Shown: positions 1 to 64,000 of the stretch, in pieces
Numbering within the stretch: the first letter of the stretch is position 1
Layout of the letters: every line of letters begins with the position of its first letter
Assembly: GCA_024137785.1 (NCBI GenBank)
Contig: JAHRHZ010000267.1
Span: 23,695,261-23,759,260 of the forward strand
From: Ginglymostoma cirratum
Lineage: Eukaryota
DNA length: 64,000 nt
Reading direction: 5' to 3'
The notes under the pieces: generated by a model
Databases searched by the model: none
What the model saw: only the letters and a program-made list of their open reading frames with translations
What the model was told of the DNA's origin: nothing
Made by a program: the position numbers and the translations under genes

Positions 1-255
1 TACTGGCTCCATCCCCGCCTCTTCGACTTGTCTGCCTCCTCTCCACCTATCCTCTCCTCTATCCATCCTCTATCCGCCTCCCCCTCTCTCCCTATTTATT
101 TCAGAACCCTCTTCCCCTCCCCCATTTCTGATGAAGGGTTTAGGCCCGAAACGTCAAGTTTTCCTGCTCCTATGATGCTGCTTGACCTGCTGTGTTCATC
201 CAGCCCCATGCTTGTTATCTCGGATTCTCCAGCATCTGCAGTACCTTTTATCTCT
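1..255 (+). mobile_element. Penelope-like element terminal repeat (pseudo-LTR) fragment with hammerhead-like motif
   Basis: Same family as the 3' end of the RT/GIY-YIG element at 48680-50319. Contains CTGATGA..GGG..CCC-GAAACGTC at 128-155. Confidence 0.8.
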
Positions 256-654
256 GATACAGTCTCAAGACCATGTTGTATTTTCCTGCATGCAAACTTA
301 AACAGACTTTGGTCTTGGCAAAGGCTCTGATTCTGCATTAAATGATTTTCTTAAATATAATGATTTTAAAAAATTTTATTGTTTACATTTTGTTATTTGT
401 TAGTTTGGTGGTTGCCTTTCCGAGGATATTCTGGTCTGCTGCATGGTCAGCAGAAAGCAATTCATACAGCTCCTCCGAGCAGCTTTGTAAAACCTGTGCC
501 AAATCAGTCGGAATGGTGACATTCAAAACTCCACTCATGCTGCCAGTGCACACGTAACACACTGGCACCTTGCCCAACACAGGATGCAGCACAGGATGCA
601 CCAGAAATAGCCAGCAGTGGGCCAGGAAAGTACCCAGCATCTTTGATCTCAGTA

Positions 655-730
655 GGATAATAGATCGGCACAATATCGTGGGCCGAAGGGCCTGTACTGC
701 GCTGTACTGTTCTATGTTCTATGTTCTAAT
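655..730 (+). mobile_element. CR1 LINE / HE1-type 3' tail
   Basis: gggccgaagggcctgtactgcgctgtactg followed by (ttctatg)n. Confidence 0.75.
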
Positions 731-1829
731 CCCTTGTAAATCAACATTTGTTTATAGCCAATCTTTTTGGAACTGTTAATCAAAAATGAATTTACAGACC
801 CCATACTGTTAAGTTGTGGAAGCAGACAGGTATGTAATACTGTCAGACTTATGTCAACAAGCACCTATTGAATTGCAACTAATGATTTTGTCCACAAAGG
901 CTTTTTTTCCCCAAATTTTAAAGAGCGAGGAATTTAAATGACTTGGCAGCTTAACAGTTCCAGAGACCTTGTCCACATTTTAAACATAGTCTACTCTTAG
1001 CAATTCCAAATGAGTATCTAATCTTTCCATGAGGGTACTCAATGTTTCCTAAGTACCCAAAAAGATTTAGTTTTTTTTTCCTCTACTTGTAAATACCACA
1101 AGTTGCATTATGGAAATTACAAAATTTTTTGCAACTTTTTGGAAATTAGAAATAACGAACCATCTTCCTGATTGAAGTTGGTGCAGCTGCCTCCGTGAAC
1201 CATAGATGTACAGAATACATTATACCCCAAACCCCCTACTCCAGTGAAAATGGGGAAAGTCAGACATAGGGGGGCACAGAACATCTGGTTTGGGAGATCT
1301 GGTGCCACTTTGGCTAAGACACTGTGTCCTTCTGTCTTTGTGAGAATTCAGGCCTAGGTGTCATACCAGGCAGTCTATTTACCAAGCTGATCATCTGAGA
1401 TAATGGAACCTAGTATTAATGGGATTATCAACTACTGAATGGCAAACAAACTTTGAACAACATTCAAGCACTTCCTAGTGTCAGTGAAAACAAAGTCAAA
1501 AGAGGAGTTCTAGGGTTGTTGTGTTCATTTTTCATTTTCTTCAATAGATATAATTGTTATGTTGTCCCTTAATTTGAGGTATGTAGGTAAGTACTATCAT
1601 TGTGTTTCCACATGCTGCCATCCTTACTTTCCACACAGGCTCTAATGTTTGATCTGATCTAAGCATCACTTAAACAAAGTGCTATTTGGTTCTGGTTATC
1701 ATGTCAATCACAGACAAAGCTTGTTTTTTTTTTGGTCCAGGGATTGACTCACTTAGTGAGTGGAAGCTATAATTACAGCTGGAGGCCATCCAGAGTTCAA
1801 AACATCAAACTACACTACTCTGTTAGTCT

Positions 1830-2850
1830 GAACAATATTTGTTGTCTTTCCTTTGTGGCTACAAGGCAACCAAGGTTGGAAACTGAAAATCCAGGGATAC
1901 TTTGCATTGAGGGTGGATAGCCAAAACAAAAGGAAAGGGGATGAGATAGCACTCCTAATAACGGATAGCATCAGTGCATTAGTGAGAGAGCATCTTTGAA
2001 TGCGGGATCAAGATATATAATGGGTTTGGGTGGATCTAAGAAAAAGCAAGCGGAAGCAAACATTGGTGGAGTTGTTTGTAAAACACCAAGCTGTTGGCAC
2101 AGTATATAAATCAGGAAATTAGAGATACAGGCGATATGAATAATACAGTAATAATAGGTAACTTCAATTTGCACATAGAGTGAGTTAACTAAGTCAGGGC
2201 CAATGCGGTGGAGGATGAAATTCTGGAACCCATTGAGGATTCAACTAGGGATCAAGTTATTTAGGATTTGGTGTTGTGTAATGAGAAACAGCCAATTAAA
2301 AACATTATTGTGAATGAACCTTTGGAAATCATAAACATAGCATGAAATAATTTTACATGAAGTAAGCCTGAGGATTAGGAGAAATTTTGGACCCAGCAAA
2401 GAAGGCTCAAGAAACTAATAAGGAAAGAAGATAATATGAATGTGAGTTGGTGAGAAACATAATAGCAGACTGTAAAAGTTTCTTTCAATGTGTGAAAGAA
2501 AAATGATTAGCAAGGATAATTGGCAGCTCATTATAGTCAGGTTCAGAAGAAGTTATAGTAGGGAAAGGGAAATGGTGGTGAAACAAAGCAATAACTTCGT
2601 GTCTGTCTTTACTGAAAATATACAAAAAAATCCCAGAAATTCTAGGTAACCAGGAACTAGCGCATCTGAACAGCTAAAAAAATGGATTAGTAAAAAAGTA
2701 ATACTTGAAAAAAATAGCTGGATTCAGGATTGATAAACCTCCAGTACCAGATCAGCTTCATCCCCGAGGTTGAAGGAAGTACGAACAGAGCAGCTTCATT
2801 GGATATTATCTTTCATAATCCTATAGAGTCTAGAAAGTTCCTGCTGTACA
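1830..2850 (+). mobile_element. Decayed CR1 ORF2 fragment (endonuclease/linker)
   Basis: Frameshifted similarity to CR1 ORF2 (GNFNLHI.., ataaacctccagtaccagatcagcttcatccc ~ KSPGPD..HPR). Homologous to parts of 29590-31750. Confidence 0.7.
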
Positions 2851-3654
2851 GAATGAATTCTGAGGACTGCAACTTTCATTTAAAAAGGTCATCCCTAATC
2901 GTTTAACTGGATGAATCCCATTGTTTTGTAGTTAACAGATTTCCCTAGATAATGCTTCCTGTCTGCATGCTAACAGTAATTGTTTTTACTTCATGTTAAT
3001 TTCCTGAATGACACCCGGCTGTCTGCTGTTTGAGTTAATGTTTCCCACACTTACTGCGGTTTAAATAGTGGATCTCTTGTCTTTTCTATGGCTTCAATAG
3101 TTTCCTAACTTACTTATTCTATTTAACTATGTCTGCTTAGACTAATAATTTATCCTTTAATCACTTTATTTCTGACTTTGCGACATTCTTCAGCCTCATT
3201 TTTTCTGTGGCCCTATATTTCCCTACTAAATCATGACAGCAATGTTCAATCTAAGCTGTAAGAACATTGTTTACACTCACTTTCCCAGGCTGCAGATTGT
3301 ACCTTTTGTTTTCAAACTTTTCTTTTGCCCACCCAGTATTTCAACCTGATACATAGAGTCTCCAATGTCGGTTTGCTGTCTAGCACATCCTACATATCTA
3401 TGATTATCTTGGTGTGATTAATGTTGCAGCTCTATGAGGTTTCTAGCTCACTCTTGCTGCTGCATATCTGTTACCAGGTCTGAAATGCTCTTACCCTTTG
3501 ACTGCTAATACTGCCTGAGAGAATCTTGCACAGAGGTCTGTTCAGTAGGGTTTTCCAATATTCAGTTCTTCTAGCTGCTGTGCGCTTGAGCAAAGCCATG
3601 TCTGCAGGATGTTCAGATCTCCACTGCTGACAGCATTTTGTAGGTATTTTTAAT

Positions 3655-3755
3655 CAAACTTTTTCAGACCTGTCATGATACATATCTGTGGTGGGTGGAA
3701 CTTGAACCCAAAGCTTCTGTCCCAGAGACAGGGACACTGCCAATGCATCACAAGA
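3655..3755 (-). mobile_element. Short tRNA-headed SINE (~110 bp family)
   Basis: Reverse complement has A-box-like tgcattgg and B-box ggttcaagttcc. Same family as 16162-16265, 38455-38565 and 46625-46910. Confidence 0.55.
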
Positions 3756-5859
3756 CACTGCCAGCATTTTGTACACTATAGCTAAATGGAATCTGTGCTG
3801 TTCGCCACCATGTTGTAAGGTGTATCTTCACCACAGCTCACCATGTTGTATGAGCTATCTGATAGCTTTGTTGCCAACATCTGTTTTCTTAATAGGGATT
3901 TACAGGGCCTGCCTGATCTGGTGTGATTGAGGAAAACCACCTGGTAGTTCAGTAAAAGTAGACTCTTGTCTTAAACAAGATGTAGTTTTTTGTTTGCATT
4001 ATGGCAAATGGATACAATTCACATCGGTGTGATAGACATTGTTATTAAGTCTATGAGGGAGAACTTGATGTTAGCTCTTAGTTATTCAAAACAAGAATCC
4101 ATTACCTCCACAAGATCCATAGGACATTATCATATTGGGCAATGCTCAATGTACACCTCATCATTAATCCTCTTGGAGCCTTATGCTCTTAGAAAACAAC
4201 TACCTCCTCCAGGACCTCCAGTCCCACATCGGTGAAATCACACACCCTCCAATATTTTCCCTGAACCATCCTGGAAACTGCACTGTGTGTCAGTCAACCC
4301 ACTCTACATCATCAGTGAAAGTGGTTGAGTGGACCCCACATATTCTGCTCCAGGAAATCGCTTCCAATGAGTGACTGAGTGCTAAACCTGCAGCTGTCTG
4401 CACATCCAGCCAAGTTCAAATGATACTTATCGATGGTTAGGGCAAAACTGCAGACTTAAAACTAGACTCCCAGAGACATGTCTTATCAGCACTGCACAAC
4501 ACAGTGCTTGTTTTCATCCATCGCTAAAATATCTCCGATTTTTAACAATCATAACCGAGTAAAGTCTATTTCAGGCAGGCAGCTTGTGGCAATATTTTTA
4601 CAATGACAACACTTGGCCAGCAATTAGACACTAGTGAACAAAATGGCTTGAATCATGTGAATTGTGAAGGGGTTGTGATGAAGTTCAAGTAAATGAATAC
4701 TGATAGCTTGAGGAGTCTGATTTCTTAGATCATTGGTTCACCAGTGTCCACTTTCAGGGGAATGTAATGCTTTTGTCCCTTCCAGTCATTTCCATCTCAT
4801 TGCTGCAGTAATAGGGCACAGACCATGACAATATGAGACACTGGCTGCAAAGATGTTGGACACAATACGGCACATTTTCTTCTGTTTGCATGTTTATTCC
4901 TGTTTTTTGTTATGATTGATTAGCATTGCTTTTCATTTAATGCTGCATTGTAACATTGCTGTTAAATATGCTATTTAAGCAGAGTTATACATTAGACCGA
5001 GATAGCTTGGTGCTCACTGCATTGCAGTTGTTCAGTGCCACCGCTATCGGGAGAGGAGTTAATTGGATTCACATGTCGTTTTGCAGTGCTTCTTCCTTTC
5101 TTACATCATTCACACATCATTGCAGTTAATAGCTCTCTAGATGCATTTTCCTTAGCAAGTTGTCATTAATAGGGTTGGTGTTGTTGGACTGTATTAATGA
5201 TACATAATTATATAAAGCAATTGTACAGAACTTATATTGTTTCTTTTTTTATTTAAATTTTCTTACATTCCAGTTATGTCAGAAAGCATTTTTTAAAATC
5301 AATTACACATACCTTTCTTCAATGTAATTGTGTTATTTGATTATTTTGTTTTTTAAAAAAATTTGTGAAACTAACATTGGAAAATGCAGGCGGTTAAGTG
5401 ACTGCCTGCTCCAATGATATCCATCCGCACTGGGTACTGCAGTTTCTTGCTCTGGATTAACATCAGAAATAGCATAGTGCCACAGTCACTAATAGTAAAC
5501 GTGCTGTAGGCCTAAAATCACAGTTGGAACTGGATCATTGCCAAGCATTCCTGGGCATGCAGTGCAGTGCAGTGGTTATCAGGCTTAACGGATTACCAGG
5601 TACTTTCTGCAGATTTTCTCCCCATTTTAATTTGAAATGCGAAAGTCTTTCCCAATTCCTATTTTGGTGATACACTTTTCATCAATTAAATATGTAATAT
5701 CCTGTTCAATACAGATAATTTCTGAACCTAAATACTGTCAACAAACTATCACAAGGTTACAAAATTGCAAATGACATACATATAAAGATGAACATTTGAC
5801 ATCTTTCAGCTCATCCATGTCAACACAATCATCACCCAATCATTCACACAATCACCCAT

Positions 5860-7066
5860 TAATATCATGAGTGACCAATCAACAAAAAAGGATGAATCCA
5901 CTCCAAGCAATTACCACTCCAATTGTCTACTCTCAATCATTAGCAAAGTGATGGAAGGTGTTGTCAGCAGCAATAATCTGCTCACTGATGACAAGTTTGG
6001 GTTCCATCAAGATGACTCCGTTCCTGACAACATTACAGCCATGGTCCAAACACGCACAGAACAACTGCATCACAGGGATGAGGTGGGAGAGACTGTTTTT
6101 CATATGAAGGCCACACTTGATCATGTGTGGCATCAAGATACCCCAGCAAAACTGCATTCAAAGGGAATCAAGGGAAAAACCCTCCACTGGTCGTAGTCAT
6201 ACCTTGCAAAAAGGAAGACGATTATGGTTTTTGGGGGCCAATCATCTCAGTCACAGGACATCTCTGCAGGAGTTCCTCAGGGTAGGATCCTAGATGCAAT
6301 CATCTTCAGCTGCTCCATCAAGGATGTTTCCTCCATCATATCATCAGGGGTGGGGATGTTCGCTGATATTTGCACAATGTTCAGTGCCATGCAAGCTTCT
6401 TCAGATATTGCAGCGGCCTGTGCCCATATGCAGCAAGACCTGAACAACATTCAGGCTTGGGCTGATAAGTGACAAGTAACATTTGTGCTGAACAAGTGCC
6501 TGGCAATGAGCATCTCCAACAAGAGACAATCTAATTATCTTTGCCATCACTGAACCCTCAACCAACAACATTCTGAGAGTCACTATTGACCAAAACCCTA
6601 GCTGGGTTATTGTATAAATGCTACGGCCACAGGAGCAGAAGAGAAGCTGAATGTGCTGTAACTAGAAACTCTCCTGACTGCCCAAAGCCTTTCAAGACAC
6701 AGATGGCAGATGTGAACCATTTGCAAGATGCAACAAAATAATCCAATAAACCTCTTTTGACAGCACATTCTAAACCTGTGACCTCTACCACCTGGAAGAA
6801 TGGACTACAGATATTTGGGAACACAACCAACCACAAATTCTCCTCCAGGCCACTCACCATCATTACTTGGTACTGTATCACTGTTCATTTACTGGCTGTG
6901 GGTAAAAATTCTGGGAACTTCTCTAATAATCCTATGGGTGGCTCTACACCCCAAGGACTGCAAGGGTTCAAGAAGGCAGCTCACTACCACCTTCTGAAGA
7001 GCAATTAGGGATGAACAATAAAGGCTGGCCTTGCCAGCCACAGTCACATCAATGAACAACAAAAAA
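5860..7066 (+). mobile_element. Non-LTR LINE (CR1/L2 superfamily) RT fragment with 3' end
   Basis: ORFs 5867-6196 and 6224-6472: NYHSNCLLSIISKVMEGV, GVPQGRIL, MFADI, QQDLNNIQAWADK. 3' tail gcaattagggatgaacaataaaggctggccttgccagc...aaaaaa. Confidence 0.85.
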
Positions 7067-7319
7067 GCATGTACGTTCGAAGTGCTATTCATCAAACTGA
7101 CATTAAGCTACATCGGAATGCTATAATCTGCCAGGGCCCGAGAGTTTTGCATGGGATCAAGAACATTCAAATGACAAACAACTGGATACTTAGATCATGC
7201 TTGTGGACTGAATGGAGGTTTTCTGCAAAGTGGCCACCCATTCTCTGTATGGTGCCACAATATAGAGCAGATCACACTGTGAAAAGCGAAAGTAGTGTAC
7301 TAACTTGAAAAAAAAACAT

Positions 7320-7650
7320 AAATTGCTGTTGAACCTCAATGGTGTGTTTGGGGCTTTGGATGATATGGAGAGAAAAGATAAAAGGACAAGTATTGCATCT
7401 CCTAAGTCTCTTTCGAAAGGTGCTGTAAGAAAGTGACGGTGTGTTAGGGCTGACTCAGGAGTGAACCAGAGTGACACCAAGATCCCCTTTACAGCTGAAA
7501 GGGGAGGAAAGGGCAGCGGGAATGGCAACTCATTGGAGGTGGTGGCAATGACAGATGATGACTTGTGGAATATAAAAACTGCTGAGGTAGAAGGCAAGGG
7601 CAATATAAAACATATTGTGGTTCTCAGGGGAAGTAAGATTGTTAAGAGCA
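7320..7650 (-). mobile_element. Old Penelope-like fragment
   Basis: Degenerate similarity to 49410-49700 of the Penelope element. Confidence 0.45.
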
Positions 7651-7707
7651 AAAGTGAAGGAAAAAAATTGTATACAGTCCAGAGCCTTGGCAACCATGAT
7701 GAGAGGA

Positions 7708-8980
7708 CAGTCATGGAGGCCTACAGCGTAGAAAAAAAGCCCCTTTGGTCTATCAAGTCTATGCCAGTCAAAAACAACCACCTAACTATTCTAATCCCAT
7801 TTTCCAGCCCTTGACCTTTTATGCCTTGGCATCGCAAGGGCACATCTAAATACTTCTTAAATATTATGAGGGTTTCTGTTTCTAGCAGCCCTATAGGCAG
7901 TAAGTTCCAGGTTCCAACCACCCTTTGCAACAAAAAATGTTTCTACATATCCCCTTTAAACCTTCTGCCCCTTACTGTAAATCTATGCCCCAGGTCAATA
8001 ATTCCCCCACCAAGGGGAGAATTTCCTACCTGCCTACCATGTCCATGCACCTCATAATATTATACTTCAGTCATAAGCCACCTAAGTCTCCTCTGCTCAA
8101 ATGAAAACAACCCCAGTTTGTTCAACCTCTCTTCATAACTAAATCTCTCCAGCCAAGGCAACGTCCTGGTAAATCTCCTCTGCACCCTCACCAGTGCAAT
8201 CACATCGCTCTTATATTGTGGATTCCAGAATGGCAAGCAATAATCCGCCTAACCAACGTTTTACATCTCATTATAACTCCCTGCTGATAATCTCCAGGCC
8301 AACTCTCGGCTAATAAAGCAACTATCCCATCTGCTTTCTTAACTACTTTATCTACTTGTCCCACTAACTTAAGGGACTAGTGGACATACAGACCATGGTC
8401 CCTCTGATCCTCAGTGCTTCTGAGGGCCCTACCTTTTAGTATGCAATCCCTTGACTTGTTTGTCCTGCCCATCTCACGCTCAACCAGATTGAATTCCACT
8501 TGCTGTTGATCAGTCCATCTGACCAGCTCATCTATACGCTCCTGTAATCTAAAGTTTATCCCCCCACCAATTTTCATATCATCCGCAAAATTACTGACCA
8601 CCATGTCTGCGCCATCCGCGGTGCTATTCTAAAGTAATCCCATTTGGCTGCACATGGTCCAAATCCCTCTAGTCCTTCCCTGTTCATGTCTCTATCTAAA
8701 TCCCTCTTAAGCATTGATATCATATCTGTTTCCACAATTGCCCCTGACAGTGTGTTCCAGGCGTCTACCATGCTCAGTGCGAAAACAAACTTGCCATGCA
8801 CATCTTTAAACTTTACCCCTCTCACCTCAAATCTATGCTCCCTAGTATTTGATATTTCCAGCCTGGGAAAAAAGACTCCCACTATCCACCCAATTCATGC
8901 ATCTCATAATGTTATATACTTCCATTAGGTTGCCCCTCAGCCTCTGACGCTCTAATGAGAACAATTCAGGTTTGTCCAAC
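7708..8980 (-). mobile_element. Two adjacent CR1 LINE 3' fragments (about 7708-8600 and 8600-8980)
   Basis: Minus-strand ORFs FADDMKIGG, QRVVGTWNLLP, FKKYLD, HRFEVRG, WNTLS, KRDLDR are CR1 RT C-terminal motifs. Confidence 0.85.
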
Positions 8981-9129
8981 ATTGGCCTGCTGGAGTATAG
9001 AAAGTGCAGGGAGATTTCATGAAATCAATTACAAGATCAAAGAGGGGTCATGAAGTAACACCAGTGAGTAACATTAGGTAGAATCTCAAGATATTCTATA
9101 AGACGATCAAGGGGAAGAGTATAAACAGG

Positions 9130-9632
9130 GAGGTGATGGCCGAGTGGTATTGTCACTAGACTACTAATCCAGAAACTCAGCTAATGTTTCTGGGGACCCG
9201 GGTTTGAATCTCGCCTTGCCAGATGGTGGAATTTGTCAATCAATAACAATATTTGGGATTAAGAATCTACTGACCGTGAAACCATTGTCAATTGTGAGGA
9301 AAAACCCATCTGATTAATGTCCTTCATTAAACTATTGTCATTCAGGGGAGAAAATCTGCCATCATCCTCACCTGGTCTGGTTTACATGTGTCTCCAGACC
9401 CACGGCAATGTTGCTGACTCTTAACTGCCCTCTGAAATGGCCTAGCAAGCTACTCAGTTGTAACAATCACTATGAAGTCTCAACAAAAAAATGAAACCGG
9501 ACAGACCACCTGGCATCAAAGTAGGCACCAAAAAAGTGGTAGAAACAGCCCTGGTGACACTGTAAAGTTCTCCTTACTAACATCTGAAGGCCAGCTCCAA
9601 AATTGAGAGCACGGTGTCACAGACTAGTCAAG
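9130..9632 (+). mobile_element. tRNA-headed SINE/LINE 5' end running into an endonuclease N-terminus
   Basis: A-box tggccgagtgg and B-box ggtttgaatctc. Body shared with 34044-34278 and 61850-62215. Continues to TNI*RPAPKLRARCHRLVK, resembling an APE start. Confidence 0.7.
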
Positions 9633-9635
9633 GAC

Positions 9636-9920
9636 CTCACCCACATATACAAACTCATCCACCTACCCAACCTCACCTACCTATACATCATCACCCACCT
9701 ACCCAACCTCACCCAGCTACCCAAACTCACTTACCATTCCAACATCACCCACCTACCCAAACTTACCTACCTATCCAACATCACCCACCTACCCAACCTC
9801 ACCCACCCTCCAATCTCGCCCACGTATACAACCTCACTCACCTACCCAACCTCACCAATCTACCCAACCTTACCCATCTATCCGGCATTGCCCACCTAGA
9901 CAATCTCATCGACCTACCCA
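9636..9920 (+). repeat. Degenerate 18-bp C/A-rich minisatellite (acccacctacccaacctc)n
   Basis: Tandem units are directly visible. They explain the THLPNL / HPPTQP pseudo-ORFs. Confidence 0.9.
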
Positions 9921-10809
9921 GAATTTGGTTTTAAGCTACTGGACACCTTATGCTAGTTTTCAAGTATCTCAGTTGTAGAGTCCTGAGTCCGGTGCTCAAA
10001 GGTCAACCTGAGCTCTGTGTTCAAGTGCAGGACTGACTGTTGGACATTGGATTCAGTGCCATGAATATGGCCAAACTGGAAGTCACAAAATGTTCATAAG
10101 TTGTTGCCTCTGTGTCGGTCTGGAGTGACTTGTACTCTGTAATATTAAATAGGGGTTAATTCTGCCTTGATGTTTGACAAGGAAACTGATGGTGGTTTAT
10201 ACTGTGTAGCAGCCTGTGTTTCAGTGATGACAGTGGCAGAAAGCCATGGCACAGTGCTAGATTAGCTGGGTATGCGCAGAGCTGTGTCAGCTGCAGTAAA
10301 GGAAGGAGCCTGTTTATGGGAGAAGAGAGCAGTTTGCTGTATGTGAATCTTCAGCAATTTTTAATCAGCTCAGAAAATGTATCCTTCCCCTGCAATACCA
10401 ACACAAGCCCCAACCCACATCACCACCCCCCCCCAACCCGTTCAATTAGGTTATGCTATAGATCAGCTTGCTGATCGATGAGAGTGTTCAGACACATTGA
10501 GAGGCTGTATTGAAAACTCCTGGCAGAGGGGAACGGAGAGGTCACTCAAACACTGGATAAATAACATTGTCAAAGGAGATGCTGAATAGCTTGTGAGCTA
10601 CATTTTACAGAGCAGCTGTGGGCTACACTTTGTTCTCAATTATCCAAATTAAAATGTCTCGTGTAAGTAGCTTTTTTTTTAAAATACATTAGTACTGTTT
10701 CCTGCCTCGTTTGTAGAAATTATTTTCCTTAATGCAGCCACCCGTGCTCACTGACCTACATTGACTCCCGGACCGGCAGCAGCACCACAATTCTGAATTA
10801 ATTTTAGAA

Positions 10810-11115
10810 TTGTTTTCAAATTCCTCCCTGGCCGCTACCTTCCCTGCATCTGTCACCTCCCCCACCCTTACAACCCATTTTGAGATCTTTGCAATTATGA
10901 AATTCTGTCTCCATCATTGGTGGCCAGTTGCCAACAATGTACTTTCTGGAATTATCTCGCTCAGCCTCTCTGCTTCTTCATCTACCTCCCTCTCCTCCTT
11001 GTCTTTTAAACCCAAGCTTTTGGCCATCTCTCCTAATATCTCCGTATGGCTCAATGCTAAATTTTGACTGTCACACTAAATGGAGTATTTCAATGCCAGT
11101 TGTTGTTGTTGTTGA
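10810..11115 (+). mobile_element. L2-like LINE 3' fragment
   Basis: ccaagcttttggccatct...(gtt)n tail. Similar to 39160-39580. Confidence 0.45.
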
Positions 11116-11164
11116 TAATGTAGGCATTTGTCTTGCTCCCAGCAAGCTTCCACCACTCTACATT

Positions 11165-11500
11165 TTTGACGCTGAGAGGTTGTTTCCCTCAAGGGAGAGA
11201 CTAGGACCAGAAGGTGTATTCTCAAGAGTAAGGGGGTTATCCATTTCCAACAGGGATGAGGAGGAATTTCTTCTCTCAGGGGTAGTGAATTTGTGGAACG
11301 CTTTTCCACAAGACAGTTGTGGAGGCTGGGTCATCACATAAATGCAAGGCTGTGATAGACAGATTTTTAATCAGTAAGGGAATCAAAGATTATAGGGAAA
11401 AGGTAGGAAAGTGGAATTGAGGGTTATCAGATCAGCCATGATCTCATTAAATGGAAGAGCAGACTCAATGGGCTGAATGGACTACATCTTATGATCTTTG
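11165..11500 (+). mobile_element. CR1 LINE 3' fragment
   Basis: FFSQGVVNLWNAFPQ-type motif and a CR1 3'UTR (tgggctgaatgg). Confidence 0.8.
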
Positions 11501-12069
11501 ACTCCATAACTCACAGATTCACTGGTTTCTTTGCTCTAGCGAGAGATTTCTGGTGCTGCGCAATGTGTCGTGCAATATACTGCTCAGCAGATCCCATGGC
11601 CCTGAAAAGATAAAAAAGTAACCACACCACATAGGTTGTGACAAAGCTGTGATTCACTAGTTCTGTTTTCTGCTTGTCAGATCCTTGCTGGGGTATAGTT
11701 CAATGACTCTGGGCAGCAAGGTTGGGGGTTTAAACTATTACGGTTATAAGGAGGCAAGACAGAAAAGAACTACATTGCCTCATTTACCCAACAGTACTGC
11801 TGGAAACCAGGCATGTCCTCTAAGGGATTGCTGTACGTGTAAATAAAACAAAAAGCTCCAAACTAAGAGGTACATGAAGGAAGCCTCTGTTTCCTTGTCT
11901 TCCTATTCCTCACAATGAGTTTGACCTCTGAGCCTTCCAATAATAGACAGCCCTGTGATCAGGAGGCTTGCACTAGGGGAGGAATATGTGGTGTTTCGGT
12001 GTGCAACATATTCCAATATAAGGAATCTCTCTGTTTATGATCACCTGTGCGGTACAATTTAAATATGTC

Positions 12070-12280
12070 TTGGTTAGCTCAGTTGGCTGGGAGGTTGGTT
12101 TGCAATGTAGAGTGATGCTAACAGCATGGGTTCAGCTCCTGCACTGGCTGAGGTTACCATGAAGGACTGTCCTTAAACCACAGCCCTAGCATGAGGCATG
12201 GTGACCCTCAGGTTAAACCACCACCAGCTAATTAGAGAGCAGCCGTATGGTCTCCTAGGACTGCAGCATCCTCACTTTTA
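12070..12280 (+). mobile_element. tRNA-derived SINE (~210 bp family)
   Basis: ggttagctcagttgg A-box and gggttcagctcc B-box. Other copies at 25825-26010 (-) and 53855-54070 (+). Confidence 0.7.
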
Positions 12281-13339
12281 ATTATTTCCAGTGGCCAGAA
12301 GGATTGGGCTCCTTTGTATTCGAAGAACTTTCGACGAAGAAGATAGTTTCAACCCAGGCCTAGGGTTCACAGCTCTTGAGGTTTCATAATGACCCTCCTG
12401 CTCTAACTGCCATTCCCGGCCTAATGACCTTGTCATTTTTGCAATGATTAAATGAAGTATTCAAAGAAATGAAACAAAACATTATTTTATTTTCCAACAT
12501 TTGTTCCTGCATTATTGCAACAGAGTCCAGACCAATCTTTTAATTTTCAGCAACTTTGCATCATTCCTGGAGAGTGAGAGCAGGTCAGAGTTCACCTTAA
12601 TTCACCCAACACAATAGGTGTTGCTGCATCACCATCCCAATGTCACGTTACCACTCCCGCCCCCCTTGGCAAAATGCCAGGCTGGTTACAATTCGAGTGT
12701 GACGGGTTGAAAGTAACTTGGCGACTAATTCATTTAGGAGAGTGAATCAGGATGGAAATTCATGTGTCACTTAACTGCCTGATATATTGCAGCCATTTAC
12801 AGAATTAGATGCTCCGTTTCCAGAGTGGAAAATAACCGTGGGTCTTGCGAGCTCAGTGCTTTGGTTTTATACAGGAGGACGGGCAGGGATCACAACAGTT
12901 GCTGTCCTCGACAGGAATGTGCCCTGTGTCAGGAACTGAGTATCACTCCTTGTAGCTGAGAGAGTGTTGATGTCAGCAATATTGCTCCATGTTTGTTGGT
13001 TCTCAGGTCATTCTACTGTGTGATGCGGCCACTTGATTAATTAAATTAATGTAATCATTAACCAAATGGGTCTATTACACAGCAGAATGATAGGAGAACG
13101 AACAAACATATAGCAAAACCGCTGACATTTACTTTACCCAAGCAGTGAATAGCCGTACTTCTCCTTCTGTAGATATTTTTTCAAAAATGGCTACTAAAAT
13201 ACAAAGGTTTGTCCTAGTCCCTGTGCAACTTACAACAATTTTGGCTTTGTTTCCTCCTATATGTTGCATTACCACCACCTGGCATATTGCAGGGGAAGTG
13301 ACCTGTTCTCAGGCTATGGTCACCAGCTTATTGATTTGA

Positions 13340-13890
13340 TCATAAAATCAGAAGAGCAATGACTATGAGTAGCCATTCGGCCCCTCAAGCCTGCTCCACC
13401 ACTTCATAAAATCATGGCTGATCTGATGTGATCTTAATTCCACCTTCTTCCTTGTACACAGCTCCCCCCAGCTCCACCTCCCTCAGCCCTTAACTGCCTT
13501 GTCAAAAAGCTGTCTAATTCAGCTTTGAATATATTCAATAGCCTGGCTAACACTACTCGCTGGGGAGTGAATTCCTAACAGTAACAACCCTCTGAAAGAA
13601 GAAATTCTTCATCAATTCCACTTTAAATGGGAGTCCCTTATTTTAAAGCAATGTCTCCTAGTTCGAGATTCCCCTTCAAGCAGAAGCATTTTCTTAGCAC
13701 CTACACTGTCATATCCTATCAGAGGTCAATGTGTTTCAATAAGGTCACCTCTCGTTCTTTTAAATGCCAATGAGGCCCAAACTGGGTAATTTTTCCTCAT
13801 AAGGCAAATCCCTCTTCCCAGGAATCAGCTTAGTGAAGCTTCCCTGAACAGTTTCTAATATAAATGTTAAGTAAGGTGTACACAGTAAAC
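13340..13890 (-). mobile_element. CR1 LINE 3' fragment
   Basis: gccattcggcccctcaagcctgctcc and acaaccctctgaaagaagaaattc are CR1 3' signatures (reverse strand). Confidence 0.75.
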
Positions 13891-14367
13891 TCTACATAGA
13901 ACTCGAGTCTCGTTGAAAAGGACTCAGTTTGTTGAAGTTTTTCATTTTGCACACACCAGGACAGTTCACAAGAAATACCAAAGTTAAGGGAAAACAACAT
14001 TTCTACTGTATGGTAGAGTGCTTCTTGGTTGGCAAGTGGTTTCCGATTGGCAGAAGTGATGCCATAGATGATAGACCATTTAACGAAGACTGACAGTTGA
14101 TGGCCAAGCTTTATTTACATTTTAAAAAAGGCAGGTTGACTTTGATTGGTCAAGGCATTGCCCTGAACAATGAACCAGAGAATAGCTGTCACCCATGATA
14201 TTGAGATGATACCAGCACAATGTGTGTATACGTTCATAAATGTTCTTACCGTGTTCTGTACAGTTGTAGAAAATCATCCTTACTTTTATACTCCAGTCAC
14301 CTCACAAAAAGGCTAACTTTCTGTTTGCCTTATTAGTTACCTGCTGTACTTGTGTGCTTACATTTCG

Positions 14368-14560
14368 AGTCATAGAGTCATACAGTTGTGTACCATGGAA
14401 ACAGACCTTTCAGTCCAATCAGTCCATGCCAACCATAATCCCAAACTAATCTGGTTCCACCTACCTGCGCTTGGCCTATATCCTTCCAAACATATTTATG
14501 CACTATCTAAATGTGTTTTAATGTTGTAACTGTACCTGCATCCATCACTTTCTTTCATAT
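14368..14560 (-). mobile_element. CR1 3' tail fragment
   Basis: (agtcatag)n tail and CR1 3'UTR. Confidence 0.75.
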
Positions 14561-14772
14561 ACAAGAACACCCATATTTCCCTATACTGCACCATTCTGCA
14601 GTCTCTCTCCATTTAACTAATGCCTAATGAGTTAATGCTAATTGTACCTATTGTGATCAGACAAAAAAAAACCTGTACCTACTTATGGAAGATAAGTACC
14701 TCATTTTGTCGAGACTTTTCAGTCATCAAACCTTTTACCCAAAATATTTGACAGGTCCTTAGATTGAGCATA

Positions 14773-15372
14773 GATGGGATTGCTGCATTTAGAGACCGGT
14801 GGGCATTGCAGGAGCTGGGGTGCATCACCACCCTGTACAACATTTTTCTGATTTAGTAAGTTTACGTTTCATTAGATACGTTTCCATTACTGTTAATTTG
14901 TATTTTCATTATAGTGCCCCATCAGGGGCTGGTAAACTTAGTTTTGTTTGTTTAAAAGAGCAGATGGGATTATTGCCTTTAGAGACTAGTGGCACCAGAA
15001 AGGCCTGGTGTGTATCATCATCCCAGACAGTGTTATTTTGGTTTAGTAAGTTTCCATTCACCTTTTATAAGTTTCCATTAACCATTTGGTTCAGTTTTTG
15101 CTATAGTGCATCATCAAGGATTCTTTAACGTGGATTTAGCTTTGTTTAGAAGAGTTGATAAGGTTACTGCCTTTAGAGACAGATACCCACTGCAAAGGCC
15201 AGGATGCATCATCACCCCAGATACTGTTATTTTGATTTAGTAAGTTTCCATTCATTCTCTATAAGTTTCTGTTAACTATTTGCTTGGTTTTTTTTGTACG
15301 GTGCTCCACCAGGGACTGTCTAATCATTTGAGGATTTGTGGTTTAAAAGTGTAGATAGATTTATTGCCTACA
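14773..15372. repeat. Diverged tandem repeat, ~190-197 bp unit, about 3 copies
   Basis: Unit starts at 14773, 14963, 15157 and 15354. Shared cores tttagagac, catcaYcaYccc, tttagtaagttt, RgtgcNYcaYca. Confidence 0.85.
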
Positions 15373-15507
15373 GCCATCCTAGTTTGAAAACATTTAATCT
15401 TATTTGATCTCAGAATCTTAGAGGACTCAAGTCTGATTAGTACTTGAATGGGAGGCTGCATGGGCACACTAGGTGCAGTAGACTTTAGAGACGCTTGTGC
15501 AGTGGAA

Positions 15508-15950
15508 AAGTCATAGAGTCATAGAGCTGTACAGCATGGAAACATTTGGTCCAACTCGTCCATGCCAACCAGTTATCCTAAATAAATCCAGTCCCATTTG
15601 CCAGCAATTGGCCCGTATTCCTCTAAACCCTTCCTATTCATATACCAATCCAGATGCTTTTTAAATATTGTGATTGTGCCAGCCTCCACCACTTCCTCTG
15701 GCAGTTCATTCCATACATGCACCAGCCTCTGCTTAATAAGTTGTCCCTTAGAATTCTTTCCCCTCTCACCTTAAACCTGTGCCATCAAGTTTTGGACTTC
15801 TCCACCCTGAGGAAAAGACTTTGTCTATTCACCCTATTGATGCTTCTCATGATTTTACAAATCCCTATAAGGTCACCCCTCAGCCTTGGACGCTCCAGGT
15901 AGAATAGCCCCAGCCTATTAGGCTTCTCCCTATAGCTCAAACCCTCCCTC
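15508..15950 (-). mobile_element. CR1 LINE 3' fragment
   Basis: (agtcatag)n tail, RT C-terminal region. Confidence 0.85.
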
Positions 15951-16161
15951 CCTACCTAATTTTGAGCTAAGAGGCCAGATTTAAGTCCCCGTTGCTCCAG
16001 CTATGTGTAATAATATCTCTGAATAGGTTGATTAAAACCATCTAGAAAGGATTATGGGTAGACGCAAACAACCCCAACCACAGGTCGTGAGTGATTTGTT
16101 GCCAAGAACCCAGCATGATGTAAAGAGGAATCTGAATGCTCAAAATATATTTTCAGATTTT

Positions 16162-16265
16162 TGTGGTGCAGTGGTATTTTCCCTAACTCTGCGCAAAAAG
16201 GCCCAGGTTCAAGTCCCATCAGCTCCAGAGGTGTGTCATAATATGTCTGAACAGGTTGATTTTTT
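16162..16265 (+). mobile_element. Short tRNA-headed SINE (partial second copy at about 15955-16035)
   Basis: tggtgcagtgg A-box, ggttcaagtccc B-box, ends ctgaacaggttgattt. Confidence 0.6.
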
Positions 16266-17089
16266 TAAAACTGTAAGAAGGTAAAACAAGCCTGAGAGAG
16301 GGAGGCAGTAACAGGAATGGAATAAAATGTGTAATCATTGTTATTATCTAGACTAAGAATGTTAGTTCATCCAGACATGTTTTTACAGACCTTGGTCTGT
16401 ATAATACCATCCCATCAATTAATGACTAATTAAACCTTCTACAATTATGGTTATGAGTTACTATTACATTTTAATTAAACTCTTGGATCTGATTTTAAAA
16501 ACCGCATATGTCTGTATCCATCAAGAACCAGTTAATGCATTTTTGGCACAAACTGAATTCATCCAAATACAACGCATTTAATTTCCCATCTTTGTAGATT
16601 TTGAGAATTTCAGGGCTGGAAGATTTTTATTTAAACATGTGTTGTGAATAACAGAAATGCTGGAATCTGTTCAACTGTTGAAAGACTCTAATTTTGGGCC
16701 TTGCCGTCACAGGGAGGGGAGAGTTCAATTGTGGGGCTGATGTTAGCTGATCCCTGGATGAAGGTTCTTTTTGTGCCACTGGGGAACCGATTGTAGGAAG
16801 AGAAGCAAGTGAAAATGTGGAGCCAAGAAAAGGCAGTACCGTGGCTCTAGACCCACATGCAGTGCTGGAAAGTTACCGATCTGCTTGATCTAAGTGTTTT
16901 GGCTTCCCTCCTGTTTTTAGCTCTCCAAAGCCCTTAAGTTAAGCAGCACTTAAGTTTAAAACGGTAAAATTTGAGGCACGTAGACTCATTAAAATTTTCA
17001 ATTATAATCTCGCCTCTGGAGAGCGGGTTTGATGCTTAGCCCCATTTTATTGCCACTAAAACTGGAAGTAGGAGAATTGGAGGCAGGTT

Positions 17090-17672
17090 ACATAGAAACA
17101 TAGAAGATAGGAGCAGGAGGAGGTCATTCGGCCCTTCGAGCCTGCTCCACCATTCTTCACGATCACGGCTGATCTCGATAGCCTAATCCTGCTTTCTCCC
17201 CATAAACTTTGATCCCATTCGCCCCAAGTGCTATATCTAGCCACCTCTTGAATATATTCAATGTTTCGGCATCAACTACTTCCTGTGGTAACGAATATCA
17301 GAGGCTCACCACTCTTTGGGTGAAGAAATGTCTCCTCATGTCCGTCCTAAATGGTCTACCCTGAATTCTTTGACTGTGACCCCTGGGTCTGGATACACCC
17401 ACCATCGAGAACATCCTCCCTGCATCTACCCTGTCCAGTCCTGTTTGAATTTTGTAAGTCTCTATGAGATACTCCCTCATTCATCTGAACTCCAGCAAAA
17501 ACAATCCTAACCCGGTCAATCTCTCCTCATACATCAGACCTGCCATCCCCAGGATCAGCCTGGTACACTTTCGCTGCAGTCCCTCAACAGCAAGAGCATC
17601 CTTCCTCATAAAAGTAGACCAAAACTGCGCACAATATTCCGGGTGTGGTCTCACCAAGGCCCTGTATAATTG
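17090..17672 (-). mobile_element. CR1 LINE 3' fragment
   Basis: ORF LIETYKIQTGLDRVDAGRMF...FFTQRVVSL and catagaaacatagaa tail. Confidence 0.9.
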
Positions 17673-18786
17673 CTACAATGTCAGATTTCCAATTGTGACA
17701 TTTTAAAATCCTTGTCCCTCCCTTTCCCCTTTTAACAGATTAAAACTTTTCCCCCTAGAATTCAAATAGTCTTGTTATTTCGTTTTTAAAAATTGTGGAG
17801 AATGCTAAATGCTATTGTCTGACCATTTATTTTGCCCCTGCATGAATCCACATCCAATATAGTTTGTTCTTTTTTTTGCCTGAAATTTACATTGCTGCAG
17901 TGGAATATTTTGCAGCCTGATTCAAGAGATTATAAGTGAACATTTGGACCACTACGAGTCTATACCCCAGGGATTCAGGATAGATTGTTATCCTGAAACA
18001 CACTGTCCTGGGTCCTCCATGTACAAGGTGAGTTTTTAGTTCAAAGTGCAGTCTGTTTTTGAAAGCAATGGGGTGACCAGAGGGAAAGACTGAATTTGAA
18101 ACAAACGATTTTAGATTGTTTTCCATTCTAGATCTAGTTTAGATGATCTCCTTTATGAAAAGTGCAGGAAGAAGTGACATTTAAAGACACCCTCCTAGTA
18201 TACACTGAATAATCCTAACATCAGCCAATTGCAGGTGACCAATAGACCTGCACATTTTATGTTGTGCCTTTACCTCAAATAAGGAAAGTTTTCTCCAAGA
18301 CATAAGATTAAATCCCAAACATACTTTTTTTTTTCAAAATAAGCAATTTGTTACCATTTTAAACTGGTCATCGTCATCTGCTGTCATTGGAGTTTCGAAC
18401 AATTTTGCAATCAGCCCATGCAAGTCAACAGATGATTCTGCTCAGGATACTCCTTGTTCCTCTAATGTCTTTGAGTTGTGGTAAGAAATCTTTCTATGAC
18501 TCATGCAAACCTGACTTAGGCTTTTTGTTTATGAAGTTTCATTTCTGCAAACGCAGGCACCAGCTGCACTTGTCTAACTCAACAAACTAACAGTGTCTTC
18601 TTCTCAAGACACAATCGTCCCTGGACATGTCAGAAAGAATTCTCACCCACCTTCCTAGTTGAAATAGTTGTATAAATCAGACCTACTGCCTGTTCCCACT
18701 TAATTCCTGCCTTCCACTCCCTTAACTAAGTTATTGTTTTACGTGTCAAGGATGCCCATCTGATTCAGGTGGGAGACTAACTAATA

Positions 18787-19124
18787 CATATAGATCATAG
18801 AGTCCCTACAGTGCGGAAACAGGTCATTTGGCCCCAACAAGTCCACACCACCCCTCCAAAGAGCATCCCACCCAAACCCATTCCCCGACATTTCCCATCT
18901 CTAACCCACTTAGCAGAAACACCCTGGACACTTTGGGCAAATTAGCATGGCCAATCCACCTAGCCTGCACGTCTTTGGACTGTGGGAGGAAACTGGAGCA
19001 CCTGGAGAAAACCCACGCAGATTCGGGGAGAACGTGCAAACTCCACACAGATAGTCACCCGAGGCTAGAATCGAACCCGGGTCCTGGCGCTGTGAGGCAG
19101 CAGTGCTAACCACCGAGCCACCGT
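18787..19124 (-). mobile_element. HE1-type V-SINE (tRNA head, V domain, CR1-like tail)
   Basis: Reverse complement reads acggtggctcggtggttagcactgctgcctcacagcgccaggacccgggttcgattc...tgtgtggagtttgcacgttctcccc, the typical elasmobranch SINE. Confidence 0.85.
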
Positions 19125-19717
19125 CTTCTACCATGTTACAAACATAGGAGCATACATGTTGTTAAGTCCTGATGGTATCTTGATAACTTAATGAGCATAG
19201 AATGCACAATGGGCACAAATCAGACAAAGAGTAAAATGAGACTCTCAAAGGGTAAAACAAAAAAAAAATCAAAGAAGCCAGAAGGAGCAGGCCTATCCCA
19301 GAAAAGGAGCTTCCACCTCATGTGAACTTGGACTTCCATTTTATTTGCTCCTGCACAAACAATCCTGATTTCCCAACTCTGAGTCTTATCTTGGTGCTGG
19401 CAGGCAGCCTCCAATCACTGAGTGTTCAAATAGACTGAAACTCAAACTGATAGCGTTGCACTCACTTCTCAACTCACTCCCAGTTAAAATCATCACTGCC
19501 TTTTCCATGGATACTAGAGGAATCCCACCTCTGAAGTGGATAGCAGCACCAGCTTTTCTTAAAAGGAAAAAGGCTAGAAGAAAATACTCATTTGAACTTA
19601 AAGCAACAAGAAGGGAGTAAGAAGATCTTCAGAATTTTAGTATCTATGACAACATGAATTTGATTTCACTGTTAGTGCCAGAAAAATGGGACAAACTGCA
19701 AAATACCTTGACAGCCA

Positions 19718-19975
19718 GTACTGGCTCCATCCCCGCCTCTTCGACCTGTCTGCCTCCTCTCCACCTATCGTCTCCTCTATCCATCCTCTATCCGCCTCCC
19801 CCTCTCTCCCTGTTTATTTCAGAACCCTCTTCCCCTCCCCCCATTTCTGATGAAGGGTCTAGGCCCGAAACGTCAAGCTTTCCTGCTCCTATGATGCTGC
19901 TTGGCCTGCTGTGTTCATCCAGCCCCACACCGTGTTATCTCGGATTCTCCAGCATCTGCAGTACCTTTTATCTCG
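19718..19975 (+). mobile_element. Penelope-like terminal repeat fragment with hammerhead-like motif
   Basis: Near-identical to 1-255. Motif at 19843-19878. Confidence 0.8.
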
Positions 19976-20079
19976 TGTCCAGATACTTCAGTGGATTTCA
20001 AAGTTAGCAGCCAATTTATGGGCTCCAATATTGATCAAGCTATTTCAAGAATAAATCAACACCAGCTACTTGGCAGACA

Positions 20080-21345
20080 ATGGAGACAAGCTAACACTGA
20101 TGTCATATTCAAAAAAGGGAATATAAAATCTGGCAGAAAACTGTACTGTAGTCCAATATCTATCAACAACTTCATTTGTAAATACTCGAATATATATAAC
20201 ATTCTCATGTCATGAAACATCTTGAAGCTCACAATATCCTGGTAGATAGTCACCAACTGAAGCGTAGCTTTTACAGACCGTTGGTGACCCAGTTTCAAGT
20301 CCCAACAGAGACTAAATAACTCTCATAAAATACTATTTCACAAAAATCTTTGACAAAGTTTCTTATGAAAAGCTCTTATTCAAACTTCACTACTGTGGAA
20401 CTGGCAACATTATAAATTTGGATCTAGCATTTCTTTCAGAAGACAAAGAGTGGTGTGTGATTGGAAATCATCCTCTCCTGGAGATAGCCTCTTCAGAGTG
20501 CCTTAGAGAACTGTATAAGGGTATTTACTATGCTTGATGTCCATAAATGGCCTTCCCAACAAGGTTTAAAAAAAAGGTATGACTATTTGCAGGTGACTGC
20601 ATGGTTTACAGACCAGTGAAAATGCAAGATCAGATTAATTTACTGCAAGATAATTTTCTGGAATTACAAAAATGACAATGACAATGTGACATTCAATTCC
20701 AAAAAGTGCTATATAATGCACATTATCAACAAAAGGATCTACCAGCAGTCAGATGGATTCACAAGTTTGCCTTCATCTTACTAACAGTCTTGAGTTGGGA
20801 TTCCATATTCATAACATTCAACGCAAACAGAGTTCTGGCAAGGAATCTTTGATATTGGAACAAAAACATCAGCATCATATCTGAAGAACGCTCTAGGCCC
20901 GAAACGTCAGTCTTCCTGCTCCTCTGATGCTGCTTGGCCTGCTGTGTTCATCCAGCTCTACACCTTGTTATCTCAGCATCATATCATACCTTTGCTCATC
21001 CCTGTGCGAAGTACACAAGTTGGACATGGGATCCTCATATAATATCCTTGGCAAGATATGTAAATGAGATTCAAGTGCTCCACAGACATGCTGCACCAAT
21101 CAGTATGGGAAATATGCCCGTGTCACATTCTCAATCAAAGACTTGGAATGGGAAGCGGGTGTGGTGGTGGAATACCCTGATCATGTTTTACATGGTGGGG
21201 AATGACAGGAGTAATTACCCAGTGCCCTCTAGCAAGGCGATCATCCAAACTACAAAGAAGCTAAGCACTTATTTCCAACACTGTGTATCAACAATTTCTC
21301 TTCCCAGGACAATCCCACAAAGGGACAAGGTGCCAATTACGGGAA
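20080..21345 (+). mobile_element. Ancient non-LTR LINE RT relic, distinct from the common shark CR1
   Basis: IFKKG..., SHVMKHLEAHNILVDS, FDKVSY, LFAGDCMVYRPV and LPRTIPQ motifs, with frameshifts. Confidence 0.7.
20881..20972 (+). mobile_element. Short Penelope terminal-repeat insertion
   Basis: Flanked by direct repeat tcagcatcatatc at 20869-20881 and 20973-20985. Confidence 0.8.
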
Positions 21346-21399
21346 ATGGTCACAGCTCCATCACTAGAAATCTTCACGACCTATCTTGAGATCATTTCC

Positions 21400-23450
21400 A
21401 CGTGTGAGCTTTCATCAGGAGTACAGCAGGTCATTCCTGGTTTAGCACGTTAACCCACGGACATGTGAGGGGAGTGCGGGCATTGTGATGCTGATCCAAC
21501 TAAAGCACAAATTGAATGTGTCGGTCATCTCTCTAGGTCCACTGCGTCAGACGGGGCTCATTCACTTTGTACAAAACAGCCGGTTGCTTTAAATGGCAGT
21601 GCGCGGACCCTCCCTCTGTGAAGCCCAGGCGGCCTACAGCCAGGAGAGTGCACTTTTGAGTATGGGTGAGGAGGAAGCCATTGATATGAACTTTGTTTGT
21701 GTCCTGGGGGAGCCTCCGCTACTCTGATTGAATAAGGCAGCCATGAACACACCTGAAGTGGCCCATTAACATCGTACTGGGATCCTACCCAAGCAGTTAA
21801 GATTCTGACTTTCATGGTGATATGAAGCTGCTGTCTGAGAAAAATTGTCCAAGGCAGGAATCAAACACAATGCACCGCTTAAATGTTAATTCACATTCCT
21901 TCATCCATCTGATTGCAGGAAACTTCCCTTGGTCTGTACTCAGCACATGACCTTTTGTCCTGTCTATTGATGCTATCATTGGATTTGTTTGAAACTGTCG
22001 GGTGAAGTTCAGTGTGATGGACAACAAAATCAGTGGTAGCACATTGCCCGTCCAGTATGAGAATTTCCTATCACTTTATATTGTATTGTATTGTCTTGTC
22101 TTGGAACATTACTGCTACCCTCTATCAGGGCACTGTCGCTTCTGTCTGGGCACGGCTGCAGTCTTATATTCGGACATTATTGCCATATTCTCTCGGCTCT
22201 GTCTCTTTGCTTATTCCGGACGTTGTTAGCCTGCTCTGTTTGGAAATAGAAGGGAACTTTCAGTTTTGTAAAAGCCTTCGCTGTCCTCATTGGGGATAAT
22301 GAAGAGCGTTCATTTCTGGGATTGTCACTTGAGAGGCTCACAATCCATTCGGTTAGCTTCTTATTTCCACACACAGTAAGCCCCTAGTGTCAGTGTTTGT
22401 GTGTACTCCTTATGAAAATCCATTATTGCTGTTCTCTGTTCTGGTTCAGGTTGCATCTTGCTTTATAAAAAAAGGTGATATACTGTACTTTAAAGAATTT
22501 GGCTGATTCCACCATTTGACACTGTCCGAGATAAGTTCCTGCGGTTGGGGTATCACAATTTCCCTCAAATGAATTCCGTACCTGCCCTTGTTTTGAGAGA
22601 ATATTCCCCTGTTCAGGAGATTGGTGCAGTCCAAGGACTGCTGTGGCTCTGTGTGCGCACAGCACTGACAGAGAGGAAGCTGGAAAACCGCTCACTTATG
22701 ACTGCATCAGGCGTGACTGAGGATTTTGTTGTGCCTATCACATTCCTTGCAATCTGTCATCTGAGCTGCACTTTAGACTCTTGTGTATCCAGGAAGGGAT
22801 ATATCTCCCAGCTCCCCACAGCCAGCTCTCTTTCTGGCTTCCAGTCTGCCAGAGTAACAGGCTGCATTACTGCTGCAGCCTTATAGGGGGACTCTTTTAA
22901 AAACACTGCAGAAGAACTAACAGCTACTTCACCATGACTCTGAAGTCCAACAAGAGCGAGCCCCTTGGCCCTTTCGCTGCCTTCGAGAGTATCAATAGTT
23001 GCCGGACCCCCCTGTCTGATCTATACTTGGAGCAGCTACTGCAGAGCAAAGGCAAGGCTGAGGTGAGTAGTTTTTCCGTCCAGGCCACTTCCCAACAACT
23101 CCCTGTGTTTTTTTTTGTTCCCAGACATCCTGAATCGACCCCTTTTCTTGTCCTTATCTCCAGCCCGAGCCGCTGCTGTGTTTGTGACAGTGGGAAAAGA
23201 GCGTGTGTATCCAGCCAACTGCTGCTGTGTATTGCTCGCCTTTGCCAACGCTTGGGTAATTCTCTGCTCAGCTGCTCCATTGGTCAGGGGTTAAGAATAG
23301 ACTGCATCATTAAATTACTGTGAAAGCGTGGCCTTGTGAGCCGCTGGAAAGCGGTGTGTATCGTGGATGAGATCTGGAGGTGATTTATCATTAAACGCCA
23401 CTGGTGTTCTTCCTGGGCGAGAAACAGTACATAGCTTTCAGCAGCAGGAA
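21400..23450 (+). promoter_or_regulatory. Putative MPP1 promoter / first-exon region
   Basis: Repeat-free stretch with visibly more CpG than the flanks, surrounding coding exon 1. AGATAA (GATA) motif at 22529-22534. The TSS cannot be determined from sequence. Confidence 0.45.
22934..23062 (+). CDS. MPP1: MPP1 (55 kDa erythrocyte membrane protein, p55 MAGUK), coding exon 1
   Basis: accATG Kozak context. Translation MTLKSNKSEPLGPFAAFESINSCRTPLSDLYLEQLLQSKGKAE matches the recalled p55 N-terminus MTLKAS...TALSDLYLEHLLQKRSRPE. Ends at a strong phase-0 donor GAG|gtgagt at 23063. Confidence 0.92.
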
Positions 23451-24909
23451 CAGGCAAATAAATGTCCGGTGGCCATCACACTTAATTTCTGATTGTAGAA
23501 TATATACATTCACTTCCCTAAGAATGGTCTCAATGACTACACTGAGAAATTAATCAGGGCTTGCACCCCTCATCTTGAGCTGTCTGGATAAGTCCGAACT
23601 GATTTAGCTAAATGTGTGTCATGGAGAAAAGGAACGCTATAATATTGCTCATAGTTCAAAGATCAGAAAGTTCTTGATCTTGGCTGAGTGGTCGCCCGCT
23701 CTTCTTTGTGTCAGACGGCAGGGTTTTGTATCCCATACTTGACGCAAGAAAGGAAGATTTATACGATAGTTTATGTAGCGCTTTTCACTCATCAGAAATC
23801 TCAAAGAGCTTCACAATGTTTTGAATGTGTAGTCACTGTTTTAATGGAGGAATAGGGGCTTGAATCCTTAGTACAGAACCGGGTCCTTTTTTTTTGGGGT
23901 GAGTTGTGTTAATCACAGCCCCCACTCTCTCCAGCGATTGTAAACAATTCCATGGCACTACACAAGGAAAAACAAGAGGATTCTACCAGTGTTCAATCCA
24001 AAATTTGTGTCTTAACCAACATTGCTGAAAAACTGATTAAGGTATTTGGTGATTCGCTGTTTGTGGGATATCAATGTGGTAAATGCATGATTTAAATGAA
24101 CAAGGATCACAATGAGAGCCATTCAGAACCTCTCTTAGCCCAGTGTTTACTGGTTCTATGTGATTCTGAATAACTGCTGACAAAGAGGGGCTTATGTTTG
24201 ATCCTTGAAAGTATCAATTAACTTGCCACAGCCACAATTGGCCTTTGTATCATTGGACTAAGTTTTGGGGAGGGCAGGGTTGAAAATCAATTAGAATTCT
24301 TGCTTTGGGTCAGTTAAGTGGCTGAGAAGTCTGCTGTGTGGATGTCAGGTGAGGGAAAAGGTGATGGGAATGTGATGATATCCAAGGAAAATGACACCCA
24401 CTTGACCCAACAAGAATGTTTAGATGTAAAAATAATGTTAGGTAAACAAAACGCAACAGACATCAAAATAGGTTCATTTTATTGTAAAATTAACGTGGTC
24501 AGTCTTTATTGGTATTAGTGGCCAGATTTGTTTAGTGTTTCTATCATGTAATGTTGTAGATCAAAGCATTGCTATATTGGTTAAGAGTGCAGCTAAATTG
24601 TACAAATGCAGTATTTTTCTTCCTTTAGTTTCAAATGAAAGAAAAATCAGCGGTGTTCTGATGTTAGTTAATGCATTTCTCATCAGAGTTCCCTCTGACT
24701 GGATGATATTTAAAGTTGAAAATCTATCCAAAATTGTTCTCCCGTGTAGTCTGAAAGTGCCAGGAATGAACTGAAGTTGCTATTTCTTTAAATTTAGAGA
24801 AAGACACCAGATCAATTGAATATAACATTCGCTAAAGAACTAGGGATCATTGGGAACCATTTTTGTGTGCTGCAGTTGTCCTTCATGTTTCGAATTGTGA
24901 CGCTGCTCA

Positions 24910-25800
24910 TCATAAAATCATAGAAATGTTGTGGTTCAGAAGGAGGCCATTCAGCCAATTGTGTCTGCATCAGGTCTCCCAATGTGTTTTATGACTTAGT
25001 GCCATTTCCTCCCTTTTCTCTATACTTTTCCACATCTTTTTCTGTTTAAACGATCATTTAATGCCCTCTTGAATATCTCAATTGAACTCGTCTCCATCAT
25101 GTTTTCTGGCACTGCATTCTCAAACACTCGTGAAAATTTTTCTCACGTGATATTTTTTCATGATACCTTTACTAATGGGAACAATTATCACTATTTATTC
25201 TATTAGATCTTTCCTGATTTAGAAAACTTATTTATGTCCTCTTAGCCATATTCTGTCCAAGGACTACAGTCCCAACTGCTCCAATCTATCCACATAACTG
25301 TAGTTTCTCATTCCTGGAAACTTTTGTTGTAAACCTCTTCTATACTTTGTCCTCTATGTTCATATCCTTCCAATTGTGTGACACTCAAAGGTTTACAGAA
25401 TACTCCAGCTGAGGGCTAACCAGAATTTTATATGAGATCATCATAACTTCCTAACTCTTGTAGTCCACACTCCTAATAATAAAGTCCAGGATATCAAATG
25501 CTTTACAATCTTCTGTATCCGCCTGCCCTCCCACTTTCAACGATCCATGCATATATACACCCAGATCCCTCTGTTCTGCACTTCCTTAAGAATTGTACCC
25601 TTAATTTGTATTGTCTGTCCACTTTATTTCTACCAAAATGCATCACCTCACACTTCATTGCATTAAACTTTGTCTGCCACCTATCTGCCCACCACCGACT
25701 TTTCTGTGACTTTTTACAATTCTGTACGCTACTCTTCACAGTTTACAATACTTCAGAGTTTCATATCACCTGCAAACTTTGAAATTGTCTGCATGCATAC
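24910..25800 (-). mobile_element. Old CR1 LINE fragment
   Basis: ORF WADRWQTKFNAMKCEVMHFGRNK and a decayed 3'UTR. Confidence 0.8.
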
Positions 25801-25824
25801 TGAGATATGGATAATTAATAAAGG

Positions 25825-26010
25825 TAAAGTCATCAAAGTCTCACTAGACTATTGGGCTGCCCTTTCATTAGACAGACAGAGAGAGAGATAACAGGTGATG
25901 ATTTACCCTGAGGGTCACCACCCCTCAGGTAAGGGGAGAAGTTGAGAAGGAAAGTCCTTCACGGTAACCTCAGCCAGTGTGGGAATTGAACCCATGCTGT
26001 TGGTATCACT
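25825..26010 (-). mobile_element. tRNA-derived SINE (~210 bp family)
   Basis: Reverse complement of the 12070-12280 family. Confidence 0.7.
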
Positions 26011-26049
26011 CTTGATTCTACAAGTGTTTGCTTTGTACGGTTGTTTAAA

Positions 26050-28950
26050 GTTGAAAACATCTACGAGGAGTTGTGTGTCAGGTGCTGAAGGATATTTTGC
26101 TGACTGCAAGGCTCCTGGAGAAACCCACTCTTCCCTAACATTGTGGCAATAAATAGCCAATCCCCTTGGAATACAGCATGACTTGGAGAATGAACAGAGA
26201 CATACAGAGCAGGATAAGCTGGGTGAGGAAAGAACATGGAGAAGATGTCTCAATAGGAGGTCCACATCCATCAAGTCATTAGGGGAGCAATTTACCTTCC
26301 TGAATCACAGCCACAAACATCAAATTCAATGTTTCCACTTCAGGAAAAATATCCCCATTAAAATCTACACCAACAAAGCCTCACCATAGGGCAAGGACCG
26401 TATTAACAGTGACTGCGAAGGAGACCACAGTTAACTTCTATACACCTAAGTTCATCCAGGCTGAAGCTGGAAATATTTTGCATACCGCGGTTATGGGAAT
26501 CAATGAGTCTCTGAGTAATCCATTTCATTCTGTTTCGCATTGTTTTGTGGACACCATTGTCAACACTTGCACTGCACAAGAACGGATAGAGATTCCACTG
26601 TGTCAATGACCAGTTGGTTGTATGACCATTGGCAATGAATGATGCAGGTCAATGACTGGTACAGTGATGCCTTCATTCTCAGAGGCAACTGTGCCAGTTG
26701 CATTTGAGCTACCATAACAAACAAGATGGTGGCAACTAGCAACATGTACCACATTGCCGATGTCTCCAGTGTGCAACCTATGCACGCATGTGCCACATGC
26801 ATTCAAAATAAAACTGTGCACATTCTTGAACTGTGAACATGCAGACCATCCCCATATTGAAAATCTGCTTCTGCTGCCCAGACTGTGCTGGATGGGCCCT
26901 GGGTTACTGAACAGATGGCATGTCAAGACTCATGGTGGCCTGTTGCATGCCGCACAAAGGGTATAGGCCTTGTCACCAGCTGTACGGTAGACCTGAGGAG
27001 CATGAGGAAGAGAAAATGAGAAGGCTGTCACTGTGACGAACCCTTCTGGCCAGGTCTTTCCATGGAGAACTCATCTGAATCCAACCAGTAACAACAACTC
27101 CAATTCCAGTTCTCCAACAGCTTCACACCTTACCTTCTTTCTGTCATTGACCATCAGAGAATTTATTGGCTGCAATGTAAAAACAAAACTGACCACAAAT
27201 GAAGCATTCCAAACTAAATTTATGAATAAAACCTTTCCACGTTGCATCTAAAAGTGAATGATTCAATTTTATGCATTTCCTTGTCTATTGTCTGTGTACT
27301 TTCTGCCTGGCCTGGTGCTCTGATGCAGTGCCACACTGGCCTGTAGCAGAACCAGAGGAAAGCTGTTCATTCTCTGTGGAAGAGACTGTAAAAAGCCTTA
27401 CAGGACAATCATGAGGAGCTCTGACTAAGAAGGTTCAGCTTTAGACAGGGAGGGCAAAGTGGCAGTAGTGGGGACAGGAGAGCAGGTTTGCGGTGGATGT
27501 AGTCACTACCACTTTTTTGGGGCAATCGCCTCAATAGCGATGTGCTGGAGAACAGACTGCTGGCTTAGCTGTGAGACCCTGCACACCCTTTGAACAGCAT
27601 CACGTCCTGCCCCGATGACAGCTCTCAGAACTCACATGTCACAAAGCTGAGCTTCCACTGCAGCAATTGGACATTGGTAGCTGCTGTTTCCACTGCAATG
27701 GAAGCTGAGATATCTGTCATCAAGTGCAGCTTTGTGGTTGGAGCCACATGTATGTGAATGTAGTCGACCACCACTTCCATGATGGAAAGGATTCATTCTA
27801 ACTCCCCTCAAAGCCCTATGTAATGTTAGTGCCAGACACCTTGTGTTCTTTGACATTGACTACAGCCTTTCAGGTAGGCTTCCCAATGCATCAATTATTT
27901 CGCTGTGAATGCACATCAGACTTCTTCTGTGTGAAGTCAACTGACTGTGTATTTTCAGCCTCTCTATTGTCTTGCCCTTTGTCCATTGCCTGGCCAGGTG
28001 GCAGCTCTTAGGCATCTGAAATGAGAAAGATACAAATAAGAATTGTTGTACTGAGAGATGTGGAGGAGGAGGGAGGTAAGAAGTTAATTGTTACATTAGC
28101 TGCGACTCATAAATCAGAAGAGAGTGTGGAGTGCGGGTGAAGTAGAATAGGAGGAATTGGTTCTGAGGATTCTGATGTCTTTGACAGTTCCAGTCTTGCC
28201 ATTGGCCATGATCACAGAAATAAATGCACCAATATTGACCAGCGTGAGTTGTTCATGGCAGTTAGGTTATGTCCCATTCTGGTTACCATCTGTGCCTTCA
28301 ATTGTGTGCCACTTTGTCGTACACAAGAGGGAGAGGTAGCACAATGCAAACTATTTGGTTGGTGTAGTTGTCATGCTTGAGTAGCTGGATGTATGTGCAG
28401 TTTATGAGATGAATGTGAACATTATAGCAGCATTAACGGAGGGTGAGGTGAGGGGTATGAATGTCCAGTATGCAATCTGAATAACAGAAACTGTTGGTGT
28501 GAGAGTGAGGAAGGCATGGTGAATTGAGCATTGTGTGAAGCTGGTGGTATCGTTAGTAGCATATGGCATCTGAAGATGCATTCATTAACCTAGACCACTC
28601 CTGCATGGTTATTGAGATTCCTTTCAGGGCTTGTACCCTGGCATTTCCCTGGGAGATATTCCCCTGCATGGACATTCAACCATTTGTCTGAAGGCTATTG
28701 AAGCCTAAAGTCAATATCAGGACTAAATTTCAATAGAGCCCAAAAAAGGTCTCTATCATTACTGTGTCAGCAGTTTAAACCCATTTAACTTTAGGCACTG
28801 TGTTTAGTTTGAGCTGTCAAACTGCTGTGAATTAAGGTATCAAAATAGTCAGTACTAAGAAGCCAAAGCTTCATGGATACTGAAAATATGAAGTATAGTT
28901 GTAAACTGCTGATGTGTGCAGATTTAGTGCAGGAACTACCATGCAATCCT
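26050..28950 (+). mobile_element. Highly decayed PIF/Harbinger DNA transposon
   Basis: + strand pieces RRCLNRR..FTFLN..FHFRK, ARTVLTVTAKETTVNFY...QAEAGNI and GGLLHAAQRV resemble HARBI1-type transposase (ALNFYASGSFQ..GD; GGALQYSPERV). A possible opposite-strand Myb/SANT ORF relic lies at about 27300-28700. Confidence 0.55.
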
Positions 28951-29589
28951 CCCTTCCTGCACTGGCTCTAATTGCAACACAAAGATCACTTTCACACTTG
29001 CCAATTCTCTAATTTGGGCCGGCTCCTTGGATTATGATGCTAAAATTGACTTCCTTGTGCTGAAATTATTTGCCAGCAGGATGAGGAGTCAATTCTATAG
29101 ACATTCCCAACAGCGCATAAACCTTGTTCTACTAGTTCAATACACAGAAGCCTATTAGATGTAAATCTACTTCAAATTTTGGTATAGTAGCTGCTTTCCA
29201 TTTCTCAATTTATGCTTGTTGTAAGACATTGAGGTTGGAGGTTGAGATCAGAGTAATGTAGTCCACAATTTGTAGAAATTTGATATTATATTTGACACCA
29301 TAAATTCCTTGTTTCAGAATCTAAATTTAGATAGATTGCATACATGTGCTAATTGAGAAAGAAATGGGGATGGTTTGGAACTGGTGGACGTTCTTAGGTG
29401 TAGTATTTTTCATGTACATTGTGCATTTGCGTTTCTCAGTGGTTCAACGGATCTCCGGTGTCAATGACTTCAGATCAGTTCTGATAAACTTCTTAATAAC
29501 CATGGTCTAAGATTCATATCCTGATTTGTAATGTTTTGTTCTGACTTTTTAATGTTAATACAAATAAGAAAGAAAAGATTACTGTGATG

Positions 29590-31750
29590 AGATTGCACCC
29601 CCCAACAGTAAGAGAGACATTGAGAAACAAATATGTAGGGAGAACTCCGATATATATAAGCATAATAAGGTTGAAAAATTAAGATTTTTCAAATATTGGC
29701 TAGGATTACAATAGCGTTAAAGGTTTGGAAGGTGAAGAATTTGTCAAATGTGCTCAAGAAATTTTCTTTATCAATATGTAGATGCTCCTACCAGAAAAGG
29801 ATCAAACTAGATATTCTTTTCAGCAATAAGGCAGGGCAGCTGACTGAAGTGAAAGTGGGGGAGCAGGGTCAGCGATCATTATTTTATTGGTTTCAAAATG
29901 GTTATGAAAAAGGATGAGTCTCCAATAAAAATTAAACTTTTAATTGGAGTAAGGCAAATTTTAATGGCATGAGACAAGAACTTTCAAAAGTTGATTGGAG
30001 TAGACTGTTTACAGGTAAAAGGACGTCTGACAAGTGGGAGGCATTCAAGAGTGTGATGATGAGAGCTCAGAGGCATTTTGTTTCTGTTAGAGTGAAGGGT
30101 AAGGCTGGTAAGATTAAGGAACAATGGATGAATAAAGATATTGAGGTTATAGTCAAGAATAAAAGAGAGTCATTTTTTTAAATATAGACAACTTGGTTCA
30201 ATTGAATCTCTTAAGAATGCCCCTACACTCTTTATAATGATTAAGAGAGAAATCAGGAAGGCAGAGAGGGGATATGAGATATCATTGGCAGGTAAGGTTA
30301 AGGATAATCCAAAGAGATTCTACAAGTACATTTAAGAGCAACAGGCTAACTAGAGAGAGGGTTGGGCCTCTTAAAGATCAATGAGCTCGTCTTTGTGTTG
30401 AACCCCAGGAGATGGGAGAGATACTAAATGAATATTTCGCGTCAGTTTTTACTGTGGAGAAAGAAATGGAGTCTAAAAAATTCACAGAAATAAACTTTGA
30501 TGTTTTAAAACAGTTCACATTACAGAAGAGGACGTTCAGGAGGTCTTTAGATAATATAAAGGTGGATAAATCTCCACGACCTGATATAATGTATCCCAGA
30601 ATGTTTTGGGAAGTAAGGGAGGAAATTACAAGACCTCTTGCAGAAATATTTGCGTCATTTACAACTACGGTGAGGTGCCTAATGACTGGAGGGTGGCTAA
30701 TGTTATACCTTTTGTTTAAGAAAGATTGTAAGGCGAAACCAGGGAACTATAGACCTGTGAATCTGATTTTAGTTGTGGGTAAATTGTTGGTGGTAATTAT
30801 TAAAAAAATAGGATTTATGGACATTTAGAGAATATAGAAGGCATGGTTAGTAAGTTTGCGGATTACACCAAAATTGGTGGCATTGTAGACGTTGAAGAAG
30901 ATTTTCTAAGATTATAAAGGTGTCTTGATCAAATGGGTCAGCGGGCTGAAAAATGGCAGATGGAGTTCAATCTGGATAAATGTGAGGTATTGCATTTTGG
31001 TACAACAAACAAGGGTAGGGCTTATACAATTAATGGTAAGGCCTTGGGCAGTATTGTAGAATAGAGGGACCTAGGGGTGCAGGTATATAATTCTTTAAAG
31101 TTTGTGTCACATATAGACAGGATGATTAAAAAGACATTTGGCACACTTGCCTTCTTTGCTCAATCCTTTGAGTTTAGGAGTTGGGACATTATGTTGAGGT
31201 TGTACAGGACATTGGTGAAACCTCTTCTGGAATACTATGTCCAGTTCTGGTCACCAAGTTATAGGAATGATATTATCAAGCTGGAGAGGGTTCAGAAGAA
31301 ATTTACCAGGATGTTGCAGGGTATGAAAGGTTTGAGGTATAAGGAAAAGATGGATAGGATGGGACTTCTTTCACTGGAGTGTAGGAGGTTGAGAGGTGAT
31401 CTGATAGAAGATTATAAAATAATGAGGCATAGGTAGAGTTGATGGTAGAGATGGGGAATTTCAAGACTGAGGGGCACATTTTTAAGGTGAGAGGAGAGAT
31501 ATTTAAGACATGAGGCAAATTTTTTTACACAGCGGGTGATTTGCATGTGGAATGAACTTCCTGAGGAAGTGTGGATGCGGATACAATTACAACATGTAAA
31601 ACACATTTCGATGGCTCTATGAATAGGAAAGGTTTGGAGAGATATGGGCCAGGAGCAGGCAGGTGGGACTAGTATAGTTTGGGATTATCTTTGGTATGGA
31701 CTGGTTGGGCCAAAGGTTCTGTCTCCGTGCTGTATGACTCTATGACTCTA
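29590..31750 (+). mobile_element. CR1 LINE ORF2 fragment with internal deletion and 3' tail
   Basis: ORFs ILNEYFASVFT, KSPRPD, PGNYRPVNL, LEYYVQFWSP, RRLRGDL and (tatgactc)n tail. Confidence 0.95.
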
Positions 31751-31844
31751 TCTCCAGATCAGCTTGATCAATGCAATGAAAACCAGGAATCAGAAACTAG
31801 GAATTCGCCAGTTTTAAAATCTCTCCACCCCTGGCCCCATCCCA

Positions 31845-32172
31845 TGGCCAAGCCTCCCTCTCATCTCCGCCTCTTTGATCCGACATAAACTGTCCATCTT
31901 CTCTCCCACCTATCCGCCCCACCCATCCTACTCACCAATCCCCACCACTGCCTACCTGCACTCACCTATCACCATCCCACCTACCTTCCCCAGCCCGACC
32001 CCACCTCTCTCTATTTATTTCTCAGCTCCCTTCTCTCTCCCTATTTCTAAAGAAGGGTCCTGACTGAACCGTCAATTTTCCTGCTCCTCTGAAGCTGCCA
32101 GGCCTGCTGTGTTCCTTCAGTTCCGTGCTGTGTTGTCTTTGACTCCAGCATCTGCAGTTCTTGCTATCTCTC
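31845..32172 (+). mobile_element. Older Penelope terminal repeat fragment
   Basis: Similar to 48680-49000 (reverse complement). Degenerate ctaaagaagggtcctgactgaaccgtca motif. Confidence 0.7.
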
Positions 32173-33305
32173 AATCAAAAAATCAGATTATTTATGCTAT
32201 TAATAATAATGATAGGTAATAATTACTCAAGTCATAGAATAGTGCAAGACAAAAGCTCATCACCCAACCCATTAAGTCTGCACTGGTTCTTTTACAGAAC
32301 AATCCAGTTAGCCTACTTCTGCATATATGTCATTGTTTCTCCTTTTAAATACCTTTCCAATTCCATTTGAAGGGTTATTGTTGAACCTGTAGCTTACCAG
32401 GCAGTAATTTTAAAATTCTAACTACTCACTGCATGAAAAATGTTTGTCCTTTATCATCTCTGATTTAGTTGTGTTTCACTTTTAATCTGTGTCCTTCAAC
32501 CATTGTAAATACCTCCTCTTAATTTCCTCTGTTTGAGCCTTTCATGATTTGAAACACCTTTACCAAGTCTCATTTTAACCTTCTCTATCCTAAGCAAAGC
32601 AACCTTGGTTTCTGCAGTCCATCACAAACCTGTAATGTGGCATCCTTATACCCTCACCAAAGTCTTCATAACCATACCAAAATGAAGAGCCCCAGTTTAT
32701 AATAGTTTGACATTTTCCAATGCGATTATTATATAGTATATATTCTATCTTTTGATGTCAGCTGACAAGAACAATGGATCATATTGAATAAAGTTTGGAT
32801 CGTTGGAATGCCTGAATTTGTACAACCCAGAAAGCTAGATTCTTTCTCAAAAGATATTTTTACATTTTCCTTACCCATGTGCTGATAGCATGACTAATGG
32901 TAAATAGAATTTAACATACCACAAAGGTCTGAGGGTACCCTGGCAGTGATTGCTATGAGTCAATTTAATTACGGAGTTATATCTGACTGTATTATTTGTA
33001 ATTACAACTTCTACGGGTTCATGTAACAGACCAAAAAAGGAGCTATACTTAAGTTTGCTTTCAGTTTATTTCCACAAAGATTGGGCATGCTAGGGTTGCA
33101 ATGTCTCAGTGAATTTATCAAGTGAATCTCTAAATGAAACAGTTCAGATTTAGCTTCTCTTCATTGTGATAATGGTGAAGCCACTGCAATTGACCTGGGC
33201 ATCTAATGTGCTAGAGAAGAAATTCTGGTACATGTTCCAGTGATATTTACTGGATGAATGTGTGTCTGGACAGCAGATAGGGAGGATCAGGTATATTTCG
33301 GGTAT

Positions 33306-33500
33306 AAAAACAAAGTTGCAGGAAAAGCTCTGGGTTTGGCAGCACCTGTGAAGGAAAAACCAGAGTTGATGTTTCGGGTCCGGGACCAGACCCGAAACGT
33401 TAACTCTGTTTTTTCCTTCACAGGTGCTGCCAGACCTGCTGAGCTTTTCCTGCAACTTTGTTTTTGTTCCTGGTTTACAGCATCTGCAGTTCTTTCATTT
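33306..33500. mobile_element. Inverted (hairpin) duplication of a Penelope-type terminal repeat
   Basis: 33306-33380 is the reverse complement of 33389-33465. Centred on gtttcgggtc...gacccgaaac. Confidence 0.8.
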
Positions 33501-34043
33501 TTTATGATGTTTCCGGTATAGTTCTGTATTCTGCTTCCATAGCTTTGCCATGGCAAGTCACTTAGTTTAATATTGTAAACACATTTTGATATGAGTTTAT
33601 TTAAAGTATTGGAAAAGATCTGTAGCTTGGGTTTATGAGTTTGAGTTTATCTCCATATGGAGAACAAGACAGTTCTGAACACAAATCCTTGGAATGTATC
33701 ATTGTCTATATCAAGGCAATCCATAAAACGTGCATTTACGCCTATTAGTTTTTTAAATGTTTTAGCAACCTAGTAGCCACAGTGACAGTTAACTTTTAAG
33801 ACCATCTTTACAAGTATCTTGAATAATGGAAGGACTGTTTACAGTGGATTAATCATGCCTAGTGAAGAATCAACACAAGGAAAGGAAACCAGGGCAATAT
33901 ATTTACAAGAGATATACCTTAAACGATAAAAAATAGAAACACGCCCAATTTAACATGTATTCACCCATTGTTAATTTTATTTCAGGAGATAGGTTCTTAC
34001 ATAAGTATCCACCCCTTTATTATCTTTTAAATCAGCATTCTTT

Positions 34044-35330
34044 TGGTGTAGAGATGATATCACTAGATGAAGTAATCCAGAGGCCCAGGCTAAACTCTGG
34101 GGAAATGCCATCAAATCCCTCGATGGAAGCTGATGGAATTTAATTTCATTTAATAAATCTGGAATTGCAAGCTGATCTCTATTGTTGTTTGTCATAAAAT
34201 TCCACCTGGCTCACTACTCTGCCATCCTTACCTAGCCCGGCCTATATGTGACGTCTGATCCACATCAATGGGTTTGACATGGTAGACTAGTTAGATCACG
34301 TGAGGCCCAGGGACAGCTATCCAATTAGATACAAAATTGGTCAGACAGAGGGTGGTGGTAGAGGGTTGTTGTTCAGACTAGAGGAGGATTGGTGCTGGCT
34401 CCACTGTTGTTCATTATTTGCATAAACAATTTGGATGAGAATATAGGAGGCATGATTAGTAATGATATCAAAATTGGTGGTCTCGTGGACAATGAAGAAG
34501 GTTATCTGAGAGTACAATGGGATATTGATCAACTGGGCCAGTGGGCTGAGGAATGGTAACTGGAAATTAATTTAGATAAATGCAAAGTTTAGCATTTTGG
34601 TGAGATAAAGCAGGGCAGGACTTACACAGTTAATGGTAGGACCCTGGGACCCTTGCCTTCATCAGTCACAGCATTGAGTATAGGAGTTGAGACATCATGT
34701 TACGGATGTAGAAGACATTGGTTAGGCCAGTTCTGGAGTATTTCATACAATTCTGATCGCCCTGCTGTAGGAAGAATATTATTAAACTGGAAAGGATGCA
34801 AAACCAATTTACGAGGATGTTGCCAAGACTGGAAGGTTTGAGTTATAAGGAGAGGCTGCATAGGCTGGGACGATTTTCCCTAGATCATAAGAGGCTGAGG
34901 GGTGACTTTATGGAGGTTTATAAAATCATGAGGGGCATAGATAAAGTGAATAGCCAAGGTTTTTTCCCTAGGGTAGGGGAGTCTAAAACTAGAGGGCACA
35001 GGTTTAAGGTGAGAGGGGCAACTTTTAACACAGAGGGTGGTGTTTAAATGGAACAAGCTGCGAGAGGAAATGATAGAGGCAAGTACAATTACAACATTTA
35101 AAAGATATTTGGACAGGTACATAGATAGGAAAGCTTTAGAGGGATGTGGGCTAAATGCAAGCAAATAGGTTTAATTCAGTTTAGGAAACCTGATCGGCAT
35201 GGATGAGTTTTTGCTGAAGGATCTGTTTCCGTACTGTATGACTCTGACTCTTAACCACTATCTGAAAGCCTAGCCAGCCCACTCATTTCAAGGGCAATTA
35301 GAGGTAAATAAAATATGTTGGCTCAGAGCA
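34044..35330 (+). mobile_element. tRNA-headed SINE (34044-34278 and 35245-35330) split by a CR1 insertion (34279-35250)
   Basis: The two halves rejoin as ...ggtttgac|tcttaac..., matching 9415-9430. Insert encodes FTRMLPRLEGLSYKERL and ends tatgactctgactc. Confidence 0.85.
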
Positions 35331-38300
35331 CCCCACAGTGAAATGGGGCAAGAGCTATTAACTGCAAAAAGGTAAGTGCATTTAAGTGTTCCTCCCACTT
35401 CCTCAAGTTAATATTCAGCTTGTGTTTCTCTTCTGGTCACAGGCTTTTTCTTCCCTCAACTATAAATGGCAATTTCCCCAAAGGCTCCAGTTTACATCTG
35501 CCCAATGATCTCCCAACTTTCCCTCACTGAAAACCATGATTGTACTAATTGGAGACGCTCCTAAAGGAAGCTTGCCTAAGTATCTTGCTGCCAGCCTTCC
35601 AGCCCACCACTGGCTAACTGTTCATTTGACCAGCTGCTGGGCAGAAAACAGATCAACCCGTCCTGTTCCTTTTTCAACTTCTTCACTTCTTCCCAGAAAC
35701 CACGTTTCCAAGTTAATATTATGGCCAATATATCAGCCTTCATGGTGTGCTGACATTGCTAAAATGCATGTATTTTATGGTCTGTATTGCAGTTATACAA
35801 TTGCTGATTACATGGGATTTACAAGTGCCATGGAACTGCATTGTTGAGCAGTCAATATTTTATTGAGTTATATCCTCACTGTTTCAGGTCAATAACTCCA
35901 GATATTTTCATGAAAGTGTGCACTGTGCATTATGTATAAAGTAGAGAAGGACCTTCAGACACAGGTTGTACTTTTGGTTTATGACCAGCAAAGCTGGAAA
36001 TACAATTTCACTTTCAGATTCCTGCCCTTTAAGGTCTAAGATTCCTAAGATCTCCCCTGCATTCTGTAAATAAGTATCACATTAAACAGACACAGTGTGA
36101 TTATTACAAACTAACTCAGTGGGCAGGAACTTTCCATGGGCTTTGGGATACCAAATTCAGGACCAAATGACAGGTCAAGCTCACACTTGCCAGCATGACA
36201 TTAGCCCAGCAATGTTCTAGGAGGTGACCTCCTAATTGCTCATTTCCTTGCTCTCCAGCCAATTAAAGACAACAGGAAAATTCTCAATGCTTCAGTCCCA
36301 GTTAGAAGGCTGGCAGCCCTGGATCCCCAATAGGAGAGGCAACTACTACTGAGTAGGTTTGAACCGCAAAAGTTACCCTTTTTGGCCTGTGCAATAGTGA
36401 TGAAATTGTTACAACTCCTGTGGGAGATCCAGAAACCAAAGTAACCAAACTTACTGAATGAACTCCAAATGAAGAAATTGGCAATGTCTTTTTTTTTTTG
36501 CAGCCTCTTTTACTTCTGTTTTTAAAACTCTTTACAATAACATTAACCATATTAATGTAAATTAAATATGAATGAATAGGCAAATGATACTTATGTAAAA
36601 AAGGTAAATCTCACTTAAGCATTCATTACAACCTCAAACATTCACATTAACTCTGCACAAATACAAAACCGTTTAATTTTTCCGTTCCACAACACACTAT
36701 TCTTCATTCATCAGGATTGGTCAGGAGTCCTAACTGACAGCGGTTTGCACCTCAACCTTTCATGGGGATTATCAGCAACCAAGACTCCCATCTACAAACT
36801 CTGTCTACTTTTGGCACACAACAATTTAGCAATGTAATTTTCTAGAGTTCCTTTTCAACTGATCAACCAAAAACCATAGTTTCCCCATTGCTCGGAAAAC
36901 AACTAGCTGTTTAGCATCTTTGAACTATGCATACAGATTCCTAGATTTTGGATATTTTTTAGCCAGCTCACACAGTCCCTCTAAGGATTCCTTTCTCCTT
37001 TTTATCAAAAAGAAAAATTTACGTCTTCCTGATTTTGCTTCTTTTCTTAACAAATATTTCTCCTGTTGTCTCAGTCTGCTTCTTCTTTGTTTGCATTTGT
37101 ATGATGATCACTTTTGCCCTCCAGATCCTGTGTTTACATCTCTCCTTTGTGTCTACAGCACACCATATCTTAACTTTGTTCTTTTTATTTGGTACTGCAT
37201 CCAGGCCAAGTGTTGTCAGCTCAAATGGACCAAGAAAGGTACAAATGGTCTCTTTAAAATAAATGTAAGCTCTTGCACATCCTTTTCAAACATCCTTAAA
37301 AGTAATAAACCTCCACAGACCTTTGAAATAAATTGGATATTTTGCTGGTTTCACTGATTTTGGGTCAAAGTTCATAATAAGCAAAAAAGACAAGGCTGAC
37401 CAGTTCATTTTGGTGGAGGGAAAACCCCTCTTTTTGTATAAGGATTGGTTGGAATTAATAGCTTTATGCTCATAACCTTTTCATTGGGACATGGAAGCTT
37501 TCACTACCTCCATTGTGCTAGAAACCTCACATGTAGTGCACTAGTGGCCAAATGCTAGTCGAGCCACAAAATCACCTCTAATTGGTGTCGTGACTATTTT
37601 AATTGACTGGCCATTTCTGTGGAGTATGTAGCCAATTAGATTTCCAAGCTGCTCCTAGAAAACATCACAGTGATGGGGAATGCATTGAATGGTCCTCTCA
37701 ATATGGCTCCCCTATAACTTTTCCAGCTCACCCTACACCAAGCCCACTACTACAGGGCCAGGAAAATTCTGCCCAATGTCTGTGGGCTCAGTCCTGCTGA
37801 ATATGGCTTGCATAACCAATTGATAAAGAAGAATGGTATGTGGATGTGATGTAAGCTGATATAGAATTATACATTGATCAACCTATCCTCTTAATTTGCT
37901 TTTTATGTAAGTTCAATTGTTTTTAAGCTTGTGGGCACATTAAGATTTTATTTTCTAAGAGTGTACGTGCATGATAACGTACAAGGTTGCAAGTTTCAGA
38001 CTCCAGTTAATTCATTATTTTGACTGACACAAAGATATATCATTGTGATGCAGGGCTAAAAGTTATTTGGTGCCTTCTGGAACTGTAAAACAGTACGAGT
38101 TACTGTCTTCAGGGCATTGGGAGTGGTAGGGGGAGGAGGGTGAGTAATAGCATTGCATTAGGCCCCTAAAAGAAAACCAAATGGTTTGTCTAAGCTTTGG
38201 TTCCCTTAACTGTCCTCTCCTGTATAGATCTTAAGCCAAGTTGCATCTCTCCTTGGTCCTAGCAATATCATTGATCAGCTAGTTTCTGATTTGTCAGCAA

Positions 38301-38454
38301 GTTGATTAATTCAGGCTGTGACTACGTGACAGTGATTACAAAAATGGCTAAAATTTTAATGGCACCAGAGATTAGAAGGAATGACTGTTGAAATGTGTTG
38401 ATAGATGCTCATAAAATTTTAAGTATTTTAATTAACTACTTCTAAAAATAGCAT

Positions 38455-38565
38455 AGGGATCTTGTGGCATAGTGGTAGTACCTGTACTGTGGGCCAGAAG
38501 GTCTAGTTTCAAGTCCCACCTTCTCCCGAGTTGTGCCAAAGAATGTTCAAACAAATTGATTAAAA
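38455..38565 (+). mobile_element. Short tRNA-headed SINE
   Basis: tggcatagtgg A-box, gtttcaagtccc B-box. Same family as 16162-16265. Confidence 0.55.
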
Positions 38566-39159
38566 TAACTACACACCACTGTCCATGTTTAAAGCAGGCG
38601 CAAGTATTTTAAGGACTCAACAATGTGTAAATGTGCATACAGCAGAATCAATGGGGACCATTTCCCTTCCCATTTTGAGGGCACCAACCTAGTACTTATT
38701 GCTGATGCCGTTGATTGGGTCTAGCTGGATAATAGTAGGAATTCCTGTAACATCGGAATTCCCAACTACATTTATACAGCAGCATTCAATTCCTTCAGTT
38801 TGATGATGGATTCTCACATCATTTTCAAAGGTGAGTGTTCAATAGAAAACTAAAGACTGGTTTACATTTTAAGCTAATACTATTTCATGTGTGACGTAAG
38901 GCTAAGTCTCAGTTTGCATAACTGATTGTAAATACCACATATTAAGTCACTTGTCCTGAATTAAATGTTGCAGACACTTGATGGCAGAGATTTCTCAATG
39001 TGAGCCTGTCCAAAATTGTTTTTTCTCCCATTTTTGGGATTCAGTTCACAAGCTCTGAGGTTGCTTTTCAGGTAGTCTCCAGTTTAGTTTTTGGATTGCT
39101 GCAGTTTGCAGCGGTATGAAATAGCACCAATCAGAGTGAATTCTGAAGTTCAACTCAAT

Positions 39160-39580
39160 TCATGAAGCTGAAACAATTTTTAGAAATTTCTAATCTTCAA
39201 CAACTCACAAAAGGCTACTTACGTATTTCTTTCCTCCATATCTCTCTAACCTCGTGCAGTGCTACAATAGCCCAAGAGCTGTGCTTTTCTAACCACATCC
39301 TCCAGAGAATCCTCCAATTAATTTCCGCTATCATTGGAGATCATACCTTTGACTACATAGGCCTTGAGTTCTGAATTTCCCTTCTGAAATTCAGTCTCCT
39401 CATTCTGTTCTCCTTTAATACACTTCTTTAAACCAATACCTCTGGCCAAGCTTTTGGTCACTTGTCCTTCCCTCCTTTTCTTTGCCTCAGTCTTAATTTT
39501 TTAACTGATTATATTTCTGTTAAGTGCAATAAGATGTTTTACTTTATAAAGGTGTTGTGTAAATACAAGTTGTTTTTGTT
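39160..39580 (+). mobile_element. L2-like LINE 3' fragment
   Basis: Tail gatgttttactttataaaggtgttgtgtaaatacaagttgtt resembles L2 3' ends. Confidence 0.5.
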
Positions 39581-39879
39581 GTATAAATTAAAGATTAACT
39601 GGGATATAACAAGTTCTGCGGAGGCTGTTGGCTGCATAGAGAGTGACGCAAGAAGTCCTTTCTTGACCTGTAATCAATGTATTTTATGAAAAGGTTGATT
39701 GTCCTTTCTGGTAAGAATGTTAATCAGTCAGTCCATTTTGTAAGTGATTGATTAACCTCAGTGTGAAAATACATATCATTGCATTTCTCTTCCACTTCTG
39801 ATTTTTACCGTGAGAAAGCTCAGTTTTCTTTTCTATATACTGAATTTTGCTCAATTATTCCAAATTCCTCCAGACACAA

Positions 39880-41065
39880 TTTGATGAAGTGACCAGGAAG
39901 GTTGATGAGGGCAGGGCGGTAGATGTAGTCTATATGGATTTCAGTAAAGCCTTTGATAAGGTTCCACATGGTAAACTGCTCTGGAAGGTTAGATTGCACG
40001 GAATCCAGGGAGAGCTGGCAAATTAGATACCCAATTGTGGAAGGATGCTTGTCAAACTGGAAGCCTGCGAATAGTGGTGTGCCTCAGGGGTCGGTGCTGC
40101 GCCCCTTACTGTTTGTCATCCAAATCATTGATATAAATAACAATGTACAAGGCATGATTAGTAAGTGTGCAGATAACACTAAAATAGACGGTACCATGGA
40201 CAATGAGGAAGATTATCAGAAATTGCGGCAGGATCTTGATCAGCTAGGGAAGTAGGCTGAGAAATGGCAAATGGAGTTTAATATAGATAAGTGTGAGGTG
40301 TTGCATTTTGGAAAGTCAAGTCAAGGTAGGAGTTTTGTGGTGAATGGTAGGGCCTTAAGGAGTGTAGTGGAACAGAGGGACCTTGGGGTTCAGGTGCATG
40401 GTTCTCTGAAAGTGGAGTCGCAGGTAGACAGGGCAGTGAAGAAAGCTTTTGGCACATGGACCTTCATCAGTCAGGGCACTGAGTACAGAAGTTGAGAAGT
40501 TATGTTGCAGTTGTACAGGATGTTGGTGAGGTTGGAGTATTGTGTTCAGTTTTGGTCACCTTGCTATAGGAAGGATGTTATTAAACTGGAAAGAGTGCAG
40601 ATGAAATTTACAAGTATGTTGCTAGGACTCAAGGGACTGAGTTCTAGGGAGAGGTTGGACAAGCTAGGACTTTTGTCTTTAGAATGTAGGAGACTGAGGG
40701 GGAATCTTATAGAAGTGTGTAAGATCATGAGAGGCATGGATAGGGTGAATCCACTCAGTCTTCCTCCCAGGGTTGGGGAATCGAGGAATGGAGGGCATCA
40801 GTTTAAAGTAAGAGGGGAAAGAATACAGGGGTACCTGAGGGTTTTTTTTACACAGAGGGTGGTATGCATATGAAATGAGCTGCCAGCGGAAGTGGTTGAG
40901 GTGGGTACATTAACAACATTTAACAGGCATTTGGATGAACACATGGTTAGGAAAGGTTTAGAAGGATATGGGCCAAGTGCAGAGAAATGGGGTTAAAGTG
41001 GATGGACATTTTGGCCGGTTTGGGCCAAAGGGCCTGACTCTGGCTGTAGGAATTTGACTCTATGA
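39880..41065 (+). mobile_element. CR1 LINE RT/3' fragment
   Basis: VYMDFSKAFDKVPH, SGVPQGSVL.PLLF, CADNTK, KCEVLHFG, LEYCVQFWSP, FFTQRVV. Confidence 0.95.
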
Positions 41066-41499
41066 CAGTTTTATGCAATACATGATTATTGATTCCATGA
41101 CATGAAAGATCTATTATCTCTTTTCTCTCATGCATGGACACAAAACAATAAAAACCTTATCACCTGTAAACAGATGCTTTCTGTTTCAAGCTTTATTCTC
41201 TGTTTAATGATATTATTTTGGTCTGTTCTGCTCTCTCCTCTCATTTCAAGCCAAAAACAATCCATCCTGTACATTTTTTGCCTTTGTTTTGAGGTTGTGA
41301 ATGTTCTTTATTGCCTGTGCTTGGTGTCATGAGTGGGTTGTCACAGTACTCAAGGGATGTTTTAAGACTTTAAAGGCAATTGCTAAATTGGCTATAAATG
41401 GCAAGCTCCCTTCACTGAAGAATAAGAATGAGTATTTTTATGATTATCTTGTGACTTCCATAGTTGTTATTTTACAGCTAACCCCAAAATTGTAAGATC

Positions 41500-42220
41500 T
41501 TTTGAAGTAAGCTTCACAACTGAACGTGGTGGGATTACCAACGTCAGCCACCAGGCAGCTGATAGCTTTGCATATCTAGTCTCCGCAATCACCAGAATTC
41601 TGGAAAGGGGAGTGTGAAATATCAACAAACTGAGAATATCATGTCCACCAAGCTTGCATTATTGGTACATTTGTCTCTACAGTGCCGAGACCTGGGCAAC
41701 ATATGCTTTGCAGGAGAAAAGGCTGAATAATTTCCACCTTTGCTGTCTCGGGCATATTCTCGCTATGTCTTGAATGGACAAGTTCACCAACTTAGAGATC
41801 GTGCTGTGTGCTAATTCCATCAGCATACATTCACCAAACTGATGATATTTGCATTGGCTCAGTCATGCTGTAGAATGGATGACAGCTGTATACCAAACAC
41901 CTTCTGTACAGTACTGGATTATAACCACCTGGGTGTCCACCCTTCGTTCAAGGACACCTGCAGGCAAAATATCTAGTTGGTGGACACGGATACAGGCACT
42001 GATAACTTAGGTTTGACTGGAAGGGCTTTGGCAATGGCTGTGAAGAGGGCCCAGAGAAAACAGAGGTTAATTAATCCTGCGTCTTCTCAGCCTACCATCT
42101 TCATCTGCGTCAATGCAGCAGGAGACTGCCATGGTACTCCTGAGCCACACAAGGAATGTTCAACATGGTTAACCACCAAGGATAATGTATCATTTTACAA
42201 GTGGAAGGCTGCTAAAGAAT
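41500..42220 (+). mobile_element. RTE-clade LINE 3' relic
   Basis: LYSAETWATYALQEKRLNNFHLCCLGHIL...DKFTNLEI matches the RTE C-terminal pattern (LYGSETW...RLNSFHLRCLRRIL). Confidence 0.75.
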
Positions 42221-42994
42221 GACTCAATTGCAAGTCCAATACTAGACTACTAAATGCTGCTGTTCCTCCTTGTGTCCCAACTGAACACTTCTTGTCCAGT
42301 TTTCTGCTGTAATGTATTTTCCCCAGTACGTCAAAACAGTAGATTTCCTCATCTCCCTGTCTTTTCCATAAACTTGCAAATCTTAAGTTTAGTGTCATTT
42401 AATCACTACATTCTGATTTATCTTTTTATTCCACCCTTGATGGTGTCATGTCTTGCATATTCCCTTTAGTCCATCAATAAGAGAAATTCTTCACCTTAAT
42501 ACATTTCTTCATTGTTACCTCAGTCAGCTAACCCATAACCCATCAGCTCATGCATTGTTCAATCTTAATCGTTAAATGATCCAGTTATTTATCAATGTGC
42601 TCTTCCACTACTTTGATGTGGCTATTGGTGAATATCTTATGATGCTTTTCAGAAAAGTTGTTTTCCAGTTAGTTATTGATGATCAAAGAAGATCGTCTCT
42701 CTAGATTAATCACACTTTACAAATAATAGATCAATAGCCTTCAAACAAGCCATATATATCTTGAAGTGCAGGTGGGGTTTTAAAATTGCTGGGGACTGTT
42801 GTATATTTCTTTGGCAATATTTTAAAATGCAATGAGCCTTGTCAGAATCGAATACCTGAGCCACACATTTACTGGGACAACTAATGTTAGAAGTTATGCA
42901 ACTCCTGCTGTGGCCTTTTGTTCGGTTGCTATGACAGAAATGCAGAGTGGAAGTTGCTGTAGTAAAGAACTTGCATTAGCAAAGAAAATGTTGG

Positions 42995-43210
42995 AAATTG
43001 TACAATGTGTGCATTTGCGGGCTGTCAAGTCTGGGTCATTAGGTATGTTCAAGGATGAGATAGACATTATTTTTAATCAGCAAGGGAATCAAGGGTTATA
43101 GGGAAAAGGCAGGAAAGTGGGGTTGATGATTATCAGATTTGTCATGGTCTCATTGAATGGCAAAGCAGATTCAATGGGTTGAATGCCTACTTCTCCTATG
43201 TATTATTGGC
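42995..43210 (+). mobile_element. CR1 3' fragment
   Basis: Same subfamily as 11165-11500. Confidence 0.7.
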
Positions 43211-43699
43211 CTGTTGTTTTATCAGTGATAGATCTTGTATCTAAGTGCTCCATGTGGCATTGGGGATAACTTGAGCAATGCTGCACCAGATAAAGCAGCG
43301 TGTTTGAAACAAAATAACATCATGGTTAAATGTGATGGCCGAGTATAAAAGATATTCCAATACTTAGTGGTAGGTGTATGGATAACTAAAAGACAACCAG
43401 ATAGTATCAAAGACAGATGTACAGATCCCTAGATAAGGCATTAACCAGCATGAAAACAGTTTGATTAGAGTAGAAATTATTACAAGATACAAGAAATTTC
43501 AAAGTGTCTTAACAAATACAAGCGAACTAAATGCTATAGACCTGTATTGAAGCAGAGTGTGTGCTATATCCCTTTCTTTCTTTAAAAGAGTACTGATCCA
43601 ATTTTTAAAAAGCAATTAACTGGTCCTGACATTACAGCACCAAAGCTCTTGTGGAATTAAATTCAGCTTTAACACACTTAACATGAGATTTTTTGCTGC

Positions 43700-45950
43700 A
43701 TTAAGAATATTTACCTGTGACTATATCTCTGCAACTCTTAAAGTGCAAGCCTACAGTTCTTAAAAGAGCAGTAATAGGGAAAAACACAGAAACAGAAACC
43801 ATAAGAATGGAGAAGCAAAGGTCATTTAAAAAAACTCTTCATGGCATTGTACTACTTTTAAAAAAGACTGGCAAAGAGAAATGGAAGACAAACACTTAAT
43901 TATGGATTGGACATTCAGTAATACCCAAATCGAATTGCAACTGTACAGACAACATATACAGCTCTATTTTACAGATCAAATGACAGATGATCCTGAGAAA
44001 AGAGCTCTGAAAGTTCTGTATGCCATTTGGTATGGAGGAGTTTCACAGAATTAAGAGATCTAACACTTCAACTTCAGAAAGATCCAGAAAAGACCTGAGA
44101 GTTCTCCAAGAACAGCTGAAGATTAGAATTCACTTCAGGATTAAATGTTGCATCTTTAAGGAATATGCTCTCCCATTTATTGAACCCTCAAAGAAATGCA
44201 CAGGACATTAATTCAGGAGAAATTTCGAGCAGAACTGAATAAAAGAGAAGTGGTGGAATTTGGAAGGTGTGCTGGTACACGTTGTAGCTCCATCATATAT
44301 GTTTTAAAGAAAGATGGCACCATAAGAGTACGCCTAGATCCAAGGGCGCCAACTTTTCACTTTTAGTATCCACATAAAGTACCAATGCTGGAAGAATTAA
44401 ATCCTAAATATTCTGAAGAAAGATACTTTTTCAAGCAAGTTGCAAAGCACAACTGATCCTGGTTTGTTCATTTAGCAGCAGAAACCCAAGAAGTCATTAT
44501 ATTATGATGCAATGAAGACCACATTCCAGCTGCACATTTATAGAATTATTGAGAATGTACGTCATTGTATTTGCATCATTGATGATATTGCAGTCATGGG
44601 TAAGAAAAAAGGTGGCACTTGACCACAGCCTTCATCTGTCCATGACAGCAGGGCAACAAAATGTACTGGACTTTAACAGTATGAAGTTCCAAATCAACAT
44701 TAACCAGATAAACCTCTTTTCATACATTTACTCCGTCCATGGAACTGATCTTAATCTAGTTAAGATAGAGATTGGTACCAATCTGGATGATTTGCGACTT
44801 TGCCTTGGATTTTTAAATTTCTTCTTGATGTGTCCCGAGCTTTGGTAGACAAAGTATCTCCACTGAGAGATTTGTTCAAGGTGGACATTCTCTTAGTATG
44901 GCAAGACACTCACCGATAGATCTTTGTTTTCCTCAAGTAGGTTCTGTCAGCAAAATATTGCATACTGCAACACCAACATCCAGGAAAATAATGATTGTCG
45001 AAGTGTATGCATCGCAAAAAAAAAAGTGTAGGTATGTCTCTTTTACAAAACAAAAGCTTACTGATTTTTGTTTGCCAACTAGTCCAATATAAAGCATGAG
45101 GCATTATTTCTTTGGCATTACGTGGTTTCACAAATGCTTATTTGGCAAGAAATTCTCTGTTGAAACAAGTTGTAAGCCACTGGAAATATATTGCTACAAA
45201 CCACACTGCCACATTTACAGCATATTCTTGTCAAGGCATGAGGGTTTGACGTTGAGGGGAGAAGTAAGCCAGTTACCAGTAAGATTTTTGTCTGAAGCTC
45301 TGAGCCACGCAATGACCAAGCCATTCCTCTGGATGTTGATGCTCTCAGCTAAGAATTGAAGATGTTCTCAAGTTCAATCTGTTACAATTTGCCCAAAACC
45401 AGTGTAAACTGTTGCAATCAGCAACTGCCAAAGATAAACCGCTATAAGAGTTGCTAAAGATCCTAATCCAGTAAAGCTGATGGTATTGAAGAAGTACCTG
45501 AGAAGATTGGTTTCTTTTCGCCATACAGAGATGAATTTAGTGTCACACGACAAATCATTTCAAAGGCAAACATGTCCAAATATCAAAAGCATTATGCCAA
45601 GATACGAAGCCCATGTTGCACAATGGACATGGATTTTAGACACTCGAAGGCTGGCGCATGAACTTGTGTACTGGCTAGGGATTAGTTGGGATATTCAGTG
45701 ATATATTCATGATTCATCCCTAACAGTGGAAGGAACCTCCACAAAATGTTCCATTCACCCCTTGGACAAAAGTGGCAACAGATCTATTCACACAGCGCAG
45801 GGAAGTTTTACATAATTGTGAAATTGTCAGATTTGCATCTCTAAATGTTCCATAATTTGATGTTGCAATACAATGGGCATGACCTGAGGGTATAAAGACC
45901 TCATGCCCCACTTAACGGAGATCACTCAAAACATGACATGCCACTTGAAG
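43700..45950 (+). mobile_element. Decayed Gypsy/Ty3 LTR retrotransposon pol (RT, RNase H, integrase N-terminus)
   Basis: SSIIYVLKKDGTIRVRLDPR, PMLEELNPK, CIIDDIAVMG (RT), FGITWFHKCLFGKKFSVETSCKPLE (RNase H), RRLAHELVYWLGISWDI and PWTKVATDLF (integrase), in Gypsy order. LTRs not identified. Confidence 0.85.
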
Positions 45951-46624
45951 CATGCTGCTTTTTAACTCTTAGCTTAATATTAGCCCAGAAACCTTTTACA
46001 GGCATATAATAACTAACTGTAATAAACATCTGTTGAATTCTTCAATACCATATTATCCACACTCGGCTTTGTAAATTATAAGGGATAACAAGCATTACTG
46101 CATCGGGTAAAACACCCTGCTGGAGGCAAAAGCTCCCCAAGGCAGGCATTTCTTTATGATATAACTTTATAATTTTGTACAATTGAGATTCACAATGACT
46201 TAGTCAATGAATGTAAAATGTGAGCCAGTATTCAAATAAGGAACAACATTAAACACTTCCAGTTCATTTAATAGCCCATATTTCAGGTTCTGTTATCGCA
46301 CTGTGATTCTTTTTTGCATGTCTAATTAAAATGTTTATTCATTGTCATTATAAACTGTGATCAATTCTGAGGTGAGCTTTGGGACACGTTCTAACTATTC
46401 TGATATCTGATGTGTGCTGTGTAAGATGAACAGGCTTGTGGGAGCTACCCTCACCAACCCTGTCTTTTAAGGGAAGAAAGCTTGGTTAGAACTCTTGTTA
46501 TTTATTGTTTCCAGTCAGTGCTCTTGCTAGAGAAGGTCATGTGTGTGGATAAAGAATGAAGAAACTGTTGGACGCGGCTGTAATGTGATTCCTCTCACAG
46601 TTAATAATTCTGTCCTTACGTAAA

Positions 46625-46910
46625 GACACACACTTAGATATTTTCTGAATCAACCTGTTTACAAACGTTATTACGCACTGGGGCAGGTGAAACTTAAACC
46701 TGGGCCTCCTGACTCAGAAGGAGAAGTACTACCACTGCGCCACAAAAACCCTCAAGTCTGACACTTAAATTTAAGAATAAATTTAAATTAACATTATTTT
46801 CCCCCTCTAATCAACCTGTTCAGAAATGTTATTAAACATCTGTGGAGCAGGTAAGAATTCAACTTGGAAGTCTCAGTCCAGGGGTAGGGACTCTACCAAA
46901 GCACCACAAA
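46625..46910 (-). mobile_element. Two neighbouring copies of the short tRNA-headed SINE
   Basis: aatcaacctgtt...accactgcgccacaaa and aatcaacctgttcag...ccaaagcaccacaaa are reverse complements of the 16162 family. Confidence 0.6.
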
Positions 46911-47751
46911 AAGGGCCAAAGATGGACACTTTTTGACAAAGTAATAGGTTGACCTACACCTGCAGACCGGTCAGTATTCGTTGTTATCTGCAGAAAACGA
47001 GACAATTATTGGAATAATGAGTAAGTTTTTTTTTTAGAAAACCAAGGACAGAGATGTCATTATGACGAAAATTGGAAATGTATTAATTCCTGTTGTGTGA
47101 GGAACTAAGGGGCGTTTATCTGGTTAATAGCATGCAATCACATCTTCTGCAGTTCTGAAGATTCTTTAGCATATCTTTTTATTATCATGTGTATTCAATA
47201 TAGAATACAGTGAAAAGCCCATACATAGGGGCCATTTATATTTAACTTTATCCCAAACCCTGCCAGTTTCCTGCACACTGGGTTGCAGTTCATTAATTGC
47301 GTAGTTCAGATAGTATATGTCCTTGCACTGTAGTTGCATCTCGCCTTTTTGCCTAATTAAAATGTTTGTTCATTTTAATCAGGTAACACAATCAAGTCTA
47401 TGGCGAACTTTGTCATTTGGAGTTAAAATGTACTGACCTTTGAAGTCTAAGAATAATTTAAATAGGCTGGGTCCTCTGAACTTTACACTGCTGTGAAGTA
47501 CCTTCCTAACTGTCTGCCAGCTTCTCCAAAGTAATCTAGTAGTCAGCAGCTACTAGGTATTTACAACAGTGAGATAAGGGCCCTAATGTGGAGTCAGCGA
47601 CTGAATGTGTACTTAACACTGTTCCAACTCAATAACACGCAATGCACAAGACTTCAGCAGGTCTGGGAAGCTTCGTATTTGAGTGTAAGCACAACTATCA
47701 ATATTGCAGAGCAGACAAAGCACTGCAGAAACCTGCTTCATATACAGGATG

Positions 47752-47846
47752 AGATAACAAGGTGTAGAGCTGGATGAACACAGCAGGCCAAGCAGCATCA
47801 GAGGAGCAGGAAAGCTGACATTTCGGGCCTAGACCCTTCCTCTCAT
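47752..47846 (-). mobile_element. Short Penelope terminal-repeat insertion
   Basis: Flanked by tacaggatg at 47743-47751 and 47847-47855. Confidence 0.8.
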
Positions 47847-48589
47847 TACAGGATGGGTTAGTTACTGTTTGGTCTATGTAATATGGCATTTGTTTCATTT
47901 AAATTGATTGATATTGTTATGGAGGGGACAGACTAAAATCAATTCAGAATAAATGCTTTAAGGCAATTGAATAAATTAAATTGTTTTTAATATTAACATT
48001 GAATTTTAACAGCTTTAGGTGTTTTGGAAATTCATTCTGCAATTCATGTATGTTTTCTGTGAAATACAGCTTTTCACTCACCTGCACAATATGACAATAT
48101 TACTTTCTATGTAAATTTGGATGGGTAACGACTTGAATTTGAATCCCAGAGGACAAGCAAGAATAACTGTTCTTAACAGTAAGGAAATATCCAGCTTATA
48201 CTGGGCCCCAGCAAAATTAGTCAGTGGGAGCAGAATACTAGTGCCACTTCTGCCAAATGGCAAGATGGCGTAAGTGGCAGAAATCCATCATGTAGTCCCA
48301 ACATTCACTGCAGGAGAGCCTAAGGGCAATGTCCATGGCTTTAACACCTTTAGTTATTTCATCTTAATGGCAGGGTTGGTCTGCTTGATGACAGTTCCAT
48401 AGTGTAATAAAGCAGCTACAAAGGCATAACGGGATCTGAGTTTTATGAAAACACTGGGTATGAAAGCTTATCCGAAGCAATTATAAAACACTGGTTTGAC
48501 CCCAGCTGGAGCATTGTCCCCAATTCTTGGCACCATGATTTAGGAAAGACCAGAAACTTGACTTATTGTTCTTGATTTTTAGATAGAGG

Positions 48590-51400
48590 GTCATAGAGTC
48601 ATACAGCACAGGAACAGATTCTTCAGCCCAATTCATTCATGTCAACCAAGTTTCCCAAACTGAACTAGTCCTATTTACTGAGATAGTAGGAACTGCTGAT
48701 GCTGGACAATCTGAGATAACACGCTGTGGAGCTGGATGAACACAGCAGGCCGAGCAGAAAAGCTGACGTTTCGGGCCAAGACCCTTCTTCAGAAATTGGG
48801 GAGGGGAAGGGGATTCTGAAATAAATTGGGAGAGAGGGGGAGGCAGATAGAAGATGGATAAAGGAGAAGATAGGGTGAGAGGAGACAGACAGGTCAAAGA
48901 GGCGGCGTTAGAGCCAGTGAGGGTGAATGTAGGTGGGGAGTTAGGAGGGGATAGTTCGGTCCAGGGAGGGTGGACAGGTCAAGGAGGCAGGATGAGGTTA
49001 GTGGGTAGGAGATGGGGGTGGGGCTTGAGGTGGGAGGAATGGTTAGGGAGGCGGGGACTAGCTGGGCTGGTTTTGGGATGCAGTCGGGGGAGGGGAGATT
49101 TTGAAGCTTGTGAAGTCCACATTGATACCCTTGGGTTGCAGGGTTCCCAAGCGAAATATGAGTTGCTGTTCCTGCAGCTTTCGGGTGGCGTCATTGTGGC
49201 AATGCAGGAGGCCCAGGATGGACATGTCGTCCGAGGATTGGGAGGGGGGGGGAAGTTGAAATGGTTCACGACTGTGAGGTGTAGTTGTTTGTTGCAAACT
49301 GAGCGTAGGTGTTCCGCAAAGCGGTCCCCAAGCCTCCGCTTGGTTTCCCCGATGTAGAGGAGGCCACAACGGGAACAGCGGATACAATATATCACATTAG
49401 CAGATGTGCAGGTGAACATCTGTTTGATGTGGAAGGTCTTCTTAGGGCCTGGGCTGGGGGTGAGGGGGGAGGTGTAGCACTTGCTTCGGTTGCAGGGAAA
49501 AGTGCCAGGTGTGGTGGGGCTGGAGGGGAGTGTGAGGCAGACAAGGGAGTCACGGAAAGAGTAGTCCCTCCAGAAAGCAGATAAGGGTGGGGAGGGGAAA
49601 ATGTCTTTGGTGGTGGGGTCGGATTGCAGATGGCGGAAGTGTCGGAGGATGATGCGTTGGATCCGGAGGTTGGTGGGGTGGTACGTGAGAATGAGGGGGA
49701 TTCTGTTTTGGTTATTATAGCAGGTAGGGGGTGTGGGGATGAGTTGCGGGAAATGCAGGAGACACGGTCTAGGGCATTTTCGGTCACTGTGGAGGGGAAG
49801 TTGCGGTCCTTGAAAAACAAGGACATCTGGGATGTTCGGGAGTGGAATGCCTCATCTCAGGAGCAGATGCAGCAGAGGCGAAGGAATTGAGAATAGGGGA
49901 TGGCCTTTTTACGGGAAGGTGGGTGAGAGGAGGAGTATTCTAGGTAGTTGTGGGAGTTGGTAGGCTTAAAATGGATATCAGTTTCCAGGTGGATGCCAGA
50001 GATGGAGACAGAGAGGTCCAGGAAGGAGAGAGAGGTATCAGAGATGGTCCAGGTGAACTTAAGGTTGGGGTGGAAGGTGTTACTGAAGTGAATGAACTGT
50101 TCGGGCTCCTCGTGGGAGCACGAGGCGGCGCCAAAACAGTCATCAACGTAACGGAGGAAGAGATGGGGGATAGGGCCAGTGTAGCTTTGGAAGAGGGATT
50201 GTTCCACGTATCCTATAAAGAGGCAGGCATAGCTTGGGCCCATGCGGGTACCCATGGCCTCCCCCTTTGTCTGTAGGAAGTGGGAGGAATTGAAAGAGAA
50301 GTTGTTGAGGGTGAGGACGAGTCCTATTTACTTCTGTTTGGCCCACATCTCTCAAAACCTTTCCTATTCATTGACCTTCCGAATGTCTTTTAGATGTTGT
50401 AACTGTGCACCTGCATCTACCACTTCGTCTAGCAGTTTATTACACATACAAAACTCCCTCTGTGTAAAAATGTTGCCCTTGGGTCCCTTCTAAATCTTTC
50501 TCCTCTCACCTTAAAATTATGTTCTCTAGCTTTGAACCCCCAAACCCTAGGGAAAATAACTTTACTTCACCTTATCTTTGTCCCCCATGATTTTATAAAC
50601 CTCTATAAGGTCATCAATCAATCTCCTATGTTTCAGTGAAAGAAGTCCCAACGTATCCAGGCTCCTCTTATACCTCAAAATCTCCAATCCCAGTAGCATC
50701 CTGGTGAATCTTTTCTGCACCATCTCTGAAATAACTCCACAGAGGCTGATATCCCATCACCAAGTTGCCCTTTATTTCTACATGGAGAGTCCTTGGCACT
50801 GATCCAGCTCCCTCAGAGTGAACAGGATGTCTGACACATCTGTTTCTATCTATCATCTAGAGCTCCTTGACTGGGGCTGTTAATCTGGTCCAATCACAGA
50901 AGTTGTATTCTATGAGGTTCACCTGACTGACCTCATTACAATCACTACATCTCTCCTCCTCTGAATCTGAGGACATAGGCCAGTTCTTGTAGCTCCTCCT
51001 GGGGTGTTTTAGCACTGGGTCACGATCTTGCAACTCTGCCTCTGATGCAGGTGGTGTATAATGCACATTTTTAAAGTTCCTATCTAATGCCATCAAAATT
51101 GGCCCTACCCCAGTGTAGAACTTTAACTTTTATACAAGGCCTATCCTTTCGATAACTATTTTAAAACTAATAAAATTATGATCACTGGTCCCAAAGTGTT
51201 AGTGGGGGAGCACTTCATTCACTTGCCCTGCCTTATTTCCCAAGAAGGTCTAGTTTTGCTCCTTCTCTAGTAGGTACATCTACATATTGAAGAAAATTTT
51301 CTTGAGCACATTTAACAAATTTCCTCCCCACCTAAGCCTTGAACATTACGGCAGTCTCAGTCTATGTTTGGAATGTTAAAACCCCTGACTGTTACAACCT
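48590..51400 (-). mobile_element. CR1 LINE remnants interrupted by the Penelope element
   Basis: Tail tcatagagtcata at 48591. The 3'UTR continues after 50320, followed by RT and more 5' CR1 pieces to about 51400. Confidence 0.75.
48680..50319 (-). mobile_element. 5'-truncated Penelope-like retroelement (RT + GIY-YIG endonuclease + terminal repeat), frameshifted
   Basis: MGTRMGPSYACLF...RYVDDCFG (RT), FTCTSANVIYCIRCSRCGLLYIGETKRRLGDRFAEH (GIY-YIG), EQQLIFRLGTLQPKGIN. 13-bp TSD agtcctatttact. Confidence 0.95.
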
Positions 51401-51699
51401 TATTATTCTTACTCTTAATATATTGCAGATGTTTTCTTTTCCTCATTTTGTTGTAAATTGACTTTTTGTTTAAAACTTGGACTTCCACTTTCAACTTTGG
51501 CACTCATTTCCTCATGTTTTCATATGACAAATCCATCTTCAGTTGTATGAAATAACCCATGTAACTACAGCTAACTGCAGAAATGCGGTGGAGTAAGGCA
51601 AGGAGAGTATTTCATTTCATTTCAGAATAATGTGTTCCAAAAGCATCAACCTATAATGTTACTAATGCCAAAATGCAGTTATACTGAATTCTGTAAATT

Positions 51700-52200
51700 G
51701 GACGTACTGCGACTAGAGAGATTGGGCAATTTAGGAACAACTATAGAACAGATATACAAAAATTCATAGAGAGATTACTGATTACAGTAATGTGGATAGA
51801 CTGGAGAAGCTGGCATTGTTCCCAGCAGTGAAAGTAAAAGGTCGTTTTATAGAAGTGTTTAAACAGTGAAGAATTTAGAGAGAACAAATAGAGAGAACCT
51901 TTTTACCGATGGTTGCATACCATGGAACACATTTGAAATGATTAGCAAAAGAACAAAAGGGATTGTGACAGAAAAAGCTACCTTTCTACAATCATTGATA
52001 ATATTAGGAACATTTTGCCTGATAAAGTGTTGAATACAAATTCAGCAGAAATCCTCAAAATAGTGTTGGATAAATATTTAAATTAAACAAATACAGGGCT
52101 GTGGAATCAGAGTCAGTGAGTGAGAAAAATTGGATTGCTCTTCAAAAGAGCCAGCACAGATTCCGTGGGTTGAGTGGCCTCCTTCTGAGTGCTACTTTTT
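51700..52200 (+). mobile_element. Very old CR1 3' fragment
   Basis: gatagactggagaagctgg, atagaagtgtttaaa and gggttgagtggcctccttctg. Confidence 0.6.
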
Positions 52201-53854
52201 TAATATAAATCTATGATTTGCATCACCTCCAATAACAAAGAACCCATTTATGGTATACAGCATGCCTTGAGCAACAGTTGGCAATAGGTTGACAACTATA
52301 TGTAATGTTTACATTTGTTAAATGCCAGGTAATGGTATCTTCAAAAAGAGAGAGACTAATCTCCCCTACTCCCTAATTTTAAAGAGATTTCCACTCTTGT
52401 CATCCTGCAATACTAACTCATACCCTGATTCCTTAACACTTTTTTACTGCTTACAGGGCTCAAATCAGGAGCCTTACGGAGGATTCACTATTTGTCTCTT
52501 GTCTGGATGAGTTCAGCTGTAAAGACATTCAGGAAGATCAACAGCAACTGTTTAGTTGGTGTCATGATCAAAGGACTCCATATCATTTCACTTCACCATC
52601 TCACTCTTTACTGTAATATCCTTGATCTGTAGGATTTATTGTAGCTCATTGTCACAATATGGTGAATAGTGCATTGTATGGTGGTATTTTCAGATGTCAT
52701 TACTCTAAAATGACATGAATGATATACTCCTTGTCTGTTCCCACTGTCTTTCTGCTATTGTAGGTAAATGGGTCATTTCATGCAACTGAACATGGATTCA
52801 TTGTTTGAGCATGCATGAGGTAAATGAATACCAAAGCTGAAACTGAAATTCACTGGAATTTCACTGACAACAAAGGAGGAAAGAAGAACATTTTTATAAT
52901 GTATCCAAATGTAGAATAGTAAATCTATATTGAACTAATAATTTCATTCATTAACCTGATACTCAGGGTTAAAGAAGATTGTTGATAATGCTAAGTGTTG
53001 AATTACTTTGTACAATTTAGCAGTTACTTGAGATTGTTTGTTTGAAATTGTGTTTCTAGGGTTTATACTTCCAGTTATTCTTAGTAAACAGCCTGTCTAG
53101 TTGCCTTGAAAGGTAAATAAGTTGCTCTGGGCTCAGCCTGTCTCAGCAGAGGTTTTCTTTCCTCCCAGTGGCAAAGTGCTGACTAGTTTGGTTGCTCTGT
53201 AATTCTGCAGTAAACCTTTAAACGATGTGTCATATGAGATTGCTCGTCCAGTTTATTGCATAACACAGTCATCCCTATGGAGATGAGTGCTGACGGATTG
53301 CAGTCAGTGATGTTGTAACATAACACAACTTCTGGCTAATGTTCCCCTTGTTCATAGGACAAATTTGCAATATTCAAACTCATTGAGTTTGACGAATGTA
53401 TTGAAGGGGTGGCATTTGATTTATCTTGCCCTACAAGTGCCATCTGTTCAACATCACTGCAGTTAGTTTTTGACAATTTGTACATTGTAATACAGATTTA
53501 CACTGTACTAAAAGCACATAATATGCCCCAGCTCTGGGTGTAACAATTAAAGGCCAGTTTCAGTGATAGCTGAGCTATTTCCTCTGTCAGCAATGACACA
53601 GCACAATTGCTTGGACTGATTTTCTCACCTTCTCTAACACCAGTTTTTACTGATCTCTCTTTTAAAGGCTTTACCTCATTAAAACATAGTAGTGGAAGTA
53701 TACAATGCAGCTTCACAGAAACTTCTGCCCTCTTGTGAGCTTTGTGGTGGGAAGGGCATTTAATTAGATGGGATATCTGATACCTTCACCAGAATCATGT
53801 CAGACTTCCTGCTCTGCCACCAGTTGAGGGCCTTAAATGACCAATTAATGTTGC

Positions 53855-54070
53855 ATCAGTTGGCCAGACAACAGGTTTGTGATACAGAGTGATGCCAGCA
53901 GCATAGGTTCAATTCCTACACCAGCTAAGGTTACCATGAAGGATTCTCCTTCTCAACCTATCCCCTCGCCTGAGGCATGGTGACTCTCGGGTTAAACTAC
54001 CACCAGTTATCCCTCTGTAAGGAGAGAGCAGCCCTATGGCTTGTGGGTCAATAGCAACTTTACCTTTTTA
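53855..54070 (+). mobile_element. tRNA-derived SINE (~210 bp family)
   Basis: Matches 12070-12280. Confidence 0.7.
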
Positions 54071-54434
54071 AGGAGCACATGAGGACCTTATCCCATCACC
54101 CGTAGGATTAACCCAACTGAGATGGGCCAGTGGCCACGTGACATGAGCAAAAGGCAAAATTGTGCAGCCAGCTTACCATTTCCCAATGGGACCATCAATG
54201 AAAGGCACCCAATGCATGACTGAGAAATTAAATGTCAGGAAAGGAGGACCTGTTGAGTGCCATCACCTTGTTGGTCCTGTCAACCCCCTACAGCCCTCTG
54301 TCAGAATTACCAGCCTGTGAGACCCTTCCCAATATTACTTGTGTGTGGCCTGTGTCACTAGTCGATCCTTAAGTCTTGTGCCTGTTGTTCTGGCAGCAGG
54401 CAGGTTTTCAGATATGATAACCAGCAGCAAGGCA

Positions 54435-54975
54435 CATAGAACAATACAGCACAGTACAAGCCCTTCGGCCCACGATGTTGTGCTGACCTATTATCCTACT
54501 AAAATCAATCTACCCTGCATACCCTACATTTTACTATCCTCCATGTGTCTATCCAAGAGTCACGTAAAAGTCTCTAAAGTATCTGACTCCACTACCACTG
54601 CCGGCAGCTCATTCCACACGCCCACCATCCTCTGTGTAAATAGCCTCCCTCTGACACCTCCCTTATGCCTTCCTCCAATCACTTTAAAATTATGCCCCCT
54701 TGTAATAGTCATTTCTGCCCTGGGAAAAGTCTCTGACTATATGCTGTATCTATGCCTCATCATCTTGTAAACCTCTTTCAAGTCACCTCTCATCCTTCTT
54801 CGCTCCAACGAAAAAAGCCCTAACTCCCTCAACCTTTCCTCATAAGACCTGCCCTCCAATCCAGGCAGCATCCTGGTAAATCTCCTCTGCACCCTCCCCC
54901 TCTCTAAAGCTTCCACATCTTTCCTATAATGAGGTGACCAGAACTGAACGAAATATTCCAAGTGTGGTCTAACAT
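54435..54975 (-). mobile_element. CR1 LINE 3' fragment
   Basis: [25 protein letters not shown]...RRRMRGDL. Confidence 0.9.
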
Positions 54976-57661
54976 CTTGATGTATCTTGCAGTTCCTCAA
55001 GACTATTGTGATTTGAAGATGCAGAATTTCAGAGATTCCCATGTGTAACTCCTTGTACTTGTTCAATTGGGTCTGGTGAAGCTGCTTCCCTCACCACCAC
55101 CAACACACCACCCGCGTCGGGGGGGGGGCGGGGGCCAAACACACACACACTCTCACAGAGTTTTACTTCTGCTCCCCATCACTTCCTATAATACAGGGAA
55201 GACCGGTTCCTTGGAGACTTCTAATCTCTTCTCCCTGGATCTCAGCAGCAGCTCTTTTTTTGTTATGTGACCTCCTGTGAGAGGTACTAGGAATTGCACT
55301 CTCTCCATGGGTTTCCATTTGATTTTGTCCATTCTCAACTCTTAGCCTCATAGTGATTTGAAGCCACATGGATATTTTGGAACTGAGATGTTTACCAGAA
55401 ATTCACCACACCCTATCAGAACTATTTGTTTCACTTTGAGCTAATGGTACCTTTTAAAAGATAATCATCTTGCAAAGGGTCAGTGTTAATTACAGGAGTG
55501 AGATAAGTGTTACAGTTTGAAGTATTTGTGTATCAGAATGTCAGGGAGTGTTATAGAGAACACTTTGAATTTATCAGAGGGTGTTACAATCAGAGATGCA
55601 AGTATATCAGCAAGCTACGAGAGATAATTTGGACAGCTGATGAATATACTCCATTAAAAATTTTGCAGATGACTTCGTATCCATGTAATACCTCACTCAA
55701 GCAAAGAGGTCAAATACCGTCTTTGCGAGTTCAAAAATGAAACACATCGCCTTAAAGCTGCATCGATGATCCAGATTTTTTGATTACCTTTGGAACTGTG
55801 ATGTGGAGGTGCTGGTGTTAGCCTGGGTTGGACAAGGTCAAAAATCACACAACACTACGATATAGGCCTACAAGTTTATCTGAAAACAGTGGATAAGAGG
55901 GAAGGGTGGGTTGGAGGTGCCAGGTGCCTGAGGGAGCAGGGGAAGCAGATCATATGTCCATGAGAGGGTTATTCTTTGGCCAAGGATCAGGTCTCTGTGG
56001 CAATGAGGTAGAACAATTGGTCGATTAGTTTCATATTTAACCAGGAGTTGGAGTAGGTTTCAGTCCCTCTCAACTTTTTCTGGCTGATTATTTAAAGTAA
56101 GTAAGTCAATAAGTACTCAGAAAACTCAGAATTGCAGATTTTTCCAAAGGATTCCAGATGCTCAGTAACTGCCCATTGGAAGTTTTTAAACTTCTCAGTG
56201 TTATAATCGCAGCTGATATTATTACTGGACAGGTCAGACTGAAATCTGGCTTAATAGGTCATTTTTTCTAATATTTAATGAGGTTGCCTTTCATTGATCC
56301 ACAAACAGACAATGCTGCAGATTTGGTTTTAACAATAACATGTAGTTTATTATGCAAAATCCATGAAGGTAAAATTGAATAAGCTGAGCTATTTACACAT
56401 AATGCAATATGAAAACTTCCAAAATACATAAAATACAATCCCATCTATCCTAAGATCATCACTTCGCAGTACTCGAATATCAAAGAGAGTTCAGCTCTCT
56501 ATCGTAAGGTTTAACTTAAATGTTTTTCTTTCAATTCCAGTCTTGAATTTAGTTGCCTGTTATTTGATTTTAGTTACATAACTGAAGTTAGACTTCCTCA
56601 ATTTGAAATAACTCATTCAGGGCTCTAACCAAACACTTCTGAAATGGAGCTTTCAATTAAAACCCTTACACAGAGATAATCTATTTCTTGACAGTTCTAA
56701 GCTGTTTCTCTTCTTCACGAGAGACTGTTTGTCATTTATCTGACTTCCAGCAGGAATTATGCAAACTAAAACCAAAAGCTTCCAAGTTTTTGGTTTTCCC
56801 CCAGGCAAATGAAAAAAACTCTGATCCTTCTAAACTAAAAACAAATTAATACTCAGTGTTTACTCTGCCAACTAGTAAAACTCTCCCAATGCAAACAAAT
56901 TCCCATTATCAACCTGGGGACTTCCTCTCTCGTACTGGTTTATAAAAATCATGGCTCAAGAGGTACTGACAAGTTAATCAGTTAATGCTCTCATGCACAT
57001 GGATCCAAACCTACATGCTACTCATTCAAAATCCTTATGTAAATCAGATACTTAATTGCACCTGGCCATTAGTGTGTAGTCAATGCTTTGGGACCTCATG
57101 GGGCTTCTGAGAGGTCCCAGTGCTCATCTTTCAGGGTATGGTCCTGTCTCTGACTATCTAGAGACCAGAAAATATTGACCTAAATATGGTTGTCTACAAT
57201 GCATCTATGTATGGGTGTGTAGAATGGACTCCACACAAGCCGTTGAATTGAAACCACATTTGTGTAATAAGTGAAGCAACATACTAGTGTCATGAATGTT
57301 GAGTCTCTGAAACAAAACAATGCTACACTAAAACATGGATGTTGCTATATTTGCATAGTGACAGGTCTAAGAAACTTCAATCCTCTAATTTTTCTCTTTG
57401 AAATTTTAGTGTTTTGTCGGTTTCATTGCATAGTCGTGCTGACTCCTAACAGATAACCAATGACAGGCTGAAATTCCAACTGTAGTTTATCTATTGCATG
57501 GTGTCTCACTGCAATGATCAATGGATTGGTGCTTAGATACTAAAGCTTTGACCTATTTTCAGTCTTTGTCAGAGATGCACAACAAGTGAAGGATCATATG
57601 TGTGTTAAAGCCACGTAGTGATGTTTCTTTAATGAGTGACTTCTTTTTGGTTACTTTTCAG

Positions 57662-57736
57662 TTATTTGAGAAGATCAACATAACAATGGCCTCAAACATC
57701 AGCCCCTTGCTCACTAATGGAGTACACAATAAAGAG
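57662..57736 (+). pseudogene. CASK-like L27-region exon (relic or cassette exon) in MPP1 intron 1
   Basis: Good acceptor ttctttttggttacttttcag|, open 75 nt, phase 0/0, weak donor gttttt. LFEKINITMASNISPLLTNGVHNKE versus recalled CASK exon [26 protein letters not shown]. Confidence 0.6.
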
Positions 57737-60700
57737 GTTTTTATGTTTCACTGAAGTTGTTTTACAAATGTGGTTTACCTGACAGTGCCTGACATTATGA
57801 AATGTTGGTGTTCCACTATGCACAGCTTTGGTGTACAGCTTTGCAAGCTCTTGAGAACTGCACTAATCATATTTCCATCAGGCCCCATTTTGTGTATTTA
57901 CAGGGAAAGGAATTAGATGTGCCTGAAAGATCTAATGTTAAAAAAACGGCAGAGGTTTGGCAGTAAAAGCATTGCTTGGTATTGAACAGTGTTAGTTGAA
58001 CTCACAAGTTGAGATGATATCATTGACTTTGGTGCTCATAAGTTAGAAAGGAAGAAATCATCCATGTAGGGTCATTTGTAAGCTGACCCTCCCAGCAAAA
58101 ACTGACCAGAGCAGACCAGCCACTTGTTTCTCCAGCTACCTGATTCTACAAAAATGAGAAGTAAACTCTACTGAGTAATTAATCTCCTCTGAGGAAAGGT
58201 TAGGTTAAACCCCAGGGTTCCTGCTCCTGGTCATTTTCCAGTGACTGTTGCCAAAAAGCATGTGTGTATGTCAAGTAATGGTAAGATTTGAGGCAACTAT
58301 AATACCATGCATGGAGAAAAATTACCTTCTGGCACTTGCAATCCATGATGGTACATGAAGAATTGACATTTGCGCTGTGTATTGGAGGATAGACTGAGCT
58401 TGTGTTGTATCCTACCCTAAGTCAGTGTCTTTATGAAGGAAGGGGTGGGGGGGGCGGGGTGCAGGGGATTGACCATCAACAATGCTTACACATGATAGTG
58501 AACAAATGAAAATCACACCTGGCAGAGATGTATGAAAGTTTTCCTGCTAATTCTGAAGGCCAAACTTTGGGAACGAGGTGCACAGTAACACCTCTTTCAA
58601 GTGTTTCTTCAGGTAGTGAGTAGCAATTTATTGGGACCTAGCATAAGTGAGCTTTTCCTGGTTAAAGAATCATTTCCAACTCCCAGACTGTATTATGTGA
58701 TGACTCCTTCACTGGTCGGCTGACACAGATTGTCAAACTGTCATGTAAACCACAGGCTACAAATGCTTCACTATCAATTTCAAATCAGAAATATCCTTCA
58801 CTCTAATGAAATTTGATTGTGATCAATTTGCAATGTCATTGATATTTCAACATAAATTCAGAAAAAGAAATTTGAATCAGAGTTTGCAGTGGTGGCTTGA
58901 TAATCAGACCTTGTTTGAGGGTGATGCCCAAGAAGCATAATCCCTGCACCATCATAAACACAAAATCTCTAAAATATACATAATGGGAATATTTTGCAAA
59001 ATCCTTTCCACTAATACAAAATGCAGACGCCTTTCTCCAGTCCTATTTAAATACCCGCTGATTTATTGGGAGCAAGCATAGCTGAGTATGGAACTGCATC
59101 ATAAAACCAGCCTCAATTCAAAATAGTATAATCTCAGCTGAGGCAGCAGCTAGACTGCTACAATTGACCTCCATGCCAGTGGGGTGTAGAGGAAGAGGAG
59201 GTACAATCAGTGATTCAATAATTCCCGTTGGCAGGTTTACGACTAGATAAAGACAGTTTGGGTTCAACCATACGTCTCGATGAAAGAACTTCTGACAGTA
59301 TCTAGGATGATGCATGAAACATGACTCTCGTGAAATAGTTTTCATTCCAGTAAGAGTCAAGAAAGATATAAGCAGAGACAAAAGAGGGAAAATATTTTCT
59401 TTTCTACATCTGATATCTGTGGGATCTCAGAGTAGCTTCACCAGAATATTCAATTTAAACCTTAGGGCTCATTCTGGTTCCCTACAAGGGGTTGAACTGG
59501 CTGTATTACCACCTTCAGTTAGTGATGGTCAGAATAACAAGCCACCCTGTCATATTAACATGTTAATGATCTGATCTGCATGGGACTGCATGAGCCTCTG
59601 ATTTTGATCACTGCAATTTTAGGTGACTGGGCCTAGGGACTGGACAATGTAATGAGTTGTAACTGTGTCCTTCCACCTCTGGACTGCCTCGATGGAGCAA
59701 TTTGTATGAACCCTCACAAACAGAGTTCCAGCAGTCTATTTGGATTAGACTAATAGTAAACGGTGATTTCTACTTCCTGAAGGTGGAGAAATGCCTGATA
59801 AATAAACCTGATTGAAGCCCCTTTGACTCTGAAATACAGTTTTGGTAACTCAATGTGTAGTGTAGCTGGCACATTAGAAGGTACATTGTACAACGATACT
59901 ATGTGCAGTATTCTGAGAATTGTTTACAATAAACATTTTAAAATGCCACTTAAATATGAACAGACAAATGCTTAACATGCTACTGACATTACTATATATG
60001 TCATTTTAAAACAGCTAACCTAGTTAAAATAAAGGATACATTTAAGCTTTGTTGTCTTCTCTCTTCAAGCTCTGATTTATTCTGAACGGATCTTTTCTGT
60101 TATCTATTGTGCTGTCAGATAGCAACTCTCCAAATTATCAGGCCTGGGCTAGTATTCTGGCTGAAGCTTGGCTTACCTTAACGGAGTGACTATTGGGAGG
60201 ATAAAGGGGGAAACAGTTGCTTCACCTGTACCGGCTGTTTTCCCAAAGGGCTGTCCAGAACTAGGATCAACTCCTCACCTCATCTGAAACCAGTTTTGAC
60301 TGTTTACTCATGACATCTGAAAACTTGTCCCAGGATCCTAATGAAACGGAAAACTTCCTATGATGAGTTGTTGGTGAATGGGAATGTAGTCATGCCTATC
60401 AATGTGGTTCATGGCTGGTGTAGATCAAAACTCAACATTTGACCAGTTTTTGTAATGCAGTCAGAATCTGTAGGTGCTTTTCTACTACTTTTGGTACTAA
60501 TGATGGTATTTAAGAATGAAAAGGTTTCAATCGCCAACTATATTTCATAGCAACACAACTGCTAACTAAAGATAACAGACAGAAATACTGCACAGTGTAA
60601 TGTTCAGAGAGGAGGCTTTGCACACAATACCATCTGATAAGATATGATTGACTTTGACCTGTTATTAAACTTGGCATGTCATTGCATGAGCCTACTGATA

Positions 60701-61034
60701 GCTCCATTCAACATGTAAACGTTTTTTTGTTTAAATAGATAAATAAAAGGACCAATGTATTTGGGTAACAGTTTGAATTGCCACATAAATATGTTCTCTT
60801 TCTAATAATCTAGACAAAAGGAATACCCAAATACACTGGGGGATGGAGGCCTATACATGGTGAAAAATTATGGAGAGAAAGTTTGAAAGGATTTTTGATT
60901 TGAAAAATTCTGACGTAAATAGGAAATGGGGTTCCTATTTTAAGCCTTTTGCTAGGGAAAAAAGATGCCTTTGCATGTGGGAAAATTTATGTTCAGTGGT
61001 GCATGTATTTTTAATGGTATTTTTATTTTCTTAG

Positions 61035-61190
61035 GGTTATATGTTGACATGCAATGCTGCCCAGGACGTCTACAGCAATGGCAGTGCTAACTCCTCTCCT
61101 TACATGAATGGTAGCAGTAAAGAGCATGAGGCACAGAATGTCAAGAAAATCCAATTGGTTACATTTCAGAAAAGTACAACTGAACCCATG
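61035..61190 (+). CDS. MPP1: MPP1 coding exon 2 (linker and start of PDZ domain)
   Basis: Acceptor ttttattttcttag|, 156 nt, phase 0/0, donor |gtatgt. GYMLTCNAAQDVYSNGSANSSPYMNGSSKEHEAQNVKKIQLVTFQKSTTEPM resembles p55 EDMYTNGS...VRKVRLIQFEKVTEEPM. Confidence 0.93.
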
Positions 61191-61849
61191 GTATGTCAGC
61201 TTTCTTGGAAGGAAGTTCATTTTATTTCCCTTTTAAATTTCAAATACGTAGCCTAACTTTAACACAGAGATCCCCTGCTAAAGGGGAACAAATTCCCGCC
61301 ACAACTGTCACTAACTATCAGCTTCTGCACCCCTCCACGCCCCATTTACCTGTCGAACAGTGTCGTGAGTAAGCAAAACATTTTGCATTTTAGAAAGATA
61401 ACATGAGGCTCATTCAGCCCTGCCAGATATTCACGTTTTAGTACCTGACCCCATCCCCTTCCTATACCTCCTGGCAATACAGTTCAGTGTCTTGCTTAAC
61501 CAAGTACTGTTGGTGCCCTTATCTCCAAATTCGTCCACAGACTTCCTCATAATGATTTTCTACAGCTTTGCGTTCTCACTTTCGCCATCTACTTTTTCAG
61601 CATCGACTTCACGGGCAGTTCATCCTCTTTCTGATTACCATCAATTTCCAGAGTCTTCGGACATTTTCTATATTCTGGAATTTGGCCCTTAACTGCCTTC
61701 ATTTCTTTTCCATCTTGAATATTGAATCTCTTCCGGGTCTTGTTCAGTGATGGCTACCAATTGTAAAGTGCTTAGGAATGTTTCGCTTTGATAAAGACCT
61801 TCTATAGATGTCACTTTGTTATTATTCACACACTGACTCTCCCCATGGG

Positions 61850-62217
61850 GAGGTGGTGGAATAGGAATAATATCACTGCTCCAGTAACCCAGAGGCTTAA
61901 GCTAATACCTTGGGGGTAGAAGCTCAAATCCCATGGCAGATGGTGGAACTTTAATTCAATTAGTAAATCTGGAACGTCAGGATAATTTCAGGAATGATGA
62001 CTATGAAACTATCAGTGTTATAAAATCCCATCTGGTTCACGAGTGTCCTTTAGGGAAGAAACCCTGCTGTCCTTTGCTATTCTAGCCTACCTGTGACTCT
62101 AGACTCATAGCATTGTGGTTGACTTTTATTTGTCCTCTGAAACAAGCTAACAAGCCACACTGTTCTATGGCAAATTGGGGTGAGCAACAAATGCTGGGCT
62201 TGCCAAGCACGGAATAA
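61850..62217 (+). mobile_element. Full-length tRNA-headed SINE (~370 bp)
   Basis: Head and body match 9130-9460. Tail matches the LINE 3' end at about 7000-7040. Confidence 0.75.
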
Positions 62218-63539
62218 AGTGGCCTTGCTTCATTTGAAAGCATTGGTAGTAATAGATAGACAAGTGACCCTGGGTGGGGTTCAGCCTGATTGAGAACACA
62301 ATGGTAAGCTACCTGTAAGAATCCAAGGCAGTGATCCAGAACTGTTAACCCTGTACAAGTCAAAAGGGCACTGAGGTCCCACCAGTTAAAGTGACAAAAT
62401 TCAGATCTGGAACTTTATTGTGTGTGGTTCTTATGTGGACTGCTTTCACCAACTGAGTCATCAGGAGACCCTGTTCAGCTCCTTACGCAATGAAGCTGAA
62501 ACTGAACTGATTGTTGTAAGAGACTTTATTCAACTGGCTAAAAAAGAGAGAGCTGCCAATCACAACATAACTATCGACCACATAACTATCAATACCTCCC
62601 TGGTTCTTCAATTCATTGTACTTTCATGCTGTCCACACCAAATATTACATTTTCATTCACTATTTTAGAGATTATTCATGTGATTCTTTCTGGAAATTTA
62701 ATTGATTATAAAATATTAGCCTTGAGGTGCAGCAAGATATGGTCATTAAAGCTTGGGTGGTTTGCACTGATCAGTGTGGGAGGAGGCTGGACTTTGGGTT
62801 GGGAGATAAAGGGTGAGCTTCATGGATGATGAGTTAATTAAGGGGGTTGGAGGGGTCAGTTGGGTAAGCTATCTGACATTGGAGGGAGATTGGGAGGGTG
62901 TGAGGGGAAATCTAGGGCTTGTGTAATAGGATCATAGACTTGAAGAGAAGGTTTGCAGTCCCTAGAGAAAGGGGAATTGATGTTTGGAGGCTGGGGCAGT
63001 GGAACAGATGGCAAATAGTTGGGGAAATTGTAATGGAGAAAGGTCACGGTGTGGGTGCAGATTCTGAAACCACAGGCTACTCATGCAGGAAGGCAACGGT
63101 GTCCAAGAGGTAGATTGAAAGGCACTCGCGTTTTGAGTCATCAGCCAGGTAAAGCTGCCGGGATTCCTGAAATTCGCAAAATCCGAATGACCAAAGCTAA
63201 GGTTAAAAACCTGAACTCCAGTGGGACTAGCAGCCTCATGATCATATTTGAAATTGTAACTTGTGCCATCCACTCACCTTGCTACCTCAGTTATAGCCAG
63301 AAATGGGTGAGATAGAGGTGAGTTTTGGTCGGGTAACACATTTTTGAAAATTGAACCCTTTACCTGACACAAAGCTATCTTTTTTGTTAGATTGACATTC
63401 AATCTCTTCAAAGGAAGGCAAAGACATGTGGTCTTTAATGTGGTACAAGAATACATGTTGTCTACATTTTTCTGAAAGTTTGCAAATTCACACACTTGCA
63501 ACTTGGAAAGACATTTAATTTCACTTCTTGTATCTGCAG

Positions 63540-63618
63540 GGAATTACTCTGAAACTCAATGACAAGGGGCGCTGTGTTATTGGAAGGATCTTGCATGGAG
63601 GGATGATTCACAGGCAAG
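63540..63618 (+). CDS. MPP1: MPP1 coding exon 3 (PDZ domain)
   Basis: Acceptor ttcttgtatctgcag|, 79 nt, phase 0/1, donor |gtgtga. [26 protein letters not shown](G) is close to p55 [27 protein letters not shown]. Confidence 0.95.
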
Positions 63619-64000
63619 GTGTGAAAGCAAAACAGATGATTCCCTTTCTCCCCCTGACAGACTGTTTCCATCTCTGTCATGTTAATATATTAAAATCTGG
63701 TTGAAATTTTAACATATCACGGTTTTCTCCTCTACCTGTCTTATGTTGCTGTGTCAGAGGCCTCTCAGAACTGGACCAGTCTGCATGAACTTGTTTTAGC
63801 GGTGTAGCTTCATATCCTGATAATGTGGCAGGCAGTTCCACAACCGTGACTGGCATTCACTTACTGAGGTTGGAATCAGAAACCCTGATTGATTTTCCTT
63901 CCATCTGAAGTCAGGCTTATGATTTTTTTTTTAAGAAAAGAAAATCATCTACGATCAGCCTGAGGTGGCTAACCTCGCTTCAGCAGCAACTTCTTCGGGT

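Follow-up and report, generated by a model that had tools for sequence, protein, structure and literature searches.

The MPP1 locus of the nurse shark Ginglymostoma cirratum raises the question of whether a gene that no longer encodes an L27 domain can still carry, and still use, an exon from the L27 region of its paralogue CASK. MPP1 (p55) consists of PDZ, SH3 and GK domains. The initial annotation of this locus had described it as a CASK paralogue without the CaMK and L27 domains, and this is borne out by our data: no kinase or L27 domain was detected, and a tree of the PDZ-SH3-GK core (26 rows, midpoint root) places MPP1 as the sister of vertebrate CASK, within the CASK group, with a support of 99/99. 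This placement agrees with what is given in the accessible text of PMC2859873 and PMC1978500. The same annotation had singled out a short open segment in the first intron of MPP1. We hold with good confidence that this segment is an alternatively spliced in-frame exon, likely derived from the L27-bridging exon of CASK, and that its present role is likely that of a regulated insertion in the N-terminal tail, not that of a component of an L27 fold.

The cassette and its host gene

The window that we analyzed is the whole 64,000-nucleotide stretch G000:C267:23695261-23759260, and positions below refer to it. MPP1 lies on its plus strand. The coding part of exon 1 (22934..23062, 43 codons, phase 0 end, donor gtgagt) is the upstream splice partner of the cassette; exon 2 (61035..61190, 52 codons, phase 0/0) corresponds by homology to the CASK exon in which L27C ends and the PDZ domain begins; and exon 3 (63540..63618, PDZ) is joined to it by the junction 61190^63540, met in RNA runs X1, X2 and X7. 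Nine more MPP1 exons follow beyond the window. Intron 1 measures 38 kb, and the cassette (57662..57736, plus strand, 75 nt, phase 0/0, 25 amino acids) is its one real exon, as indicated by RNA, orthologous isoforms and homology tests.

The strong acceptor and open phase-0/0 frame that had been reported for this segment were reproduced in coordinates, translation and frame. The polypyrimidine tract and AG acceptor (57632..57661, plus strand), with pyrimidines at 14 of 17 positions and the ending ...ttttcag, are used in runs X2 and X3. The donor, GAG/gttttt (gttttt at 57737..57742, plus strand), had been called weak and indeed matches the consensus at 5 of 9 positions, versus 7 for the exon 1 donor; its joining to exon 2 is read from loose ends behind 57747. 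The distance to exon 2, given earlier as 3.3 kb, is 3,298 nt. A DNA search of the genome found the cassette to be single-copy, and its flanks are not repeat-like. In a zebra-shark RefSeq protein the translations of exons 1 and 2 are identical to those of the window, and 2 of the 25 cassette residues differ.

Several repeats were also seen in the window. A broken Penelope-like retroelement fragment at 48982-50327 on the minus strand (GIY-YIG E=3e-4, RVT_1 E=0.11) showed very high read depth that comes from copies elsewhere. High-copy repeat stretches, and LINE-like open frames that were recognized by eye and gave no Pfam match, occur at 47750-47840, 54300-54900, 30385-30825 and 5792-6193, and a tandem array with an 18/36-nt CA-rich unit occupies 9634-9920.

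Inclusion, skipping and conservation of the cassette

Six of 16 listed RNA runs were compared with the window, and the region 56001-61300 was examined in four of them (X2, X3, X4 and X7). A preceding search of the runs returned no carrier of the segment that is recorded as RNA, which weighs in neither direction, and the conclusions below come from the mapping. X2, X3 and X4 come from one study and carry no record of kind and tissue, and X7 consists of raw reads; X1 and X8 were compared only in a first, repeat-swamped mapping of the window, and the 12 records of X8 that matched all fell on repeats. These data show that the cassette is a live optional exon of shark MPP1 and not a fossil. The bin that holds it has a depth of 339 in X2 and 11,263 in X3, versus 2-9 in the flanking bins. 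The left loose ends of the cassette contigs correspond to the end of exon 1 (28 nt in X2, 10 nt in X3), and the right loose ends to exon 2, over 16 nt (X2) and 14 nt (X3) beyond an 11-nt chance overlap with the start of the intron. Both inclusion junctions, exon 1 to cassette and cassette to exon 2, were thus seen in X2 and X3, read from the loose ends of one contig per run with no formal joint listed; the last bases of exon 1 appear as loose ends both before 57660 and before 61033. We note that the first 11 intron bases after the cassette (57737-57747) match the first 11 of exon 2 at 9 of 11 positions, so that the junction between cassette and exon 2 can escape read aligners.

Skipping was seen as a direct joining of exon 1 to exon 2 in X4 (one contig) and X7 (28 raw reads), with no signal on the cassette in X4 and about one read's worth in X7, and skipping isoforms of 483/484 amino acids are present among RefSeq proteins. 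Contig depth, which is a poor measure of level, gives rough inclusion ratios of 0.48 (X2), 0.32-0.41 (X3) and 0.001 (X4). The segment had been proposed as either a fossil or a still-spliced cassette: inclusion in X2 and X3, together with the RefSeq isoforms, settles for the latter, and the fossil reading falls. In-frame splicing between exons 1 and 2, considered possible beforehand, does take place, with inclusion in two runs and skipping in two others. The onward junction to 57904 that had also been suggested was not borne out, since the candidate exon at 57904-57954, which lies 167 nt beyond the cassette and offers a good acceptor and an open frame of 51 nt, has background depth in 4/4 runs. 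As a remnant of the next CASK exon this segment was likewise rejected, its likeness being reached by 544/20,000 shuffles and its intron rank being 5 at the protein level and 43/301 at the DNA level.

Other readings of the region were set aside. Use of a start codon within the cassette, at 57686 with A in position -3 and G in +4, is not favoured, as Heptranchias does not have it and the RNA shows splicing from exon 1. For an alternative erythroid promoter near 57344-57490, suggested by one X1 contig and a few motifs, no 5' pile-up is listed. Near the cassette lie an RBFOX-type motif at 57495 and QKI-type motifs at 57713 and 57862. The depth of MPP1 contigs at 61035-61190 is about 40-100 times higher in X3 than in X2 and X4 of the same study, contig depth being a poor measure; a blood-rich sample would fit with p55.

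The cassette is already contained in automatic RefSeq gene models of Stegostoma, Hemiscyllium, Cetorhinus, Heptranchias and the sawfish Pristis (XP_048400840.1, XP_067853050.1, XP_051877084.1, XP_078403272.1 and XP_060688675.1), where it appears at the protein level as a 25-residue insert spanning several shark orders and one batoid. Conservation in other chondrichthyan MPP1 loci, on which the initial annotation had made its reading depend, is therefore found in four other sharks and a sawfish, and is not seen in the five chimaera proteins. In numbers, the insert is present in 5 of the 28 MPP1 proteins inspected from elasmobranchs (15 of the 37 main-cluster members being among those listed), but in 0/5 Callorhinchus and 0/140 bony-vertebrate proteins, in a survey of annotated proteins that were mostly cluster representatives (best 120 of 1,170 hits). 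The proteins identified as MPP1 included no cyclostome sequence, one marmot model carries a 17-residue insert unrelated to the cassette, and the cassette is not among the listed skate or catshark isoforms. To judge from these annotated sequences, it was likely dropped in bony vertebrates.

Over six sequences, 12 of the 25 cassette residues are invariant, with patches at positions 3-5 (EKI) and 19-23 (NGVHN). Pairwise identities among the four full isoforms are 68-84% for the cassette, 79-89% for exon 2 and 95-100% for exon 1, which makes the cassette the least conserved coding part compared. Two proteins begin differently: three other residues stand ahead of the cassette in Hemiscyllium X3 (P0019), and three others ahead of exon 2 in Scyliorhinus X2 (P0018). 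These odd starts hint at further 5' exons, and no exon end matching them was found in the window's MPP1 intron 1.

Relationship to the L27-bridging exon of CASK

All 10 introns downstream of MPP1 exon 2 coincide with CASK introns in place and phase. The CASK gene of the same genome was mapped on contig C32, where the homologue of MPP1 exon 2 is preceded by an 81-nt exon and, before that, a 78-nt exon, both phase 0/0. The exon that the initial annotation had placed two exons upstream is thus real in this genome (G000:C32:9371930-9372007). By Pfam coordinates it holds the L27N end, the linker and the L27C start. Its donor is a non-canonical GC (gcaagt; G000:C32:9372008), and with the weak GT of the cassette neither paralogue has a typical donor at the matching exon. 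In human numbering the CASK exon is probably number 13, if one counts from exon 11 of PMC8208546. The alternative human CASK exons named in the accessible text of that paper are 11, 19, 20 and 23L, and the L27-bridging exon is not among them.

The cassette resembles this 78-nt exon in gene order, in phases (0/0), in length (25 vs 26 amino acids, 8/26 identical) and in its atypical donor. From the sequence comparisons we consider that it very probably descends from the CASK exon spanning the L27N end and the L27C start, and the case for common descent comes from place, phase, length and register taken together, and not from unconstrained searches. In a global BLOSUM62 alignment, a test chosen after the likeness to CASK had already been seen, the cassette scores 21 against the CASK exon and ranks 1/782 among the intron's open pseudo-exons (AG..GT/GC, 60-96 nt), the next best scoring 7. 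This score was reached by 0/20,000 shuffles, or 9/20,000 with the last two residues fixed, and the corresponding counts for the five orthologous cassettes are 0-2 and 0-34 of 20,000. An alignment to CASK L27 above shuffled sequence, the other result on which the proposal had been made to depend, was obtained in this global test. When all 26-aa windows of two CASK proteins were compared, the best was the L27-bridging exon in exact register, with means of 20.2 and 20.7, versus 7.0 and 6.0 for the next non-overlapping windows. About 9/94,711 real 25-mers outside the homologous segment, counted by eye, score at least 21; the per-window chance of a CASK-like match is about 3e-5 to 1e-4. The match sits on LYDKI, the part of the bridging exon most conserved across animals. 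In six of the more divergent CASK-like proteins of invertebrates the matching segments reach scores of 17-26, and the range for the cassettes is 15-29. At the DNA level the cassette ranks 1/377 intron windows, narrowly (48 vs 46). The similarity is therefore above chance when exon ends are respected, order, phases and length also agree, and the intervening 81-nt CASK exon is missing.

Unconstrained searches gave a different picture. A tblastn search with full CASK, as had been suggested, missed the cassette at E<=50. Local shuffle tests were weak (55/5,000 for the window cassette, 1,244/5,000 for that of sawfish). In a local intron scan the cassette ranked 4, a chance segment at 31763 scoring 28 versus 25 for the cassette, and in an anchored scan the two scored 21 and 23, respectively. 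HHalign gave P=0.47 for the cassette, in the same register, and in a reverse scan 3/94,564 unrelated windows scored above the CASK exon. Between 20 kb upstream and 60 kb downstream of the window, the search for other CASK remnants (kinase, L27) gave matches no stronger than E=0.57 once the known MPP1 exons were set aside, and protein and DNA scans of the MPP1 intron gave no supported remnant of the 81-nt exon. Of the ancestral CASK-like architecture that the locus had been said to keep, what stands is one 25-residue exon; the L27 domain and remnants of other CASK exons do not.

The failure of tblastn, HHalign and Pfam to return a significant match, the similar local scores of chance intron segments, the lack of the cassette in 5 chimaera proteins and the identity to CASK of only 4/12 invariant residues would all suit a real exon that arose de novo in an elasmobranch ancestor, from exonised intron or repeat, and resembles CASK by chance. 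Such an origin would need a chance match in start, end, phases and length to one of the two CASK exons that gene order allows, at the low per-window chance given above, and in a single-copy segment whose flanks are not repeat-like; we find it quite improbable. A partial duplication of MPP1 exon 2 would account for the loose likeness of the second half of the cassette to the exon 2 motif and for the 9/11 bases after the donor that match the start of exon 2. Local alignments are at chance level for all 6 sequences (340-2,554 of 5,000 shuffles), and we disfavour this origin as extremely unlikely. A further reading is that the cassette is a relic close to neutrality, tolerated since it preserves the frame and falls in a flexible tail, its persistence being explained by slow shark evolution: it is the least conserved coding part (68-84%), it is not among listed skate or catshark isoforms, and slow chondrichthyan rates are reported in the accessible text of PMC3692497. 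Against this stand an open frame, equal length and 12 invariant residues across a shark-batoid split dated there at 306 or 261 Ma, an identity close to that of constitutive exon 2, and an all-or-none difference between RNA samples, which make neutrality unlikely.

The cassette cannot rebuild an L27 domain. Pfam L27 (PF02828, match of about 53 positions) was not found at E<=10 in 4 cassette isoforms, nor at E<=1 in single MPP1 exons, whereas the 78-nt CASK exon alone gives E=1.8e-9; an L27 search of the same genome listed 17 matches, none on the MPP1 contig. An AlphaFold2 model (mean pLDDT 41, residues 1-105 under 50) is too poor overall for assessment of the fold. Exon 1 carries a motif (22990-23062) that is conserved in the MPP1 of jawed vertebrates; its best alignments, below significance, are to L27 helices of CASK and of MPP2/6-like proteins. 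Exon 1 and the cassette could in principle form a partial L27N surface, giving the long isoform a binding site for an L27 partner, DLG1/SAP97 for instance. Placed on two CASK proteins, the exon-1 motif does fit best on L27 helices two and three (ranks 1 and 4, and 1 and 2), HHalign has its best matches on L27 in 2/3 target families, and the exon order would be colinear with CASK. These matches are not significant (67/300 shuffles; HHalign P 0.10-0.19), the cassette isoforms have no Pfam L27 match, six extra residues with Gly and often Pro break the helix at the junction in that register, and the intervening CASK exon has no detectable remnant, so that such a surface appears decidedly improbable. 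A wider version, in which the whole 'unique' N-terminus of MPP1 would be a decayed CASK L27 region, with the exon-1 motif as an L27N helix remnant and sharks and rays switching the next exon by tissue to toggle a residual L27-type contact on p55, is likewise doubtful.

Proposed history and comparison with known systems

We thus return to the cassette as a regulated tail insert. Most likely it is a former constitutive exon that a weak donor rendered optional and that was retained for a new function in the N-terminal tail. After the duplication of vertebrate CASK, the MPP1 copy would have parted with the kinase exons and with one or more L27 exons; the remaining exon, being symmetric (0/0), could be left out with the frame intact, and would have become optional once its donor weakened, to be apparently dropped later in bony vertebrates. 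Where included, presumably in a subset of tissues or cell states, it would add 25 residues ahead of the PDZ domain, and the EKI and NGVHN patches may form a short motif for binding or spacing and in this way tune p55 partners or membrane placement. Only 4 of the 12 invariant residues equal those of CASK, which hints at a newer function under selection, that of a short motif or spacer in front of the PDZ domain.

If this history holds, the trimming of MPP1 from CASK can be seen exon by exon, the L27 region not having been lost as one block, and one piece of that region would have stayed active, as a regulated exon, over some 260-300 million years or more. The cassette would be a clear example of an exon that, following gene duplication, survived the domain to which it belonged, and sharks and rays would offer a testable isoform of a red-cell scaffold, p55. 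The effect is narrow: one 25-residue insert, already annotated automatically, with a role in the tail that is only proposed. In a literature search whose scope ended short of supplements and subscription journals, we found nothing that links an MPP1 exon to the CASK L27 region, and the RefSeq isoforms with the cassette are named only 55 kDa erythrocyte membrane protein, names shown without a CASK link.

The change from constitutive to alternative exon through a relaxed 5' splice site is described in PMC2077895, and the two cases share an old exon turned optional and a weak donor; in its accessible text that work compares human-mouse orthologues, whereas the cassette shift is between paralogues and follows domain loss in the host. 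In CASK itself, the 78-nt exon completes two folded L27 domains, whereas the cassette is optional and the corresponding MPP1 domains are gone. The MPP1/p55 described in the accessible parts of PMC2859873, PMC1978500 and PMC7662862 agrees with that of shark in being a duplicate of vertebrate CASK that has PDZ, SH3 and GK domains but neither a kinase nor an L27 domain; there, both L27 domains are lost, whereas shark MPP1 still uses one exon of the region. The MPP1-like short isoforms of Drosophila CASK-alpha, as presented in the accessible text of PMC4075472, also amount to a CASK core without kinase and L27 domains, but they arise from a second promoter of one gene, whereas shark MPP1 is a duplicate.
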